64,000 nucleotides of DNA, taken from contig JBHGAY010000025.1 of the NCBI GenBank assembly GCA_041946735.1, forward strand, positions 1 through 64,000. The letters are read 5' to 3'. Shown piece after piece: positions 1 to 64,000 of the stretch. The notes under the pieces were generated by a model. That model was given only the letters and a program-made list of their open reading frames with translations. It made no database searches and had not been told where the DNA came from. Numbering within the stretch: position 1 is the stretch's first letter; each line of letters begins with the position of its first letter. A program made the translations under genes and the position numbers. The DNA comes from Candidatus Eiseniibacteriota bacterium (GTDB taxonomy: Bacteria; Eisenbacteria; RBG-16-71-46; CAIMUX01; VGJL01).

Positions 1-68
1 GGATCGAGCCACCGCCCGCGCCCTGGGGAGGCCCCGAAGCCCCCGGCCCCCGAGCCGGCAGGAGAGAG

Positions 69-656
69 ATGGAGCTGAACGAACTCGTCGAGCGGTGCCG
101 CGAAGGGGATGCGGCCGCCTGGGAGGCGCTGGTAAGACGCTACCAGGGAAAGGTCTACGCCTATGCCCTCGACTATCTTCGCAACCCGGAAGAGGCCCGC
201 GATCTCGCTCAGGAAGTGTTCGTCCGGATCTACGAGCGACTCGACCGGTGCCGGGACGCCAGCAGCTTCGTCCCCTGGATGCTCCGCATGACGCGCAACG
301 CCGCCATCGACCGGATCCGCCGCGCGAAGACGAGGCCGCGAGCGATCGGCACGCCGGTCGAGGAGATCCTCTCCCTCGCATCCCCCGTCCCGAGCCCGGT
401 CGAGAACCTGGCCACGAACCGGCGGCAGTCGCTCGTCCGGCGGGCGATGGAGCGGCTGACGGCGCTCAATCGCGAAATCGTCCGCCTGAAGGAGATCGAG
501 GGGCTGAGCTTTGAGTCGGTCGCGCAGATCCTCCAGGTCCCGGTCGGGACGACGAAGTCGCGGTCGGCACGGGCGCGCATCGAGCTGGCGCGCGAGGTAG
601 CCGCGCTGATGAAGGAGGAGGGATGGCCGGAAGGGACGCCGGGGAGGGACGTATGA
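69..656 (+). CDS. ECF RNA polymerase sigma-70 factor
   Basis: Region 2 motif 'EARDLAQEVFVRIY...FVPWMLRMTRNAAIDRIRR' and region 4 'EGLSFESVAQILQVPVGTTKSR'; purine-rich RBS upstream. Confidence 0.95.
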   Translation: MELNELVERCREGDAAAWEALVRRYQGKVYAYALDYLRNPEEARDLAQEVFVRIYERLDRCRDASSFVPWMLRMTRNAAIDRIRRAKTRPRAIGTPVEEILSLASPVPSPVENLATNRRQSLVRRAMERLTALNREIVRLKEIEGLSFESVAQILQVPVGTTKSRSARARIELAREVAALMKEEGWPEGTPGRDV

Positions 657-1669
657 GCCCGACGAGCGGCAAGCCGGCCGGCCCTGGCAACCAGGCCGAG
701 CCTTCCCGCGACCGCGCAGACTCCGCCGGCCTCGATCGCCGCCTCTCCTCTGCCGACGCCGATGCGCTGGCCGGCGCCATCCTCGCCCGCACGAGCGGGC
801 CGGTCTGTCCTTCCGTGGAGGCGCGGCTTCTCGAACGTGCCGACGGCGTTCTCGGTCCTCTCGATGCGCAGATCGTCGCGGAGCACCTCGCGCGATGCGC
901 GGCGTGCGCGGCGATCGCCGAAGCGCTGGACGTCCTGCGCGAGGAGCTGCCGCAGATGGCTGAGGCCGATCCGGGCCCCTGGTTCACGGAGCAGGTTCTG
1001 GCGCGAACCGTTCGCGCGGGCGCGTCCGCCCGGCGCCGTCCCGCCTGGATCCTGTCTCTTGGGGACCATGGGGCCTCGCTGCTGCGCCGGCCGCGCATCG
1101 CTCTCGAGGCGGCCTACGTGGGAGCGGCGTTGCTCTTCCTGCTGCTCGGATCGCCGTCTGCGCTGATGCAGTCGATCCCGGCGCGCTTCGCGAGCTTCGG
1201 ACACGAGACGACGAGCGCAGCCCGCCTGCCCGCCGGCGGCCTCGCCGATGGCGTCGACCGGCTCGGCAACGGATGGCCGCAGAAGCTGCGCGAGTCGCCG
1301 GCGGGACTCGCCTACGGGTCGCTCGAGCATCTGGTCGGGATGGCGGCGCGCGGAGGCGAGCGGGTGGCGACGAGCGTCGAGGTGACCGCGCGTGGGACGG
1401 CAGCCGGGGCGGAGGCGCTGCTGCACGGCGACCCGGGCGCGATGGGGCGCGCTTGGGAGAGATTGCGCGGTGACCTGCGCCGGCTGTGGAGGCGCGAGCC
1501 GGCGGTGAAGGGCGCGATCGGCGGCGCGGCCGGCCCCGCGGCCACTGCTGGCGGGGGGGCCGCGGCCGGGGGCGGAGCTGGCCGGAATTCCGAAGAGAGG
1601 GGCGAACCGGCGGAGGGCGGCATGCGTCCACAGAGCCGAGCGGGCCAGGTCGGCCCGAGCCGGCCTTGA
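653..1669 (+). CDS. zf-HC2 (ZAS) anti-sigma factor, membrane anchored
   Basis: HxxxCxxC motif 'EHLARCAAC'; TM segment 'YVGAALLFLLLG'; ATGA overlap with the sigma stop and GGAGGG RBS. Confidence 0.85.
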   Translation: MSPTSGKPAGPGNQAEPSRDRADSAGLDRRLSSADADALAGAILARTSGPVCPSVEARLLERADGVLGPLDAQIVAEHLARCAACAAIAEALDVLREELPQMAEADPGPWFTEQVLARTVRAGASARRRPAWILSLGDHGASLLRRPRIALEAAYVGAALLFLLLGSPSALMQSIPARFASFGHETTSAARLPAGGLADGVDRLGNGWPQKLRESPAGLAYGSLEHLVGMAARGGERVATSVEVTARGTAAGAEALLHGDPGAMGRAWERLRGDLRRLWRREPAVKGAIGGAAGPAATAGGGAAAGGGAGRNSEERGEPAEGGMRPQSRAGQVGPSRP

Positions 1670-1693
1670 ACGGCGGCAGAAAGGCGGTGGGCG

Positions 1694-2266
1694 ATGTCCA
1701 GCAATCCGGAAGTCCCCAGGTTTCGTGAAAACGAGGAGGAGAGACCGATGCGAGGAGAAGATCTGCGAGAGATGCGGGAGCCGGCGCTGATCGAGCGGCG
1801 GAAGAAGGTGCCATTCGTCGCGGGGCTCCTCTCGGCGATCCTGCCGGGACTTGGCCAGGTCTACGTTGGCTACTATCGTCGGGGCTTCTTCCACGTCCTG
1901 GTCGTCGGTTCGACCATCACGCTCCTCTCCTCGAACGTGAAGGGGATCGAGCCGCTGCTCGGGATCTTCGTCGCCTTCTTCTGGATCTACAACATCATCG
2001 ACGCCGTCCGGCTGGCGAACCTCTACAACGACGCGCTGATGGGGATCGGTCCCGAGGATCTGCGGCACGAATTGGTCCTGATGGGACGGCACGGATCGGT
2101 CGGCGGCGGGATCGTGCTTTTGGTCGTTGGGTTCCTGGTCCTGCTCAATCGTGTGGCGGGGCTGTCGTTCGAGTGGCTGAAGGACTGGTGGCCGATCATC
2201 CCGATCGGCTTCGGCGCCTGGCTGCTCTGGCAGGGTCTGCGCGATCGCCGGCGAACGACCGACTGA
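1694..2266 (+). CDS. Membrane protein (TM2-like N-terminus, LiaF/DUF5668-like C-terminus)
   Basis: 'AGLLSAILPGLGQVYVG' and 'GGIVLLVVGFLVLL...WWPIIPIGFG'; third gene of the ECF module. Confidence 0.75.
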   Translation: MSSNPEVPRFRENEEERPMRGEDLREMREPALIERRKKVPFVAGLLSAILPGLGQVYVGYYRRGFFHVLVVGSTITLLSSNVKGIEPLLGIFVAFFWIYNIIDAVRLANLYNDALMGIGPEDLRHELVLMGRHGSVGGGIVLLVVGFLVLLNRVAGLSFEWLKDWWPIIPIGFGAWLLWQGLRDRRRTTD

Positions 2267-2313
2267 GGTGCCGATCAGCGAGAGGCGGCGGCGCGCGGGC
2301 TGCGGAGGTAGAG

Positions 2314-2991
2314 TCAGGCGTTCCGGGAAGTCGGCGGAGGCTCGGGGTCCATCCGAGCGATGTCGGCCCCTTCGTCCTCTTCCATACGGCGGAGCGCGCG
2401 ATCAACAGCGGCGACGAGTCTCGTGAAGGAGACCGTCGCCGCTTCTCTTCCCGCCCGATCGAGGCCGAGGAAGAGCTGGCGGCGGAGGCCGCGCGTGATC
2501 TCGAGCTGCACGCCGCGGCCTGACGAACCTCGGTTGCAGATATTGGCGGGATCCGATCCATCGCGACCGGAACGGTCGGGCGCCGCGTGGAACCCGCCCG
2601 CGCGCAGCTCCTCCTCGATCGTCCTCTTTCCCCGATCGTCGAGCCCGCCCAAGTAGACCGCGGGCTCCGCGCCGGCGCACCCGTGCACCGTCACGACGAT
2701 GCGGGACTTCGCGAGGAGATCGAGCAGCAACGGATCGTCGAAGCTCGTGCTCGGGACGTGCAGGTCCTGGTTGGCGCGCGGGCGGATCCCTTCGAAGAGG
2801 TAGAGCGTGCGGCGTGCGCCCGCCAGCGCCCGGGAGATCTCCGATGTCCCCGCTTCGATCCCCCCGCCGTGCGGCGCGACGACGGCGGTCGTCCCCGGTC
2901 TCGCGAGCACGACGCGGGAAAAGTCGAGCCCCTCGCGCTCCCGGCCGACGAGAGCGGCGAAGGTGTCATGGCGGCGTCGAAACCAGCGCAT
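2314..2991 (-). CDS. Poly-gamma-glutamate hydrolase family protein (DUF867)
   Basis: Motifs 'APHGGGIEAGTSEI', 'LHVPSTSFDDP', 'VTVHG', 'PANICNR...GVQLEI'. Confidence 0.88.
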   Translation of the reverse strand: MRWFRRRHDTFAALVGREREGLDFSRVVLARPGTTAVVAPHGGGIEAGTSEISRALAGARRTLYLFEGIRPRANQDLHVPSTSFDDPLLLDLLAKSRIVVTVHGCAGAEPAVYLGGLDDRGKRTIEEELRAGGFHAAPDRSGRDGSDPANICNRGSSGRGVQLEITRGLRRQLFLGLDRAGREAATVSFTRLVAAVDRALRRMEEDEGADIARMDPEPPPTSRNA

Positions 2992-3141
2992 CGCCGATCA
3001 TTGTAGCGGGCTACGGCGTATGTGTGCGCGGGGCCAAGGCGAGCGGGCGCGCAGGTCGGGGCGAGGCGCGGCGTGGCAGCCGGACGGGCTGGCGTCAGCC
3101 GATCGGCCGGGCGGGCGCGCAGGGGGCCGCGGGAAGCCCGC

Positions 3142-3546
3142 CTACGCCATCGCCCGGAACGCGGCCAGCTCCACGCGCCACCGCTCGTGGCGCTCGATCG
3201 CATTCTCGATGGAGGCGGAGACGAGGTCGAGGCTCGGAAAGGGCTTGAGGAAATAGTCGGCCGCTCCAGCCTCGAGACATTCGACGAGGCCGGTGAGCGT
3301 AGGGAAGCCGGTCATCACGAAGACGATCGTCGTCGGGTGGATCTGCTTGACCTTACGGAGGAGCTGCACCCCCGACATCCCGGGCATCTTGATGTCGGTG
3401 AGGATCACGGCGAAATGCTCGTCGCGATGCAGCGCCAGCGCTTCCGGCGCGGATCTGGCAGTGGTGCACGCGATCCCGTCGAGCGAGAGGCGCTCGGTCA
3501 GGAGCGTCAGAATCTCCGACTGGTCATCCACGATCAAGACGGACAC
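3142..3546 (-). CDS. Single-domain response regulator (receiver)
   Basis: 'VLIVDD', 'ILTDIKMPGMSG', 'MTG', 'GAADYFLKP'; GTG start after GAGGAGG. Confidence 0.9.
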   Translation of the reverse strand: MSVLIVDDQSEILTLLTERLSLDGIACTTARSAPEALALHRDEHFAVILTDIKMPGMSGVQLLRKVKQIHPTTIVFVMTGFPTLTGLVECLEAGAADYFLKPFPSLDLVSASIENAIERHERWRVELAAFRAMA

Positions 3547-3903
3547 GTGACACCTCCTCGGTTCGCGGAGACCAGGGGCGTCGCGGCCAGGCGAGGATCG
3601 ATTCGCCTTCGCCTGTCCGGCCAGGTTCCGAGAAACCCCACAAGCGCAAGCAAGAAGGATGCGCCGCCCGCAGCAAGGGACGCAGATTCTTGGAACTGCT
3701 TGGGGCAGTGAAGGCTGGCGAAGAGGATCGAGCGGCCGCATCCGCCCAGGGGTCTTCGAATTCTGTCGCCTGTCATCTCCCTAGGGCGACACTTCTGTCG
3801 ACTCCCGTTGACATCGGTTGTCAGTCCTAGGCTGCGCGGCGGGGGCAGGCCGGATGGCGGGGGCAGGCCGGATGGCGAGGCGAAATGCCGGGAACGGACG
3901 CTC

Positions 3904-4530
3904 CTACTTCCTCGCGAAAGCGAGGCGAACGCCGAGCGCAAGGAAGACGGAGCCGGCGATGCGATCGAGGACGCGAGCGAAGCGCGGGCGTGTCCCGAGC
4001 CAAGCGCCCAGCGCCGCGCTCCAGAAGCCAACCAGCGAGAAGACGGCGAGCGCCATGATCGCGAAGCAGACGCCGAGGACGAAGAACTGCGCCGGCACGC
4101 TCCCCGCGTCCGGCCGGACGAACTGCGGCAGAAAGGCGAGGAAGAAGATCGCGACCTTCGGATTCAGCACGTTCATCAGGAACGCCTGGCCGAAGATCCT
4201 GCGGTGCACGATCGCCTTGCCGGGAGCGGGCAGCGAGATCAACCCGCGCGACGTCCACGCCTTGATGCCGAGAAAGACCAGATAGAGGGCGCCGGCGATC
4301 TTGAGGATCGTGAAAGCGACGGTCGATGCGAGCAGCAACGCGGAGATCCCGAGCATGGCGAAGGTCGTGTGCACCGACAAGCCTGCGGCGAAGCCGGAGG
4401 CGGCGATGATCGCCGTCCGCCTCCCCTGATAGATCCCCTTGCCGAGGACGAAGAGGATGTCGGGACCGGGAGCGAGGATCACCGCCAGCGACGCCAGCAG
4501 AAACTCCGGCCGGATCGGGATCTCGGACAT
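3904..4530 (-). CDS. LysE/RhtB family translocator
   Basis: 'LAPGPDILFVL', 'GALYLVFLG', 'MNVLNPKVAIFFLAFLPQF'. Confidence 0.93.
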   Translation of the reverse strand: MSEIPIRPEFLLASLAVILAPGPDILFVLGKGIYQGRRTAIIAASGFAAGLSVHTTFAMLGISALLLASTVAFTILKIAGALYLVFLGIKAWTSRGLISLPAPGKAIVHRRIFGQAFLMNVLNPKVAIFFLAFLPQFVRPDAGSVPAQFFVLGVCFAIMALAVFSLVGFWSAALGAWLGTRPRFARVLDRIAGSVFLALGVRLAFARK

Positions 4531-4594
4531 CGGATCGAATCTCCCCGCCGGATGGTAACACGCCCGACATTCCGGCGCGGCGCCCGGCCTCTTC

Positions 4595-4900
4595 GTGACG
4601 CTGCTCCGCGGGATCTTCGCAGGATGGCTGATCGCGATGGTCGTCTGGCTCCAGCCTCCCGCGCAAGGCGCCCGGATCCTGGTGATCCTGCTGCTCACCT
4701 GGCTCGTCGGCACGGCTCACCTCAGCCACGTGATCGCGGGCAGCGTCGAAGTGGCCTACCACGTGGCCGCCGACGGCGCGTCCTGGACGTCCGACTTCCT
4801 CGCGGGCTTCTTCGTCCCGGCGCTTCTCGGAAACACGATCGGTGGAGTCTCGCTCGTCGCCGCTCTGACGCTCCCGGACCGCGGCCCGCATGGTACATTC
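4595..4900 (+). pseudogene. C-terminal fragment of a formate/nitrite transporter (YfdC-like)
   Basis: 'RGIFAGWLIAMVVWL...LSHVIAGSVE...PALLGNTIGGVSLVAAL' matches the FNT C-half; in-frame TAA at 4556-4558 and no room for the N-half. Confidence 0.75.
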
Positions 4901-4905
4901 GGCCC

Positions 4906-6816
4906 ATGTTTCCCGTCGACCGAATGATCCTGCTCGCAGGCATTCTGCTGGCCATCGGCATCGCCTCGAGCAAGCTCTCCTCGCGCATGGGACTGCCGGT
5001 CCTCGTGCTGTTCCTTCTCGTCGGGATGGTCGCGCGCGCCTCGGGGATCGGCCAGCTGCAGCTCGAGGACTACACGCTCGCCCACGGCGTCGCCTCGCTC
5101 GCCCTCGCGATGATCCTCTTCGACGGGGGACTGCGAACCGACCTGGGACGAGTGAAATCGGCGGTCGCGCCTGCGCTTTCGCTCGCGACGTTCGGCGTCC
5201 TCCTGACGGCGGGCCTCGTTGCCGCCGTCAGCGTGTGGGTGCTCGACCTGCCGCTATGGCCGTCGCTGCTCCTCGGCAGCATCATCTCGTCGACCGATGC
5301 GGCGGCCGTCTTCGCGGTGCTGCGGTCGAAGGGACTGCGGGTGCGCTCGCGCCTGGGCGCGACCCTGGAGATCGAGAGCGCCTCCAACGATCCGATGGCG
5401 ATCTTCCTGACGGTCGCCTGCCTGGAGATTCTGCTCGGCCGCATCACCCCCGGCATCGAAGTCGCCTGGTTCTTCTTGCGCCAGATGTTGCTCGGAGGAC
5501 TGATCGGATGGGGCCTGGGGCGGGTCGCGGTGATCGTGGTGCGCCGGATCCGGCTGGACGTCGCGGGGCTCTACCCCGTGTTCACCGGAGCGGCAGCGCT
5601 CCTCGCCTACGGCGTCGCGGCCGTGGCCGGAGGGAGCGGTTTCCTCGCCGTCTACGTCGCCGGCATCGTGATCGGCACCGGCTCCCTTCCTTTTGGCCGC
5701 GCAATCTACCTCTTCCACGACGGGCTCGCATGGCTCTCGCAGATCACGTTGTTCGTGATGCTCGGACTGCTCAGCGAACCTTCGCGGCTCCTCGCCGCGG
5801 CGGGCCCGGGGTTGTTGATCGCCGCGGCCCTCGTCTTCGTGGCGCGTCCGGTCGCCGTGTTCCTCTCCGCGCTGCCGTTCCGCTTCTCTCTGCGAGACAT
5901 CCTCTTCCTCTCGTGGGGAGGCCTGAAAGGGGCCGTGCCGATCGTCCTCGCCACCTATCCCCTCCTCGCCGGACTCGACGGAGCCCTGGCGCTCTTCGAC
6001 CTCGTCTTCTTCGTCGTCTTCGTCTCGGCCGTCACGCAGGGCTGGTCGCTTCCGTATCTCGCGAAGAGGCTCGGCCTCCGCCGTCCGGTGTACCCGCAAG
6101 CCCCCGCAGCGCTCGAGATCACCTCGCTCGGCGACGTCGAGGGGGACATCGTCGAGTACCGCATGGCGAACGACTGCCGCGCGGCCGGCCACAGGATCCG
6201 CGATCTGGCAATGCCCGACGGCGCCCTCGTCGCGATGATCTCCCGCGGCAATCGCATCATCCCGCCACGCGGATCGACCCAGATCCAGCCGGGGGATCAT
6301 GTGTTCGTCTTGCTGCAGCCGAGGCTGCGGCGCGTCGTCGACCGGATCTTCCGCACGGCGACGCAGCCACCGAGCGCCGCGGCACCGGCCGTCCCCGCGC
6401 CCGTCGAGTTCCGCCTGCGCGGAACCACCCGCCTGGCGGATCTGGAGGAGTTCTACGGAATCCGGATCGAGGGAGATGCGGCGGGGGCGAGGGATGGTGC
6501 GCCCGCGGCGGCACGAGCGCCGGGGGACGCGGGCTCTTCTGCCACGCTCGAGGCGCTCCTGCGCTCACGAATCGGAGACCGGCTTGCGGTCGGATCCTCC
6601 GTGCGGGTCGGCTCGGTCACGCTGACGATCCGTGAGATGGTCGAGGGAAGGATCGAGACGGTGGGGCTCGCGGTCGATACCGCTCCCGAAGCAGCGGCCG
6701 ATGCGACGGCCGGTACGGCGGTCGATAGCGCTCCCGAAGCAGCGGCCGGTACGGCGGTCGATACCGATGGGGGACAGCCGGACGCCGTCGACGAGCCGAA
6801 GGGCCAAGCTTCCTGA
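4906..6816 (+). CDS. cvrA: Potassium/proton antiporter (CPA1, NhaP2) with TrkA-C and CorC-like domains
   Basis: 'ILFDGGL', 'SSTDAAAVF', 'LEIESASNDPMA', 'GLKGAVPIVLATYP', RCK-C 'IIPPRGSTQIQPGD'. Confidence 0.93.
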   Translation: MFPVDRMILLAGILLAIGIASSKLSSRMGLPVLVLFLLVGMVARASGIGQLQLEDYTLAHGVASLALAMILFDGGLRTDLGRVKSAVAPALSLATFGVLLTAGLVAAVSVWVLDLPLWPSLLLGSIISSTDAAAVFAVLRSKGLRVRSRLGATLEIESASNDPMAIFLTVACLEILLGRITPGIEVAWFFLRQMLLGGLIGWGLGRVAVIVVRRIRLDVAGLYPVFTGAAALLAYGVAAVAGGSGFLAVYVAGIVIGTGSLPFGRAIYLFHDGLAWLSQITLFVMLGLLSEPSRLLAAAGPGLLIAAALVFVARPVAVFLSALPFRFSLRDILFLSWGGLKGAVPIVLATYPLLAGLDGALALFDLVFFVVFVSAVTQGWSLPYLAKRLGLRRPVYPQAPAALEITSLGDVEGDIVEYRMANDCRAAGHRIRDLAMPDGALVAMISRGNRIIPPRGSTQIQPGDHVFVLLQPRLRRVVDRIFRTATQPPSAAAPAVPAPVEFRLRGTTRLADLEEFYGIRIEGDAAGARDGAPAAARAPGDAGSSATLEALLRSRIGDRLAVGSSVRVGSVTLTIREMVEGRIETVGLAVDTAPEAAADATAGTAVDSAPEAAAGTAVDTDGGQPDAVDEPKGQAS

Positions 6817-6848
6817 GACCGGGGCCGCCGCGGAGGAGAAGAACGGAG

Positions 6849-9416
6849 CTACTTCCCCGGCGGACCTTCCCACCAGGTCAGCAGATTCGCCTCGAACGGA
6901 TTCTCCATGTTCAGGCGAGGCGTGGGCCGGACGCGGACCGAAAGACCGCGTAGTCCGGTACGGAAGCAGGGGACGCGCCCCTCGAACGTCGTGGTGCCGT
7001 CCTGCCGGCGCATCGGAGCGAGCGGAACGGCCTCGATCGCGCGCAGTCCGCCCCCGCCGTCCACTTCGCCGTGAACCGCCTCGACGACCACCTCCTCGGG
7101 AGCGAGCGAGCCGAGTCGCACCTCGGCCTGCACCGGCATGTCGTGCCCCACGGGCAGGTCCCCGTCCTCGGCCGCCACGGAGAGGATCGAAACGGCCGGC
7201 CAGGCATCGTGCATCCGGCGGCGCCAGGCCGCGAGCTCGCGCGCGCCGGAGAGCACTTGCCGCGCCACGAAGCGCGAGCGGACGTGCGCGGGCAGGTAGT
7301 AGCAGCGCCCGTACTCCTCGACCATCCGGTTCGTGTTGAAGACGGGGCAGTAGTTGCGCATCGAGGCCTTGACCTTCTCGATCCAGCCGCGGGGCAGGCC
7401 GTCGCCCCCTCTCTTGTAGAAGAGCGGGATGATCTCCTGCTCGAGCAGATCGTAGAGCGCGTCGCTCTCGACCTGGTCCTGCACCTCGGGATCCTCGTAC
7501 TCCTCGGCGTTGCCGATCGCCCAGCCCGCGTCGGGCCGGTACGCCTCCGCCCACCAGCCGTCGAGCACGCTCAGGTGCAGGCAGCCGCTCACGACCGCCT
7601 TCATTCCCGACGTGCCGCTCGCCTCCAGGGGACGGCGCGGCGTGTTGAGCCACAGGTCGGCTCCCTGCACCATCAGCCGGGCGACCTCGATGTCGTAGTC
7701 CTCGATGAAGACGATCCGGCGACGGAAACGCGGCTCGGCGGCGAGATGGATGATCTCGCGCATGAGCTGCTTGCCGGGATGGTCGGCCGGGTGCGCCTTC
7801 CCGGCGAAGACGATCTGCACCGGCCGCTCCGGATCGTTCAAGATCTTGGCGAGCCGGTCGGGATTGCGCAGGAGCAGGCTCGCCCGCTTGTACACGGCGA
7901 AGCGGCGGGCGAAGCCGATCGTCAGCGCGTCGGGATCGAGCGCCTCCTCCGCCGCGTGCACGACGGCGAACGGCATCCCCCGGCGCTGGAACTGATCCTG
8001 CAGCCGGCGCCGCGCGAAGGAGACCAGGTTCTCGCGCAGCCTCTCGCGCGCCCGCCACAGCTCTCCGTCCGGGATCCGGTCGACCCGCTGCCAGATCTGG
8101 CGATCGACCGGGTCCTCCTGCCAGCGCGGGCCGAGATAGCGGGAGTAGAGGCGCGCGACATCCCGCGCGTACCAGGACGGGACGTGGATGCCGTTGGTCA
8201 CCGAGCCGATCGGCACCTCGTCGATCGGGACGTTCGGATAGAGCGGCGACCAGATCTTCCGGCTCACCTGACCGTGCAGCTCGCTCACCCCGTTCGCCTG
8301 CGACGTCGTCTGCAGCGCGAGCCCGGTCATGTTGAACGGCTCCTCGCTGTCATGCGAGCGGAGGCGCCCGAGACGCAGCAGCATGTCGAGCGGAATCCCG
8401 AGGCGCGCGCAGAGAGAGCCGAAATGCTCGCGCATCAGCTCGACCGGGAAGATGTCGTGGCCGGCCGGGACGGGAGTGTGGGTGGTGAAGATGGAGTTCG
8501 CCCGCACCGCTTCGAGCGCCTCGTCGAACGTCAGGCCGTCGCGCTCCATTCCCTGGCGGATCCTCTCGATCGCCAGGAACGCGGAATGTCCCTCGTTGAG
8601 ATGGAAGACGGTCGGTTCGACGCCGAGCAGCTGCAGCGCCTTCACTCCCCCCATGCCGAGGAGGATCTCCTGCCGGATCCGATGGCGGAGGTCGCCACCG
8701 TAGAGCTCGTCGGTGATCGAGCGGTCCTCGGGGTTGTTCTCGGGAAGGTCGGTGTCGAGGAGGTAGAGGGGCACGCGGCCGACCTGCGCGCGCCAGATCT
8801 GCACGAGCACGGCGCGCCCGGCGATCTCGATGCTGAAGCGGCGGGGGCGCCCTTCGGACGTCTCCTGGGAAAGCGGGAGGCGCTCGAAGTCGTAGACCGG
8901 GTGAAGCTCCTGCTGCCAGCCGTCGCGGCTGAGGTACTGGCGGAAGTAGCCGCGCCGGTAGAGCAGGCCGACAGCGGCGAGCGGCAGGCCGAGGTCGCTC
9001 GCGCTCTTCAGATGGTCGCCGGCGAGAACGCCGAGGCCGCCCGAGTAGATCGGCAGCGACTCGTGCATGCCGAACTCCGCGCAGAAGTAGGCGACCTGCA
9101 TGCCGGTCGCCTCTCCGCGTGAGCGCTCGTACCAGGTGCGCCGGGTCAGATACGCTTCGAGGTCGCGAGCGGCGCGGTCCATGCTCGCGAGAAACGCCTC
9201 GTCGGAGGCCAGCCCCTCGAGCCGCTCCTGACTGAGGCAACCGAGCAGATCGACCGGATTGTGGCGGCTCCGCTCCCACTGGTCGGCGTCCATCCGGCGG
9301 AAGACCTCGGCGGCGTCCGGATTCCAGGTCCACCAAAGGTTGCGCGCGAGAACCGCGAGCGGCTGCAACCTCTCCGGCAGATTCGGAACGACGCGAAAGG
9401 TCCGGACCGTGGGCAT
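6849..9416 (-). CDS. glgP: Alpha-glucan (glycogen) phosphorylase
   Basis: 'YSGGLGVLAGDHLKSASD', 'FARRFAVYKR', PLP site 'EASGTSGMKA'. Confidence 0.97.
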   Translation of the reverse strand: MPTVRTFRVVPNLPERLQPLAVLARNLWWTWNPDAAEVFRRMDADQWERSRHNPVDLLGCLSQERLEGLASDEAFLASMDRAARDLEAYLTRRTWYERSRGEATGMQVAYFCAEFGMHESLPIYSGGLGVLAGDHLKSASDLGLPLAAVGLLYRRGYFRQYLSRDGWQQELHPVYDFERLPLSQETSEGRPRRFSIEIAGRAVLVQIWRAQVGRVPLYLLDTDLPENNPEDRSITDELYGGDLRHRIRQEILLGMGGVKALQLLGVEPTVFHLNEGHSAFLAIERIRQGMERDGLTFDEALEAVRANSIFTTHTPVPAGHDIFPVELMREHFGSLCARLGIPLDMLLRLGRLRSHDSEEPFNMTGLALQTTSQANGVSELHGQVSRKIWSPLYPNVPIDEVPIGSVTNGIHVPSWYARDVARLYSRYLGPRWQEDPVDRQIWQRVDRIPDGELWRARERLRENLVSFARRRLQDQFQRRGMPFAVVHAAEEALDPDALTIGFARRFAVYKRASLLLRNPDRLAKILNDPERPVQIVFAGKAHPADHPGKQLMREIIHLAAEPRFRRRIVFIEDYDIEVARLMVQGADLWLNTPRRPLEASGTSGMKAVVSGCLHLSVLDGWWAEAYRPDAGWAIGNAEEYEDPEVQDQVESDALYDLLEQEIIPLFYKRGGDGLPRGWIEKVKASMRNYCPVFNTNRMVEEYGRCYYLPAHVRSRFVARQVLSGARELAAWRRRMHDAWPAVSILSVAAEDGDLPVGHDMPVQAEVRLGSLAPEEVVVEAVHGEVDGGGGLRAIEAVPLAPMRRQDGTTTFEGRVPCFRTGLRGLSVRVRPTPRLNMENPFEANLLTWWEGPPGK

Positions 9417-9570
9417 GCGGAAAACCTCCCTGGAGACGGCGCTTCCATGCCGCGGACGGCGTCCCTGCCGCCGCCACGCTCCTTCCTGATTCTATCGGTA
9501 GCTGGGAACGGTGACTGTACCACAGGAACGATTCTTGCCCGCGACGGTTCCGGGCGGCAGAATCGGGGCC

Positions 9571-10362
9571 GTGCGACCCCGAACCTCCCATCCCTGGGAC
9601 ATCACGCCGCGAGAGGCGTTCGCGCTGCAGCGCGAGCTGGCGGCACGCGTCCGCGAAATCCCTCTCCCCTGGGACCGCGTCCGCCGGGTGGCCGGCTGCG
9701 ACGTGGCTGGGGATCGCGACAGCGTGCACGCCGTCGTCGTCCTCCTCGATCTGCGATCCCGCCGGGTGATCGAGCAGGTGGAGGCGAGTCTTCCCGGGGG
9801 CTTCCCCTACATCCCGGGCCTTCTCTCGTTTCGCGAGATCCCGGTCCTGCTCGAGGCCTTCGCCAAGCTCTCCGGCACTCCGGATGCCGTCCTGTGCGAC
9901 GGCCAGGGGCGCGCGCATCCGCGGCGGTTCGGCCTCGCCTCGCACCTCGGTGTGCTGCTCGACGTCCCGAGCGTCGGCGTCGCGAAGAGCCGCCTGATCG
10001 GCGAGGCGCGCGAGCCGGGGGCGCGGCGCGGCTGCTCGACGCGCCTGCTGGATCAGGGAGAGGTGATCGGGCGCCTCCTGCGGTCGCGCGACGCGACCCG
10101 CCCGCTCTACGTGTCGGTCGGGCACCGGATCACGCTCGACGACGCGGTGCGTCTCGTCCTGCGGATGGGCGGCGGCTATCGCCTGCCGGAGCCGACGCGC
10201 CAGGCGGATCGGATCGTGAGGGCGCTGGCGCGCGGGGTTCGAGCCGCGACGCGGGAGGCAGCGGAGGCGCGGCGAGCGGCGGCGGGAGCGTCCTCAGCGT
10301 CCTCAGCGTCCTCAGCGGCCGCGGAGGCGCGGCGAGCGGCGGCGCGGCGGCCGATCGGGTAG
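9571..10362 (+). CDS. nfi: Endonuclease V (deoxyinosine 3' endonuclease)
   Basis: 'VAGCDV', 'FPYIPGLLSFRE', 'DGQGRAHPRRFGLASHLG', 'PLYVSVGH', 'PEPTRQAD'; start uncertain (9511 or 9571). Confidence 0.95.
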   Translation: MRPRTSHPWDITPREAFALQRELAARVREIPLPWDRVRRVAGCDVAGDRDSVHAVVVLLDLRSRRVIEQVEASLPGGFPYIPGLLSFREIPVLLEAFAKLSGTPDAVLCDGQGRAHPRRFGLASHLGVLLDVPSVGVAKSRLIGEAREPGARRGCSTRLLDQGEVIGRLLRSRDATRPLYVSVGHRITLDDAVRLVLRMGGGYRLPEPTRQADRIVRALARGVRAATREAAEARRAAAGASSASSASSAAAEARRAAARRPIG

Positions 10363-10371
10363 GATCGCCGA

Positions 10372-11799
10372 ATGATCGAGATCGCGGAACTCGCGGGGCG
10401 CGTCGAGCAGGAGCTTCCGGCCGGGGCGCGCGAAGTCGTTCGTCGCGTGACGGGCGCCGGTGGACGCATCTGCTTGGTCGGCGGCTCGATCCGCGATCTG
10501 CTCCTCGGCGGCGAGGCGCACGATTGGGATTTCGCGACCGACCTTCCCCCAGAGCAGGTACGCCGGCTGTTCGCTCGGGCGATCGACGCGGGGGTGCGCT
10601 TCGGGACCGTGCTCGTGCTCGAGCCCGACGGTCCCTTCGAGATCACGACCTTCCGCAAGGAAGGGATCTACTCGGACGCGCGCCATCCCGACACGGTCGT
10701 CTTCACGACCTCCGTCGAGGAGGATCTCGCGCGGCGCGACTTCACGATCAACGCGATGGCGTTCGACCTCGCCGCCCGCGAGCTGGTCGATCCGTTCGGG
10801 GGGCGCGACGATCTGGCCCGCCGCATCGTTCGCACGGTCGGGCGCCCGGACGACCGCTTCGGCGAGGACGCGTTGCGGATGCTGCGCTGCATTCGGATCG
10901 CGGGGCAGCTCGGCTTCTCGATCGACGATCCGACCTACTTCGCCATCGCGCGATCCGCGCCGCTGCTCGACGCGATTGCGCGCGAGCGGATCCGCGAGGA
11001 GTTCGACCGCATTCTCGGGCAGCCAAGGCCATCGGTCTCGATCGAGCGCCTCTACGAGACCGGGCTGCTCCAGCGGTTCCTGCCGGAGCTGGCCGCCTGC
11101 TACGGCGTCCCGCAAAACCGTTACCACGCTTTCGACATCTTCTACCATTCGCTCGCGGCGGCGGATCGCGCACCGGCCGACAACAAGATCGTGCGGCTCG
11201 CGGCGCTCCTGCACGATCTCGGCAAGGTCGATACGCGGCGCGACGAAGGGGATGGCCGCGTCACCTTCTTCAACCACCAGGCGCACAGCGCGCGCAAGGC
11301 CGATGCGGCCCTGCTCCGGCTTCGCTATCCGACCGAGGAGAGGCGCCGGGTCGTCCACCTGATCCAGCAGCACATGTTCCACTACGACCACGAGTGGAGC
11401 GACAGCGCCGTCCGCCGTTTCGTGCGGACGGTCGGCCTCGAGCACCTCGACGATCTCTTCGCCACGCGCGCCGCGGACACGCTCGGCAACGGGATGCGGC
11501 GCAGCGCTTCCAGTCCCGAGCTGCGGGAGCTGCGGGGACGGATCGGCGAGATTCTCGATCGCGAGGCGGCGCTCTCCGTCCGCGACCTGAAGATCGGCGG
11601 CGTCGAGCTGATGGAGCGGCTCGGCGTGCGGCCCGGGCCTCTGATCGGACGGATCCTCGCGGCGCTGCTCGAGGAGGTCCTCGAGGATCCCGCGAAGAAC
11701 GAGCCGGAGACGCTGCTGCGCCGCGCGGAGGAGCTGCGGCCGGCGATCGAGGCGGAGCTGCCGGCGCGCGACGAACGCCATCGCGACCGCGAAAGCTGA
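10372..11799 (+). CDS. CCA tRNA nucleotidyltransferase/poly(A) polymerase family with HD domain
   Basis: 'LVGGSIRDLLLG..DWDFAT', 'DLARRDFTINAMA', 'RFGEDALRMLR', HD 'LLHDLGK'. Confidence 0.95.
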   Translation: MIEIAELAGRVEQELPAGAREVVRRVTGAGGRICLVGGSIRDLLLGGEAHDWDFATDLPPEQVRRLFARAIDAGVRFGTVLVLEPDGPFEITTFRKEGIYSDARHPDTVVFTTSVEEDLARRDFTINAMAFDLAARELVDPFGGRDDLARRIVRTVGRPDDRFGEDALRMLRCIRIAGQLGFSIDDPTYFAIARSAPLLDAIARERIREEFDRILGQPRPSVSIERLYETGLLQRFLPELAACYGVPQNRYHAFDIFYHSLAAADRAPADNKIVRLAALLHDLGKVDTRRDEGDGRVTFFNHQAHSARKADAALLRLRYPTEERRRVVHLIQQHMFHYDHEWSDSAVRRFVRTVGLEHLDDLFATRAADTLGNGMRRSASSPELRELRGRIGEILDREAALSVRDLKIGGVELMERLGVRPGPLIGRILAALLEEVLEDPAKNEPETLLRRAEELRPAIEAELPARDERHRDRES

Positions 11800-11824
11800 T
11801 TCGCGGCGATCGATCCGGATTCGA

Positions 11825-12595
11825 TCAGACCAGGAAGAACAGGTCCGGCGCGAAGGCGAGCGCCTCGTCGCTCAGGAACGCCTCGCCGTACTTCCTGCCG
11901 ATCCGGATGCCGTAGTAGGCGCGGACCGTGTCGAGCAGGGGCAGGATCGAGTTTTCCGCCTTCCAGATCTTCATCTGCGATTCGTACGCCTGAATCGCCC
12001 GGTGCACGTCGTCCATCACCTCGCTGACGTCGACGACCATCGTCGGCATCATGTCCTTCGGCACCATGTAATAGAAGAGCCGCCGCACGTCGTGGGCCGG
12101 AATCTCCGGCATCACGTTGCGGAAGCGCGCGAGCTTCAGGCCGTCGCGGACGAGCTGCCCCGTCGCGAAGTGATCGGAGTTCGCGGTTCCATCGTGATGA
12201 TCGAAGCGATTGGTGTGGTACGGCGCGAAGACGATCGAAGGCCGGTGCTCGCGCACGACGCGGGCGATCGTGAGCCTGCCCTGCGGACTGTTGAAGACCT
12301 CGGTGTCGGGAAAGTCGAGGATCCGTCCGGAAGAACCGATCACTTCGTTCGCCGCGGCGAACTCGCGCGCGCGGGTCTCGCGATCTCCGTAGGTGCCCTT
12401 CTCGCCGCCGGTCAGCGCCACCGACAGAATCCGGCGTCCCGAGCGGATCAGGCGGATCATCGTCCCCGCGACCGTCATCTCGGCGTCGTCCGGATGCGGG
12501 CTGAAGACGAGAACGTCGAACGTCCCCTGCGAGGACGGATCTTGCGGACGACTCACGAACACCTCCCGGCCGGTCCCGGCCACGTGACGGGACAT
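11825..12595 (-). CDS. PIG-L/LmbE family deacetylase, BshB1-like
   Basis: 'SPHPDDAE', 'LTGGEKGT', 'DH..TGQLV', 'YGEAF'. Confidence 0.88.
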   Translation of the reverse strand: MSRHVAGTGREVFVSRPQDPSSQGTFDVLVFSPHPDDAEMTVAGTMIRLIRSGRRILSVALTGGEKGTYGDRETRAREFAAANEVIGSSGRILDFPDTEVFNSPQGRLTIARVVREHRPSIVFAPYHTNRFDHHDGTANSDHFATGQLVRDGLKLARFRNVMPEIPAHDVRRLFYYMVPKDMMPTMVVDVSEVMDDVHRAIQAYESQMKIWKAENSILPLLDTVRAYYGIRIGRKYGEAFLSDEALAFAPDLFFLV

Positions 12596-12670
12596 GGTAA
12601 CCGTTGCCGGCGCCGATCGGCCAGCGGGAGGATCGGGCGGGTGGCGGCCCTCGGGGTCCCCGATCAGAGC

Positions 12671-13387
12671 TCAGAACTGCACGTTGGGCTGGATCGCGAG
12701 CTTCTGGCGAAGCGCCCGCTCGATCAGGACGATGCAGTTCTCGATCCCGATACCGGCGGTGTTCAGGCAGAGGTCGTAGGAGAGAGGATCGTCCGGCGAG
12801 CGGGAGAAGTAGGTGTGGAAGAAGTGCCTCCTCTCCTCGTCGACCTTCTGCACGAGCCGCTCCGCCTCCTCGAACGAAACCTGCCGCAGACGGCTGATCG
12901 TCTCGACTCTCTGCGCGAACGGGGCGACGATCCGTACGTGCAGGCTGCGAGCGGGATCGAGCAGGAAATTCGCGCCCCGGCCGAGGATCACGGCATGTCC
13001 GTGCATCGCGATCGTTCCCAGCACGCGGGCGAGGGTGTGCAGGTAGTCCCCTTTCGAGAGGAACTTCCCGTGGAGGAGCCCCTCGATCCAGAGACGCACC
13101 GAGGAGAGATCATGCTCGTCGAGGGAGGCGGCGATCGCTTCCTGGAACTTCGACTGCTCGACGATGGCGTTCACGATTTCGCGGTCGAAGATCTGGTACC
13201 CGAGCGAAGCCGCGAGGCGGTGGGCGACCTCGCCTCCGCCCGAGCCGAACGCGCGGGAAATGGTGATGACGGGACGAAGCGGCGTCGGGCGCTCCGTCCG
13301 GCTCTCCGCGGCGGCCCTCCGGCGCAGGTCCGCCTCCAGCTCCCATCGCCGGATTTGGCGGTCTATGATCTGTTCGATTCCGGTCAT
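12671..13387 (-). CDS. Cytidylate kinase-like family protein
   Basis: 'VITISRAFGSGGGEVA', 'VILGRGANF', 'DDPLSYDLCLNT'. Confidence 0.9.
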   Translation of the reverse strand: MTGIEQIIDRQIRRWELEADLRRRAAAESRTERPTPLRPVITISRAFGSGGGEVAHRLAASLGYQIFDREIVNAIVEQSKFQEAIAASLDEHDLSSVRLWIEGLLHGKFLSKGDYLHTLARVLGTIAMHGHAVILGRGANFLLDPARSLHVRIVAPFAQRVETISRLRQVSFEEAERLVQKVDEERRHFFHTYFSRSPDDPLSYDLCLNTAGIGIENCIVLIERALRQKLAIQPNVQF

Positions 13388-13588
13388 GGCCCTACCCCTC
13401 AGATTGCACGAGTCCGATGCGTCGCGGCAACGAGAGTACCACCGGGACGGCAACGCCGTACAGCGGAGCGAACGCAGGAGCGAACGAAGGACGGAACGAA
13501 AGAGGGAACGAAGCGTGCGGCAGGTAGGGGCGGAGGACAGAAGAAGGTGGAGAAGGAGGAGAAGGCGGCGAAGGAGGCGCGGAGCAGG

Positions 13589-14779
13589 ATGCGGAGCCTG
13601 ATCGTCCATGGCGGAGCCTGGCAGATTCCGGACGAGGAGATCGGCGCGCATCGGGAGGGACTGCGCCGGGCGCTCGCTCGCGGCGTCGCGCTCCTCCGCG
13701 CGGGCCGTCCCGCGCTCGACGTCGTCGTGGAGACCGTCGCCGTGCTCGAGGACGATCCGACCTTCGACGCCGGGCGAGGCTCCGTCCTGAACCTGGACGG
13801 GCGGATCGAGATGGACGCAGCCGTGATGGAAGGGCGCGGCCGCCGCGCCGGCGCCTGCGCGTGCGTGACCGACGTGGCCCATCCGATCCGGCTCGCCCGC
13901 GCGATCCTCGAAGATGGCCGGGCCGTCCTGCTCGCCGGCGAAGGCGCTTCGCGCTTCGCGCGCGCCTGCGGCATCCCGCCCTGCTCGTTCGAGGACCTGC
14001 TCGTGCCCCGGGAGGTGCGCCGCAAGGAGGAGATCGACCGGCTCCGCGCCTACGAGACGCGCATGGCGTTCGACGGCAGCCTGCGGGCGCCGGGCGAGAA
14101 AGGCGAGAGGGGCGAGAAGGGCCAGAAGGGCGGGAAGGGCGAGAGGGCCGGGAAGGGCGAGAGAGGCGCAAGAGGCGAGGGGCATCCGAGAGGGACGGTG
14201 GGAGCCGTCTGCTTCGACGCGGCCGGAGAGATCGCCGCCGCGACGTCCACGGGGGGCGCACCGGACACGTGGCCCGGGCGGGTCGGTGACAGTCCGATCC
14301 TGGGCGCCGGCACGTGGGCGGAGGAAGGCGCGGGAGGCGCGAGCGCGACCGGCTGGGGCGAGGCGATCCTGCGGGACCTCCTCGCCTATCGCACGGTCCA
14401 GGCGATCGACAGCGTCACGATCCTCTGGCGCGAGGGGGCCGGGCACGCAGGCGGATCGAGCGAGCCGGCTCGTCGCGCCCCCGCCGAGTCGCCTCGTGCG
14501 GCTGCCGCGGCCGCCGCTGCTCCCGCCGCTGCCACCCCCCTCGACCCCAACGCGCCGATCACCTGGGGGCCGGTCGTCTCCGGCACGCCCGGCTCGCCGG
14601 CCGCGCGCGCGGCGCTCTCGGCGATCGAGAGCTTCGCTCGTGGAGTCCGCGGGGTCGGCGGCGTCATCCTGCTCGGCCCCGACGGGACCCCGGGGTTCGC
14701 GTTCAACACCCCGCGTATGGCGCGCGGGTACTGGGTGGAGGGGATGGGAGAGCCTTGGATCGACACGGAGCCGGCCTGA
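13589..14779 (+). CDS. Isoaspartyl peptidase/L-asparaginase (Ntn hydrolase)
   Basis: 'IVHGGA', 'LEDDPTFDAGRGS', nucleophile 'GTVGAV', 'ATSTGG', 'GRVGDSP', 'SATGWGE'. Confidence 0.93.
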   Translation: MRSLIVHGGAWQIPDEEIGAHREGLRRALARGVALLRAGRPALDVVVETVAVLEDDPTFDAGRGSVLNLDGRIEMDAAVMEGRGRRAGACACVTDVAHPIRLARAILEDGRAVLLAGEGASRFARACGIPPCSFEDLLVPREVRRKEEIDRLRAYETRMAFDGSLRAPGEKGERGEKGQKGGKGERAGKGERGARGEGHPRGTVGAVCFDAAGEIAAATSTGGAPDTWPGRVGDSPILGAGTWAEEGAGGASATGWGEAILRDLLAYRTVQAIDSVTILWREGAGHAGGSSEPARRAPAESPRAAAAAAAAPAAATPLDPNAPITWGPVVSGTPGSPAARAALSAIESFARGVRGVGGVILLGPDGTPGFAFNTPRMARGYWVEGMGEPWIDTEPA

Positions 14780-14801
14780 GTAGGAGAGGAGGGATCACGA
14801 G

Positions 14802-15101
14802 ATGCCGACGTTCGTGCTCATGACGAAGCTCGCCCCGGAAGTCTCCCGCGAGGTACGCCACCGGGAGGAGCTGGGGCAGCAATGGAAGGCCGCCGTCGAG
14901 GAGAAGTGCCCCGACGTGCGCTGGATCTCCCACTTCGCGCTCCTCGGTCCCTACGACTTCATGGACATCTTCGAAGCGAAGAGCGAGGAGAGCGCGGCGA
15001 AGGTCTCGATGATCTCCCGGGCGCGCGGTGCGGTCACGGCGGAATCGTGGACCGCGATCCCGTACGCCCGGTTCCTCGACATCAACGAGGAGATCGCCTG
15101 A
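14802..15101 (+). CDS. GYD domain protein
   Basis: 99 aa with 'LLGPYDFMDIFEA'; good RBS. Confidence 0.85.
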   Translation: MPTFVLMTKLAPEVSREVRHREELGQQWKAAVEEKCPDVRWISHFALLGPYDFMDIFEAKSEESAAKVSMISRARGAVTAESWTAIPYARFLDINEEIA

Positions 15102-15222
15102 GAGGAAGGCGGATCGCGCAGGCCGCGATCGCCCGAGAGGCGGACCTCCGCCGGCGAATCCGGATCGCCCGAGCGGGCTCGTTCGAGCCGGATCACTCTC
15201 GGGCCCGCTCACTCGAGCCTGC

Positions 15223-16263
15223 TCACTCGAGCCGGATCAGCTTGCGCTGCACCGTCCCCTCGCTCGTCGTGAGCCGGGCGAAGAGGATTCCGGGACCGCC
15301 GGCCTCCGCGCCGCGCGCAGCATCGAAGCGCACCGTGTGTTCGCCGGGAGCGCGCGAGCCGTCGACGAACGTGGCGATTCTCCGTCCCTGGACGTCGAAC
15401 AGCTCCAGCCGGATCGGATCGCGCGACGCGGCCGGCGAGACGGCGAAGACGATCTCCGTCGAGACGCGGAAGGGGTTGGGTTGCGCGCCGAGAATCGCCG
15501 AGGCGAACGCCGTCACCGGCTCGCCGACGCCCATCGCCGGAGGCAGCTCCTGGAGGCGGGCGCCCTGCACGATCTCTAGATCCCCCTCGTGCTCCTGCAA
15601 GAAGGCGATCACCTTCAGATGGTCGCTGTGCCAGGACGGCTCCATCGTGACGTAGAAGTCGAAGACCACGTCGTCCCCCGGACCGGAGAAGGCGACGGGC
15701 CGCTCGACGATCTCGCGCGTGACGCGGTCGAGGAGGAATCCTTCCGACCAGACGCTGTCCTCGAGAACGAAGAAGTAAGCGCGGGGATCATCGAACACCG
15801 CGGGATCGAGGAGGCGCAAGGTGGAATGCACGCGCACGCTCGCGTCTCCGATCTGATAGATCCCCTGGATCATGACGGGGCTCATCCCGCCCGTCTCGGC
15901 GATCCGCAGGTCGATCTTCTCCCCGAGCAGGGCCGCTGTGCCTTCACAGCCATCGATCCCTTGGTAGTAGCGGCTGCCGTCGATCCGCACGTAGGGCCAC
16001 AGGTAGATGCCGTACCAGGCAGCGCGATGCTGCGCCTCCGGGATCGCGAGCGCATCGCACCAGTGCTCGTCGAACCAGAGAATGCGATCGCTTCCGTACG
16101 TCGCCTCGACCATCTGCAACCCGCACCGGGTGTCCCAGCAGGGAGGTCACCCGAAGTAGTCGGCGAAGTGCTCGAGAACGAGAAGCTTCGGAACGCCCGC
16201 GGAGCAGAGCGAGATCGACAGCGCAGTCAGGACGGCCATGGAGACGATGACCTTGCGGAGCAT
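15223..16263 (-). CDS. Secreted Omp28/thioredoxin-like protein with FlgD-Ig-like tail; probable selenoprotein (Sec39)
   Basis: ATG 16263 after AAAGGGGAG; signal peptide; 'LVLEHFADYFG-TGA-PPC' continues in frame into ORF 15223..16119; 'YGIYLWPYVRIDG', 'VIAFLQ', 'QPNPF', 'LFDVQGRRI'. Confidence 0.8.
16108..16148 (-). promoter_or_regulatory. SECIS-like hairpin immediately 3' of the in-frame TGA
   Basis: mRNA GACC-UCC-CUGC-UGGGAC-ACCCG-GUG-CGGGU-U-GCAG-AU-GGUC gives nested stems with a G-initiated apical loop about 20 nt after UGA. Confidence 0.6.
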
Positions 16264-16413
16264 CGCTCCCCCTTTCTGTCGTGTCGGGGCGGGGCGGAAG
16301 ATGGAGTCCCCGCCGCTCGTCCACGGCGGGGAATATTCTCCTCTCTACCGTCCAGAAGGGCAATCCGGACGGGAGGGGCGGGAAGGGCGGAAAGGGCGGA
16401 AAGGCCGGGGCGA

Positions 16414-16932
16414 TCAGGCCGGAGGCGCGTGCGGAGGGGCGAGCGCGGCGCGGCCCTCTTCGGCGTCGATCGGATCCTCGACATGGACGATCCCGCCTTC
16501 GAGGATCTCGGCGCGCAGACCGCCCCGATGGATGAGGCCTCGCAAGACCTCTTTGCCGGTCATGCCGGCGAGATGGGCGCACGGCTCGCAGAGGCGGATC
16601 CCGCGGGCCCGGACCGCTCCGATCCGGAACTCGCGCCCCACCAGGTCATTGAGCGCGATGCCGCGCGTCACGAGATTCCGGCGGCTTTCGCCGGCGCCGA
16701 GCGCGAAGCCGTAGTCGCGTGCAAGCGCCTCGATCGCCTCGGCCTCGATCAGCGTCAACTCGTCCTCGGGACGGTGCGCTCCCGTGCCTGTCCGCACGCG
16801 GGCGAAATGCCGGTCCCCCTCGATCCCCGCCCCCGCCACGAGGCGCGCTTCGACGACCGGGTGAGGCGGCCCGCCCTGCTCGGCGATGATGTAGATCCCC
16901 TCGACCTGTCCTCTTCCCTTTCCTTGCTGCAT
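16414..16932 (-). CDS. MOSC domain protein
   Basis: 'GIEGDR', 'RRNLVTRGIALNDL', 'LCEPCAHL', 'RGGLRAEILEGG'. Confidence 0.92.
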   Translation of the reverse strand: MQQGKGRGQVEGIYIIAEQGGPPHPVVEARLVAGAGIEGDRHFARVRTGTGAHRPEDELTLIEAEAIEALARDYGFALGAGESRRNLVTRGIALNDLVGREFRIGAVRARGIRLCEPCAHLAGMTGKEVLRGLIHRGGLRAEILEGGIVHVEDPIDAEEGRAALAPPHAPPA

Positions 16933-16993
16933 CGGCGCTCCTGAATCCCGGCCGGGTGTAGTCTGCCTCGTTCTCTGGCCCTTGTCCCGAATG

Positions 16994-19558
16994 TCAACGG
17001 CGTCGCTGCTGCTGCTCCAGGCGGCGGCGGAGCTGCGCCGCGAGATCGACCGGCAGCGGCGTCACGATTCGCGGCGGCAGCTTCTCGGGAGGACGCGACT
17101 CGGCCGCCACCGCATGCTTGCGCGTCATCTTCGCCTGCTCCGCCTCGACCCGTGCCCGCCGCGCCTCGTCGACCGGCGCCCGGGGGACGTAGTCGGGCTT
17201 GCCGAGGAGCGCGTGGAGCAGGACGAGCGCCGCCTCCTTGTCGGGGATCCGCCCCTTCCCCATCACGTCGGGATCCTGCTGAGACTGCGGCGGCAGCGGC
17301 GCGCCGACGCACGACGGACAGCCGTCCTCGCACGGGCAGGAGTGGATCAGCTCGGCAGCCGCTTCGAGGATCTCCTCGATCATCCCGTACGCCTTCTGCG
17401 CGAATCCCAGTCCGCCCGGGTACTTGTCGTACAGGAAGACGGCGGGCACTCCGACGTTCTTCGAGTCGACCGCCGTCCCGAGATCGAGGGGATCGCACAT
17501 GGCGAAGAGCGACACGACGTCCGGAAGGACGTTCGCGATCCCCCAGAGTCCCTCGGCCGGAATCCTGCCGTACCGCGTGACCTTCGTCAACGCCTCGAGC
17601 GAAGGGGCGATCCAGGTGCCAACCGTCTCGAGCGACTGGGTCGGAAGATCGACGTTGCCGTAGCCGATCGAGTCACGACTGCCGAACTTGATCTTCTTGA
17701 ACATCGTCACCTTCGTGTGCGCGTTCAGATCTCCGAAGGCGACCGGGCTTTCGTTCACCCGCTTCTCCATCTCGGTGCGAACGATCTCGATGTGGCTGTC
17801 GCTGACCGCCTGCGTGTAGTAGTCCGCGTCGGCGCGGTGCACGTAGGCGACCTTTTCCGACGTGTCGAGCCGGTCGACGAAGTAGGTTTCGGCATCGTGC
17901 ATGTAGATCGCCTGCGGATGGACCTGCGGGAACGCCGAGGGCTCGTCGATCGTGCCGATCACCCGGTTGCCGTCCGGACGGCCGGTCTCGGTGATCGTGT
18001 AGACATTCTCGGCGGCGTTGCGCAGCGAGACCTGCGCGGCCGGATATCCTTCCTTGGCGTAGTACCAGCGCCCGCGCACCTCCGAGACCTCGCCATGCTC
18101 TTGCAGGAGATCGAGGATGGCTGGAGCGAACTCCCCCCAATCGCGCTCCTCCTCGCGGCGCAACGGAAGCTCGAAGACCGCGCAGCGCAGATGAGAGAGC
18201 AGGATGTGCGCGTTCTGGGGATCGACGACCGCGTTCTCGGGGGAGCGTCCGAAGAAATACTCGGGATGGCGCATCAGGTACTGATCGATCGGCAGGTTGT
18301 GTCCGACGAGGACGGCCACTGACTCCTCCTCGCGGCGTCCCGCCCGCCCGGCCTGCTGCCAGGTCGAAGCAATCGTTCCGGGAAACCCGACGAGGATCGC
18401 GGCGTCGAGCGAGCCGACATCGATTCCCAGCTCGAGCGCGTTCGTCGAGATCACCCCGAGCAGCTCCCCTTCGAACAGCGCCTTCTCGATCGCCCGGCGC
18501 TCCTCCGGAAGGTATCCGCCGCGGTACGCCCGCACCTTCTTCGCCACGCCCCCGCCCTCGCGCCGCAGCTCCTCCTGGCAATAGCGGAGCAGCACTTCCG
18601 TCAGCAGGCGAGAGCGGACGAAGGTGATCGTCTGGTAGCCCGCGCGCAAGAGCGAGACGAAGAGGTCGCGCGCCTCGAGGTTCGAGGAGCGCCGCTCGAG
18701 CCCCGCCGGATCGATCCGCGGAGGATTCCAGAACAGGAAGTGCTTGCGTCCGCGAGGAGAGCCGTCCTGATCGAGGACGACGAACTCCCGCCCCGAAAGC
18801 CGCTGCGCAAGCTCGCCTGGGTTCGCGATCGTCGCCGAGGAGAGGATGAGCTGCGGGCGGCTGCCATAGTGCTCCGCAATGCGCAGGAGGCGGCGCAGCA
18901 CGTTCGCGGTGTGCGAGCCGAAGATGCCGCGGTAGACGTGCACCTCGTCGGCGACGACGTAGGAAAGGCGGCTGAAGAAGTCGGCCCAGCGCGCGTGGTT
19001 CGGCAGGATGCCGCTGTGCAGCATGTCGGGATTGGTGAGCAGGATCTGGGCGCGTTCGCGAAGCTGCGTCCGCAAGTTGCTCGGAGTGTCGCCGTCGTAC
19101 GTGCCGGCGAGGAAGGAGAACGGGCCTTCCGGCTCCCCGCCGATCTCCTCGCCCCGTGACTGGGCGTTCTGGAAACGGCGAAGCGTGCGCAGCTGGTCCT
19201 GCGCGAGCGCCTTCGTGGGGAAGAGGTAGAGCGCGCGCGTCTCCGGATGCGTCGCTATCGTCTCGAGGACCGGCACGTTGTAGCAGAGCGTCTTGCCGCT
19301 CGCCGTCCCGGTGACGAGGATCACGTCCTTCCCTTCGCGGATCCGGTCGAGCGCGGCCGCCTGGTGCGTATACAGATCCTCGATTCCGGCGCGCGCGAGC
19401 GCTTCTCGCATCGCAGGGAGCAGCGGGCGCGCCGGAGAGGCGGTGCGAGCGGGGCGCGGCGGAACGTCGTGGACGTGGACCGCCTGCCCGCTGCGCGCGG
19501 CGAGCAGCAGAACGCGGCCGAGAAGATCCTCTCCGGCCGGGAGATGTCGTCGCCTCAC
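16994..19558 (-). CDS. DEAD/DEAH-box helicase with DUF1998/Zn-binding C-terminus (MrfA/YprA family)
   Basis: 'TGTASGKT', 'PTKALAQDQ', 'DEVH', 'SATIAN', 'QQAGRAGRR', 'CPCEDGCPSCV'; GTGA overlap with the upstream stop. Confidence 0.93.
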   Translation of the reverse strand: MRRRHLPAGEDLLGRVLLLAARSGQAVHVHDVPPRPARTASPARPLLPAMREALARAGIEDLYTHQAAALDRIREGKDVILVTGTASGKTLCYNVPVLETIATHPETRALYLFPTKALAQDQLRTLRRFQNAQSRGEEIGGEPEGPFSFLAGTYDGDTPSNLRTQLRERAQILLTNPDMLHSGILPNHARWADFFSRLSYVVADEVHVYRGIFGSHTANVLRRLLRIAEHYGSRPQLILSSATIANPGELAQRLSGREFVVLDQDGSPRGRKHFLFWNPPRIDPAGLERRSSNLEARDLFVSLLRAGYQTITFVRSRLLTEVLLRYCQEELRREGGGVAKKVRAYRGGYLPEERRAIEKALFEGELLGVISTNALELGIDVGSLDAAILVGFPGTIASTWQQAGRAGRREEESVAVLVGHNLPIDQYLMRHPEYFFGRSPENAVVDPQNAHILLSHLRCAVFELPLRREEERDWGEFAPAILDLLQEHGEVSEVRGRWYYAKEGYPAAQVSLRNAAENVYTITETGRPDGNRVIGTIDEPSAFPQVHPQAIYMHDAETYFVDRLDTSEKVAYVHRADADYYTQAVSDSHIEIVRTEMEKRVNESPVAFGDLNAHTKVTMFKKIKFGSRDSIGYGNVDLPTQSLETVGTWIAPSLEALTKVTRYGRIPAEGLWGIANVLPDVVSLFAMCDPLDLGTAVDSKNVGVPAVFLYDKYPGGLGFAQKAYGMIEEILEAAAELIHSCPCEDGCPSCVGAPLPPQSQQDPDVMGKGRIPDKEAALVLLHALLGKPDYVPRAPVDEARRARVEAEQAKMTRKHAVAAESRPPEKLPPRIVTPLPVDLAAQLRRRLEQQQRRR

Positions 19559-20259
19559 GGCTGCTCCTCCTCCTCGGGAAGGGCGAGAGCGAGATACAGC
19601 TCCGCCAGGGTGATCAGGTCGTCGCGGTTGTGACGCAGGATCGGCTCGAGCCAGTACGGATCTCCATCGCGCACCCAGCGGTGATATGCGTCCGGGACCT
19701 CGCGGCCGCCAAGATCGCCCGCCCGCCATCTTCCGCAGACGCGACGTTCGAGCGTCTGGAGACGGCAATCGGGGAAGACGCCGCGAAATTGCCTGCGCGC
19801 GACGTGAAGAAGATCGAGGTGCTCGCGCGGCGCGGGCTTCGGCATCCTGTAGAAGGCGTAGCGGAGCCTCAGGCACGGGACGTCGAAGCTCTTGCCGTTG
19901 AACGTCACCCAGGTGGGGGCCGGAGCGTAGTCGGTGGCGAAGAGACGCAGCGCTTCCTCCTCTCCTCCATAGTCCCGAGCGAGAAGCTGGACGAGATCCG
20001 CTTCGCGCCCTTCGCTCGGGATCAACATTCCGACCAGGAAGAGGGGACGGCCGACGAAGCCGAGTGTTTCGAGGTCGAGGAACAGGTGTCCTGGCGGAAG
20101 CGGCCCACCCGCGCCGGGTAGCCGGACATGATGCCGGAGGACGCCGAGCCCTTCGGTCGGCGTCTCCCAACGCGCCTTCGGAAATCGTTCCAGGAGCCAG
20201 CGCTCCATCTCGGTGATGCTCCCGCCGTTTGTTTCGCGCCAGCCCATCGAAGTCCCCAT
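19555..20259 (-). CDS. RNase H-like exonuclease (MrfB/YprB family)
   Basis: 'FLDLETLG', 'VTFNGKSFDVP', 'HLDLLH', 'HNRDDL'. Confidence 0.9.
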   Translation of the reverse strand: MGTSMGWRETNGGSITEMERWLLERFPKARWETPTEGLGVLRHHVRLPGAGGPLPPGHLFLDLETLGFVGRPLFLVGMLIPSEGREADLVQLLARDYGGEEEALRLFATDYAPAPTWVTFNGKSFDVPCLRLRYAFYRMPKPAPREHLDLLHVARRQFRGVFPDCRLQTLERRVCGRWRAGDLGGREVPDAYHRWVRDGDPYWLEPILRHNRDDLITLAELYLALALPEEEEQP

Positions 20260-20579
20260 GCCCGACGAACGGCCGGATTCTAGGAGAGGGCAGGACGTCG
20301 CGCAAGAGCGCGAAAAGCCGCTCGCCTCGCATACCGCTCGTGATGCCCTTCTTCATGACTCCAAGCTGCGAAAGCGCGTATCGCGACCGTCATGACTTGG
20401 GAATCACGCAACGGAATTCGCGATGCGAGAGCGGGCCGACGCGACGTGAAAACGAGGAAGGCGAGCAAGCGTCGCGTTGTCCTCCTTGAAGCGTTCCGCT
20501 AGCTTGCTGGCGTGCCACCGTTCCGCGGCTTCCTCCATGGGAGCCGCCTCATGACTGCGTGATCTGCATGGAGGCATGC

Positions 20580-21056
20580 ATGAGAAGGTTGCTGCTGTCG
20601 TTCTCGATCTGTTTGCTCCTGTCCGGATGGGCGGGCGCCGCGCTGGCCTTGCCCGACTTCTACGAGGCGGCGTTGACGAGCGAGCAGGAAGTCCCACCGA
20701 ACGACTCGCCCGGCTACGGCGTCTGCAGCATCACACTCGTCGACGAGAACACGATCACCTTCCGCCTGGAGTTCGCCGATCTGACGAGCCAGGCGGTCGC
20801 GGCCCACATTCATCTCGGCTACGCCGGGCAGAACGGGCCGGTCCTCTATCCTCTTTCGGAGGTGCCTTTCGATTCTCCGATCGAGGGGACGATCGACTTC
20901 GATCCGCAATACCTCGACGAGCTGGAGAGCCAGGGGCTCTACGTGAACATCCACACCGTGAACTATCCGAACGGGGAGATCCGCGGACAGATCTGCCACT
21001 TCCCGGTCGCAACCGAGGAGACGAGCTGGGGCAAGGTGCGCTCTCTCTACCGCTGA
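20580..21056 (+). CDS. Secreted CHRD-domain protein with C-terminal SWG motif
   Basis: Signal peptide; 'QEVPP', 'AAHIH', 'LYVNIHTVNYPNGEIRGQI'; ends 'VATEETSWGKVRSLYR'. Confidence 0.92.
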   Translation: MRRLLLSFSICLLLSGWAGAALALPDFYEAALTSEQEVPPNDSPGYGVCSITLVDENTITFRLEFADLTSQAVAAHIHLGYAGQNGPVLYPLSEVPFDSPIEGTIDFDPQYLDELESQGLYVNIHTVNYPNGEIRGQICHFPVATEETSWGKVRSLYR

Positions 21057-21258
21057 ACGATCTCATAGATCTCGGGCGCTATCGGGCGTAACGAGGGCCG
21101 GACGGAACGCGCAAGCGGGAAGTCCGGCCCTTCCGCTGCCGGCCGCCAGGCGTTCCGGCGGCGCAGCGGGCGCCGGTGGGGCGGCCGTCGTTGGGGCGGG
21201 CGCCGGCGGGATGCGCGAGAGCTTGACGAGGGAGAGGGAGGGAGGCATCGTAGCCGCC

Positions 21259-21543
21259 ATGAGCGAGGGACGGGTCCGACAGTTCCGGGCGATCGTGCGC
21301 GGCAGAGTACAGGGAGTCAGCTATCGCGCGTCGACCGTCGAGGAGGCGCTTGCGCTCGATCTCGCCGGCTATGCGCGCAATCAGGCGGATGGGTCGGTGG
21401 AAGTGGTCGCGCGCGGCGACGAGGAGTCGCTGCACCGCCTGCTCGAGTATCTTCATCGCGGCCCGACGCTCGCCCGCGTGACCGGAGTGGAGGTCGAGTG
21501 GGACGACTCCACCCCGGCTCCGCATCCGTTCCGCGTCCGCTGA
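21259..21543 (+). CDS. acyP: Acylphosphatase
   Basis: 'VRGRVQGVSYR', 'GYARNQADGSVEVVA'. Confidence 0.95.
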   Translation: MSEGRVRQFRAIVRGRVQGVSYRASTVEEALALDLAGYARNQADGSVEVVARGDEESLHRLLEYLHRGPTLARVTGVEVEWDDSTPAPHPFRVR

Positions 21544-21596
21544 GTCGGCTGCGCGTCCTGAGTCCGTTCCGCGTCCGCTGATTCCGCTGACGGGGG

Positions 21597-22937
21597 CTAG
21601 ACGTCCGGCGTGAGCGCGACCGCGGTGGCACGGAAGCGATCGAGCCGCTCGCGGCAGGCCGCCTCTCCTTCCTCGCACGATCCCTGAGCGAAACGGACGG
21701 TTCCGCCCCCCTTGCCTCGGAGCGGCGGCGCAAGAGCCGCCTGCAGCGTGGCGCGCGCATCGAACGGCGCGTCCGCTGGAAGGATCGGCGAAGCGGCCGC
21801 CACCCAGTGAGAGCGCCCGCCCGGATCTCCGCCGGCGAGGAGGACGACCGCAGCGGCGGAAGCCGCCGCCTCGGTGACACGGCCGGCGAGACGCCGCAGC
21901 AGCTCCGCATCGCCTCCCTCGATCCATGAAGCGACGACCGCGACGCCCTTCGCCGTTCGTGGAGCGACGGCGAGGAGCCGATCCCCTTCGAGCGCCGCCC
22001 AGCGCTCCTGCCACGACCGCGCGCGGCGTTCCGCCTCCCGGCTCGACTCCTGAAGTCCTCCGACGACCCGGGGCAGATCCGTCCAGGCGGCGCTCGCGAG
22101 GCGCGCGGCGGCGTCGGCCGACGCGAGGACCGTCCGGAACGCCGCCAGCGCCCGCTCTCCGCAGACGAAGTGCAGCCGGACGCGGCCGCGCACGCGCTCC
22201 TGCTTGAGAACGTGGATCGATCCGACCTCCCCCGTCCGTGCGACGTGCGTTCCGCAGCATGGCTGGACGTCGATGCCCCCCATATCGACGATGCGAAGCG
22301 GAAGCTGCCCCGGGCGCGGGACGGCGCGCGTCTCGACCGGCACGTCGTCCCAGATCCAGCCGTTCGCCTGCGTCTCGGCTTCCGCGATGCGCGCGAGGTC
22401 GAGGTCGCGGTCGCCGCCGAGGTCGCGATCGGGGTCGCGGCCGAGGTCGAGGTCACGGTCGCGGTCCGCCTTGCCTTCCCCTTCGAGATCGATCGTCGAA
22501 ACGTCCTCCCCCATGTGGAAGGAGACGGTCTCCCGCCCGAGCACGACGGAGAAGGCGCGCGAGAGGAGGTGCTGCCCGCTGTGCTGCTGGCGCCGGTCGC
22601 GCCGCACGCGCGCGTCGACCTCGCCGTGGACGATCGCGCCCTCGCGCCACGCGGCTTCGGGCGGCGGGTCGTGCGCGAGGAGATGCCAGATCGTCCCCTG
22701 CGGGTCGATCCGGACGCCGAGGACCGGGATGCCCGCGATCGAGCCGCGGTCGGAGAGCTGCCCGCCGTCCTCGGCGAAGAAGGCGGTCGCGTCGAGAGCG
22801 ACCTCCGGGCCGGATCGGCCGGCGTCGCTCGCGCCCGGCGTCATCGCGAAGACGCGGGCGTCGAAGGCGAGACGGGACGGGTCCTCGTCGAAGAGTCTGC
22901 GGGTAGGGGGCAACGCGGGGACTTCGAGGGGTGGCAA
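21597..22937 (-). CDS. AlaX-type alanyl-tRNA editing protein with DHHA1 domain
   Basis: 'GGQLSDRG', Zn ligands 'QQHSGQHLL' and 'PCCGTHV', C-terminal 'KGGG'. Confidence 0.9.
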   Translation of the reverse strand: MPPLEVPALPPTRRLFDEDPSRLAFDARVFAMTPGASDAGRSGPEVALDATAFFAEDGGQLSDRGSIAGIPVLGVRIDPQGTIWHLLAHDPPPEAAWREGAIVHGEVDARVRRDRRQQHSGQHLLSRAFSVVLGRETVSFHMGEDVSTIDLEGEGKADRDRDLDLGRDPDRDLGGDRDLDLARIAEAETQANGWIWDDVPVETRAVPRPGQLPLRIVDMGGIDVQPCCGTHVARTGEVGSIHVLKQERVRGRVRLHFVCGERALAAFRTVLASADAAARLASAAWTDLPRVVGGLQESSREAERRARSWQERWAALEGDRLLAVAPRTAKGVAVVASWIEGGDAELLRRLAGRVTEAAASAAAVVLLAGGDPGGRSHWVAAASPILPADAPFDARATLQAALAPPLRGKGGGTVRFAQGSCEEGEAACRERLDRFRATAVALTPDV

Positions 22938-22990
22938 CGGGCGCCTCCTTCCTTTCGCGGCGATCGGGCTCCCGGTAGTCTACCAGCGGC

Positions 22991-23875
22991 GTGAACGAAA
23001 ACCTGAAGATCGTGGCCACCTCGGTCGTCGAGGTGTTCGGGCTCGTGGCCGTGGCGTTCGTCTACGCGCGCCGCATGAAGCTCGACCTGAGCGAGACGTT
23101 GCGGCTCGCGATGCACATCTTCGTCCCCTGCCTGGCCTTCTCATCGATCGTCGATTCCCGGATCGAGGCGCGCGAGTTCGCGGTCGCGGCCGGGGCGACG
23201 CTGATCCAGATCGGCGCCGGCCTGCTGCTCGGATGGATGGGGCTTCTCGCGCTCGGTTGGCGCGCGCGCCGGGAGCTTCTCCTTCCTATCGCGTTCGTCA
23301 ACTCCGCGAACCTTCCGTTTCCCCTGCTGCTGACGAACTTCGGGACCGAAGGGCTGTCGCGCGGAGTCCTCTGCTACACGGTCACGAACCTGATGATCTT
23401 CTCGGTCGGGATTGTGCTGCTGCACGGCGGGGGCCGGGTTCGCGAGGCGATGAAGGAGCCGGCGCTGTGGGCGTCGGTCCTCGCCGGCATCGTCAAGATC
23501 GCGAGGATCGAGGTGCCGGACGTCGTGCTGCGGGTTCCGCGCCTGGCCGGGATGGCGGCCGTCCCGCTGATGCTGTTCCTCTTCGGCGATTCGCTCGCGC
23601 GCACGCGGCTGACGACCCTGCGACCGGCGATCGCCGCGGTCCTCCTGCGCTACGGGAGTGGGCTCGCGGGCCTCGCGCTGGCGCTGTGGCTGTTCCGTCC
23701 GCAGGGGATCCTGCGGCAGGTGCTGATCCTCTACGCGCTGCTTCCCTCGGCAGTGATCAACGTGGTCCTGACGCAGAAGGCGGGACGGGACGAAGCCTCG
23801 GTCGCCTCGGCGGTGCTGCTGGCGAGCCTCGCGAGCGTGGTGATCCTGCCGGTCGTCCTCGCGCTCATCCGCTGA
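22991..23875 (+). CDS. AEC family transporter
   Basis: About 10 TM segments; 'NSANLPFPL', 'AVPLMLFLFG', 'LPSAVIN'. Confidence 0.88.
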   Translation: MNENLKIVATSVVEVFGLVAVAFVYARRMKLDLSETLRLAMHIFVPCLAFSSIVDSRIEAREFAVAAGATLIQIGAGLLLGWMGLLALGWRARRELLLPIAFVNSANLPFPLLLTNFGTEGLSRGVLCYTVTNLMIFSVGIVLLHGGGRVREAMKEPALWASVLAGIVKIARIEVPDVVLRVPRLAGMAAVPLMLFLFGDSLARTRLTTLRPAIAAVLLRYGSGLAGLALALWLFRPQGILRQVLILYALLPSAVINVVLTQKAGRDEASVASAVLLASLASVVILPVVLALIR

Positions 23876-24629
23876 CGCGGCCGTTAGGCACGAGGCGGAG
23901 CGGCTGCACGGCGCGGCGCGGCGCGGCCGAGCGATCAGCTTCGGCGACCGACGGCTCTCCCAGATAGTCCTGGAGCAGATCCTCGAGCTTGCGTGCGTCG
24001 CCAAGGCCGGAGGACGTCCACAGGTGCGCGCCCTCGGCCGTCAACAGGACGAGGGAAGGTTCCGGCACGGCGTTGGGCACGACGCGAGCCAGGGCGGCGG
24101 CGTCCCCCGTATAGAGCAGGCTCGGGATCGAGGGGGTGTGCTGCCGCTCCCACGCGCGGACCGACTCGACCGCGGCGGAAGCGCCCCCCGCCGGCGAGCC
24201 GTCCGGACGGCTACCAGGCGCCTGCCCCTGCTCCTGCGCCCGTGGCTGCGCCTGCCCCGTCGTGAGGACGAGAGCATCGATCTCCACGCCGACGGTCGCC
24301 AGGCCGCGCCGCTTCCACTCGCGCGCAATCGAGGCGAGGCGATCCGGCGGCGGCTCGCCGATCGTCCACAGGACGACCAGGACGGCCCCCTCCGGATCGG
24401 CGCGCAGCATCGCCTGACGCAGCAACGAGCGAAGCGACTCCTCTCCCCCGGCCGGCATCGGGCCAGGCTTCTGCTCCGCGCGCTCGCGCCCGCACACGGC
24501 GCCCCCGAGCAACGCGAGCACAAGCAGAAGCCCGAGGAGGAGCCGGCTCGCCGTCGTTTCGGCGGGCCGGGGCGGCTGCAGCGGCTGCGGCGGCTGCGGC
24601 GGCATCCGAGGGGGCATGAGGTGAAGCAC
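23865..24629 (-). CDS. Hypothetical membrane-anchored protein, degenerate thioredoxin/TlpA-like fold
   Basis: N-terminal hydrophobic anchor; 'VLVVLWTIGEPPP', 'VGVEID', 'PSLVLLTAEG' pattern without CxxC. Confidence 0.5.
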   Translation of the reverse strand: MLHLMPPRMPPQPPQPLQPPRPAETTASRLLLGLLLVLALLGGAVCGRERAEQKPGPMPAGGEESLRSLLRQAMLRADPEGAVLVVLWTIGEPPPDRLASIAREWKRRGLATVGVEIDALVLTTGQAQPRAQEQGQAPGSRPDGSPAGGASAAVESVRAWERQHTPSIPSLLYTGDAAALARVVPNAVPEPSLVLLTAEGAHLWTSSGLGDARKLEDLLQDYLGEPSVAEADRSAAPRRAVQPLRLVPNGRVSG

Positions 24630-24710
24630 GCTTGTATACTACCGGGCGGTCCGATCGGGACCAAGGAGGGGGGATCGCATGGGCGCCGTTCTCGTAAGGG
24701 CTGCCGTCCG

Positions 24711-24820
24711 GCTGTCGCATCGCCTGTCGCACAGGCTCTCGCACCGGCTCTCACGCGGTCGCTCGCACCAGCAATCGCGCGGCCTCCCGCGCCGCCTTTC
24801 GCACCAGCTCTCGCAACCGC
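24711..24820 (+). repeat. Degenerate 12-bp tandem repeats (CTSTCGCACCGG-like)
   Basis: ctgtcgcatcgc ctgtcgcacagg ctctcgcaccgg ctctcacgcggt cgctcgcaccag ... ctttcgcaccag ctctcgcaaccg. Confidence 0.75.
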
Positions 24821-24837
24821 ACCACGGCGCGACGCGG

Positions 24838-26937
24838 ATGCTCCTCCCCTTCCTCGCCCTCGCCCTCGGACTCGCGGCGCCGTCCCCGTCGCCGGGCGCG
24901 GATCCGGTCGCGGACTCCCCCGTCCCCGATCCCGTGCGGCGCGCTCTCGCGGCGATCGACCTCGAGCCTCCGTCCCTCGCGATCGACCTTCGCGATCTCT
25001 CGCTCTTCGGCGGCGATCGCGGGCGCCTGCGCTTCTACGACGCGCTCGTGACGCGCCCGCTTCGCATCCCCGGGGACGTCGGAGCGATCCAAGCCGGTCT
25101 CGTTCGCTCCGCGGACCGTCCCGCCGATCTCTTCGTCGCCGCCACGAGCCGGCTGGGAACGGCCGTCCGCCGCGGACTGATCACCAACCCGGTCGAGGAG
25201 ATCCGCGAAGGGCTCCCGGAGCGCGAGCCGCTCGCTGGCGCGCTGCGCGACCTCTGGCGCGCCGCCGGCCGGCCGATGCAGCCGGAGCAGCAGGAGCGCT
25301 TGCGCGCGGCGGCGCGAAACGTTCCGGATTCGCTCGCCGCCCCGCTCGCCGTGCTGCTCGAGGCGTGCGTGCGCGCCACCCGCGCCCGCGCCGACGCCTT
25401 CGCGCCGGCCGGCCTCGACGGGGACCAGCTCGCGCGCGCGTCGATCGCCTACCTGGTCGGTTCCGACGCCGGGACGCTCGACGCGGCCGAGCAGCGCCGG
25501 GTGGAGGAGCCGGCCTTCGCGATCGACGCTCCGCTGTGGAACGCGGGGATCGGCGACCTCCTGCTCGTCCTCGATCGCGTGCTCCCCGCCCTGCGCCGCA
25601 ACGCCGGGCTCGTGCCCGCGCGCGGGTGGCGCGTCGCGACGCCGCTCGGCGAGGTCGTGTTGGCCGGCCCAGGGCCCGACCGGCACGACGGCGAGGCGGC
25701 GCCGCTGCTGCTGATCGACACCGGAGGGGAGGATCGCTACGCGGCCGGAGCCGCCGGGACGTGGGATCGTCCCGTCTCGATCCTGATCGACCTCGCCGGC
25801 AACGATGTCTACGGCGCGGGCGGCGTCGCGGCCGGCGCGGGCGCAATCGGCGGCAGCGCCGCTGCCGCCGACTCGATCGGCCCCTCCTTCGGCGCGGGGC
25901 TCCTCGGCGCCGGGATCCTGATCGACGAGGCGGGCGACGACGTCTACCGGGCCGGATACCTCGGCCTCGGTGCAGGCCTCTACGGCATCGGCATCCTGCT
26001 CGATCGCGCAGGCGACGATCGCTACGAAGGGATCGCGGGCGTCGAAGGCGCGGGCCTTTTCGGCGTCGGGATCCTCGCCGACCTCGACGGGAACGACCGC
26101 TACCACGCATGGCAGCAAGCGCAGGGGTTCGGCTACGTGCTCGGCGCCGGGCTTCTCGTCGATCGGTCCGGCGACGATCTGTACGACGCGGACGATGCGA
26201 CGATCCGCTTCCCATCGGCGCAATCGCGCGAGCACAACTCCTCGCTCGCCCAAGGCTTCGGCTTCGGCAAGCGGGCGGACTTCGCCGACGGCCACTCCCT
26301 CGCGGGCGGCGCCGGCATCCTGGCCGACGGCGCCGGAGACGACACCTACCGTTGCGGCGTCTTCGGGCAGGGAGCGGCATACTGGTACGCGGTCGGCATC
26401 CTGGCGGACGCGGCCGGCAAGGACGTCTACGAAGGCACGTGGTACGTGCAAGGCTCGGCCGCGCACTTCGGATGCGGGGTGCTCTGGGAAGGCTCCGGCG
26501 ACGATCGCTACCGCGCGACGCACAATATGGCCCAGGGGTCCGGGCACGATCTCTCGCTCGGGATGCTCTACGAGCGGGACGGAGACGACGCCTACGACGC
26601 GCCGAATCTCTCGCTGGGCGGCGGCAACGCGAACGGCATCGGGATCTTCTGGGACGTGACCGGCGACGACCGGTACCGTGTGGAAGCGGCAACCACGCTC
26701 GGGCGCGCGAACATCGGCTCGCGCGGCGGATTGCGGGATCGAATCGAGTCGATCGGGCTGTTCCTCGACACGGGCGGCCGCGACTCCTACCCTCCCTCGA
26801 AGGAGTTCGCCGGCAACGGCAGGCTCTGGACGCAGGCGGGGACCGACGAGGAGCATCCGCTCGACACCGAGCGTGGAGCGGGGATCGACACGACCTGGAC
26901 GAGCGGCCCGAGCTGGAGAGAGCGGCGGCGGCCGTGA
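24838..26937 (+). CDS. Secreted protein with about 10 'G-x-L-x-D-x-x-G-D-D-x-Y' repeats (putative Ca-binding beta-solenoid)
   Basis: Signal-like 'MLLPFLALALGLAA'; repeats such as LIDEAGDDVY, LLDRAGDDRY, LADLDGNDRY, LVDRSGDDLY. Confidence 0.8.
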   Translation: MLLPFLALALGLAAPSPSPGADPVADSPVPDPVRRALAAIDLEPPSLAIDLRDLSLFGGDRGRLRFYDALVTRPLRIPGDVGAIQAGLVRSADRPADLFVAATSRLGTAVRRGLITNPVEEIREGLPEREPLAGALRDLWRAAGRPMQPEQQERLRAAARNVPDSLAAPLAVLLEACVRATRARADAFAPAGLDGDQLARASIAYLVGSDAGTLDAAEQRRVEEPAFAIDAPLWNAGIGDLLLVLDRVLPALRRNAGLVPARGWRVATPLGEVVLAGPGPDRHDGEAAPLLLIDTGGEDRYAAGAAGTWDRPVSILIDLAGNDVYGAGGVAAGAGAIGGSAAAADSIGPSFGAGLLGAGILIDEAGDDVYRAGYLGLGAGLYGIGILLDRAGDDRYEGIAGVEGAGLFGVGILADLDGNDRYHAWQQAQGFGYVLGAGLLVDRSGDDLYDADDATIRFPSAQSREHNSSLAQGFGFGKRADFADGHSLAGGAGILADGAGDDTYRCGVFGQGAAYWYAVGILADAAGKDVYEGTWYVQGSAAHFGCGVLWEGSGDDRYRATHNMAQGSGHDLSLGMLYERDGDDAYDAPNLSLGGGNANGIGIFWDVTGDDRYRVEAATTLGRANIGSRGGLRDRIESIGLFLDTGGRDSYPPSKEFAGNGRLWTQAGTDEEHPLDTERGAGIDTTWTSGPSWRERRRP

Positions 26938-26965
26938 GGACGGGGAGCTGGAGGGAACGGAAGCG

Positions 26966-27430
26966 ATGACCCTGATGGAACAGATCGACGGCAGGCTTCA
27001 CGATGCGATCAAGGCGCGCGACTTGCGCAGCGCCGACTGCCTGCGAATGTTGAAGAGCAAGCTGATCGAGAAGAGAACCTCCCCCGGGTTCCAGGGAGAG
27101 CTGACCGATGCGGTGGTGCGCGACGTCGCGGCGACCTACGTGAAGCAGCTGCAGCGCTCGATCGCCGAGTTCGAGAAGGCGGGCGAGGCGGGTAGAGGCC
27201 ACATCGAGAAGGTGCGCTGGGAGATCGAAGCGCTTTCGGAGTATCTCCCGAAGCATCTGGACGAGGCGGCCACGCGGCCGATCGTCGAGGCGGCGATCCG
27301 CGACACGGGCGCGACGCAGCCGGGCCAGGCGGGACGGGTGATCGGCGTCGTGATGAAGGCGCACAAGGACGAGGTCGACGCGGCCCTCGTCCGCCGGCTC
27401 GTCGAGGAGATGCTCCGGCACGGCGCATGA
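26966..27430 (+). CDS. GatB/YqeY domain protein
   Basis: 'LRMLKS', 'SIAEFEKAG', 'EIEALSEYLP', 'GRVIGVVMK'. Confidence 0.9.
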   Translation: MTLMEQIDGRLHDAIKARDLRSADCLRMLKSKLIEKRTSPGFQGELTDAVVRDVAATYVKQLQRSIAEFEKAGEAGRGHIEKVRWEIEALSEYLPKHLDEAATRPIVEAAIRDTGATQPGQAGRVIGVVMKAHKDEVDAALVRRLVEEMLRHGA

Positions 27431-27439
27431 GACCGCGCC

Positions 27440-28279
27440 ATGCCTGACCGCCGCCCGCCGGCGCCCGAGACGATTCGCTCGCGCCAGAATCCCAAGGTGG
27501 CGGAGGCGCGCCGGATCGCGCACGACCCGCGCGAGGCGCGGCGCGCGGGGCTCCTTCTCGCCGACGGCGTGACCCTCGTGCTCGAGGCGCTCCGTGCCGG
27601 CCTTGCACCGCGAATCGTCCTCGCCGATCCGGACGATGCGGCCGCCTTCGCTCCGGTGCGCGCCGAAGCGACCTTGCGCCGCGCGCCGCTCGTTCCCGCC
27701 TCCCGCAAGGTCCTCGAGGCGATCTCTACGCTCGCGACCCCGCAGGGAGCGGTCGGGATCTTTGCGCGTCCCTCCCACGAGCTCGCCCCGCTGCTCGCGG
27801 CCGCGGCGCACGCCGGGCCGCCGCTCGTCGCGATCCTGCACGGCCTGCAGGATCCCGCCAACGCCGGCTCGCTCGCGCGCACCGCGCTCGCCGCCGGCTT
27901 GGCCGGGATCGTCACGACCGCCGGGACGGTCGATCCGTTCCACCCGCGCGCCGTCCGCGCTTCGATGGGGGCGGTCTTCCGCCTGCCGATCGCGACCGAC
28001 GCGGACGCCGCTCCGCTGTTCGCCACGCTCGCGAGGAGCGGGTACCGGCGCGTGGCGCTCGACCCGCGCGGCAACGTCCCGCTCGAGTCGATCCGGCTGG
28101 ACCGCGCGACCGCGGTGCTTCTCGGCCGGGAGGGCAGCGGGCTCGACGCCGAGGCGGAGGCGGCATGCGAGGAGCGCGTGCGAATCGCGATGGCGAACGG
28201 CGTCGAGTCGCTCGGAGTCGCCGTGGCGGGGGCGATCCTCTTCTACTCACTCGCGCGATCGCGCGGGGCGCTGTCGTAG
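27440..28279 (+). CDS. TrmH/SpoU family RNA methyltransferase
   Basis: 'TPQG', 'QDPANAGSLART', 'VRASMG', 'GREGSGL', 'VESLGVAVA'. Confidence 0.92.
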   Translation: MPDRRPPAPETIRSRQNPKVAEARRIAHDPREARRAGLLLADGVTLVLEALRAGLAPRIVLADPDDAAAFAPVRAEATLRRAPLVPASRKVLEAISTLATPQGAVGIFARPSHELAPLLAAAAHAGPPLVAILHGLQDPANAGSLARTALAAGLAGIVTTAGTVDPFHPRAVRASMGAVFRLPIATDADAAPLFATLARSGYRRVALDPRGNVPLESIRLDRATAVLLGREGSGLDAEAEAACEERVRIAMANGVESLGVAVAGAILFYSLARSRGALS

Positions 28280-28287
28280 CCGCTGCG

Positions 28288-29763
28288 ATGGCCCGCCCCA
28301 CGGCGCCCACAACGACCGTGCCGCCCGCCGCGACGGCGGCATCCGCGCGCCTCCGCTCCTTCCTCGCCTTCTGCGCCTACGACGTCGGCGACTCCGCGTT
28401 CGCCACGACGATACTCGCCGTCCTGTACAACCAGTACTTCGCGCGGACGGTCGCCGGGGGCGAAACGGGCATCGCGATTCTCGGCGCGCGGATTCCCGGC
28501 GCGACGCTCTACAGCTGGCTCGTCTCGCTGTCGATGCTCGCCGTCGCGGTCGCCGGACCGTTCCTCGGCGCCCGCGCCGACCTTGGCGGCCGGCGCCTTC
28601 CGTGGCTTCGCGGCTTCAGCATCGCCGGAATCGCCGCGACGATCGCGCTCGTCTCGGTCGGTCCGGGACAGTGGGTGCGCGGCTCGCTTCTGTTCATGCT
28701 CGCCTACGCCGCCTTCGCCGCCGCCTCGATTTTCTACAACGCGATCCTCCCGACGCTCGGCGAGCCGGAGCGCCTCGGGCGTCTCTCGGGGATCGCGTGG
28801 GGGTTCGGCTACCTCGGCGGCGCGGCCGTGCTGCTCCTGAACCTCGCTGTCGTCGCGGCGCCCGCCCGCTACGGCCTCTCCGGGACGAACGAGGCTCTGC
28901 GCGTGAGCTTCGCGATGGCGGGGGTGTGGTGGCTTCTGTTCGCGCTGCCGCTGCTCGTCTCCCGGGAGCCGGCCATCCCGGGACGAGCCGGCAAAGCGGG
29001 CGGCACGGGGACGGCAAGCGCCGGCGCGCGCGAGGCGATTCGCCGCGTTCGGCGCACGCTCGGCGAGATCCGGCGAACGCGTCACATCTTCCGGTACCTG
29101 CTCGCGTATCTGATCTACAACGACGGAATCCAGACGGTGATCGGCACGGCGAGCATCTTCGCCGCGGCCGAGCTCGGCTTCACGACGCAACAGCTCATCT
29201 ATCTCTTCCTGATGATCCAGGGGACCGCGTTCGTCGGCGCGCTCGCCGCCGGGCGGATCGCCGACGCCGCCGGCCACCGGACGACGATCCTCGCGCAGCT
29301 CGTCGGCTGGGTTGTTCTGACGGCGTGGGGACGATGGGTCGGCATCTTCGGCGCGGCGCGCACCGAGTTCTGGATCCTGTCGGCCGTCGCCGGCGTGCTC
29401 CTCGCCGGAGTGCAGACGGTCAGCCGCTCGCTTCTCGCCCGCTGGACGCCGGTCGAACGCTCCGCGGAGATCTTCGGCTTCTTCTCCGTTGCGGGACGTT
29501 TCGCCTCGGTGCTCGGCCCTCTCGTCTTCGGCGCCGTCGCCTGGATGTCGGGAGGGCTTCGCCCCGCGACCCTCTCGGTCGGCCTCTTCTTCGTCCTCGG
29601 GATCGTGCTGCTCCTGCGGGTCGACGAGAGGCAGGGGGAGCGGGAGCTGCGGGAGACGGCCGCGCCGGCTGCATCGGCCGCACGGGCCGCCCCGGATGCA
29701 CCGGCTGCGTCGGCAGCACCGGCCGCCCCTGGTGCGCCGGGCGCGCCGGCCGAAGGGCCGTGA
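28288..29763 (+). CDS. MFS transporter (UMF1/Atg22-like)
   Basis: 'YDVGDSAF', 'IFYNAILP', 'GFGYLGG', 'YNDGIQTV', 'SRSLLA', 'EIFGFF'. Confidence 0.92.
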   Translation: MARPTAPTTTVPPAATAASARLRSFLAFCAYDVGDSAFATTILAVLYNQYFARTVAGGETGIAILGARIPGATLYSWLVSLSMLAVAVAGPFLGARADLGGRRLPWLRGFSIAGIAATIALVSVGPGQWVRGSLLFMLAYAAFAAASIFYNAILPTLGEPERLGRLSGIAWGFGYLGGAAVLLLNLAVVAAPARYGLSGTNEALRVSFAMAGVWWLLFALPLLVSREPAIPGRAGKAGGTGTASAGAREAIRRVRRTLGEIRRTRHIFRYLLAYLIYNDGIQTVIGTASIFAAAELGFTTQQLIYLFLMIQGTAFVGALAAGRIADAAGHRTTILAQLVGWVVLTAWGRWVGIFGAARTEFWILSAVAGVLLAGVQTVSRSLLARWTPVERSAEIFGFFSVAGRFASVLGPLVFGAVAWMSGGLRPATLSVGLFFVLGIVLLLRVDERQGERELRETAAPAASAARAAPDAPAASAAPAAPGAPGAPAEGP

Positions 29764-29826
29764 CGGAAAACCAAGACGGGAGGAACCGCCTCTGGGCAGA
29801 TCCTCCCGCGCCTGTCTCGTTCAGCT

Positions 29827-29898
29827 TAGCGCTACGGGGATTCGAACCCCGGTTTGATGGCTGAGAACCATCCGTCCTAACCCCTAGACGATAGCGCC
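29827..29898 (-). tRNA. tRNA-Glu (anticodon CUC), CCA not encoded
   Basis: GGCGCTATCGTCTAGGGGTTAGGACGGATGGTTCTCAGCCATCAAACCGGGGTTCGAATCCCCGTAGCGCTA folds as a cloverleaf. Confidence 0.95.
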
Positions 29899-30013
29899 GC
29901 GTCTCGCGATTCTAGGAAACGCTCTCCGCCGTCCGCAACCCTTCTTTGGCCGCAGCGTCCGCCTGCGGAGCGAGCCTGGGACGGCTTGCTTCCGAGCCGA
30001 GGGACGGCTTGTT

Positions 30014-31468
30014 TCAGGCCGGCCGGCGCTTGCGCGACAGGGCGCGCCTGCGCCGTTCCGCGAGGTCCGCGAGGCTCGGCTCGTCGAGGAGCCCCCGGTC
30101 GGGCCAGACCGCGCACAGCCAGGCGCTGGCCGCGAGGTGCACCCAGCGGTGCTGCGAGCGGGCAGCCTGGAACGCGTCGCACTGCGCCTGATGGAAGAGC
30201 GGCCCGAGTCCCTCCAGGCCATGCAGAAACGCGAGCCGGTGATCGAGGATCGGCATCAGAGCGGAAAGGCCGGCCGGCTGCGCGCTGGCCGACGCGACGC
30301 ACGCGAGGGCACCCTCCGCCTGCCAGCCCTCCAGGGTCGCTCCCAACTCGTCGGCCGAGACGCGCGACGCCCGCAGTCCCTCCTCGAGGAGGCGCACCCC
30401 GGCGTCGACGTCGGCCGGTCCGAGAGCCGCGAACTCCGGGCTCCGACCGGCGATCAGGGTCGCGAGCACCTTCTGCCCGAGCGAACCGAGCCGCAGCATC
30501 CCGCGCAGGCCGTGCGTCGCGACGACGATCTGCGCCGCCGCAGGGACGGGACGGCCCGACGTGCTCGCCCCGAGGAACAAGAGGGCCGTCGCGAGCGAGA
30601 TCGCCTCCCAGACGTCCTCCAGGGCCCATCCGGAGGAGAGCAGACGCGAGGCGATCGTCGTCCTCTCCTCCGCGCCCGCTCGTCCCCAGCGAATCGCCTG
30701 GTCCCAGACCGCCGCCGGGTCGTCGTCCCCTTTGCCTCGCTCGCCGGGCAAACGGCGCCGCGCGCGCTCGTGCAACCCTTCCGCAGCGATCCGGTCGCGG
30801 ATCGCCTCGAATGCGTTGGTGCGCGAGGAGGGCATCGCCTGGTGGCGCACGACGGGACGCAGCAGCACTTCGGCGTGCGGCCAGCCGAGCGCTTGCAGAA
30901 AGAGGAACACCTCGACCGCTCCCGCCAGGCGGAAGCTCGAGACGCAGGCCCCTTCGAGGCCGCTCGTCCAGAGCAGGTCGGCCATCTCGTCGGGGCTCAC
31001 GTTCTTCAGCAGCCAGGCCAGGAGATGGTCGGCCGGATCGGTGTCGCCGAAGCGGACCGCTTCGAGATAGGTGAAGAGGATCTCTTCCCGGCTTCCTTCG
31101 GCATGAGGGGGGTAGGCGAGCAGGCGCGTCGGACCGAAGGCGGGATCGTGGATCTCCGCGTGGACGCGACGACACGCGGCGATCAACGGGTACGGGCGCA
31201 GATCGGAGGGAAGGCGGGATCCCAGCTCCCGATGGGCTCGCAGGCAATAGAGGCCGCGGGGCGCCCGCCCGGAACCGAGCCCTTCGTAGCGCGTGGAGCG
31301 GGCCGCGGCGCGCGCGGCCGCCAGGTAGAGGTCGTCCTCGTCGGTCTTGCGCGCGAGGCGGCGGCAGATCTCGGCGGTGAGGTTCTCGGGGCTCGCCTCC
31401 TCGAGGATGCGCACCAGCGGCTCCGCGTCCCCGAACTCGAGCGGACGCTGCCAGTCCCGCCCGTTCAT
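30014..31468 (-). CDS. Hypothetical all-helical protein
   Basis: Long ORF with protein-like composition; AGAGCGAGGG RBS before ATG 31468. Confidence 0.7.
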   Translation of the reverse strand: MNGRDWQRPLEFGDAEPLVRILEEASPENLTAEICRRLARKTDEDDLYLAAARAAARSTRYEGLGSGRAPRGLYCLRAHRELGSRLPSDLRPYPLIAACRRVHAEIHDPAFGPTRLLAYPPHAEGSREEILFTYLEAVRFGDTDPADHLLAWLLKNVSPDEMADLLWTSGLEGACVSSFRLAGAVEVFLFLQALGWPHAEVLLRPVVRHQAMPSSRTNAFEAIRDRIAAEGLHERARRRLPGERGKGDDDPAAVWDQAIRWGRAGAEERTTIASRLLSSGWALEDVWEAISLATALLFLGASTSGRPVPAAAQIVVATHGLRGMLRLGSLGQKVLATLIAGRSPEFAALGPADVDAGVRLLEEGLRASRVSADELGATLEGWQAEGALACVASASAQPAGLSALMPILDHRLAFLHGLEGLGPLFHQAQCDAFQAARSQHRWVHLAASAWLCAVWPDRGLLDEPSLADLAERRRRALSRKRRPA

Positions 31469-31720
31469 CGTCCCTCGCTCTCGATCTGCCGTCCGGGATC
31501 GAACGCCCCGTGCCAGTCCGCCGATTTCGCCACCGCGCCCCCCTTCACGCCGAAGTCGCGGCGACGCTAGCAGAGCGCCGGGGCGTTCGCAAGGCGGGGG
31601 CGACGGCGACGAAGCGGACCGCGGAGCGGGCGGCGACCGAAGCGGACGGCGAAGCGAGGCGGGCGAGGGCGCACCACGACGCGGAAGCCGAATTCCGATC
31701 GGCACGGTATTTCGCCCGTC

Positions 31721-31763
31721 TTTGAGCGGGCGCAAAGAAGATCCGTTGCGCCTTCCGTAGTCT
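31721..31763 (+). promoter_or_regulatory. Crp/Fnr-family box (TTGA-N6-GCAA) plus -10 element upstream of ric
   Basis: TTTGAGCGGGCGCAAA at 31721-31736; TAGTCT at 31758-31763 places the box centre at about -41.5. Confidence 0.6.
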
Positions 31764-31812
31764 GACGAGTGGATGGGAATGGAATCAGGCCGACAAAGGG
31801 AGGCTTTCAGGC

Positions 31813-32556
31813 GTGTCGAACGATGCTTTCTTCTTCGATGTTTCCGATACGGTAGGCGCCGTCGTGGGGCGCCAGCCGGCGCTTTCGCGTGTCTTCGAGC
31901 GCGCGGGAATCGACTATTGCTGCGGTGGCAAGAAGACGCTGGAGCGCGCGTGCCAGGAGAAGGGGCTCGACGCCACGACCCTTCTCGAGTCGCTTCGCCG
32001 TGAGGCCGACGCCCTCTCTGGCGGTCAGGCGCATCGGGGAGTCGCCTCGCTCTCCCTCTCGGACCTCGCCGACCACATCGAGAGCACGCACCACGAGTAC
32101 CTGCGCTCCGAACTACCCCGGCTCTCGGCGATGACGCAGAAGGTCGCGTCGGTCCATGGCGACCGCGACGCGCGACTCGCCCTCGTCCGCGACACGTTCC
32201 TCGAGATGGCGAGCGAGCTCGAGACGCACATGATGAAGGAGGAGCGGATCCTCTTCCCCATGATCCGCGAGTGTGACGCGAGCGAGGGCCCGATGGCGTT
32301 CCATTGCGGCTCGCTGGCGAACCCGATCCGTCAGATGGAGGCGGAGCACGACGGCGCCGGCTCCGGGCTCGAGCGCCTTCGCGAGCTGACCGATGGATAT
32401 GCGCCGCCCGAGTGGGCGTGCAATACCTACCGCGCGATGCTCGACGGCCTGACCCGCATCGAGGACGACCTGCACGAGCACATCAGCAAGGAGAACAACA
32501 TCCTCTTCCCGCGCGCGATCGAGATGGAGCAGACGAAAGCGCAGCGGGAACCCTGA
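31813..32556 (+). CDS. ric: Iron-sulfur cluster repair di-iron protein
   Basis: 'GIDYCCGG', 'HIESTHHEYLR', 'HMMKEERILFP', 'EAEHD', 'HEHISKENNILFP'. Confidence 0.96.
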   Translation: MSNDAFFFDVSDTVGAVVGRQPALSRVFERAGIDYCCGGKKTLERACQEKGLDATTLLESLRREADALSGGQAHRGVASLSLSDLADHIESTHHEYLRSELPRLSAMTQKVASVHGDRDARLALVRDTFLEMASELETHMMKEERILFPMIRECDASEGPMAFHCGSLANPIRQMEAEHDGAGSGLERLRELTDGYAPPEWACNTYRAMLDGLTRIEDDLHEHISKENNILFPRAIEMEQTKAQREP

Positions 32557-32679
32557 CAGACGGCCGGGCTGCCGAGCTGCTAGGCTTCGCCGCGGGACGA
32601 CACCGGGGAGCCGGCCCGCGGCGGCTGAGCTCTTGGATTGGGCGATGTTCTCTCGGACGATCGGGCGGGCTTCCGCTGT

Positions 32680-32896
32680 CTATCGGAACAGCATCTTCAC
32701 TTGCCCCCAGGTCCGTTTCGCTACCGACACGGGCTCACTGCCCTCAACGGCGATATCGACTCGCACGGTGTCGTAAACGAAGGAAATCGGATCGACCGCG
32801 CAGTCCACAACGTCTCCGGCCTGCACTAGGAAAGCGCTCGCGAACTCAGCGTGATCCCCGAGGCCGTCAAGCAATTGCGGGAACTCGTGCGCTCAT
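32680..32896 (-). pseudogene. Remnant of a secreted protein: start plus C-terminus with TWG motif, internally deleted or frameshifted
   Basis: AAGGAGG RBS + ATG 32896 (MSARVPAIA*), then in another frame '...VQAGDVVDCAVDP...EPVSVAKRTWGQVKMLFR*'. Confidence 0.6.
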
Positions 32897-33252
32897 GGGG
32901 CGACCTCCTTTTTTGCAGGACCACGCGCACACTCTACGGTCGGCGCCATACGTGCTCTTCTCGTTCGGCCGACGATTCTATCACATGCCTGGAGACTTCG
33001 GCGGCTAAGGGCGGCTCGCACGTTCATCGAGAAGACCCGCGGCGGGCTGCGAAGACGCAGTCAGTACATGCAGTCCCCTTGACGTACCACGTGCCGCTCA
33101 CGCAACGAACGAAAGACAGAGCGCAGGCAGAGCTGCCCCCTCGAGGACCCTGAGCCCTGGACGGCTTGACAGGAATCAGCGGAAGCCGAGTGAAGTGCTG
33201 GGCAACGCGGGCGACGGGACTGGGGCTGATAGCCGGCCGCTTGCCATGGGGC

Positions 33253-33287
33253 AAACGAAGAACCCGGCCGGGAGGACCGACCGGGCT
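33253..33287 (-). terminator. Probable intrinsic terminator of tRNA-Gln
   Basis: AGCCCGGTCGG-TCCTC-CCGGCCGGGTT followed by CTTCGTTT. Confidence 0.65.
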
Positions 33288-33314
33288 AACTTCTTCTATC
33301 GTCTCCATTTATGC

Positions 33315-33388
33315 TGGCTGGGGAGCAGGGACTCGAACCCCGGTTCCATGATCCAGAGTCATGTGTCCTACCACTGGACGACTCCCCA
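33315..33388 (-). tRNA. tRNA-Gln (anticodon CUG), CCA encoded
   Basis: TGGGGAGTCGTCCAGTGGTAGGACACATGACTCTGGATCATGGAACCGGGGTTCGAGTCCCTGCTCCCCAGCCA. Confidence 0.96.
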
Positions 33389-33574
33389 GCGGATCACGCC
33401 TTCGAGTTTTGGATTCTATCGGCCGATCTGCGTTCTCCTCAACTCAAAAATGCCTCGATCTTCCCTGGCCTGCTTTCGGCCTTCTCCTGCAGCCTCCAAT
33501 CGCTGCGGCAACCGCCACGCGGCCGCAGCCGGCCACGCGTCCTAGCCGCCTCGCGTCTAGCCGCGCCGGTCCTG

Positions 33575-36500
33575 TCACCTCAGCAACACCAGCTTCTCCG
33601 TGCGGCTCGCGCTGCCCCCCTGCAGTCGGATCAAGTACACGCCCGAGCCGACGTCGCGGCCCTGGTCGTCTCGTCCGTCCCATACCTCTTCAGCCGCTCC
33701 GCCGGCGAACGAGCCCTGCCGAAGGATGCGCACGCGCCGTCCCTGCAGGTCGATGATCTCGAGCCGGAGCGAAGAGGCGCCCGGAGACTCGAAGCGGATT
33801 GCCGTCCTCGGATTGAAGGGATTCGGGATCGCGCCGATCAGCCGAAGCTCGAGCGCGCGAACGTTCACGTCGATCGTCGGACTGACCAGGATCTCGCGGT
33901 CGAAGCCGTCGAGACCGACGATGCGGTAGCTCTGCCGGCCCGGAGCGGCGGGATCGCGATACGAGTAGCTGCCATCCGATCCGAAGTCGCTCGCGACGCC
34001 CGAGGCGCGAAGCTCCCAGCCGCCCATCGCATCGCGGCGCTCGATCCGGAAGACCTCGACCGGCTCCTGGGTGCTCCAGATCAGCAGCGCCGCGCCTGCC
34101 TCTCCGGACGCCTCGGCCGCCAGCGTCCGGACCGGAGTGATCACCGCCGCGTCCTGCCTTCCCGTGTTGCGCGCGTCGTGGCGGAACGAGGGCCAGGGAT
34201 TGGCCGCCATGGCCGCCGCCAGATCGGCCGGGAAGTTCACGTTGTCGATATCGAGGATCGTCACCGCAGGCTGCTGCTCGGCCTGGATCAGGAGATTCGG
34301 GTGGCCGTCCCGGTCGACGTCCCAGGCGGCGAGCCCATGCTGGATGCGCCCGCCCGTGAAATACGGGAAGCCGATCATCATCGTGCCGTCGCCGTCCAGG
34401 GCGTAGACGACTCCTCCGTTGTCGCCGACGACGATCTCCGCCGCCAGGTCCGAATCGAGGTTCATCAGAATCGGAGAGCCGATCTTCGTGCTCGTGACAG
34501 GGGCTACCCGGACCGGGAACCCGGGGAGAACCGTCCCCTCCGTCGCGTCGATCGCGGTCACGCGCCCTTGCCCGACGCCGAGCGCGACGTCGAGGTCTCC
34601 GTCGCCGTCGATGTCCCCAAGAGCCGGCGTGGTCTCCGGCCATCGAGTCGGAAGCTGGTCGATCGGACGCTTGGGGAACTTCGCGATCAGCTGCTTCGAG
34701 CCCGGCTCATAGCCGAATCCCCAGAGATAGTTGCGCGTCGCCAGGTAGATGTCGTACTGCAGGTCGTTGTCGACGTCGGCGATCGAGACCGAGCTGTTTT
34801 GCGCCTTGAAGTCCCCGACGAGGCCGCTCTCGAGCTGCTGGCTCGCTAGGACCGAGCCGTCGCCGTCGATGACATAGATGGCGGACGGACTCCCGGTCAT
34901 ATTCCGCTCGAGGCCGAGCACGATCTCTTCCCTGTCGTCTCCGTCCAGGTCGGCCACGGCCGGCGTCCCATAGGTCAGGGGCCAATCGTTCGGACCGGGC
35001 CACGTGCCCGGATCGGACGGGTTCCCGCTTCCGAGATAGACGAGCTTGCCGTCGCTATTGCTGCTCTTCACCGGCGTTCCGTCGTGATTCCACGCGAAGA
35101 TGCATCCGCGGCTGTTCAAGACGATCTCGAACTGCGGATCGGAGTCGATGTTCGCGATCACCGGCGAGGAGAGCATGTAGTTGCTGTACCCGGCGGCCTT
35201 CGACCACAACAACGTCCCGTCGTTGCGCCAGACGCGGATCTGCGCCGTCCCATGACCGCTGTCGTCGTAGCGCGAGACCGCGACGATCTCCATATTGCCG
35301 TCCCTGTCGATGTCCGCCACCGCCGGCTTGTTCCAGTAGGCGGGCACGCCCGGGGCCCAGATGCCGGGAGTAGAGACGACGTGATCGCCGTCCATCACCT
35401 CGAGACCATCCGCCTTCATCGCATAGACCGTCTGCCCCGCGATCACCACTTCGAACGGGTTCCGCTCCCCTTCGCGGATCAAGTTCTCGACGGTCGGGCA
35501 GCCGAGCTGCGGCTCGACGATCGTGAAAGGCCACCCGGACAGCATGCCCGGGCTCGTCGTGGCTGCGACGACGTTCGAGAAGGCGCTCTGATTGCCGGAC
35601 GAATCGACCGCCGCCACGCGGTAGTAGTAGCGCGAGAGGCCTGCCAGGCCGCCGTCGCGGTAGTACTCCATCCCGCGGACCAGGCCGGGCTGCGCCCTCT
35701 CGAAGTGGACCTGATCCTGCGAGCGTTCGAGCGCGTAGCCGTCCACGTCGCCTCCGGACGACTTGGTCCAGGTGAGCACGATCGCGTCCTTCGTCGCCTT
35801 CGGCTGCGCGGTGTCCGGGAAGCTCGGGGCCGATGGCGAGACGAAATCGACGGTCTTCGACAGGAACACGAAGGCGTCGTCCCGCTTCGAGCGCACCTCG
35901 AGCTTCATCTTCAGGATCGCCGCGTTCTGCACCTCGAACTGGAACGGAGGATTCGCGGTGACGAGGTCCCCCGCCTCGCCGTCGTCGACCGAGGAGGTGT
36001 CGTATCCGGCAACGATCGTCCCGCCCTGCACCGGCGTCAGAATCGCGCGCAGATCCCCCACGCTCCCGCTTCCGAGATCCCGCAGCACCGGGCGCCAGCT
36101 GATCCGCTCCCCGTTCTCCGGGATGCCGTCGCCGTCGCCGCTCACCTCCGAGCGCACGCTCCCCTCGACCCGGAAGACGGGTCTCAGGACGGGCAGCGCG
36201 AGACGGTAGGTGCGCGCCTGGCCGGCCTGCGGCGTGATCGTGATCCTCGCGACGAGCGGCACGCGGTCGCCGTTCTCGAGGAAGCTCTTCGGTACCGGCG
36301 AGGAGGAGCGGATCCGGAAGGCGGTGACCTGGTCGGTCGTGTTCGCCGCGACCGATCCCACATCCTCCGATGCGTCCTGGACCTCGAAGTACCCCGCCAC
36401 TGATGGCGGCTCCAGCCCGAGGCTGAGGGTCAGAGGACCGGAGGCGCCGTTCCCGCCGTTGGCAAGCGAGACCCTCAAGCCGACCGTTTCCCCCTGATCG

Positions 36501-38779
36501 AAGACGCCGTCGCCGTTGCCCGCCGTCTGTCCTCCGGGCGAATCGTCGATCGCGAGGGCGGTCGCAGCGACCGCCTCGCCCGACGGCTTCTCGACGTTGC
36601 GGGAGAAGGTGCCGGGGATCGACGTGAATCCGGTGGCGGTCACGATGAAGTTGCCGGTCGACGTCGCCTGGAACGGGACGACCGCCTGTCCATTGGCGTT
36701 CGTCGTCGCGATCGCGTAGGTGTCGTTCGGCTTGTACGCGCAGACCTGGACGTCCGGCACCCCCTGTCCGTTCCTGCGGACGTTGATCGTCAAGGAGGAC
36801 TCGCCGAGCGTGTAACTGGTCTGCTGCGCGCTGACCTCGAGAGGCTTCGGCGTTCCGAGCCACATATGGATCTGAGGGTCCCCGAGCAGGATCAGGCTGT
36901 AGCTCAGGAAGCGCCGGTAGCTGTCGAAGCCGGTGTTGCCGGCCATCTGCTCCGCGATCGTGTGATAGTAGGCGTCGCCCAGATATGGCGCCTTGTCGTG
37001 GAAGATCTTTGTGTAGGTCGACTCCATGAAGCCGGTCGCGGCGGCAGGAAAGTCGAGGTTCGTGGAGCCGATGTAGCAGATGACTCCCCCGTTCTCGGCG
37101 AAGAGCAGCGCCTCGGCGACGCAGTCGTAGTCGATCGCCGCGGAGTTGCAGTTGATCGAGTAGAGCACGCCGATCTTGTCGCCGTTCGTGACGGCGCGCG
37201 CATCCGACGTCAGGAGGCGGCCCGCTCCGTCGAAGCCGTCGATCGTCCCGATCGACATGCGGTCTCGATCCCCATGGCCGACGTGGTGGATCAGCCCCAT
37301 CCCTTCGTTGATCTTGTCGATGACCGACGACTTCGTCTCGGGTTGCGCGTTCGGGCGGCCGTTCTGGCGCCAGTACTCATACCACTCGTACAGCTCGACC
37401 TTCTCCAGAGGCGGCACGCGGCCCTCGTCGATCGCCTGGTCGATGATCCCGATCGTCCGGACCGCGTCCCCGGCGCCGTCGAGAGAGACGCAGGTGTCGC
37501 AGCCGCTCCCGCACGCCCCACAGCGGGGAAGGAGCGACCGCTTCCATTCCGCGTCGAAGAGCACCTCGCCGAGGAACAGCACTCGATCGAGATACCCCTG
37601 TGTATTGGGGCTCTTGATGTAGGTGTTGACGTACTTCTGCAGGAACTGCAGGAGCTGCGTCGCGTCGGAGGCCGGGATGCGGCCGACATACAGCTCCGCG
37701 TCGAAGTCGACGTCGTCCCCGATCGGATTCGGCGGATTCGAGCCTCGGACCGGCTCTCCGAAGACCGCGTCGCCGTCGGCATTCCAGTTGCCGTCGAGGC
37801 AGGCGTAGTAGAGGTCGGTGATGATGTCGACACCGGCCGGGACATTCCACGAGTAGGACTTCGCGAGCCGCATCGGAACCTGGGCCGGTCCGCCGGCGAT
37901 CAGCACGTACTGGACTCCCCAGTACTGGTAGGCGGCCTGCAGGAAGTGACGGATCCTCTCCTGGTCATCGACTCCGTTGGGATAGTTCTCCCGGATCCAC
38001 TCGACCGTCCGGATGACGGTCGGAGTGCCGGACTGGTTCTTCCAGTCGGCGAGGAGCTGCACGGAGGGGGCCAGGGCCTCGGTCGTGATGATCAGGTACT
38101 CGACCGGCGCGCTCGACAGCGCCGGGAGATCGCTGACCGCCTCGCGGAGCGCCTGGCTTCTTCCTTCCCCCTGGAAGTCCCGGCGCCAGAGGTCCTCCGC
38201 GCCCGATCGCAGGACCTTCAGTGGACGCGGCGCGGTCGCGTCGCCCTCCAGATGGACGATCAGCCGGCCCGACTCGAGCAGGGACAGCTGTGCCCCCTCC
38301 TCGATGGCGACGACCGGGTAGACGGCGAAGTGGGCGAAGACCTGCCCGCGCCGCATGGAGGTCGACAGGTAGCGGACACGCGAGGCGGGATAGGAGCCGG
38401 AGGCGTACGCGTCGTCCCGCAGGGCGACCTGTCGCGGGCCCCCGTCGGGCGTCGGAGCGTCCTGGAGCGCCGTCGCGAGGATCCCCTGGGCCGGGCGCTC
38501 CGACGTCGAGGCGCCCGCCAGCTCCCAGGAGGCGACCTTCGTGCCGTCAGGGATCGGCACCCGCACCAGATGGGCCGGGAGGTCCGGCTCCCCGGGCTCC
38601 GCCAGATGGAGGAGGGCGTCACTCACGGTGCATTCGATCTCCCCGCTCGCGTCGGAGACGAGGGAGACCTGACCCCAGGACCAACCGAGGAGGACGTCCT
38701 CGGGGTCGGCCGCGCTCGCGGCCGCGGGGACGACCAGGGCAAGGAGCGGGATCAGCCAGAGAGCGTGTCGAGCGCGCAT
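33575..38779 (-). CDS. Large secreted C25 (gingipain-family) cysteine peptidase with Ig/FN3 domains, FG-GAP repeats and FlgD-Ig tail
   Basis: Signal peptide; propeptide 'PGEPDLP'; 'EYLIIT', 'TDLYYACLDG', 'LYVGRIP', catalytic 'GHG' and 'INCN', 'LLGDP'; 'ADIDRDG'/'ADLDGD' repeats; 'PNPFNP...WDGRDDQG..VGSGVY'. Confidence 0.93.
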   Translation of the reverse strand: MRARHALWLIPLLALVVPAAASAADPEDVLLGWSWGQVSLVSDASGEIECTVSDALLHLAEPGEPDLPAHLVRVPIPDGTKVASWELAGASTSERPAQGILATALQDAPTPDGGPRQVALRDDAYASGSYPASRVRYLSTSMRRGQVFAHFAVYPVVAIEEGAQLSLLESGRLIVHLEGDATAPRPLKVLRSGAEDLWRRDFQGEGRSQALREAVSDLPALSSAPVEYLIITTEALAPSVQLLADWKNQSGTPTVIRTVEWIRENYPNGVDDQERIRHFLQAAYQYWGVQYVLIAGGPAQVPMRLAKSYSWNVPAGVDIITDLYYACLDGNWNADGDAVFGEPVRGSNPPNPIGDDVDFDAELYVGRIPASDATQLLQFLQKYVNTYIKSPNTQGYLDRVLFLGEVLFDAEWKRSLLPRCGACGSGCDTCVSLDGAGDAVRTIGIIDQAIDEGRVPPLEKVELYEWYEYWRQNGRPNAQPETKSSVIDKINEGMGLIHHVGHGDRDRMSIGTIDGFDGAGRLLTSDARAVTNGDKIGVLYSINCNSAAIDYDCVAEALLFAENGGVICYIGSTNLDFPAAATGFMESTYTKIFHDKAPYLGDAYYHTIAEQMAGNTGFDSYRRFLSYSLILLGDPQIHMWLGTPKPLEVSAQQTSYTLGESSLTINVRRNGQGVPDVQVCAYKPNDTYAIATTNANGQAVVPFQATSTGNFIVTATGFTSIPGTFSRNVEKPSGEAVAATALAIDDSPGGQTAGNGDGVFDQGETVGLRVSLANGGNGASGPLTLSLGLEPPSVAGYFEVQDASEDVGSVAANTTDQVTAFRIRSSSPVPKSFLENGDRVPLVARITITPQAGQARTYRLALPVLRPVFRVEGSVRSEVSGDGDGIPENGERISWRPVLRDLGSGSVGDLRAILTPVQGGTIVAGYDTSSVDDGEAGDLVTANPPFQFEVQNAAILKMKLEVRSKRDDAFVFLSKTVDFVSPSAPSFPDTAQPKATKDAIVLTWTKSSGGDVDGYALERSQDQVHFERAQPGLVRGMEYYRDGGLAGLSRYYYRVAAVDSSGNQSAFSNVVAATTSPGMLSGWPFTIVEPQLGCPTVENLIREGERNPFEVVIAGQTVYAMKADGLEVMDGDHVVSTPGIWAPGVPAYWNKPAVADIDRDGNMEIVAVSRYDDSGHGTAQIRVWRNDGTLLWSKAAGYSNYMLSSPVIANIDSDPQFEIVLNSRGCIFAWNHDGTPVKSSNSDGKLVYLGSGNPSDPGTWPGPNDWPLTYGTPAVADLDGDDREEIVLGLERNMTGSPSAIYVIDGDGSVLASQQLESGLVGDFKAQNSSVSIADVDNDLQYDIYLATRNYLWGFGYEPGSKQLIAKFPKRPIDQLPTRWPETTPALGDIDGDGDLDVALGVGQGRVTAIDATEGTVLPGFPVRVAPVTSTKIGSPILMNLDSDLAAEIVVGDNGGVVYALDGDGTMMIGFPYFTGGRIQHGLAAWDVDRDGHPNLLIQAEQQPAVTILDIDNVNFPADLAAAMAANPWPSFRHDARNTGRQDAAVITPVRTLAAEASGEAGAALLIWSTQEPVEVFRIERRDAMGGWELRASGVASDFGSDGSYSYRDPAAPGRQSYRIVGLDGFDREILVSPTIDVNVRALELRLIGAIPNPFNPRTAIRFESPGASSLRLEIIDLQGRRVRILRQGSFAGGAAEEVWDGRDDQGRDVGSGVYLIRLQGGSASRTEKLVLLR

Positions 38780-39121
38780 CAGACCTCCTCGATGCCGATC
38801 CGCGACCGCTTCGGCGGGGCGGGCGGCCGGACGGAAACGCCGGAAATGCTGGAAAACCGCGGCCCGTGCGGCGCGGGACCGCGCGAACGGACTCGTGGGA
38901 CCAAAGATGGGCATTTCACTCTGCGGCGGAGTCTAGCGGTGGCCCGATGAGCAGTCAACGCGGCCGGCGCTGGTCGCGCGTCCCCTCGGGGCTCTGCGAG
39001 GTGCATTTTTCGCGGCTTTCGTGAAGAATCCTGTTGCCTGACTCTCGAAATGGGTGCTAGAGAAGGTGCGGCCTCGATCAGACGAGACCGAAGAAACGCG
39101 TACCAAGGAGGGATGGAAGCC

Positions 39122-39409
39122 ATGACCAAGACCCAGCTCGTGGAGGCTTTGACCAAGGAAGCCGGCCTCGACAAGAAGCAGGCGAAGTTGTTCCTGGTCG
39201 GCCTCACGACCGTGGTGGAGAAGACCTTGAAGAAGGGCGGGGACGTTCCCCTCACCGGACTTGGCAAGTTCAAGGTCCTGAACCGCAAGGCCCGGATGGG
39301 TCGCAACCCGCAGACGGGCGAGCAGATCAAGATCCCGGCCAAGAAGGTCGTCAAGTTCACGGTCGCGAAGAACCTCAAGGACACGGTCCTCAAGAAGGGG
39401 GCGAAGTAA
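39122..39409 (+). CDS. hup: HU family DNA-binding protein
   Basis: 'MTKTQLVEAL', 'GLGKF', 'ARMGRNPQTGEQIKIPA'. Confidence 0.97.
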   Translation: MTKTQLVEALTKEAGLDKKQAKLFLVGLTTVVEKTLKKGGDVPLTGLGKFKVLNRKARMGRNPQTGEQIKIPAKKVVKFTVAKNLKDTVLKKGAK

Positions 39410-39444
39410 GCTTCGCTCCTCGCGGACTTCGGTCCTCTGTTCTC

Positions 39445-39475
39445 GGACCCCGGGACGCTCGCCGTCCCGGGGTCC
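39445..39475. terminator. 13-bp stem hairpin between convergent genes
   Basis: GGACCCCGGGACG-CTCGC-CGTCCCGGGGTCC; no U-tract. Confidence 0.55.
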
Positions 39476-39496
39476 TCGTCGTCACGTCGTGGACCG

Positions 39497-40789
39497 TCAC
39501 CTCGCGGCGGGACGGCCCGCCTCCGGAAAGCGCCCCGAGGGCGCGCGCACCTCGTCGATCATCGTGGCGTAGAGATCCGGGAAGCGGCCATAGGTGGCCG
39601 CCACTCCATAGTCGCGCCGGACCGCCTCTCGCGCGGCGAGTCCGATCCGCTCGCGCCGGCCCGGATCCCGCAGCAGGGCGACGACTGCATCGGCGAAACG
39701 CTCGGCGTCGGGCGCAACGATGACCTCGGTCCCGTCCCTGAATCCCATCCCTTCGAGCGCCTCGGGATACGCCACGATCGGCAGCTCCAGCGCCATCGCC
39801 TCGCAGGCGCGGCTGCGGATCCCGCTGGCCGCTCGCAGGCAGAGGGCGAAGACGGCCGCGCGCGCGAGGTAGGGACGGGGATCCTCGACCGCACCGGTCA
39901 CCCGCACCCCGGGGATCGCGCCGAGCGCGCGCACGTCGGGGGCCGGGTCCGCTCCGGCCAGCAAGACGCGGGCTTCCGGGAGGCTCTGCCGAATCCGCGG
40001 GAGGATGTCGTGGCACAGATGGACCGCTGCGTCTCGATTGCCCGGAGTCCCGAGATTGCCGAAATAGACGACCTCCCCGCCGGCCGGCTCCGGGGTCGTC
40101 GGCGCATCCGCGGTCGTCGGCGCCTCGGCGGTCGTCACCGCCGCCGCGAGCGCATCCCCCCGGCGGAACCTGTCGAGATCGACTCCCATGCCGATCGTCG
40201 AGATGGGTGGCTCGGCGGTCCCGAGCGCTGCCCGTATGGTGTCCGCGTCGCGCGGGGTGATCGCGACGATCCGGTCGTACCGCCGCCACTCTGCAATCTC
40301 AGCGTCCCGCTCGCGCGGACTCGGACGGTGGCGGATCCGCTCCCAGCGCTCGAACTGCACGTCATGCGTGTCGAGAACCCAGAGGCTCGGGCGGGAGAAC
40401 GGAGCCAGATGGCGCAGCGTGTACCAGTAGGCGACGTGGACCAGATCCGGAGGATGCTCGGCGATCGAGCGGCTCACGGCGCGGGCGAGGGCGCGGCAGC
40501 CGAGGAACCAGGTCTCTCGCTCCCAGCCGCGTCCGCGCAGGCGGTAGTCGATCTGGCCGGCCGCCCGGTGCAGCAGGCTGCGCCGGTTAGGAGCGAGCAC
40601 CCCGCGCCAAGCGCCGAGGCGCGCGACCGGGCCGGGATCGGCGAAGCGGCTTTTCCGGTGGACGAGCGTGAGGATCTCCAGCTCGAAGCGAGGAGCGAGG
40701 GCCTCGAGGATCGCGAGATTCCGCACCCTCCCTCCCATCGTGGGCGGCCAGGGATGGTCGGGCAGAACCGCGAGGATCCTGGGCTTCAG
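39497..40789 (-). CDS. Glycosyltransferase family 4 (GT-B), probable CTG start
   Basis: 'RILAVLPDHPWPPTMGGRVR', 'VLDTHDV', 'VTGAVEDPRPYL', 'CEAMALELPIV'; CTG overlaps the upstream TGA and follows AAGGAGG. Confidence 0.88.
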   Translation of the reverse strand: MKPRILAVLPDHPWPPTMGGRVRNLAILEALAPRFELEILTLVHRKSRFADPGPVARLGAWRGVLAPNRRSLLHRAAGQIDYRLRGRGWERETWFLGCRALARAVSRSIAEHPPDLVHVAYWYTLRHLAPFSRPSLWVLDTHDVQFERWERIRHRPSPRERDAEIAEWRRYDRIVAITPRDADTIRAALGTAEPPISTIGMGVDLDRFRRGDALAAAVTTAEAPTTADAPTTPEPAGGEVVYFGNLGTPGNRDAAVHLCHDILPRIRQSLPEARVLLAGADPAPDVRALGAIPGVRVTGAVEDPRPYLARAAVFALCLRAASGIRSRACEAMALELPIVAYPEALEGMGFRDGTEVIVAPDAERFADAVVALLRDPGRRERIGLAAREAVRRDYGVAATYGRFPDLYATMIDEVRAPSGRFPEAGRPAAR

Positions 40790-41817
40790 GGTTTGCCCTC
40801 CTTGCCCGTCGCCCCGCCGGCCTTCCCGGGAGTCGGGAGCGGATGCTCCTCGGTGTACTTCTGCACCTTCCGCAGAAGCTCCCGCTTCTCGGCATCGGTC
40901 TTCTTCAGCAGCTCCTGCTCCATCAGCCGGAAATGCGGCAGAGGAACGACGAAATCGACCGTGTCGGGACACTCCGGATCGACCGCCTTGATCCGATGCA
41001 TGAACTTGTCGCTCATCGGGTCGGTGTTGGTGGTGTCGACCCCGATCGCCAGCAGGCTGAAGGCGATCTGCCATTTCGGATCCTTGCAGCGTCCCTCCGT
41101 CCTGTGGACGATCCAGTCCTCCTGCGCGATGCGCATCGTGTAGCGATCGAACCAGGTTCCGTGGAGCTGGCGGTAGAACTGCACGAGGTCCCAAAGGAAG
41201 CGGAGGTTCGCGTCCCGGACGACGTCGGCCTCCTGGGGATTCGCGGCCGAGAGCACCTGGCGGAGCTGCCCGGACCGGCGCGCCAGCTCGACGAACTGGA
41301 AGCCGAAGAGCCGCGTGCGCGGGATGCCGAGCTGCTCCGCCTGCGCCTCCCACTGCGCCCGGACCGGGCCGAGCTTCTCGTCGGGATGGGTCTTGATGTA
41401 GGCCTCGATCAGCGGGGAGATCCGATCCGTCAGGGTGTCGGCCGCCTCGTCGGTCGTGATCAGCCAATACGGCCGGTTCCGGCGCATGTTGGGCAGATCG
41501 TCGCCGTACTCGAGGTCGATCCGGTCGCCATAGCGATCCCAGGCAGCGATCAAGCGATCGGAGAGCGCGAGGAGGCTGTCCGCCCGGTGGGCGCCCGGCT
41601 TCGCCCGTGCGATTGCCTGCTCGATCTCCGCGCGGAATCCCCGGACCTGCCCGTACATGTCGAGCGTGGGGACCTGCGGAAACTGCGCGAAGGGATCGTT
41701 CGGGGCCACGCTCCGCCCGTTCTGCGCCAACGCCGGCGTCGCCGCGGGCAGGACGATGAGGGCCGGGAGGACGGTGAAGGCCGAAAGGACCAGGAGGCGG
41801 GCGCAGACGCGGATCAT
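40786..41817 (-). CDS. Hypothetical secreted protein
   Basis: Signal peptide ending 'PALA'; ATGA-coupled to the acpS stop. Confidence 0.8.
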   Translation of the reverse strand: MIRVCARLLVLSAFTVLPALIVLPAATPALAQNGRSVAPNDPFAQFPQVPTLDMYGQVRGFRAEIEQAIARAKPGAHRADSLLALSDRLIAAWDRYGDRIDLEYGDDLPNMRRNRPYWLITTDEAADTLTDRISPLIEAYIKTHPDEKLGPVRAQWEAQAEQLGIPRTRLFGFQFVELARRSGQLRQVLSAANPQEADVVRDANLRFLWDLVQFYRQLHGTWFDRYTMRIAQEDWIVHRTEGRCKDPKWQIAFSLLAIGVDTTNTDPMSDKFMHRIKAVDPECPDTVDFVVPLPHFRLMEQELLKKTDAEKRELLRKVQKYTEEHPLPTPGKAGGATGKEGKP

Positions 41818-42218
41818 CCGGACCTCGCAGAGGGCGCCTCCGTCCCCGTCGTCTCGAGGACTGCGACGGCGGCGGCATAGCCCGCGGTATGAGTGATGGA
41901 CACGTGGAAGCGGTCGGCTCCCATCTCGCGGGCGCGTTGCGCCGCTCCCCCATGCAACAGCAGGATCGGCTGGCCGGAAGTGAGGTTCTGAACCTCGACG
42001 TCGATCCATCGGATCCCCGCGGCCCAACCCGTCCCCAGAGCCTTGAAAACCGCCTCTTTCACGGCGAAACGCGCGGCGAGGTATTGAACCCGGTCCCCGC
42101 GGGTCTGTTCCAGCTCGCGAGGATGGTAGATGCGTGAGAGGAAGCGCTGGCCGAAGCGCTCCGCGCTCCGCCGGACCCGCTCCGTCTCGATCAGATCGAT
42201 TCCGACCCCGACGATCAC
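41814..42218 (-). CDS. acpS: Holo-[acyl-carrier-protein] synthase
   Basis: 'GVGIDLIE', 'LAARFAVKEAVFKALGTG', 'HVSITH'. Confidence 0.96.
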   Translation of the reverse strand: MIVGVGIDLIETERVRRSAERFGQRFLSRIYHPRELEQTRGDRVQYLAARFAVKEAVFKALGTGWAAGIRWIDVEVQNLTSGQPILLLHGGAAQRAREMGADRFHVSITHTAGYAAAVAVLETTGTEAPSARSG

Positions 42219-42365
42219 TCTCTCGATCCCCCCGGGTTGGCGCAGGGCTGCAAGGCAACGACCGGCCTCGCAACGTCGACCGGCGCAGAGGCCCAGCGCC
42301 CCTTGTGTGCTCTGTGGCCGTGTGGCCCTGTGGCCCTGTGGCCCCCAGCTCGCCCTCTCCCTACA

Positions 42366-43229
42366 TCACCTGTGGCACCGCTTGTCGATCAGATCCGCGA
42401 GCAGCCCGATGGCCGCCATCTGGAATGCGGTCATCAGTGTGATCGTGACCGAGGCGTCCATGATCTTCTCCGTGAAGAGGGCGCTGTAGATGAAGATGCC
42501 GATCGCGAGCAGGAAAAGGAAGGCGGAGATTGGCAGGAAGATCTTCAGCGGCCGGAAATAAAGGATCGTCCGGACGATGAGCGCCGCGAAGTTCAACGTG
42601 TCCTGGATCGGCCGGATCTTGGAGCGCCCCTGCCGCGCGTGATAGTCGACCGGGACGTAGGCCACCGCGAGATCGTTGACGTGCATGGCGAGGGTGATCG
42701 TCGTGGTGAAGGAGAAGCCGCTCGGCAGGATCCCGAAGAATCCGACGAGACTCTCCCGCCGGAAGGCGCGCAGCCCGGAGTTCAAGTCCGGGATCCTCGA
42801 TTCGCTGAGGTAGTCGGCCAGGCGGTTCAGCATCCACTTCGCCGGGCGCCGGATGAGGGGAATCGCGACGTTCGCGCCCGTTCGCGCGCCCACGACCATG
42901 TCGTGGTGCTCCAGCATGGCGACCAGCTCCGGGATGCGCTCGTTGGGATAGGTCCCGTCGGCGTCGGTGATGACGATCGCCTCGCCGTGCGAGGCGAGGA
43001 TTCCGGTCTTCAGAGAGGCCCCGTAGCCCCGGTTCCGGGGATGCCGGAGGACGCAGGCGCCGGCCTCCTCGGCTCGCGCAGCGGTGGCGTCGGTGGATCC
43101 GTCATCGACCACGATCAGCTCGATCGGGCCGGCCAAGGCGCGAATCTGACGGACGACGTCGGCGATCCCCTCCTCTTCGTTGTAGGCGGGTACGACGACG
43201 CTGACGGCCTTCCCATACCGATTCTCCAT
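42366..43229 (-). CDS. Glycosyltransferase family 2 (DPM synthase-like) with C-terminal TM helices
   Basis: 'VVPAYNEE', 'VVDDGSTD', 'NRGYG', 'TDADG', 'DLNSGLR'. Confidence 0.95.
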   Translation of the reverse strand: MENRYGKAVSVVVPAYNEEEGIADVVRQIRALAGPIELIVVDDGSTDATAARAEEAGACVLRHPRNRGYGASLKTGILASHGEAIVITDADGTYPNERIPELVAMLEHHDMVVGARTGANVAIPLIRRPAKWMLNRLADYLSESRIPDLNSGLRAFRRESLVGFFGILPSGFSFTTTITLAMHVNDLAVAYVPVDYHARQGRSKIRPIQDTLNFAALIVRTILYFRPLKIFLPISAFLFLLAIGIFIYSALFTEKIMDASVTITLMTAFQMAAIGLLADLIDKRCHR

Positions 43230-43609
43230 ACGCGATGTCGCAATCTACGGGATCGTGCGGCGTCCCGCAACCGCCGGCGCCGGCAGCGTTCACGGCGGCG
43301 CCGGCCCACCTGCCGCCCACGCCTGCTGAGAGCAGCCGGGCAAGCGCCCGGGCCCCCCTCGCTGGTCCGCCCCGGCGGGGCATGCTAGGCTCACCCGTTC
43401 CGCCTCGACCGGGCGATCCGCCGTCCGGGCGGCAGCCGAGCGGGGCCCCTCATGGAGGCGCGTCGGCCACCCAGTCCCCGGGCGGAGCGCCTGCACGGGG
43501 ACCACGAGAGAAGCCCGAAACGAAGCCGGAGCCCGAGTACGAGGCCCGGCAACCGGAGTACGAAGCCCGGAGCCCGGGGCCGGACCGGCCGGCCCGAGGG
43601 AGGACTCGC

Positions 43610-45100
43610 GTGAGCGCGACCGAGAGGACCGACGAGAAGCTGCTCCTTCCCCCCGGACGCCTCTGGATCGGAGGGCAATGGCGGGAGGCCCGGACGGGAC
43701 GCCGCATCCCAACGATCGACCCGACGACCGAGGAGATCTTGACGGAGGTCGACGCCGCCGGGCCCGAGGACGTCGACGACGCGGTCGGCGCTGCTCGGGC
43801 CGCTTTCGAGTCGGGCCCCTGGCCTTCGATGGCCGCGGCAGACCGGGCGAAGCTGCTCTGGCGGCTCGCCGAGGCGGTCGACGCGCACCTCGAGGAGATC
43901 GCGATGCTCGAGGTGCGGGACCAAGGGAAGACCTGGTTCGAAGCCTCGAAGATCGACACGCCCTTCGGCGCCGCCATCCTGCGCTACTACGCGGGGATCT
44001 GCGAGCGCGTCGGCGGCCGGACGATCCCGGTTCGCGGGCAGATCCTCAACTACACGCTTCGCGAGCCGGTCGGGGTCGTGGGACTGATCGTCCCCTGGAA
44101 CTTCCCGCTGCTCCTCGCCCTGTACAAGATCGCCCCGGCGCTCGCCGCCGGGAACACCGTCGTGGTCAAGCCCTCGGAGCTCACGCCTCTGTCGATCTTG
44201 CGCTTCGCCGAGATCGCGAAGGAGGTCGGACTGCCCGACGGCGTGCTCAACGTCGTGCCGGGGCTCGGTCCGGAGGCGGGCGCGGCGCTCGCCCGTCATC
44301 CCGGCATCGACAAGATCGCCTTCACCGGTTCCACCGCGACCGGACGCGCGGTCATGCACCAGGCCGCCGACGCGCTGACACCGGTCAGCCTGGAGCTGGG
44401 CGGCAAGTCGCCCTCGATCGTTTTCGCCGACGCGGATCTCGACGCGGCCGTCAAGGGAGCGACGGGAGGGATCTTCTATAACAAAGGAGAGGTCTGCTCC
44501 GCTGCCAGCCGTCTCTTCGTCGAGGAGCCGATCGCCGAGGAGATCGTCGAGAGGATCGTCGAGCGCACGAAGACGTTGAAGGTCGGAGACCCTCGCGATC
44601 CCAAGGTTCGCGTCGGGCCGGTCGTCTCTAGGTCCCAGCGCGACCGGGTCCTCTCCTACGTACGGAGCGGGCGCGACGACGGCGCCCGCCTGCGGACCGG
44701 CGGCGAGCCGCTCTCGATCGACGGACGCGGCTTCTTCATCCAGCCGGCTGTCTTCGACCGGGTGCGGGCGGAGATGCGGATCGCGCGCGAGGAGATCTTC
44801 GGGCCGGTTCTCTCCGTGTTGACCTTTTCTACCGCCGAGGAGGCGATCGAGAAAGCCAACGACACTCCGTACGGGCTTGCCGCGGCGGTTTGGACGAACG
44901 ACATCGGCAAGGCCCATCGAGTCGCCCGCGTCCTTCGCGCCGGGACGGTCTGGATCAACACGGTGAACCTCTTCGATCCCGCCTCCCCCTTCGGCGGCTA
45001 CAAGGAGAGCGGCTTCGGGCGCGAGCTGGGGGAAGAGGCGATCGAGATGTACACGCAGGTGAAGAGCGTCTGGGTGAACCTGGCGCCCCCCCGCGGATAG
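43610..45100 (+). CDS. NAD(P)-dependent aldehyde dehydrogenase
   Basis: 'PWNFPL', 'KPSE', 'FTGST', 'LELGGKSP', catalytic 'GEVC', 'EEIFGPV'; GTG after GAGGGAGG. Confidence 0.96.
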   Translation: MSATERTDEKLLLPPGRLWIGGQWREARTGRRIPTIDPTTEEILTEVDAAGPEDVDDAVGAARAAFESGPWPSMAAADRAKLLWRLAEAVDAHLEEIAMLEVRDQGKTWFEASKIDTPFGAAILRYYAGICERVGGRTIPVRGQILNYTLREPVGVVGLIVPWNFPLLLALYKIAPALAAGNTVVVKPSELTPLSILRFAEIAKEVGLPDGVLNVVPGLGPEAGAALARHPGIDKIAFTGSTATGRAVMHQAADALTPVSLELGGKSPSIVFADADLDAAVKGATGGIFYNKGEVCSAASRLFVEEPIAEEIVERIVERTKTLKVGDPRDPKVRVGPVVSRSQRDRVLSYVRSGRDDGARLRTGGEPLSIDGRGFFIQPAVFDRVRAEMRIAREEIFGPVLSVLTFSTAEEAIEKANDTPYGLAAAVWTNDIGKAHRVARVLRAGTVWINTVNLFDPASPFGGYKESGFGRELGEEAIEMYTQVKSVWVNLAPPRG

Positions 45101-45235
45101 GGCGTGCGCGCCCGGCGTCCGTGATCGCAACGAAAGGCAGAAAGTAGAGACGGCTGCGAAGGACGCGACGGAAAGAAGGCAGCGAAGGAAGCGAAGGCAC
45201 CGAAGGCACCGAAGGAAGCGAAGGAAGGAGTAGGC

Positions 45236-46090
45236 GTGGAGAACGAGAAGAGCGTGCAGTCGAACGGCCAGGGCAGCGCCGGAGGCGGGACGAGCGATCG
45301 CGCCGACAAGATCCTGGTCCACTACGAGACGGATCGCGGAATCGCGGTGCTCACGATGGACGATCCGCCGGCCAATACGTACACCTACGAAATGATGCGC
45401 CAGCTCGACGAGTCGATCCTGCGCACCCGCATGGACGATTCGGTCCATGTGATCGTTCTGCGCGGTGCCGGAGAGAAGTTCTTCTCGGCGGGTGCGAACA
45501 TTGCGATGCTCGCGTCGGTGACTCCGACGTTCAAGTACTACTTCTGCTTGCACGCCAACGAGACGTTGAACCGGCTCGAGCACACGCCGAAGCTCGTGAT
45601 CGCGGCGCTGAACGGCCACACGGTCGGCGGCGGCCTCGAGATCGCGATGGCGGCCGACATCCGGATCGCGAAGAAGGACGCCGGAAAGATCGGCCTTCCC
45701 GAAGTCGCGCTGGGCGTGCTTCCCGGGACGGGCGGCACGCAGCGATTGACGAGGATCGTCGGCAAGACGCGCGCGATCGATCTGATGGTCTCCGGGCGCA
45801 CCTTCACATTCGAGGAGGCGATGGACTGGGGGCTCGTCAATGACGTCTACCCACCGACCGATTTCTGGGAGTCGGTGATGGACTACGCGCGGCAGTTCTG
45901 TCCTCCGAACAAGGCGGCGAAGGCGGTCGGCCGGATCAAGCGCTCGGTGCAGTCGGGATGCGACCTGCCGTTCGAGAGTGCGCTGGCGCTCGAACGCGAG
46001 CTGCAGCAGCAGCTCTTCCAGTCGGCGGACGCGAAGGAGGGCTTGTCAGCGTACGTAGAGAAGCGCACCGCGCGTTTTCAGGGAGCGTGA
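45236..46090 (+). CDS. Enoyl-CoA hydratase/isomerase
   Basis: 'FFSAGANI', 'GGGLEIAMAAD', 'GLPEVALGVLPGTGGTQRL'. Confidence 0.95.
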   Translation: MENEKSVQSNGQGSAGGGTSDRADKILVHYETDRGIAVLTMDDPPANTYTYEMMRQLDESILRTRMDDSVHVIVLRGAGEKFFSAGANIAMLASVTPTFKYYFCLHANETLNRLEHTPKLVIAALNGHTVGGGLEIAMAADIRIAKKDAGKIGLPEVALGVLPGTGGTQRLTRIVGKTRAIDLMVSGRTFTFEEAMDWGLVNDVYPPTDFWESVMDYARQFCPPNKAAKAVGRIKRSVQSGCDLPFESALALERELQQQLFQSADAKEGLSAYVEKRTARFQGA

Positions 46091-46115
46091 GGCCGCCACG
46101 GGGCCGCGCATCGTC

Positions 46116-47204
46116 ATGAAAGCCTGGCGAATCGAACAGCATGGCGGACTCGAGGCGCTGCGCATCGAGGAGATGCCGGCGCCCGAGCCGGGGCCGGGCG
46201 AGGTCCGCCTCCGTGTGCGGGCCGTCGGACTGAACCACCTCGACCTCTGGGTGCGCCGGGGAGTGCCGGGCCACAAGTATCCCCTCCCTTTGACACCGGG
46301 CTCGGAAATCAGCGGGACGGTCGATGCCATCGGCCCGGGGGTCCGTGCCTGGAAGCCGGGCGACCGTGCGCTCGCGGCTCCCGGAATGGGATGCGGCCTG
46401 TGCGAGGCGTGCGGCAGCGGCCACGAGCCGCTCTGCCGCTGGTACGGGATCCTCGGCGAGATGCGGGACGGAGGCTGCGCCGAGTTCGTCCTGCTCCCGG
46501 AGCGCCAGCTTCTGCCGCATCCCGGCGCGGCCGCCGGCGCGGCCGCGGGCGCGGGCGTGGGCGTGGGCGCGGGCCTCTCCGACGAGGAGGCCGCCGCCCT
46601 TCCGCTGACCCTGCTCACCGCTTGGCACATGCTCGTCGGCCGGGCGCAGCTGCGTCCCGGCGAAACGGTCCTCGTGCAGGCTGCGGGGAGCGGCGTCGGC
46701 GTGATGGGGATCCAGATCGCGCGGATCTTCGGCGCGCGCGTCATCGCGACCGCCGGATCGGCGGAGAAGGCCGCGAAGGCGCGCGAGATGGGCGCTGAGG
46801 AGACGATCCTCTACCGGGAGACCGATCTGGTCGACGAAGTACGCCGGCTCACGGCAAAGCGAGGGGTCGACGTCGTGTTGGAGAGCGTCGGCGGCGAGAC
46901 ATTCGAGAAAAGCATCCGCGCTCTCGCGAAGGGCGGCCGCCTGGTGACCTGCGGCGCCACGGCGGGAGCGCAAGCGGCGATCGACCTGCGCTACGTCTTC
47001 TTCAAGAGCCTCTCGATTCTCGGCTCCACGATGGGCAGCCGGGCGGAGCTGCTCGAAGCGCTGCGCTTCGTCGAGGCGGGCAAGATCCGTCCCGCGGTCG
47101 ATCGCGTCTTCCCGATGGAGGAGCTGCGCGAAGCGCACGGCTACCTCGAGGATCGCCGCGCGTTCGGGAAGGTCGTGATGCGGGGCTTCGGAGTCGGGCC
47201 ATGA
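46116..47204 (+). CDS. MDR-family zinc-binding dehydrogenase/quinone oxidoreductase
   Basis: 'GLNHLDLW', structural Zn 'CGLCEAC...C', 'AAGSGVG', 'GRLVTCG'. Confidence 0.93.
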   Translation: MKAWRIEQHGGLEALRIEEMPAPEPGPGEVRLRVRAVGLNHLDLWVRRGVPGHKYPLPLTPGSEISGTVDAIGPGVRAWKPGDRALAAPGMGCGLCEACGSGHEPLCRWYGILGEMRDGGCAEFVLLPERQLLPHPGAAAGAAAGAGVGVGAGLSDEEAAALPLTLLTAWHMLVGRAQLRPGETVLVQAAGSGVGVMGIQIARIFGARVIATAGSAEKAAKAREMGAEETILYRETDLVDEVRRLTAKRGVDVVLESVGGETFEKSIRALAKGGRLVTCGATAGAQAAIDLRYVFFKSLSILGSTMGSRAELLEALRFVEAGKIRPAVDRVFPMEELREAHGYLEDRRAFGKVVMRGFGVGP

Positions 47205-48139
47205 GCGCGGATACGAATGGCGGCGGCGCCGGGACTGGCGGCGAGCGCGGCGGCGAGCCTGGCGGAGGGGCGGGCGGCGAGCACGCCGCGCCACGCAGGA
47301 TCGCGGTCCTCGGAGCAGGCACCATGGGGGCAGGAATCGCAGCGCTGGCGGCGCTGCGCGGCGCCGAGGTGATGCTGTTCGATTCGTCCCCGGAGGCGTT
47401 GCGAGCCTGCTTGAGCCGGATTGCGAAGGCGTACGACGGCGCAGTCCGGCACGAGAAGGCGACGGAGGAGGAGACCGCCGCCGCCCGGCAGCGCGTGCAT
47501 GCGGCCGGATCGATCGCGGTCGCCGCCCATGGAGCCGAATGGGTGCTGGAGGCGGTTCCCGAATCGATGAGCCTCAAACAGGAAGTCCTGCACGAAGCGC
47601 AAGCTGCGGCCCCCGAGCAGGCGCGGATCGGCACGAACACGTCCTCGCTTTCCGTCACCGAGATTGCCTCGGCGTGCGGCGATCCCTCGCGCGTGGCCGG
47701 CGTGCACTTCTTCAATCCCCCGCTCGCGATGCCGCTCGTCGAGATCGTGCGGGGCGAGGCGACGTCGGAGGAGACGATCGCGCTGGCCCGATCCCTCGCG
47801 GAACACCTCGGCAAGCAGACGATCCTCGTGAGGGATTCCCCCGGCTTCGCCACTTCGCGGCTCGGAATCGCTCTCGGGAACGAGGCGATGCGGATGCTCG
47901 AGACCGGTGTCGCGTCGGCCGAGGACATCGATCGCGCGATGGAGCTGGGCTACCGCCACCCGATGGGTCCGCTGCGCCTGAGCGACCTGGTCGGACTCGA
48001 CGTGCGGCTGCGGATCACGGAGCACCTTTACGAGGAGCTGGGGACGGATACCTTCCGGCCGCCGCAGATCCTGAAGCGGCTCGTGCGGGCCGGAAAGCTC
48101 GGCCGAAAGACGGGCGAAGGCTTTTACCGCTACGAGTGA
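47201..48139 (+). CDS. 3-hydroxyacyl-CoA dehydrogenase
   Basis: 'GAGTMGAGIA', 'EAVPE', 'TNTSSLS', 'HFFNP', 'PMGPL..DLVGLD'. Confidence 0.95.
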   Translation: MSADTNGGGAGTGGERGGEPGGGAGGEHAAPRRIAVLGAGTMGAGIAALAALRGAEVMLFDSSPEALRACLSRIAKAYDGAVRHEKATEEETAAARQRVHAAGSIAVAAHGAEWVLEAVPESMSLKQEVLHEAQAAAPEQARIGTNTSSLSVTEIASACGDPSRVAGVHFFNPPLAMPLVEIVRGEATSEETIALARSLAEHLGKQTILVRDSPGFATSRLGIALGNEAMRMLETGVASAEDIDRAMELGYRHPMGPLRLSDLVGLDVRLRITEHLYEELGTDTFRPPQILKRLVRAGKLGRKTGEGFYRYE

Positions 48140-48191
48140 TGGGCCGGGCGGCGAACCGTGGACCCGCGATCCGCCTGTCGCTTATTGCTCC

Positions 48192-49046
48192 TCATCGACT
48201 CTTCGTAGCGAGGAACAGACGCGCCGCATCCCCGGTCCACGGGATGGATCGCACGTCCACGAATCCCGCTTCGCGCGCCGCGGTCGCGAGCGCGTCCCAT
48301 CCCGGGAAGGTTTCGACGGACCGGACCATCGCCTCGTAAGCGGCGCGATCGCCGCCGAAGAGCCGCGCGGCGCGCGGCAGGATCTTGCGGAAGTAGAGGC
48401 GGTAGGCGATCCCCCAGGCTCCCGAGCGGGGGAGCGACATGTCGACGAACGCGACGCGCCCCCCCGGAGCGAGGACGATCGCGCAAGCGTGCAGCAGCGA
48501 CGGCAGGCTCTGAATGTGGCGGAGCGCGAAACCCATGGTCACGGCCGCGCAGGAGCCGGGACGGAGCGGGATGCGCTCCATTTCGGCGACGACCGCAGGC
48601 GCGCCGGCCTGCTGCGGGCGATCGCGCTCGACCTCCCGCAGCTTCGGGACGGCGATCCGCAGGAGGGACTCCGATAGGTCGAGCCGGACGATCATCCTCG
48701 CGCCATCCTGCCGGCGAAGCGCGACGGCGAGGTCCCCGGTGCCCGAGGCAAGATCGAGCACAGGACCCGGGGGCGCCTCGCGAAGCGCTTCGCGTGCGGT
48801 CGCCCGGCGCCATCTTCGGTCGATCCCGAGGCTCAGGAGATGGTTCAGCCGGTCGTAGCTCGGCGCGATCGTTTCGAAGAGATCGCGGAGAGCGCGGCGC
48901 CGCTCGGTCCACGGAGCGCTGGGAAGCATCGACTCCCAGCGCGACCGTCGATTGCCGCCCGCGTTCGGATCACGATGGGCCGGACCGCGGCCACTCCGAC
49001 CGGGCCGGCGCCCGCGTGGCCGACTTGTTTCTCCTTCAGGAGACAT
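48192..49046 (-). CDS. UbiE/MenG family methyltransferase
   Basis: 'FETIAPSYDRLNHLLSLGIDRRWR', 'VLDLASGTGD'; start uncertain (49046 or 48929). Confidence 0.88.
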   Translation of the reverse strand: MSPEGETSRPRGRRPGRSGRGPAHRDPNAGGNRRSRWESMLPSAPWTERRRALRDLFETIAPSYDRLNHLLSLGIDRRWRRATAREALREAPPGPVLDLASGTGDLAVALRRQDGARMIVRLDLSESLLRIAVPKLREVERDRPQQAGAPAVVAEMERIPLRPGSCAAVTMGFALRHIQSLPSLLHACAIVLAPGGRVAFVDMSLPRSGAWGIAYRLYFRKILPRAARLFGGDRAAYEAMVRSVETFPGWDALATAAREAGFVDVRSIPWTGDAARLFLATKSR

Positions 49047-49114
49047 CGGCCGGATTGTAGGACGGCAGCTTCGCGCGACGCGACGCCTTCCGTGCCTTCG
49101 TTCCGGGAAACGGA

Positions 49115-49585
49115 TCAGCGTACGGGAACCGTCTCGATGTCGGACTGGAGGAGCTTGCGATCCTCCTCGTCGGTGATCCGCTGTCCGGCATCGACGGCGA
49201 GCGCCCGACAGCGGAGAGCCTCCTCCTGGTCGCCACCCACCGCATGCGCGCGGGCGAGCGCCTCGTAGGCGTAAGCCAGGTCGAAGTCGCCGATCGCGTG
49301 CCGCTCGCAGAGATCCAAGCAGCGGCGCGCGTGGTAGAGCGACGGCTCCGCGCGACCGAGAATCGCGTAGACGCGGCTCACCTGCCACTCGCCGCGAGCG
49401 AGATGGACCGGCGTGCCCACCTCTCCCCAGTGGAAGCGCGAAGCATGAGCTGCGTGGATCATGCGATCCGTCTCCTCGACGGTCCGGTCGTTCTTCTCCA
49501 TCAGGGTCCAGACTTCGTTGAAAAGGTCGACGGCGGCCTTCTTGTGGAACGGCTGCAACGCGGGATCGACGATGCGCTTCTCCAT
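49115..49585 (-). CDS. Conserved hypothetical TPR-like protein
   Basis: 'HAAHASRFHW', 'RGEWQVSRVY', 'AYAYEALARA'; GGAGG RBS. Confidence 0.8.
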   Translation of the reverse strand: MEKRIVDPALQPFHKKAAVDLFNEVWTLMEKNDRTVEETDRMIHAAHASRFHWGEVGTPVHLARGEWQVSRVYAILGRAEPSLYHARRCLDLCERHAIGDFDLAYAYEALARAHAVGGDQEEALRCRALAVDAGQRITDEEDRKLLQSDIETVPVR

Positions 49586-49845
49586 GGGATCCTCCCTGCG
49601 CGCGTGCGTTTGCCCGACCGTGTGGAACGGAACGCGGAATCTAGACCACACGGGCGCGGAGGATCAAGCCATCGATCGCGCGCCGCCGCGATCGCGCGCG
49701 GCGTCCTTTGCATCCTGAAGCGTGCCAGCCGGCCCGCGGGCGGGTCGGCCGGCTGACCTCCGGACGAACGGTTGGCGGCGACATGAGCGAGAGATGTGTG
49801 CGCGCGCGCCGGACGGCTACGATCGAGGGCCGGCGGAGCTGTCCG

Positions 49846-50310
49846 TCACGGCTTCCACTCTCCCGCGATCTGCCGCGTCGCGATATTCAGACGGTTCCAG
49901 ACGTTGATGACGGCCGCCGTCAGAACGAGTCCGGCGAGTTCGCGCTCGTCGTAATGACGGGCCGCCTCCTTCCAGATTCCATCCGGAACGGGATCGTCCA
50001 GGCCGCTGAGCCGAGTGATGGCCTCGGCGAGGCCGAGCGCGGCTCGCTCTGCCTCGCTGAAGTAGGGCGACTGGCGCCAGGCCGCGACCGCGAAGATTCG
50101 CTCGTCCGTCTCCCCTTCCTTCTTCATCACCCGGGGATGTCCGTCCACGCACACGGCATCCCCATTGATCTGGCTCGCCCGGAGCTCCATCAGTCGCGCG
50201 GTCTTCGCCGGGAGACCGGTCTGCTGCACAGCCGACGACAGCGCATGCAGCGCCTCCATGGCTCCCGGGACGACGGCCACCGGATTCCTCATACGCGCCT
50301 GCATCTCCAT
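49846..50310 (-). CDS. Carboxymuconolactone decarboxylase/AhpD-like protein
   Basis: 'LRASQINGDAVCVDGH', 'AERAAL', 'INVWNR'. Confidence 0.9.
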   Translation of the reverse strand: MEMQARMRNPVAVVPGAMEALHALSSAVQQTGLPAKTARLMELRASQINGDAVCVDGHPRVMKKEGETDERIFAVAAWRQSPYFSEAERAALGLAEAITRLSGLDDPVPDGIWKEAARHYDERELAGLVLTAAVINVWNRLNIATRQIAGEWKP

Positions 50311-50419
50311 CTCCTCGTCTCCTCCTGCGGCCAGTGGTGCTCGCACCGTGGTTTCCCCTGTGCCGCTGCGGTTTCGGACGTGCCGCTGTGGTTTCGGCCA
50401 CCGAACAGCCGTCGCAGCG

Positions 50420-50480
50420 GTCACACGCGGCCCGCCTGCTTCGTCATTGCCGATGACGGACGAAGACCGGAGGATGTGAC
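50420..50480. promoter_or_regulatory. Two oppositely oriented ECF41-type promoters (GTCACA-N16-CGTC)
   Basis: + strand GTCACA(50420)-16-CGTC(50445); - strand GTCACA(50480)-16-CGTC(50455). Confidence 0.85.
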
Positions 50481-50503
50481 GTTCCTCGAGAACGGGAGGC
50501 AGG

Positions 50504-51469
50504 ATGGATGGGCAGGACTGGCTCACGGCCCGCTTCGAAGAGAACCGGGATCATCTGCAGCGCGTCGCCTACCGGATGCTCGGATCCGCCGCGGAGGCGC
50601 AGGACGCGGTCCAGGAGGCGTGGCTGCGTTTGAGCCGCGCCGGGACGGGCGACGTCCGCAATCTGTCCGGATGGCTCACGACCGTCGTTGCCCGGGTCTG
50701 CCTCGACATGCTGCGCCGCCGGAGATCCCGTCGCGAGGAGCCGTTCGACCCGCTCGACCCGCGCGCCGGCAAGCCGTCTGTTGCGGGCGCGGAGAGCGGC
50801 ACGGCGGCGCGGCGGCCGGATCAAGAAGCGCTTCTTGCCGACTCGATCGGCATCGCGCTCCTCGTCGTCCTCGAGAGGCTGACTCCCGCGGAGCGTGTCG
50901 CGTTCGTGCTGCACGATCTTTTCGATCTCCCCTTCGACGAGGTCGGCCCGATCATCGACCGTACGCCCGCAGCTGCTCGACAGCTCGCCAGCCGGGCACG
51001 CCGCCGGGTGCAGGGGATCGACCAGGATTCCGCCGTCAACGCGATGCCAGACCGCGATCGACAGCGGACGGTGGTGGAGGCCTTTCTCGAGGCTTCCCGC
51101 GAGGGTGACTTCGGTCGGCTGCTCTCGCTGCTGGATCCCGGCGTGGTCGTCAGAGCGGACGGCGCCGCCGTGCGGATGGGAGCCCCCGAGATCGTTCGCG
51201 GCGCGCCAGCCGTGGCGAAGACGTTCGCCGGCCGTGCTCGCGCCGCTCAGCCAGCGCTCGTCGACGGTATGGCAGGTCTGGTGTGGGCCGTCGGCGGCAC
51301 GCCGCGCGTGGTCTTCCGGTTCGTGACGGCAGGCGGACAGGTATTGGCGATCGAGATGCTGGCTGATTTGCGAACTCTGCAGAATCTCGACCTCGTGATG
51401 CTCCGCGGTGCTCGTGACAGCGAAAAGAACGGGGAAACCCAACGCCCGCGGTCCACCGGAAAGGAGTAG
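50504..51469 (+). CDS. ECF41 (SigJ-like) sigma factor with SnoaL-like C-terminal extension
   Basis: 'AYRMLGSAAEAQDAVQEAWLR', 'LTPAERVAFVLHD', 'RQLASRARRRV', 'LLDPGVVVRADG'. Confidence 0.93.
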   Translation: MDGQDWLTARFEENRDHLQRVAYRMLGSAAEAQDAVQEAWLRLSRAGTGDVRNLSGWLTTVVARVCLDMLRRRRSRREEPFDPLDPRAGKPSVAGAESGTAARRPDQEALLADSIGIALLVVLERLTPAERVAFVLHDLFDLPFDEVGPIIDRTPAAARQLASRARRRVQGIDQDSAVNAMPDRDRQRTVVEAFLEASREGDFGRLLSLLDPGVVVRADGAAVRMGAPEIVRGAPAVAKTFAGRARAAQPALVDGMAGLVWAVGGTPRVVFRFVTAGGQVLAIEMLADLRTLQNLDLVMLRGARDSEKNGETQRPRSTGKE

Positions 51470-51628
51470 AGTTTTGCCGCTCGAAAGGGAGGCACATTCG
51501 TTGGCGCGCCGCCAAGACCTGTTTCGCGACAGACGCGACGCTGCGTCTCGCGCAGTCGCGAAGGGCGTTCACTGGACTCGCGTCTCGACGAACGAGAAGG
51601 CGGGGGCAGCACGAGTGGTGACATTCCA

Positions 51629-52051
51629 GTGAACGATATTCCAGCGAACATTCAGATGAACTCGATCGGCGTCGTGCGATCGCGGCTCACGGCGAAGGCG
51701 GACGCGCCGCGACAGGGATCGGAGGGCGCTCCGGAGGCCTGGATCGATATCGACCCGCTCTATTCGGATGCGATCGCCGGGATCGTGAGCGGCGATTGGA
51801 TCCTGCTCCTCACCTGGCTGCACCTCGGCGACCGATCCGTCCTGAAGACCCGCCCGCGCGACGATCCGGAGAAGCCGCTCATTGGCGTCTTCGCCACGCG
51901 CTCACCCGACCGGCCGAACCCGATTGGTCTGCATCGCGTGCGCGTTCTGGAGGTCGCGCCCCCGGCGCGCCTGCGCGTCCATCCCCTCGAGGCGATCGAC
52001 GGAACGCTGATCCTGGATATCAAGCCGGTCCTTCACGAGAACGAGCAATAG
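51629..52051 (+). CDS. tsaA: tRNA (N6-threonylcarbamoyl-A37)-methyltransferase TrmO
   Basis: 'IGVVRS', 'APRQ', 'GVFATRSPDRPNPIGL', 'IDGTLILDIKP'. Confidence 0.92.
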   Translation: MNDIPANIQMNSIGVVRSRLTAKADAPRQGSEGAPEAWIDIDPLYSDAIAGIVSGDWILLLTWLHLGDRSVLKTRPRDDPEKPLIGVFATRSPDRPNPIGLHRVRVLEVAPPARLRVHPLEAIDGTLILDIKPVLHENEQ

Positions 52052-52585
52052 ACCGACTGGGGACGGATGGAGAGGTGGGGCGCCGCGTGGCGCCCGAGCT
52101 GCGGCCGCCGCGGTCGTCGGCCGCGAGTCAACGCCTTCGACCGGGGACGACAGCGGATCATCAAGTCGAAACGCCATGACAAGCCCAATCGACTACTGCG
52201 TCTCCGCTCGGTTCATCGCGGGTGATAGAGTCGGTCGGTCGGTCAGGAGGTAGCCGATGTGGAAAGAAATGCTCACAGTCCGGGCCCGGTGGAAACATCA
52301 GCCGACACATTTCGAGGGTGACCGGTGTCGCATGCGCTTCCTCATCGCTGCACAACCCCAATCCTACTTTTCCTAGCGGCTTAACCCTTCGGAGTACCTC
52401 AACGCAGGCCCCTGGACTGCTGCCAAGTCGGAACCTGCCGATACATGGGAGGGGGAGAACCGGCTCCGTCTTTCGAAAGTTTCTTGACCACCTCCCCCGC
52501 GTGCATCTACCCTCGCTACACGAGAAAGGGGCATCGTGCAGCGGAGCAATGGCTGACCCTTCCACCCCCTAAAGGGAGGCCGCCA

Positions 52586-52927
52586 ATGAAGCCGATCCGC
52601 TCGAGCGCTAAAGCTTGCCGCTGGGGACTGTTCACCATCCTGATGGTAATTGTCCTCATCTGCGGTGCTTTGCCGTCGGCTAACCCCTCCGAGTGCCTGG
52701 CAAAGATTCAGCCGATTTCCATGGCGCCTGTGCATGACGGTGACGGCGACGAATGGCCCGAAAAGACTGAACCCCCCGCACCGGATTTCGATCTGTCCCG
52801 AAACCCGGAACCGACTGAAGTCCCTAACGATTTCTCCGTGAAAGGCATGCGCAACTCCAATCACCCCGCACCACTACCTGTGGTGGCTCTAATCCGTCTC
52901 CTCATCTTCCGGTCGGTCTTCGGTTGA
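52586..52927 (+). CDS. Small secreted or membrane precursor-like protein (113 aa)
   Basis: AAAGGGAGG RBS; signal-like N-terminus; acidic 'HDGDGDEWPE' core; hydrophobic C-terminal tail; stop overlaps the next gene's start. Confidence 0.65.
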   Translation: MKPIRSSAKACRWGLFTILMVIVLICGALPSANPSECLAKIQPISMAPVHDGDGDEWPEKTEPPAPDFDLSRNPEPTEVPNDFSVKGMRNSNHPAPLPVVALIRLLIFRSVFG

Positions 52928-52929
52928 CC

Positions 52930-55224
52930 ATGGATCCAGGATCGACAAGCAGGATCCACAAAGCCGCGAGGTGGCTCTCACTGGCTCGTGTGTACCTTGA
53001 GACCGGAGCGTACGCACAAGCGGAACTTCACGCTCGGAGAGCCCTTTCCGAAACGGACGACGGATACGTCGTCTTCGAATCGATGCTCGTGCTCGTGGAC
53101 GCCCTTCGCAGACAGGGGAAGACCGCGGAAGCAGTCACGGTGCGATCCGAGATTGCGGACCCGGCTGACCCCGTGCTCCAGGCCGAGCTCCGGGTGCTTG
53201 ATAGCAGGCTGCTGATTGACGCTGGCGACTACCATAAGTGCATCGAGGAGTTCGGTCGTTTCGCTTTTGGTTCGACATCGTCGGTCTCGGAGATCTGGCT
53301 GCAAACGAATCTCGCAGAATGCATGACCCGCCTAGGCAAACTCGAGGAAGCGAGGGCGGTGTTCCGCCATGTTGTCCTTGAGTCGGAACGGAATGGATGG
53401 AAGGAGGGTGTAGCCAGGACCGAAATGTGCCTGGGGCTTCTCGCCAATAGAGACCGGAATTGGCCTGAGGCCTTACAGCACCTTAACGCATCGAAAGAGC
53501 TCTATGCCCATTTGGGGCTGATGAAGAACTACATGGCGTGCCTTCTGAACATAGGCCTCATTCACCTCTTGCGGGGGGACTTTACTCGTGCCTGCGACGA
53601 ACTCGGACAGGCCGTCCGAATAGCTAGCGCGATGCACGATCTGCCAATAGAGGTGACCGGGCGATCTGACCTGGGGCTCGCCTTAGTGAGATCCAACCGA
53701 CTCGGGAGCGCTCGCGAGGAGTTGTCTCGTGCGCTCCGTCTCTCCCGTCGACAGCCCTCCCCGCGGCGCCTCGCGATCGCGCTGGAGTACACCGGCGAGT
53801 ACCACATAGCAGCGAAGCAGTACAAGCATGCTGGACGTTTGCTCCAGAAAGCCCTTGAAATAGGCAACCGGATTGCGCCTGGCGGCGACATCGTCCCCGA
53901 AGTCCTGCGTAGGCTTGCAGAAGTCGCCCTCTACGAGAAGCGCTACGAGGACGCCGCGCGAATCGCTGGGGAGGCGGAGCAGAAGGCTCATGCGAACCGG
54001 GATCGCTATGAACTGGCCACGATCCTCCGAGTGAAAGGCCAGATCGCGGACACGACGGGGAGCAAGAAAGAAGCGACGACCTACTGGCGGGAGGCACTAG
54101 CTATCCTCAAAGAACTCGACGAGACGTTCGAGCACGGCAGAGTTCTCAAGCTGCTCGGCATGAAGCAGCCGGGAAGCGGTCCATCCTCCCACAAGCCGTC
54201 CGGTAGCGACTTCCGTGGGACTACCCGGGAGGAGCTGGTCGCGCTCTTGCGTGCGAATGGAATGATCGGAAGCTCCCCGGCGATGGTCGAGGTGATGCGC
54301 CAAGCGCGTCTCTTGGCGCCCACGGACCTCACGCTTCTCGTTCAGGGAGAAACGGGTACGGGGAAGGAGCTGCTCGCCCAGGCTCTCCACAAACTCTCCG
54401 ATTTCAGCGGAAGATTCGTGGCGTTCAACTGCGGGACTTGCCCACCTCACCTCCTGGACGCCGAGCTGTTCGGTCATACGCGCGGAGCATTCACCGGCGC
54501 GCGGACGAGCCGGCGCGGCCTCGTTCGCACCGCGGAAGGCGGGACGCTCTTCCTCGACGAGATTGGGGAGCTTCCCGCGGAATCCCAGGCACGCCTGCTA
54601 CGTCTCATGGATTCTGGAGAGATTCGGCCGCTGGGCTCCGATGAGGTGATGAAGGTACTGGTACGGATCATTGCGGCGACGCACGTCGATCTCGCTGAGC
54701 TCGTCATTGAGGGCCGCTTCCGGCCGGATCTCTTCTTCCGCCTCTCAAACATCCGGTTGGTGATGCCGCCGCTGAGAAGACGCGGCGCTGACATTCGGGA
54801 ACTCATCGAGCATTTCGTCGAAGAAGCGCGGCGTTCGAACCGGCCGAGTTTCCCGGGATTCAGCAAGCCGGTGATCGACGAGTTGCGGCGCTATTCCTGG
54901 CCGGGCAATGTTCGTCAGCTTCGGATGGAGATCCTGCGACTCGCCACGCTCTACGAGGGCGAGGAACCCATGGAGACCTGGCCGAGGCAAGATCAGGATC
55001 GGGATGCTCGAGTGATTCCGCCCATGCAGGCAAAAGGCATCCTCGCCGATCCCGACCGACTCCGCACTCTCATCAGGGACTGCGATGGCGAGATCCAGAT
55101 GGTCGCGCGAAAACTGGGAGTATCTCGCACGGGTCTTTACCGGATCTTCAAGCGCGTAGGTATCGATTCGCGGAAAATTCGATCGGAGATCGACGAGTAC
55201 CGGGACAGAAACTGGCTGATCTGA
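52930..55224 (+). CDS. Sigma-54-dependent enhancer-binding protein with N-terminal TPR repeats
   Basis: About 400 aa of TPR-like helices; 'GETGTGKE', 'ELFGH', 'GAFTGA', 'LFLDEIGEL', 'WPGNVRQL', Fis-type HTH. Confidence 0.95.
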   Translation: MDPGSTSRIHKAARWLSLARVYLETGAYAQAELHARRALSETDDGYVVFESMLVLVDALRRQGKTAEAVTVRSEIADPADPVLQAELRVLDSRLLIDAGDYHKCIEEFGRFAFGSTSSVSEIWLQTNLAECMTRLGKLEEARAVFRHVVLESERNGWKEGVARTEMCLGLLANRDRNWPEALQHLNASKELYAHLGLMKNYMACLLNIGLIHLLRGDFTRACDELGQAVRIASAMHDLPIEVTGRSDLGLALVRSNRLGSAREELSRALRLSRRQPSPRRLAIALEYTGEYHIAAKQYKHAGRLLQKALEIGNRIAPGGDIVPEVLRRLAEVALYEKRYEDAARIAGEAEQKAHANRDRYELATILRVKGQIADTTGSKKEATTYWREALAILKELDETFEHGRVLKLLGMKQPGSGPSSHKPSGSDFRGTTREELVALLRANGMIGSSPAMVEVMRQARLLAPTDLTLLVQGETGTGKELLAQALHKLSDFSGRFVAFNCGTCPPHLLDAELFGHTRGAFTGARTSRRGLVRTAEGGTLFLDEIGELPAESQARLLRLMDSGEIRPLGSDEVMKVLVRIIAATHVDLAELVIEGRFRPDLFFRLSNIRLVMPPLRRRGADIRELIEHFVEEARRSNRPSFPGFSKPVIDELRRYSWPGNVRQLRMEILRLATLYEGEEPMETWPRQDQDRDARVIPPMQAKGILADPDRLRTLIRDCDGEIQMVARKLGVSRTGLYRIFKRVGIDSRKIRSEIDEYRDRNWLI

Positions 55225-55270
55225 ATTCGCCGGCTCATCGACACCTAGCCGGCCGGTTTGCTCGCCTCTT

Positions 55271-55310
55271 CGATCCGACGATCCGACGATCCGACGATCA
55301 GACGATCAGA
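55271..55310 (+). repeat. 8-bp tandem repeat (CGATCMGA)x5
   Basis: cgatccga cgatccga cgatccga cgatcaga cgatcaga; overlaps the stop of the Eis-like gene. Confidence 0.85.
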
Positions 55311-56547
55311 AGGCGTCTCTCATCCAAGGCTCCGGTCCCGCAAAGATCCGTGTCGCGTCCCGGAGCGCCTCATCCCCCGCCTCGATCCAGCCGAGGTCTC
55401 GAAGCTGTCGCGGTGCGAGAAGACCGCTGAAGAGCGGCGCCATTCCCCGAATCGTGGCTCGCAGGTCTCCTCTCCCGCCGCTCACCACCGTCCCTGTGCC
55501 GTCCACCACTCGCAGAATCCACCGCCCCATGTTCGCCGGGATGACCTCGTCGTCGACGTCGAGGTGCAGTTCCGCCTCGAGGCCGGGGGGATACCCGCGC
55601 ATTTCGAGAGCATTCGGAAGGTCGACGATGCGAAGGAGCCAGCGCTCCCCGCGCCCCGACCGGTACACCTGCTCTTCGGGCAAGCAGAGAAGCGGTTCCA
55701 CTTCCGCGCCGTGCCAGGTGATCTCGCGCGCAAGCGACCGGTGATCGGCAAGGAAGGACATCATCCGCCGATACGCGCTCGGCGATAGTGCCGCCCAGTC
55801 ACGCACCCGCATGTCATAGCCGGACGTCCCCGGCGACTGCGTGAAGATGATGTATCCGTCGGGGCTGGCTTCCGAGCCGATCCGGTAGGCATGGACGGCT
55901 TCGCCTTCCCACGATCGCAGGAGCCTCTGCCACAGTCCGGGGCAGCGGTCGAGATTCCCGTTCGTCCGCTCCGCCTGCAGACGCGCCATCGCCGCGAAAT
56001 TCTCGGGTGCAGGCTTCACCGGCTCCATTCGGATCGAGCGATCCCACTTCCCCCAGAACCCGGTCAGCGGCATGGTGTGCTCGGCACGGTTTCCCGCCTG
56101 CTCATAGCCGACCGACCGATACAGATGTTGCGTGGAGGCATACAGCGCGGACAGAGGGTGCCCGTGCGCGTGCAGATCCTCGAGCACACCGATCATGAGC
56201 GCGCGTGCCGCCCCGGTCGCCCGTTCCTCCGGCGGCACGCCGACGGCGGCGATGCCCCCCATCGGGACTCTCCGGCCGCCGAAGTACTGGCCCATCCACA
56301 GAACCGCCAGACCCGCAACCATGCGCCCCTCGGTCCAAAGCGTCCGTAGGTTTGCCTTGCCGACCAGATCGGACCATGGCTTCCACCGGGCGAGCGGGAA
56401 GGCGAAGCATTGCGTGAGGATCTCGCGGAGGCGCTCCTCTTCGACGGACTCGACATCAGGATCGGCAAGCGGTCGGTACTCAAAAGAGGGATCCACAAGG
56501 CTCAAGGCCGGACTCCTTGGTTGATTCTGTTCGGGGCGATTCCCCAT
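55306..56547 (-). CDS. Eis-family GNAT acetyltransferase with SCP2 C-terminal domain
   Basis: 'MGGIAAVGVPPEERATG', 'SALY....LYRSVGYE', 'LRIVDLPNAL', 'LDVDDEVIPAN'. Confidence 0.92.
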   Translation of the reverse strand: MGNRPEQNQPRSPALSLVDPSFEYRPLADPDVESVEEERLREILTQCFAFPLARWKPWSDLVGKANLRTLWTEGRMVAGLAVLWMGQYFGGRRVPMGGIAAVGVPPEERATGAARALMIGVLEDLHAHGHPLSALYASTQHLYRSVGYEQAGNRAEHTMPLTGFWGKWDRSIRMEPVKPAPENFAAMARLQAERTNGNLDRCPGLWQRLLRSWEGEAVHAYRIGSEASPDGYIIFTQSPGTSGYDMRVRDWAALSPSAYRRMMSFLADHRSLAREITWHGAEVEPLLCLPEEQVYRSGRGERWLLRIVDLPNALEMRGYPPGLEAELHLDVDDEVIPANMGRWILRVVDGTGTVVSGGRGDLRATIRGMAPLFSGLLAPRQLRDLGWIEAGDEALRDATRIFAGPEPWMRDAF

Positions 56548-56649
56548 GAGGTTCCGTTGGCCGCATCGGCCCGCTACGGCCGTCTTGGACCCGCGCGCGA
56601 CGGCCGTCACAGACCCCCGCGCGACGGCGATCTTAGCCCGCGCGGCGCG

Positions 56650-57522
56650 CTAGCGGTAGGTCGCCCTGATTGCACCCCAACTTCGGATCTCCACGGCCAC
56701 CGGAACGCACTCGTTGGGCATACAGTCGCTCCACGCGCCCTGCGGCACACCTCCCGAAGCGACGCATTCCATCTCGACCAGCTCCATGCAGCTCCCGTCC
56801 GCGAAGCAGCAGGCGAAGACCGGCGTGTTCGGGCAAGGATTGGGCTCACACAGCGTCCCCGGACCTTCCCACGTCCACGAACCACCCGCCGCGTAGCACT
56901 CCAAGTAGCTCACGGCCCGGCAGACGCCGTCGAGAAAGCAGCACGCCCCGGGGACCGTTTCGCACCGATCCGGCTCGCACGCATGACCGTCGATCACACC
57001 GCCGTCGTTCAAGCATTCCTCGGGTAGCAGGTAGAGTTCGCACGAGCCGTCCTCGAAGCAGCAACCGACGAGCGAGCAGGAGCAGGGATTCGGGTCGCAG
57101 GGGACTCCCTCGGACCACGAGCAGTAGTCCGGGCGCGCCAGGCACTCCACCTCCGTCTCGACGAAGCACTCGCCGGCGTCGAAACAGCAGGCGCCTTGCG
57201 GCGACGCGCAGAGATTCGGCTCGCAGAGGTTCTCCGCGGGAGCGCCACCCAAGTCGTAACAATCCTCGCCGCAGTAGAAGACGCGGCAGGATCCATCCGG
57301 AAAGCAGCAGCCGACCGGCTGCGGGCACGGGTTGGGGTCTCAGTCGGCTCCAGGGTAGAAGGCGCAACCGCCGGTCGCCCAGCAATCCGCCTCCTCTACC
57401 ATTTGGCACGATCCGTCCGGGTAACAGCAGATGCCCACCTCGGCCTTCGCAACACCGGCAACGGCACCGGCCAGCACGATGGCCGACACGACAGCGACAC
57501 CGACGATCGTCACTCGATACAT
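56650..57522 (-). CDS. Secreted Cys-rich repeat protein (G-x-CC-x-x-DG-x-C repeats) with in-frame TGA at codon 61 and C-terminal SWG motif
   Basis: AGAAGGAG RBS; signal peptide; ORF 57340..57522 is in frame with 56650..57252 across the TGA at 57340-57342; six repeats; ends 'VAVEIRSWGAIRATYR'. Confidence 0.8.
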
Positions 57523-57789
57523 GGACGCTCCTTCTGGGACGACGGCGTCTCAAGGCGGGCCGCTAGGATGAATGAGAGGGGGGACCTGGCCCGTAACGGG
57601 GTACGGCCTGCCCCGAAACGAAGCCGAGAAGAGTATATCGCCGAACCGAGCGAGGCGATACGATCCGTTCACCTTGCCGATGGGCCCATGGGCGGCAGCC
57701 CGTTGGACCGGGCGATCGGAGATCGACGGCCGCGCGTTTCATCCTCCTCGCCCGCGTCCGGCCGTGACGGCAAACGTCAGGAGGTGAGA

Positions 57790-58290
57790 ATGTTCCGGAG
57801 GATTGAAGACTTCCTCGTCGGCTACAGGTACGAAAGCCAATCCACCCTGAAGCTGCTCGACCAGCTGACGGACGCCTCGCTACTCCAGAAGGTCACGCCC
57901 GACGGACGCTCCCTGGGACAGCTCGCGTGGCACATCACTCTCACGCTGGGAGAAATGCTCGGACGGACCGGCCTCTCTCCCGCCTGCCCGGGACAAGATG
58001 CCGCAGTGCCGGCGAGCGTCCGGGAGATCCGGGAGACGTACGCCCGCGCGAGCTCGAGCGCCCTCGAGCAGATCGAGGCGCAATGGACCGACACGATGCT
58101 CGACGAAATGCTCGACATGTATGGACAACAGTGGCGGCGCGGAGCGGCGCTCGCCGCGTTCACCGCCCACGAGGCGCATCATCGCGGACAGATGACGGTC
58201 CTGATGCGCCAGGCTGGACTGAAGGTCCCCGGGGTCTACGGCCCGGCGCGCGAGGAATGGGCGGAGTTCCACCAGCCGGCTCCGTGGTGA
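57790..58290 (+). CDS. DinB family protein
   Basis: 'RSLGQLAWHI', 'HEAHHRGQMTVLMRQAG..VPGVYGP'. Confidence 0.93.
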   Translation: MFRRIEDFLVGYRYESQSTLKLLDQLTDASLLQKVTPDGRSLGQLAWHITLTLGEMLGRTGLSPACPGQDAAVPASVREIRETYARASSSALEQIEAQWTDTMLDEMLDMYGQQWRRGAALAAFTAHEAHHRGQMTVLMRQAGLKVPGVYGPAREEWAEFHQPAPW

Positions 58291-58291
58291 G

Positions 58292-59338
58292 ATGCCTCAC
58301 CTCTTCTCACCCCTGAAGCTTCGCTCCGTCGAGATCCCGAACCGGATCGCGATGAGCCCCATGTGCACCTACTCGGCCGGCGAGGACGGAATCGCCACCG
58401 ACTGGCATCTCGTCCATCTTGGCAGCCGCGCAGTCGGACGTTGCGGCCTGCTCCTCACCGAGGCGACGGCGGTCACCCCGGGCGGCCGCATCAGCACCGG
58501 CGATCTCGGCCTCTGGGACGACGCGCAGATCGAGCCGCTCGCCCGCATCGTTTCCTTCTGCCGCGCGCAGGGATCCCGCATTGCCGCTCAGCTCGCTCAC
58601 GCCGGCCGCAAAGCGTGGTCTCCCCATAAGGGCGCCGGGCCCGACATTCCCGTCGGACCGACCGACGTCCCGTTCGATGAAGGCTGGGTCGCCCCGCGCC
58701 CGCTCACCGCCCAAGAGATCGAGGCGGTCATCGTCGCATGGCGTGAGGCGGCCCGGCGCGCGCTCGCCGCCGATTTCGACGCCATCGAGATCCATGCCGC
58801 GCACGGCTACCTGCTCCACCAGTTCCTCACCCCGCTCGTGAACCGGCGGATCGACGAGTACGGCGGCAGTCTCGAGAACCGCGCGCGCTTGATGCTGCGT
58901 GTGGCGGCGGCCGTCCGCGAGGTGTGGCCCGCGGACCGGCCGCTCCTGCTACGCGTGTCCGCCTTCGAATGGACGGAGGGAGGCCTGACTCCGGCGGACT
59001 TCGTCGCCCTCGCGCCCCGCATGCGCGAAGCCGGGATCGACATGGTCGACTGCTCCTCGGGCGGAGCGATCCCGATGGGGCCCCCGGCCGGACGGATCGG
59101 CCCCGGCTACCAGGTGCCGTTCGCCGAGGAGATCCGCGTCGGAAGCGGGCTGCCGACGATCGCCGTCGGCCTGATCACCGAGCCGGAACAGGCCGACGCG
59201 ATCGTCCAGAACGAGCAGGCGGACATGATCGCTCTCGGCCGTGAGCTGCTGCGCGAGCCGTACTGGCCTCTCGCCGCGGCGAAGCGCCTCGAGCATCCGC
59301 TCGAATGGCCGTGGCAGTATCTCCGGGCGAAAGGCTAG
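58292..59338 (+). CDS. NADH:flavin oxidoreductase (old yellow enzyme, NamA/YqjM-type)
   Basis: 'MSPMCTYS', 'QLAHAGRK', 'EIHAAHGYLLHQFL', 'YGGSLENR', 'GRELLREPYW'. Confidence 0.95.
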   Translation: MPHLFSPLKLRSVEIPNRIAMSPMCTYSAGEDGIATDWHLVHLGSRAVGRCGLLLTEATAVTPGGRISTGDLGLWDDAQIEPLARIVSFCRAQGSRIAAQLAHAGRKAWSPHKGAGPDIPVGPTDVPFDEGWVAPRPLTAQEIEAVIVAWREAARRALAADFDAIEIHAAHGYLLHQFLTPLVNRRIDEYGGSLENRARLMLRVAAAVREVWPADRPLLLRVSAFEWTEGGLTPADFVALAPRMREAGIDMVDCSSGGAIPMGPPAGRIGPGYQVPFAEEIRVGSGLPTIAVGLITEPEQADAIVQNEQADMIALGRELLREPYWPLAAAKRLEHPLEWPWQYLRAKG

Positions 59339-59369
59339 GCCCAGGCGCCAGGAATCTCGCTATGTCGCC

Positions 59370-60587
59370 TCACGCCTCCATGGCACCGGCCGACGAGAGG
59401 ATCGCCTCGACGTTCTGCGGGGCGAAGAACGCCGCCGGGGAGATGGTCCCCGCGTTCATCCGAGCGAAGTCGTCCATCGCTTTGGGATTACCGTGGATCG
59501 CTCCGAAAAGCCGCTGCATCTCCGGAGGCGGCGGCTCCAGCGTCGCGAGCTGGAAGGTGAACTCGTACATCGCGAGAACACGCTCGTCGCGTTCCCGCTG
59601 ATAGTCCGCCATCGCCTGCTCGAACGGCCGCGTACCACGGAACGACTCGTCCAGCGCCGCCGCGCACCGCTCTGCATCCAGGAAGGCGTCCTGGATCCCC
59701 TGCGCGGTGATCGGATCCTTGTTGTACCCTGCGTCGCCGACGAGTGCCCATCCGGGACCGTACGGCTTGCGGAAGAATCCGGGCAAAGCGGCGCCCGCGA
59801 ACCGGCTCTCGCGCTTCGCGCCGCGCACTCGCTCGGCGAACTCGGGTGCGAGATTCAGGTTCTTCCAGTAGTTGCCTTCGATGTCCTTCTTGTTCGTCTC
59901 GAACTCCGCGTACGGCCATCCGGCGATGATGAGGGTCAAGCCGTCGTGCGTCGGAGCAGCCGCGAAACCGCTGCGCGGCCGGATGTAGTTCTCTAGTCGT
60001 CCGTTCATCGGGAGCCCGCTCCAGTAGGCGTAGTAGCCGGCGAGGACCGGCTCCTTCTCGTTGTACTGCTCGGGTTCCACGGCCTCCGCCACCTTCGAGT
60101 ATCGACCATCGGCCCCGATGACGACTCGCGCTCGCTCCGTCACGGTCGTGCCGTTGTGCGATCGTCCACGGATTCCGGTAACCCGGCCATCCTCGAAGAG
60201 GATCTCCTCCACCGTGAACCCTTCGCGCACCTCGGCCCCCGCCTCGGCGGCAGCATCGACAAGGATCTTGTCGAGGACCGTGCGTCGCGGGCAGTAGGCG
60301 AGCGGCGCCTCTTCCGTCCCGGGCCATCCCTCGATGACGAAGGGTCCGAAGTCGAATGCGTAGCGATGCATCGGCGGGCAACCGGTGGATGTGAGGCGGT
60401 CGAGCAGGCCCCAACGCTCCAGGGCTGCGGCGGCGAGCGGGTGGACGATGTGGGTGGAGATCGTGTCGCTCGGGAACGTAGCGCGATCGACCAGCAGGAC
60501 TTCATAACCGCTTCGCGCCAACAACATCGCCGCCGGCGAGCCTGCGCAACGCGCTCCCACCACGATGGCGTCGTATCGCTTGCTCAT
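59370..60587 (-). CDS. FAD-dependent oxidoreductase (geranylgeranyl reductase/monooxygenase-like)
   Basis: 'IVVGARCAG', 'VIGADG', 'LVGDAGYNKDPITAQGI'. Confidence 0.93.
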   Translation of the reverse strand: MSKRYDAIVVGARCAGSPAAMLLARSGYEVLLVDRATFPSDTISTHIVHPLAAAALERWGLLDRLTSTGCPPMHRYAFDFGPFVIEGWPGTEEAPLAYCPRRTVLDKILVDAAAEAGAEVREGFTVEEILFEDGRVTGIRGRSHNGTTVTERARVVIGADGRYSKVAEAVEPEQYNEKEPVLAGYYAYWSGLPMNGRLENYIRPRSGFAAAPTHDGLTLIIAGWPYAEFETNKKDIEGNYWKNLNLAPEFAERVRGAKRESRFAGAALPGFFRKPYGPGWALVGDAGYNKDPITAQGIQDAFLDAERCAAALDESFRGTRPFEQAMADYQRERDERVLAMYEFTFQLATLEPPPPEMQRLFGAIHGNPKAMDDFARMNAGTISPAAFFAPQNVEAILSSAGAMEA

Positions 60588-60891
60588 TTGAACCTCCTTG
60601 ATCAGGCGACGCGCAAGGGAACGGCAACGGAAGAGAATGGCAATCTGCGAGCCTCCTGACCAGCCGCATGAATGTGCGGTCGCCCCGCTGCCCGTCCACG
60701 GCCCACCACCTCGCCCTGCTTCCCCGCCGGGCGGGGTCCGCCTACCATCGAGCCCGGGCGAACCGGGCGAACCGGGCGACCGCGGGCAAACGCGGGCCAT
60801 GACGAAGGGCTTTGGCGGGTGCCCTCGTCCGATGCAGCCGCTCCAAGAGGCGGGCAGTCCTGCCGTGGCGGAGCCCCATAGGACATTGAGA

Positions 60892-61461
60892 ATGGAGGCA
60901 CAGATGGAGTTGGTGATCCTGGCGCATTTTCGGCGCTACCCGCTCCTCGAGTGCGCGGATCTGTACAAGCTTCTCTTGCAGGCCTGCCTGGGGAACGAGC
61001 ACGCCATCGGCGATCCGACAAGCGCAAGAAAGCGCCTGGACGAGGAGCTCGGCTCGCTACCCGCCGTCCACCCCGCAGATGCGCGATCGATTCCCGGAGA
61101 GAACGAGCCGCTCCTCGATCCCATCTCAGCCGACGGAGCGATTCTCCGCGTGCATCTTCGTCCCTGGAAGGACCGGGCGCTCCCGTCCGACCCGCTCCTC
61201 CAAGCCTTCCTCGACACGGCCGCGGAGCTTCGTCTCCCTGCCGGCGATTTGCGGCGGGAGATGGACATGGCTCGCGCGCTCGCCGCTGCACGGCGAATCC
61301 CGCTTCCGGCCGAGGATCTCGAGGCGTACTTCGCCGTGCGCGAGGCGGAAGGATTGCCCGCGGTGCACCACTCCGCCGCCTACCTCCGGGCGTACGCTCC
61401 TTCCTACCGTGTCGTCCATCGCCGCGCCCTCGCTCGCCACGCGCCGGCCCTCCTCCACTAG
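60892..61461 (+). CDS. Conserved hypothetical protein
   Basis: 'DLYKLLLQACLGNEH', 'LRVHLRP', 'AVHHSAAYLRAYAPSYRVV'. Confidence 0.75.
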   Translation: MEAQMELVILAHFRRYPLLECADLYKLLLQACLGNEHAIGDPTSARKRLDEELGSLPAVHPADARSIPGENEPLLDPISADGAILRVHLRPWKDRALPSDPLLQAFLDTAAELRLPAGDLRREMDMARALAAARRIPLPAEDLEAYFAVREAEGLPAVHHSAAYLRAYAPSYRVVHRRALARHAPALLH

Positions 61462-61634
61462 GCCATCGCGCCCATCGCCTCGTCGGCGCCCGCGCGGCTC
61501 CCGGACAAGCGGCACGGCCCGGGGACCGTTTCCGGTCCCCGAGCCGCGGGGGTGGAGGAGCTGGCTGGTCGAACTTCGATGGACTGGACTCGTACTCTCC
61601 GATTCGGACCGAAATCGTTCTTGCACTCGCCGAG

Positions 61635-62471
61635 CTAGCGCCCGCCGCAACCCGACGCCGGGAACACGCCCCGCGTGCCCCCCCGAGACCCGCTGTCGAG
61701 CGGCGTGGGGGCGACGGGCCTCTTCCAGGCGGCTGCGAACGAGACGCCCCGCCCCACGCGCAGCCGGTAGGCGTCGCGCAGGACGAGCAGGACGAGCAGC
61801 ATCGCCAGTCCACTCATGTAGCCGATCGTCTCCAGGCCGATCAGGAGACCGATGCCCACCACCATGAGCGCGAGCGAGCTGAAATGCTGATACCAGTCGC
61901 CGTAGTTCTCCCGCCAGACCTTCCAGAAAGGCTCCCCGCTCGAAAGAGCGATCGCCCCGGAGACGAGCAGGGTGTTGGTCAGGGAGAAGATCGGAAGGAG
62001 AGATACGACTGCCACAGGATGAAGAAGCAGGATCATCCCGATCGAGCCAACGCTTCCCAGGCCGAGCCACCGCGCCACGGAAAGGGCGAGCGCAAGGGCC
62101 ACGATCGTCTGGGAACCGTTGAAGACCGACTTGATCGCCGACCGGCGATGGAGCAGCAGGTCGGCAAGCACCACGCTCAGTCCGGCCAGGGACATTGCGA
62201 GGGTGGCCGGAAGAGCGAGGAGCACGGCCAGATTCGCGGCGAGAGACATGCTGACCATCCCCTTGCCCGTGGGAGTCGGCAGCCAGAACGTCTCGGCCGC
62301 GAGCGACAGCAGGAACCAGAACGCGACGCCGGACATCGGGACCTTCGGACTCGCGTGAATCCAGAAAAGGATCAGGATTCCCGCGGCGGTCGCAACGGTC
62401 AGTCCGATGTACGGTGCGAGGAGCTTCGATTTACGCTCAGTTCTCATCTCGGCACTTCCCGTTTGTTGCAT
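61635..62471 (-). CDS. Multi-pass membrane protein resembling the sensor region of HD-GYP/GGDEF proteins, with no output domain
   Basis: About 8 TM segments; 'SVFNGSQ', 'NTLLVSGAIAL'; ends shortly after the last TM. Confidence 0.7.
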   Translation of the reverse strand: MQQTGSAEMRTERKSKLLAPYIGLTVATAAGILILFWIHASPKVPMSGVAFWFLLSLAAETFWLPTPTGKGMVSMSLAANLAVLLALPATLAMSLAGLSVVLADLLLHRRSAIKSVFNGSQTIVALALALSVARWLGLGSVGSIGMILLLHPVAVVSLLPIFSLTNTLLVSGAIALSSGEPFWKVWRENYGDWYQHFSSLALMVVGIGLLIGLETIGYMSGLAMLLVLLVLRDAYRLRVGRGVSFAAAWKRPVAPTPLDSGSRGGTRGVFPASGCGGR

Positions 62472-62510
62472 CTTCGTACCCGAGTGATGGCGTCCTCACT
62501 TGCCCCGTCC

Positions 62511-63452
62511 CTACCACCCGGCCCTACCTGCGGCATACGTCGAGAAGTGTGGGAGACCGACCCGGAGCAAATCCCCCGATAGCTCCGCGCCCTCGTCGAT
62601 CCAGGAATCGGTCGCGGGGTCGTAGAGGAAGATGCTCCAGTCGAGATACGGATCCGTATCCAGGCCGTGCAGATCCATCTCGAGCTGCACCGGAATGTTG
62701 AAGACGATTCCGTGGGGTTCGAGCTCGCACATCAAGTATCCATTCCCGGGGTCGCGCACCGTGATGTAGGTGTCTTCGTCGAGAGCGCCGGACGGAATCC
62801 GAACGGTGCAGCGGTGAAACTTCACGTCTCCGCCGCGTCCCGCACGAATCAGCTCCGTCTGGTGCCCAGGCCCCGAGAGCCAGTGAACGAACTGCATCTG
62901 GTCACCCGGAACCGCGTTCCGCTCGCCCAGGCCGTACTCGCCTAGCTCTCTCGCGTACGCGGTCACGCGGTCCCCATCGCGATACGTGGACATCGCGGTC
63001 CACCGGCCTTCGTCCCGGAGGAGCATCGCGAGGTTGCGGATCTTGCGGTAGTCGCTCTTGGCTTCGAGGTGCTCGATCCGCACGGTGACGGGATAGCGCA
63101 AGGAGACATTGGCGGGCGCGATCGCGAACTGCACCCGCTCGTCGTCGGTGAGGCTCAGGGTGAACGTCACCGGCCGACTCAAGGCCCCCCATGGGAACCG
63201 GATGCTGATCTCTCCGACGCTGATCTCGCCGCCGGTGACGCCGATCGTCTTCGTCGTCGACCTCTCCCCGAGGGGAACGGCGAGCGGAGAAGGAGAGCGG
63301 AGCAGGGCAGGCGCGCCCGAGGAGCCGCGCGGGTCCTGTGGAGCAATGGAGTCGTCCGTGGAGCACCCGGCGAGGATCACGCCGAGAACTCCCGTGGCGA
63401 CTGTCAGGAGGACGAACAGAGAAGGATGATGATGCTTGTGTCGCTTCCGCAT
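62511..63452 (-). CDS. Lipoprotein with two ZU5-like domains
   Basis: Lipobox 'LAGC'; 'IGVTGGEI...FPWGAL' and 'GG...IPSGALDEDTYIT...LEPHGIVFNIPV...LPHFSTYA'. Confidence 0.85.
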   Translation of the reverse strand: MRKRHKHHHPSLFVLLTVATGVLGVILAGCSTDDSIAPQDPRGSSGAPALLRSPSPLAVPLGERSTTKTIGVTGGEISVGEISIRFPWGALSRPVTFTLSLTDDERVQFAIAPANVSLRYPVTVRIEHLEAKSDYRKIRNLAMLLRDEGRWTAMSTYRDGDRVTAYARELGEYGLGERNAVPGDQMQFVHWLSGPGHQTELIRAGRGGDVKFHRCTVRIPSGALDEDTYITVRDPGNGYLMCELEPHGIVFNIPVQLEMDLHGLDTDPYLDWSIFLYDPATDSWIDEGAELSGDLLRVGLPHFSTYAAGRAGW

Positions 63453-64000
63453 GTCTCACCTCTGGGGGTCCCTGGCTCCATTGCCTCGAGGACCTGCCTG
63501 CGAGGTGGCCGCATCCATGCCATGTTGGGCGGCTTTCCCCCTGCGATCCGGCAACGAGCGGAAAATGAGCGGCATGCTGGATCGCGCCTCGCCGGTGCCG
63601 CCGTCGTTCCGCGCACAAGCGGAAGACGATCATGCAGAATCGAAGGGCTTCGAGTGGCGCTGGTGGTCCCAACGCGTTCGACGAGAGCCGATTGCGCGGA
63701 AAGGGCTGAGACGGGCCAACCGGGTCGGATTTCCCGCGCGGCTACGTCCGGACCGCCGTCGCTCGCAGGAGTGATCAGGAGATCTCGCGCGCGAGTGGCT
63801 CCCCGAACTCCCGGACGATGGAAACGAGCAGGTCGACATCCTCCGGACCGGTTCGCCAGTTGGCGATCGCGGGACGGAAGGCGGTGCGGCCGGCGTAGCG
63901 TGTCGTGCCGACCAGGACCCGGCCATCACGAAGAATCGCCTCGCCCAGCCTCGCGTTGAGGCGATCGAGCGCCGCGTCTGCGAGCGCCCGGCCGGCGGGG

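Follow-up and report, generated by a model that had tools for sequence, protein, structure and literature searches.

Does the lone TGA in an otherwise open frame on the minus strand of a Candidatus Eiseniibacteriota contig end a gene or specify an amino acid within one, and which protein does the whole frame describe? The window, i.e., the whole stretch of DNA that was analysed, comprises the first 64,000 nucleotides of contig JBHGAY010000025.1, and the frame in question runs from 16263 to 15223, with 346 codons followed by a TGA stop (15223-15225) and a single internal TGA at 16147-16149. An earlier note on this DNA had proposed that a secreted selenoprotein is hidden here: it had noticed that the frame extends past the start given in the ORF track (16119) to an ATG at 16263 preceded by a ribosome-binding site, with one TGA on the way, and had read the peptide as LVLEHFADYFG-U-PP-C. 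Inspection of the frame confirms the extension, places a purine-rich element at 16273-16266 and gives the same peptide; the complete read-through N-terminus is MLRKVIVSMAVLTALSISLCSA up to the predicted signal-peptide junction and GVPKLLVLEHFADYFG-U-PP-C beyond it, which gives U39-P-P-C42. The features needed for the discussion below are as follows.

15223..16263, minus strand: whole predicted selenoprotein gene; the frame is open save for one TGA, and homologues align over residues 1-346
16266..16273, minus strand: purine-rich, Shine-Dalgarno-like AGGGGGAG just 5' of ATG 16263; read from the sequence, putative function
16198..16263, minus strand: predicted Sec signal peptide, residues 1-22 (MLRK, hydrophobic core, CSA with GVP after the cleavage site); by inspection and from a helix in the model
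16147..16149, minus strand: in-frame TGA, predicted selenocysteine U39, first residue of U-P-P-C42; from column conservation and an independent run
16119..16131, minus strand: conserved SECIS-like hairpin ACCCG-GUG-CGGGU with its loop at 16124-16126, encoding T45-R46-C47-G48-L49; from covariation and RNAalifold
15223..16119, minus strand: truncated ORF from the stop-to-stop ORF listing; the public 296-aa call begins at ATG 16113
15889..16194, minus strand: thioredoxin-fold domain, residues 24-125; from the model and the family profile
15544..15888, minus strand: Omp28-like beta-sandwich domain, residues 126-240; from structural alignment to 5y1a and 2r2c
15226..15498, minus strand: C-terminal beta-sandwich, residues 256-346, a predicted T9SS type A sorting domain, possibly FlgD-Ig-like; from TIGR04183 and profile comparison

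In the mechanical ORF list the gene begins only at TTG 16119 (298 aa), and its public protein entry is a 296-aa call that starts at ATG 16113. A search for the family among 1.84 billion public representatives, of which the best 150 matches were taken, found that 94 of these 150 are calls starting just after the selenocysteine column; the ORF list, the public call and these representatives thus agree with the view of the earlier note that gene callers truncate such a gene. A word-index protein search, which returned only the gene's own truncated call and one partial relative, was uninformative because the selenocysteine (Sec) forms are truncated in the collection. The earlier note had also suggested looking at the reads over 16147-16149. 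The TGA is not an assembly slip, since a contig from an independent metagenome run of another study spans 16082-16345 with zero differences and carries the same TGA; a possible source run covers the entire stretch. We consider it very likely that the frame is a real selenoprotein gene that annotation has truncated.

The host genome is 4.9 Mb in size and 95% complete. The neighbours of the gene, a convergent Asparaginase_2 gene and, upstream on the same strand across a 730-nt gap, a DEAD/MZB helicase gene, give no functional hint. A scan for promoters and terminators found nothing exceeding the shuffle expectation, and Rfam models run on 14700-17100 returned two chance-level matches only, at E about 0.5 and far under their gathering scores. 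There is no RNA run among the sequencing runs containing the stretch, and one raw-read run placed only two reads, at the edge of the stretch.

Fold, predicted export and possible function

The AlphaFold2 model of the read-through protein, built from a 77-row alignment, has a pLDDT of 92.4 and consists of an N-terminal helix (residues 2-15), a thioredoxin fold, a beta-sandwich (130-240), a short low-confidence linker and a second beta-sandwich (256-344). A clean signal peptide had been claimed for the extended frame, and by inspection the first 22 residues do read as one, with MLRK, a hydrophobic stretch and CSA before GVP; the junction, A-x-A followed by G-V-P-[KR], is common to all seven paralogs of the host genome. 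The thioredoxin domain has the topology beta-alpha-beta-alpha-beta-beta-alpha (strand 28-33, helix 40-56, strand 61-66, helix 75-84, strands 91-94 and 98-101, helix 105-124), and the model places U39xxC42 at the start of helix 1. P90, a cis-Pro-type residue before strand 3, is invariant in the 77 rows and aligns with the proline of thioredoxin 1fo5, which the family profile matches at 6.5e-8; the same profile matches HBP35 at 1.7e-7. Two further cysteines, Cys47 in the R-C-G of the hairpin and Cys106, probably form a structural disulfide that would link helix 1 and helix 3: in the aligned columns of 50 rows both are found in 38, neither in 12 and just one in none, with the qualification that on inspection one row (L067) probably has the second cysteine alone.

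Among solved structures the model is closest to 5Y1A, the 35-kDa hemin-binding protein HBP35 of P. gingivalis, which Foldseek finds at E 8.9e-13 and which aligns with model residues 22-245 at Z 23.5 (214 residues, rmsd 2.3 A), and the next one is 2AXO (Z 17.9); 2r2c, a domain of the Omp28 of P. gingivalis, aligns with residues 72-243 (Z 11.6). The description of the protein as thioredoxin-like and Omp28-like, made at first from the letters, is therefore borne out by the model, by Foldseek and by the structural alignments to 5y1a and 2r2c. With Omp28 (2R2C) and DUF1223 (2AXO) the protein shares the beta-sandwich and the arrangement of a thioredoxin domain plus a sandwich. Unlike members of the Pfam family Omp28 (PF11551), the window protein matches no Pfam family at E up to 1; Omp28 is matched by five of the seven paralogs, with a best E of 1.7e-9, and one full-length paralog reaches 34.2 bits on it, just under the gathering score of 34.9.

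The tail had been described as FlgD-Ig-like, and it resembles a C-terminal domain (CTD) of the type IX secretion system (T9SS) and perhaps also an Ig domain of FlgD. For the latter there is a match of the family profile to FlgD Ig domains at 4.4e-7, and Pfam FlgD_ig (PF13860) is matched above threshold by three long paralogs (29-45 bits), with the window copy unmatched. TIGR04183, which has a cut-off of 23 bits, gives a marginal 23.7 bits for residues 262-343 of the window protein, and 27 bits for this protein in the genome scan. Because the tail passes TIGR04183, if narrowly, and because the genome holds 147 domains of the TIGR04183 type together with SprA (TIGR04189, 492 bits) and the PorU sortase (NF033707, 596 bits), we predict from sequence that the product reaches the cell surface through the type IX system.

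HBP35 (5Y1A) is the known protein that the window protein resembles most in its layout, for both consist of the same three parts, a thioredoxin fold with an equally placed redox motif, a beta-sandwich and a T9SS CTD, and in the family profile U aligns with the first Cys of the HBP35 CGYC. The likeness is one of fold and motif: identity is 14%, HBP35 has Cys and not Sec, and it comes from another phylum. The runs that contain the window stretch come from soil and industrial waste and are not host-associated, unlike the P. gingivalis source of HBP35. HBP35 is reported to have a thioredoxin activity that needs its two cysteines, to bind hemin and support growth at low hemin, and to use its CTD for surface attachment (PMC2907840), and its secretion is reported to be Por-dependent (PMC3120885).

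As a kind of selenoprotein the family is not new. A table in a 2026 review (PMC13188914) equates NF045500, the NCBIfam family 'Omp28-related selenoprotein', with 'Hypothetical protein GOS_C', which Zhang and Gladyshev (2008, PMC2398784) describe as a UxxC family of Trx-like fold with 74 Sec and 312 Cys sequences; the kind has been known since 2008, and the HBP35-like architecture is likewise already on record. The window protein and NF045500/GOS_C share the thioredoxin-like fold with UxxC, the Cys homologues and a SECIS of the bacterial type that closely follows the UGA (PMC2398784). The curated cut-off of NF045500 is 200 bits, far beyond the 12.2 bits of the window protein and the 53.9 bits of its best-scoring paralog; the paralogs reach E values down to 2.6e-14 with the TGA inside the matched range. 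By these scores the window gene lies outside the curated model, as a divergent branch that, judging from the sequences, is expanded in Eisenbacteria and that differs from the curated family also in its T9SS-type tail and its extra Cys pair. In the collection of papers that was searched, nothing was found that links Eisenbacteria with selenocysteine and nothing relevant that links selenoproteins with type IX secretion, although supplements may list such proteins, and, with supplements outside the search, nothing that pairs Omp28 with a selenoprotein. Omp28, T9SS and the words secreted and signal peptide are absent from the main text of the 2026 review (PMC13188914), the supplements of which may list such proteins, and neither deep-Sep nor BSepDB mentions Omp28, T9SS, GOS_C or NF045500 in the texts that the search covered, supplements being outside it.

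What such a protein may do can be pictured as follows. The preprotein would cross the inner membrane via the Sec translocon and be cleaved after A22; the C-terminal domain would then direct the protein to SprA, the translocon through which it would pass, after which the PorU sortase would cut this domain off and anchor or release the protein. At the surface, U39-x-x-C42 at the N-terminus of helix 1 could carry out selenenylsulfide/disulfide exchange with extracellular substrates, a chemistry proposed by analogy with that of the HBP35 CxxC in vitro. We know of no reductant for a surface thiol enzyme.

The alternative that survives best accepts the selenoprotein and questions this function: the main role of the protein may be to bind a ligand, be it heme, a metal or a compound of selenium or sulfur, or it may stay in the periplasm, and not exchange disulfides at the surface. 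The closest solved structure belongs to a protein that is reported to bind hemin and to support growth at low hemin (PMC2907840), the outside is oxidising with no obvious reductant, and the CTD score of the window copy is marginal. However, U-x-x-C, the cis-Pro-type P90 and the thioredoxin topology make up the catalytic set of thiol oxidoreductases, the thioredoxin activity of HBP35 is reported to depend on its two cysteines (PMC2907840), and the number of CTD proteins in the genome, along with SprA and PorU, argues that the tail is in use. We regard ligand binding or periplasmic residence as improbable overall, while leaving it a substantial minority share, and prefer the exported oxidoreductase.

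The in-frame TGA and the hairpin behind it

One line of evidence on the meaning of the TGA comes from the alignment column in which it lies. Five other paralogs in the host genome, at about 35% identity, contain a single TGA apiece, and in all six TGA paralogs, the window gene included, U falls in the same column within the pattern U-x-x-C-x-x-x-R-C-G-L; the seventh paralog is TGA-free and has C-Q-Y-C. The loci of relatives (n=30) have U in this column in 28 cases and Cys in two, and further copies (n=43) have U in six and Cys in 37. Taken together, the TGA is at the same column in 40/40 TGA copies whose position was checked, 34 of them in relatives, no TGA was found at any other column among the position-checked copies, and the residue is Cys in 37/37 of the TGA-free copies checked. 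The public representatives tell the same: 56 of the best 150 cover the column, with Cys in 54, Ala in one and Ser in one. That the TGA stands for the first Cys of a CxxC, as the earlier note had supposed, is well supported by the TGA-free copies and by these representatives.

These observations bear on the reading in which the TGA is a real stop, so that the true gene would be the downstream ORF (from ATG 16113 or TTG 16119) or the locus a pseudogene. This is what the ORF listing and the public gene call give, and the hairpin of the window copy, folded as a single sequence, is unremarkable. However, the protein sequence encoded in frame by the 38 codons upstream of the TGA, including the signal peptide and VP[KR]V.V.E.FG, is conserved in paralogs and relatives alike, and the downstream ORF would be without the signal peptide and would give a fold that has neither strand 1 nor the active site. 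A single TGA is found in 111 of the 150 matches listed in the phylum search described below, and decay would not produce its placement in one and the same column in every copy checked. We give a genuine stop very little credence, and return to selenocysteine.

Bacterial SECIS elements of the type sought by bSECISearch are hairpins just 3' of the UGA in which a G starts the apical loop. A nested hairpin of this kind had been drawn for the window at 16108-16148, with a G-initiated loop about 20 nt downstream of the TGA. Of this drawing the outer stem is present in the minimum-free-energy structure of 16149-16105 (-16 kcal/mol); the structure is not statistically unusual (z -0.52, with 56/200 shuffles folding as well), and its apical loop is ACA. 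Because the fold of the window copy is no better than that of shuffles, the hairpin as drawn is not evidence on its own and was rejected in that role. The G-initiated loop stands for the inner 13 nt, which are conserved in 34/34 Sec copies, and falls for the whole drawn hairpin.

This inner element, (G/A)CCCG-GUG-CGGG(C/U), begins 16 nt after the UGA in all six Sec paralogs, and its loop GUG starts 20 nt after the UGA of the window gene. It is kept in all 34 aligned Sec copies, where 96.5% of the cells of the ungapped alignment are paired, versus 18-62% in slid-partner controls; in the same copies compensatory changes occur in three of the five pairs, the covariation score is reached by 0/500 shuffles, and RNAalifold, unaided, finds just this 5-bp hairpin. 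Among the changes, the closing pair is A-U in the window copy versus G-C in the others, in the relative L044 an A-U replaces the innermost G-C, and in three copies with Gly->Ala a synonymous third-position change in the upstream Ala codon keeps the pair. The entropy of third codon positions is 0-0.6 bit in four hairpin codons versus 1.3-1.8 bits in the flanking ones. The first loop base, the third position of an Arg, Gln or Trp codon, is G in 34/34. Of the Arg codons in the long ORFs of the genome about 25% are CGG, and of the Gly codons about 22% are GGG, both being rough shares in which shadow ORFs are included.

The hairpin is very short, with 5 bp and a 3-nt loop, and the residues A-R-C-G dictate a large part of its stem. 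A hairpin is also kept by four relatives that are TGA-free and have A-R-C-A (L047, L076, L077 and L078), and the idea that only Sec forms have one was therefore rejected. If the Cys47-Cys106 disulfide is real, the Cys codon in the hairpin loop would be doubly constrained. The element resembles the SECIS of the E. coli fdhF type in lying just 3' of the UGA with the loop-starting G about 20 nt downstream, and differs from it in that its conserved part comprises only 5 bp and a 3-nt loop, is near-invariant across a paralogous family and doubles as the codons A/T-R-C-G.

The earlier note had named the genes of the selenocysteine machinery as a thing to look for, and they are present: selA (479 bits), selB (349 bits) and selD (388 bits) all exceed their curated cut-offs, as does tRNA-Sec (72 bits), for which ARAGORN reports tRNA-SeC with anticodon TCA, i.e., tRNA-Sec(UCA). 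The selD gene itself carries one in-frame TGA, and the apical loop of its SECIS starts 20 nt after that UGA, the same spacing as in the window gene. Translation of the window gene might then proceed with SelB, charged with Sec-tRNA, binding the 13-nt hairpin and bringing Sec to the ribosome, and the second TGA, at 15223, with no such hairpin, would lead to termination.

Another alternative holds that the TGA is read as Trp, Gly or Cys through a changed code or near-cognate suppression, and, although the inserted residue is not readable from the sequence alone, we find this hardly credible: TGA is an ordinary stop in the organism, since the same mRNA ends at one (15223-15225), as the homologues do, the aligned residue in TGA-free relatives is Cys and not Trp or Gly, a conserved hairpin lies at SECIS distance, and the complete Sec machinery is present together with a selD that has a Sec TGA of its own. 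We conclude that the TGA of codon 39 is very likely decoded as selenocysteine by the SelA, SelB, SelD and tRNA-Sec of the genome. The joint claim, that codon 39 is selenocysteine and that the product is an exported thioredoxin-fold oxidoreductase, is a prediction that we hold to be likely, with less assurance than its first part.

Family history and what the family may mean

A single-protein search for related loci found two Eisenbacteria relatives and many matches that cover the CTD only. A profile of seven N-domains run over 206 genomes of the phylum matched the family in 47 of them, including 34/34 in the window gene's own order. A hand count of the 150 matches listed of 226 gives 39 without a TGA and 111 with one, a single member of the latter group having a TAG as well; up to 13 family matches occur in one relative, Sec and Cys forms being counted together. 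A quick maximum-likelihood tree, the root of which is arbitrary, was made from 77 N-domains (40 Sec, 37 Cys), and in it the window copy lies in the half made up mostly of Sec forms (35 Sec, 7 Cys), with L044 as its nearest relative and on a long branch (1.35 versus a median of 0.4). A second, small Sec clade, with U-G-Y-C-P-R-A-A-S-G, is nested among Cys forms in the other half. The tree requires at least eight changes between Sec and Cys, three of them forced by well-supported branches, which, with an arbitrary root, may have gone in either direction.

It is possible, and we offer this as a speculation whose parts are to be taken together and which we think more doubtful than probable, that Eisenbacteria carry a surface 'selenoproteome' delivered via T9SS, in which the present family would be the most expanded one. 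Ala-Arg-Cys-Gly, written as GCCCG-GUG-CGGGC, might combine two roles, being a minimal SECIS to which SelB binds and also encoding a disulfide cysteine, and such a 13-nt dual-coding element may permit duplication (six Sec copies in this genome) and repeated switching between Sec and Cys (the eight or more changes on the tree).

Annotation across the phylum systematically strips the signal peptide and the active site from a whole protein family, and the members of the family look like cytoplasmic proteins with no known function because so many of the best public representatives start after the Sec codon. Re-reading the family adds six selenoproteins to the host genome alone. The near-invariant mini-hairpin is a compact candidate for a SelB recognition element, and a testable one. 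Exported bacterial selenoproteins receive little attention, and if a soil bacterium displays a thioredoxin-fold Sec enzyme on its surface, as predicted here, one may ask what this enzyme reduces or oxidises there.

Bacterial SECIS-like hairpins and a second Sec clade

The genome carrying the Omp28/thioredoxin-like selenoprotein gene encodes a SelD that is a selenoprotein itself:

C2:108941-109867, (-) strand, selD, with one TGA (...CAG-U-ASK...)

The SECIS of this gene has a long stem, and its GGA loop begins 20 nt past the UGA. Among relatives, the Cys forms (Cys in place of Sec in the CxxC motif) with A-R-C-A, L047, L076, L077 and L078, retain a hairpin at the SECIS position. Its sequence in L047, L076 and L077 is GCGCG-CUG-CGCGC, and in none of the four loci is the first loop base G. 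Such hairpins could be fossil SECIS elements that have outlasted a Sec-to-Cys change, or they may be a by-product of the encoded residues.

Copy number and long paralogs

Four Sec paralogs and a Cys paralog of the same genome are ~640-680 aa long:

C23:404-2431
C24:2113-4146
C24:..1922 (cut by the contig end)
C8:74508-76559
C12:233459-235489

In the long paralogs, the Omp28-like domain is separated from the C-terminal sorting domain (CTD) by an additional region of ~350 aa, in which no Pfam family scored above threshold, DUF4159 matching weakly in one copy. The two C24 copies are in tandem, and arrays of the family are also found in relatives, e.g., five copies inside G025:C10:35385-48573.

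Variation and surroundings of the window gene

In the independent sequencing run X2, C is replaced by T at window position 16010 (+ strand), which, as read in frame, turns codon 85, GGC for Gly, into GAC for Asp and is therefore a strain variant. The surrounding features are:

12002-14779, (+), Asparaginase_2 protein, 925-aa ORF
15198-15233, 14-nt repeat, 2.6 copies
16370-16409, tandem repeat with a 9-nt unit, 4.4 copies, within the 730-nt gap that precedes the selenoprotein gene
16994-20356, (-), DEAD/Helicase_C/MZB (MrfA-like) helicase
33581-38113, (-), large ORF ending in a T9SS-type CTD (33587-33826, 33 bits)

Because the 14-nt repeat overlaps the stop codon of the selenoprotein gene, the TGA stop occurs in duplicate, its copies being independent of the reading frame (GCTCGAGTGAGC occurs twice). 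The Asparaginase_2 domain is limited to residues 533-803, so the start of this ORF is probably over-extended. Neither this neighbour nor the helicase suggests a link to the selenoprotein. Stretches of the large ORF also resemble the model of the T9SS sortase PorU.

Possible independent acquisition of Sec

A second small Sec clade (L102-L106, from G039, G040, G019, G034 and G023) is placed among the Cys forms and carries the motif TATW-U-GYCPRAASGIE. The sequence following its UGA is different (GCCGCUUCCGGGA), and the GUG hairpin, the SECIS-like element of the window gene, is absent at the corresponding position. This clade may represent an independent Cys-to-Sec switch with a SECIS of its own.
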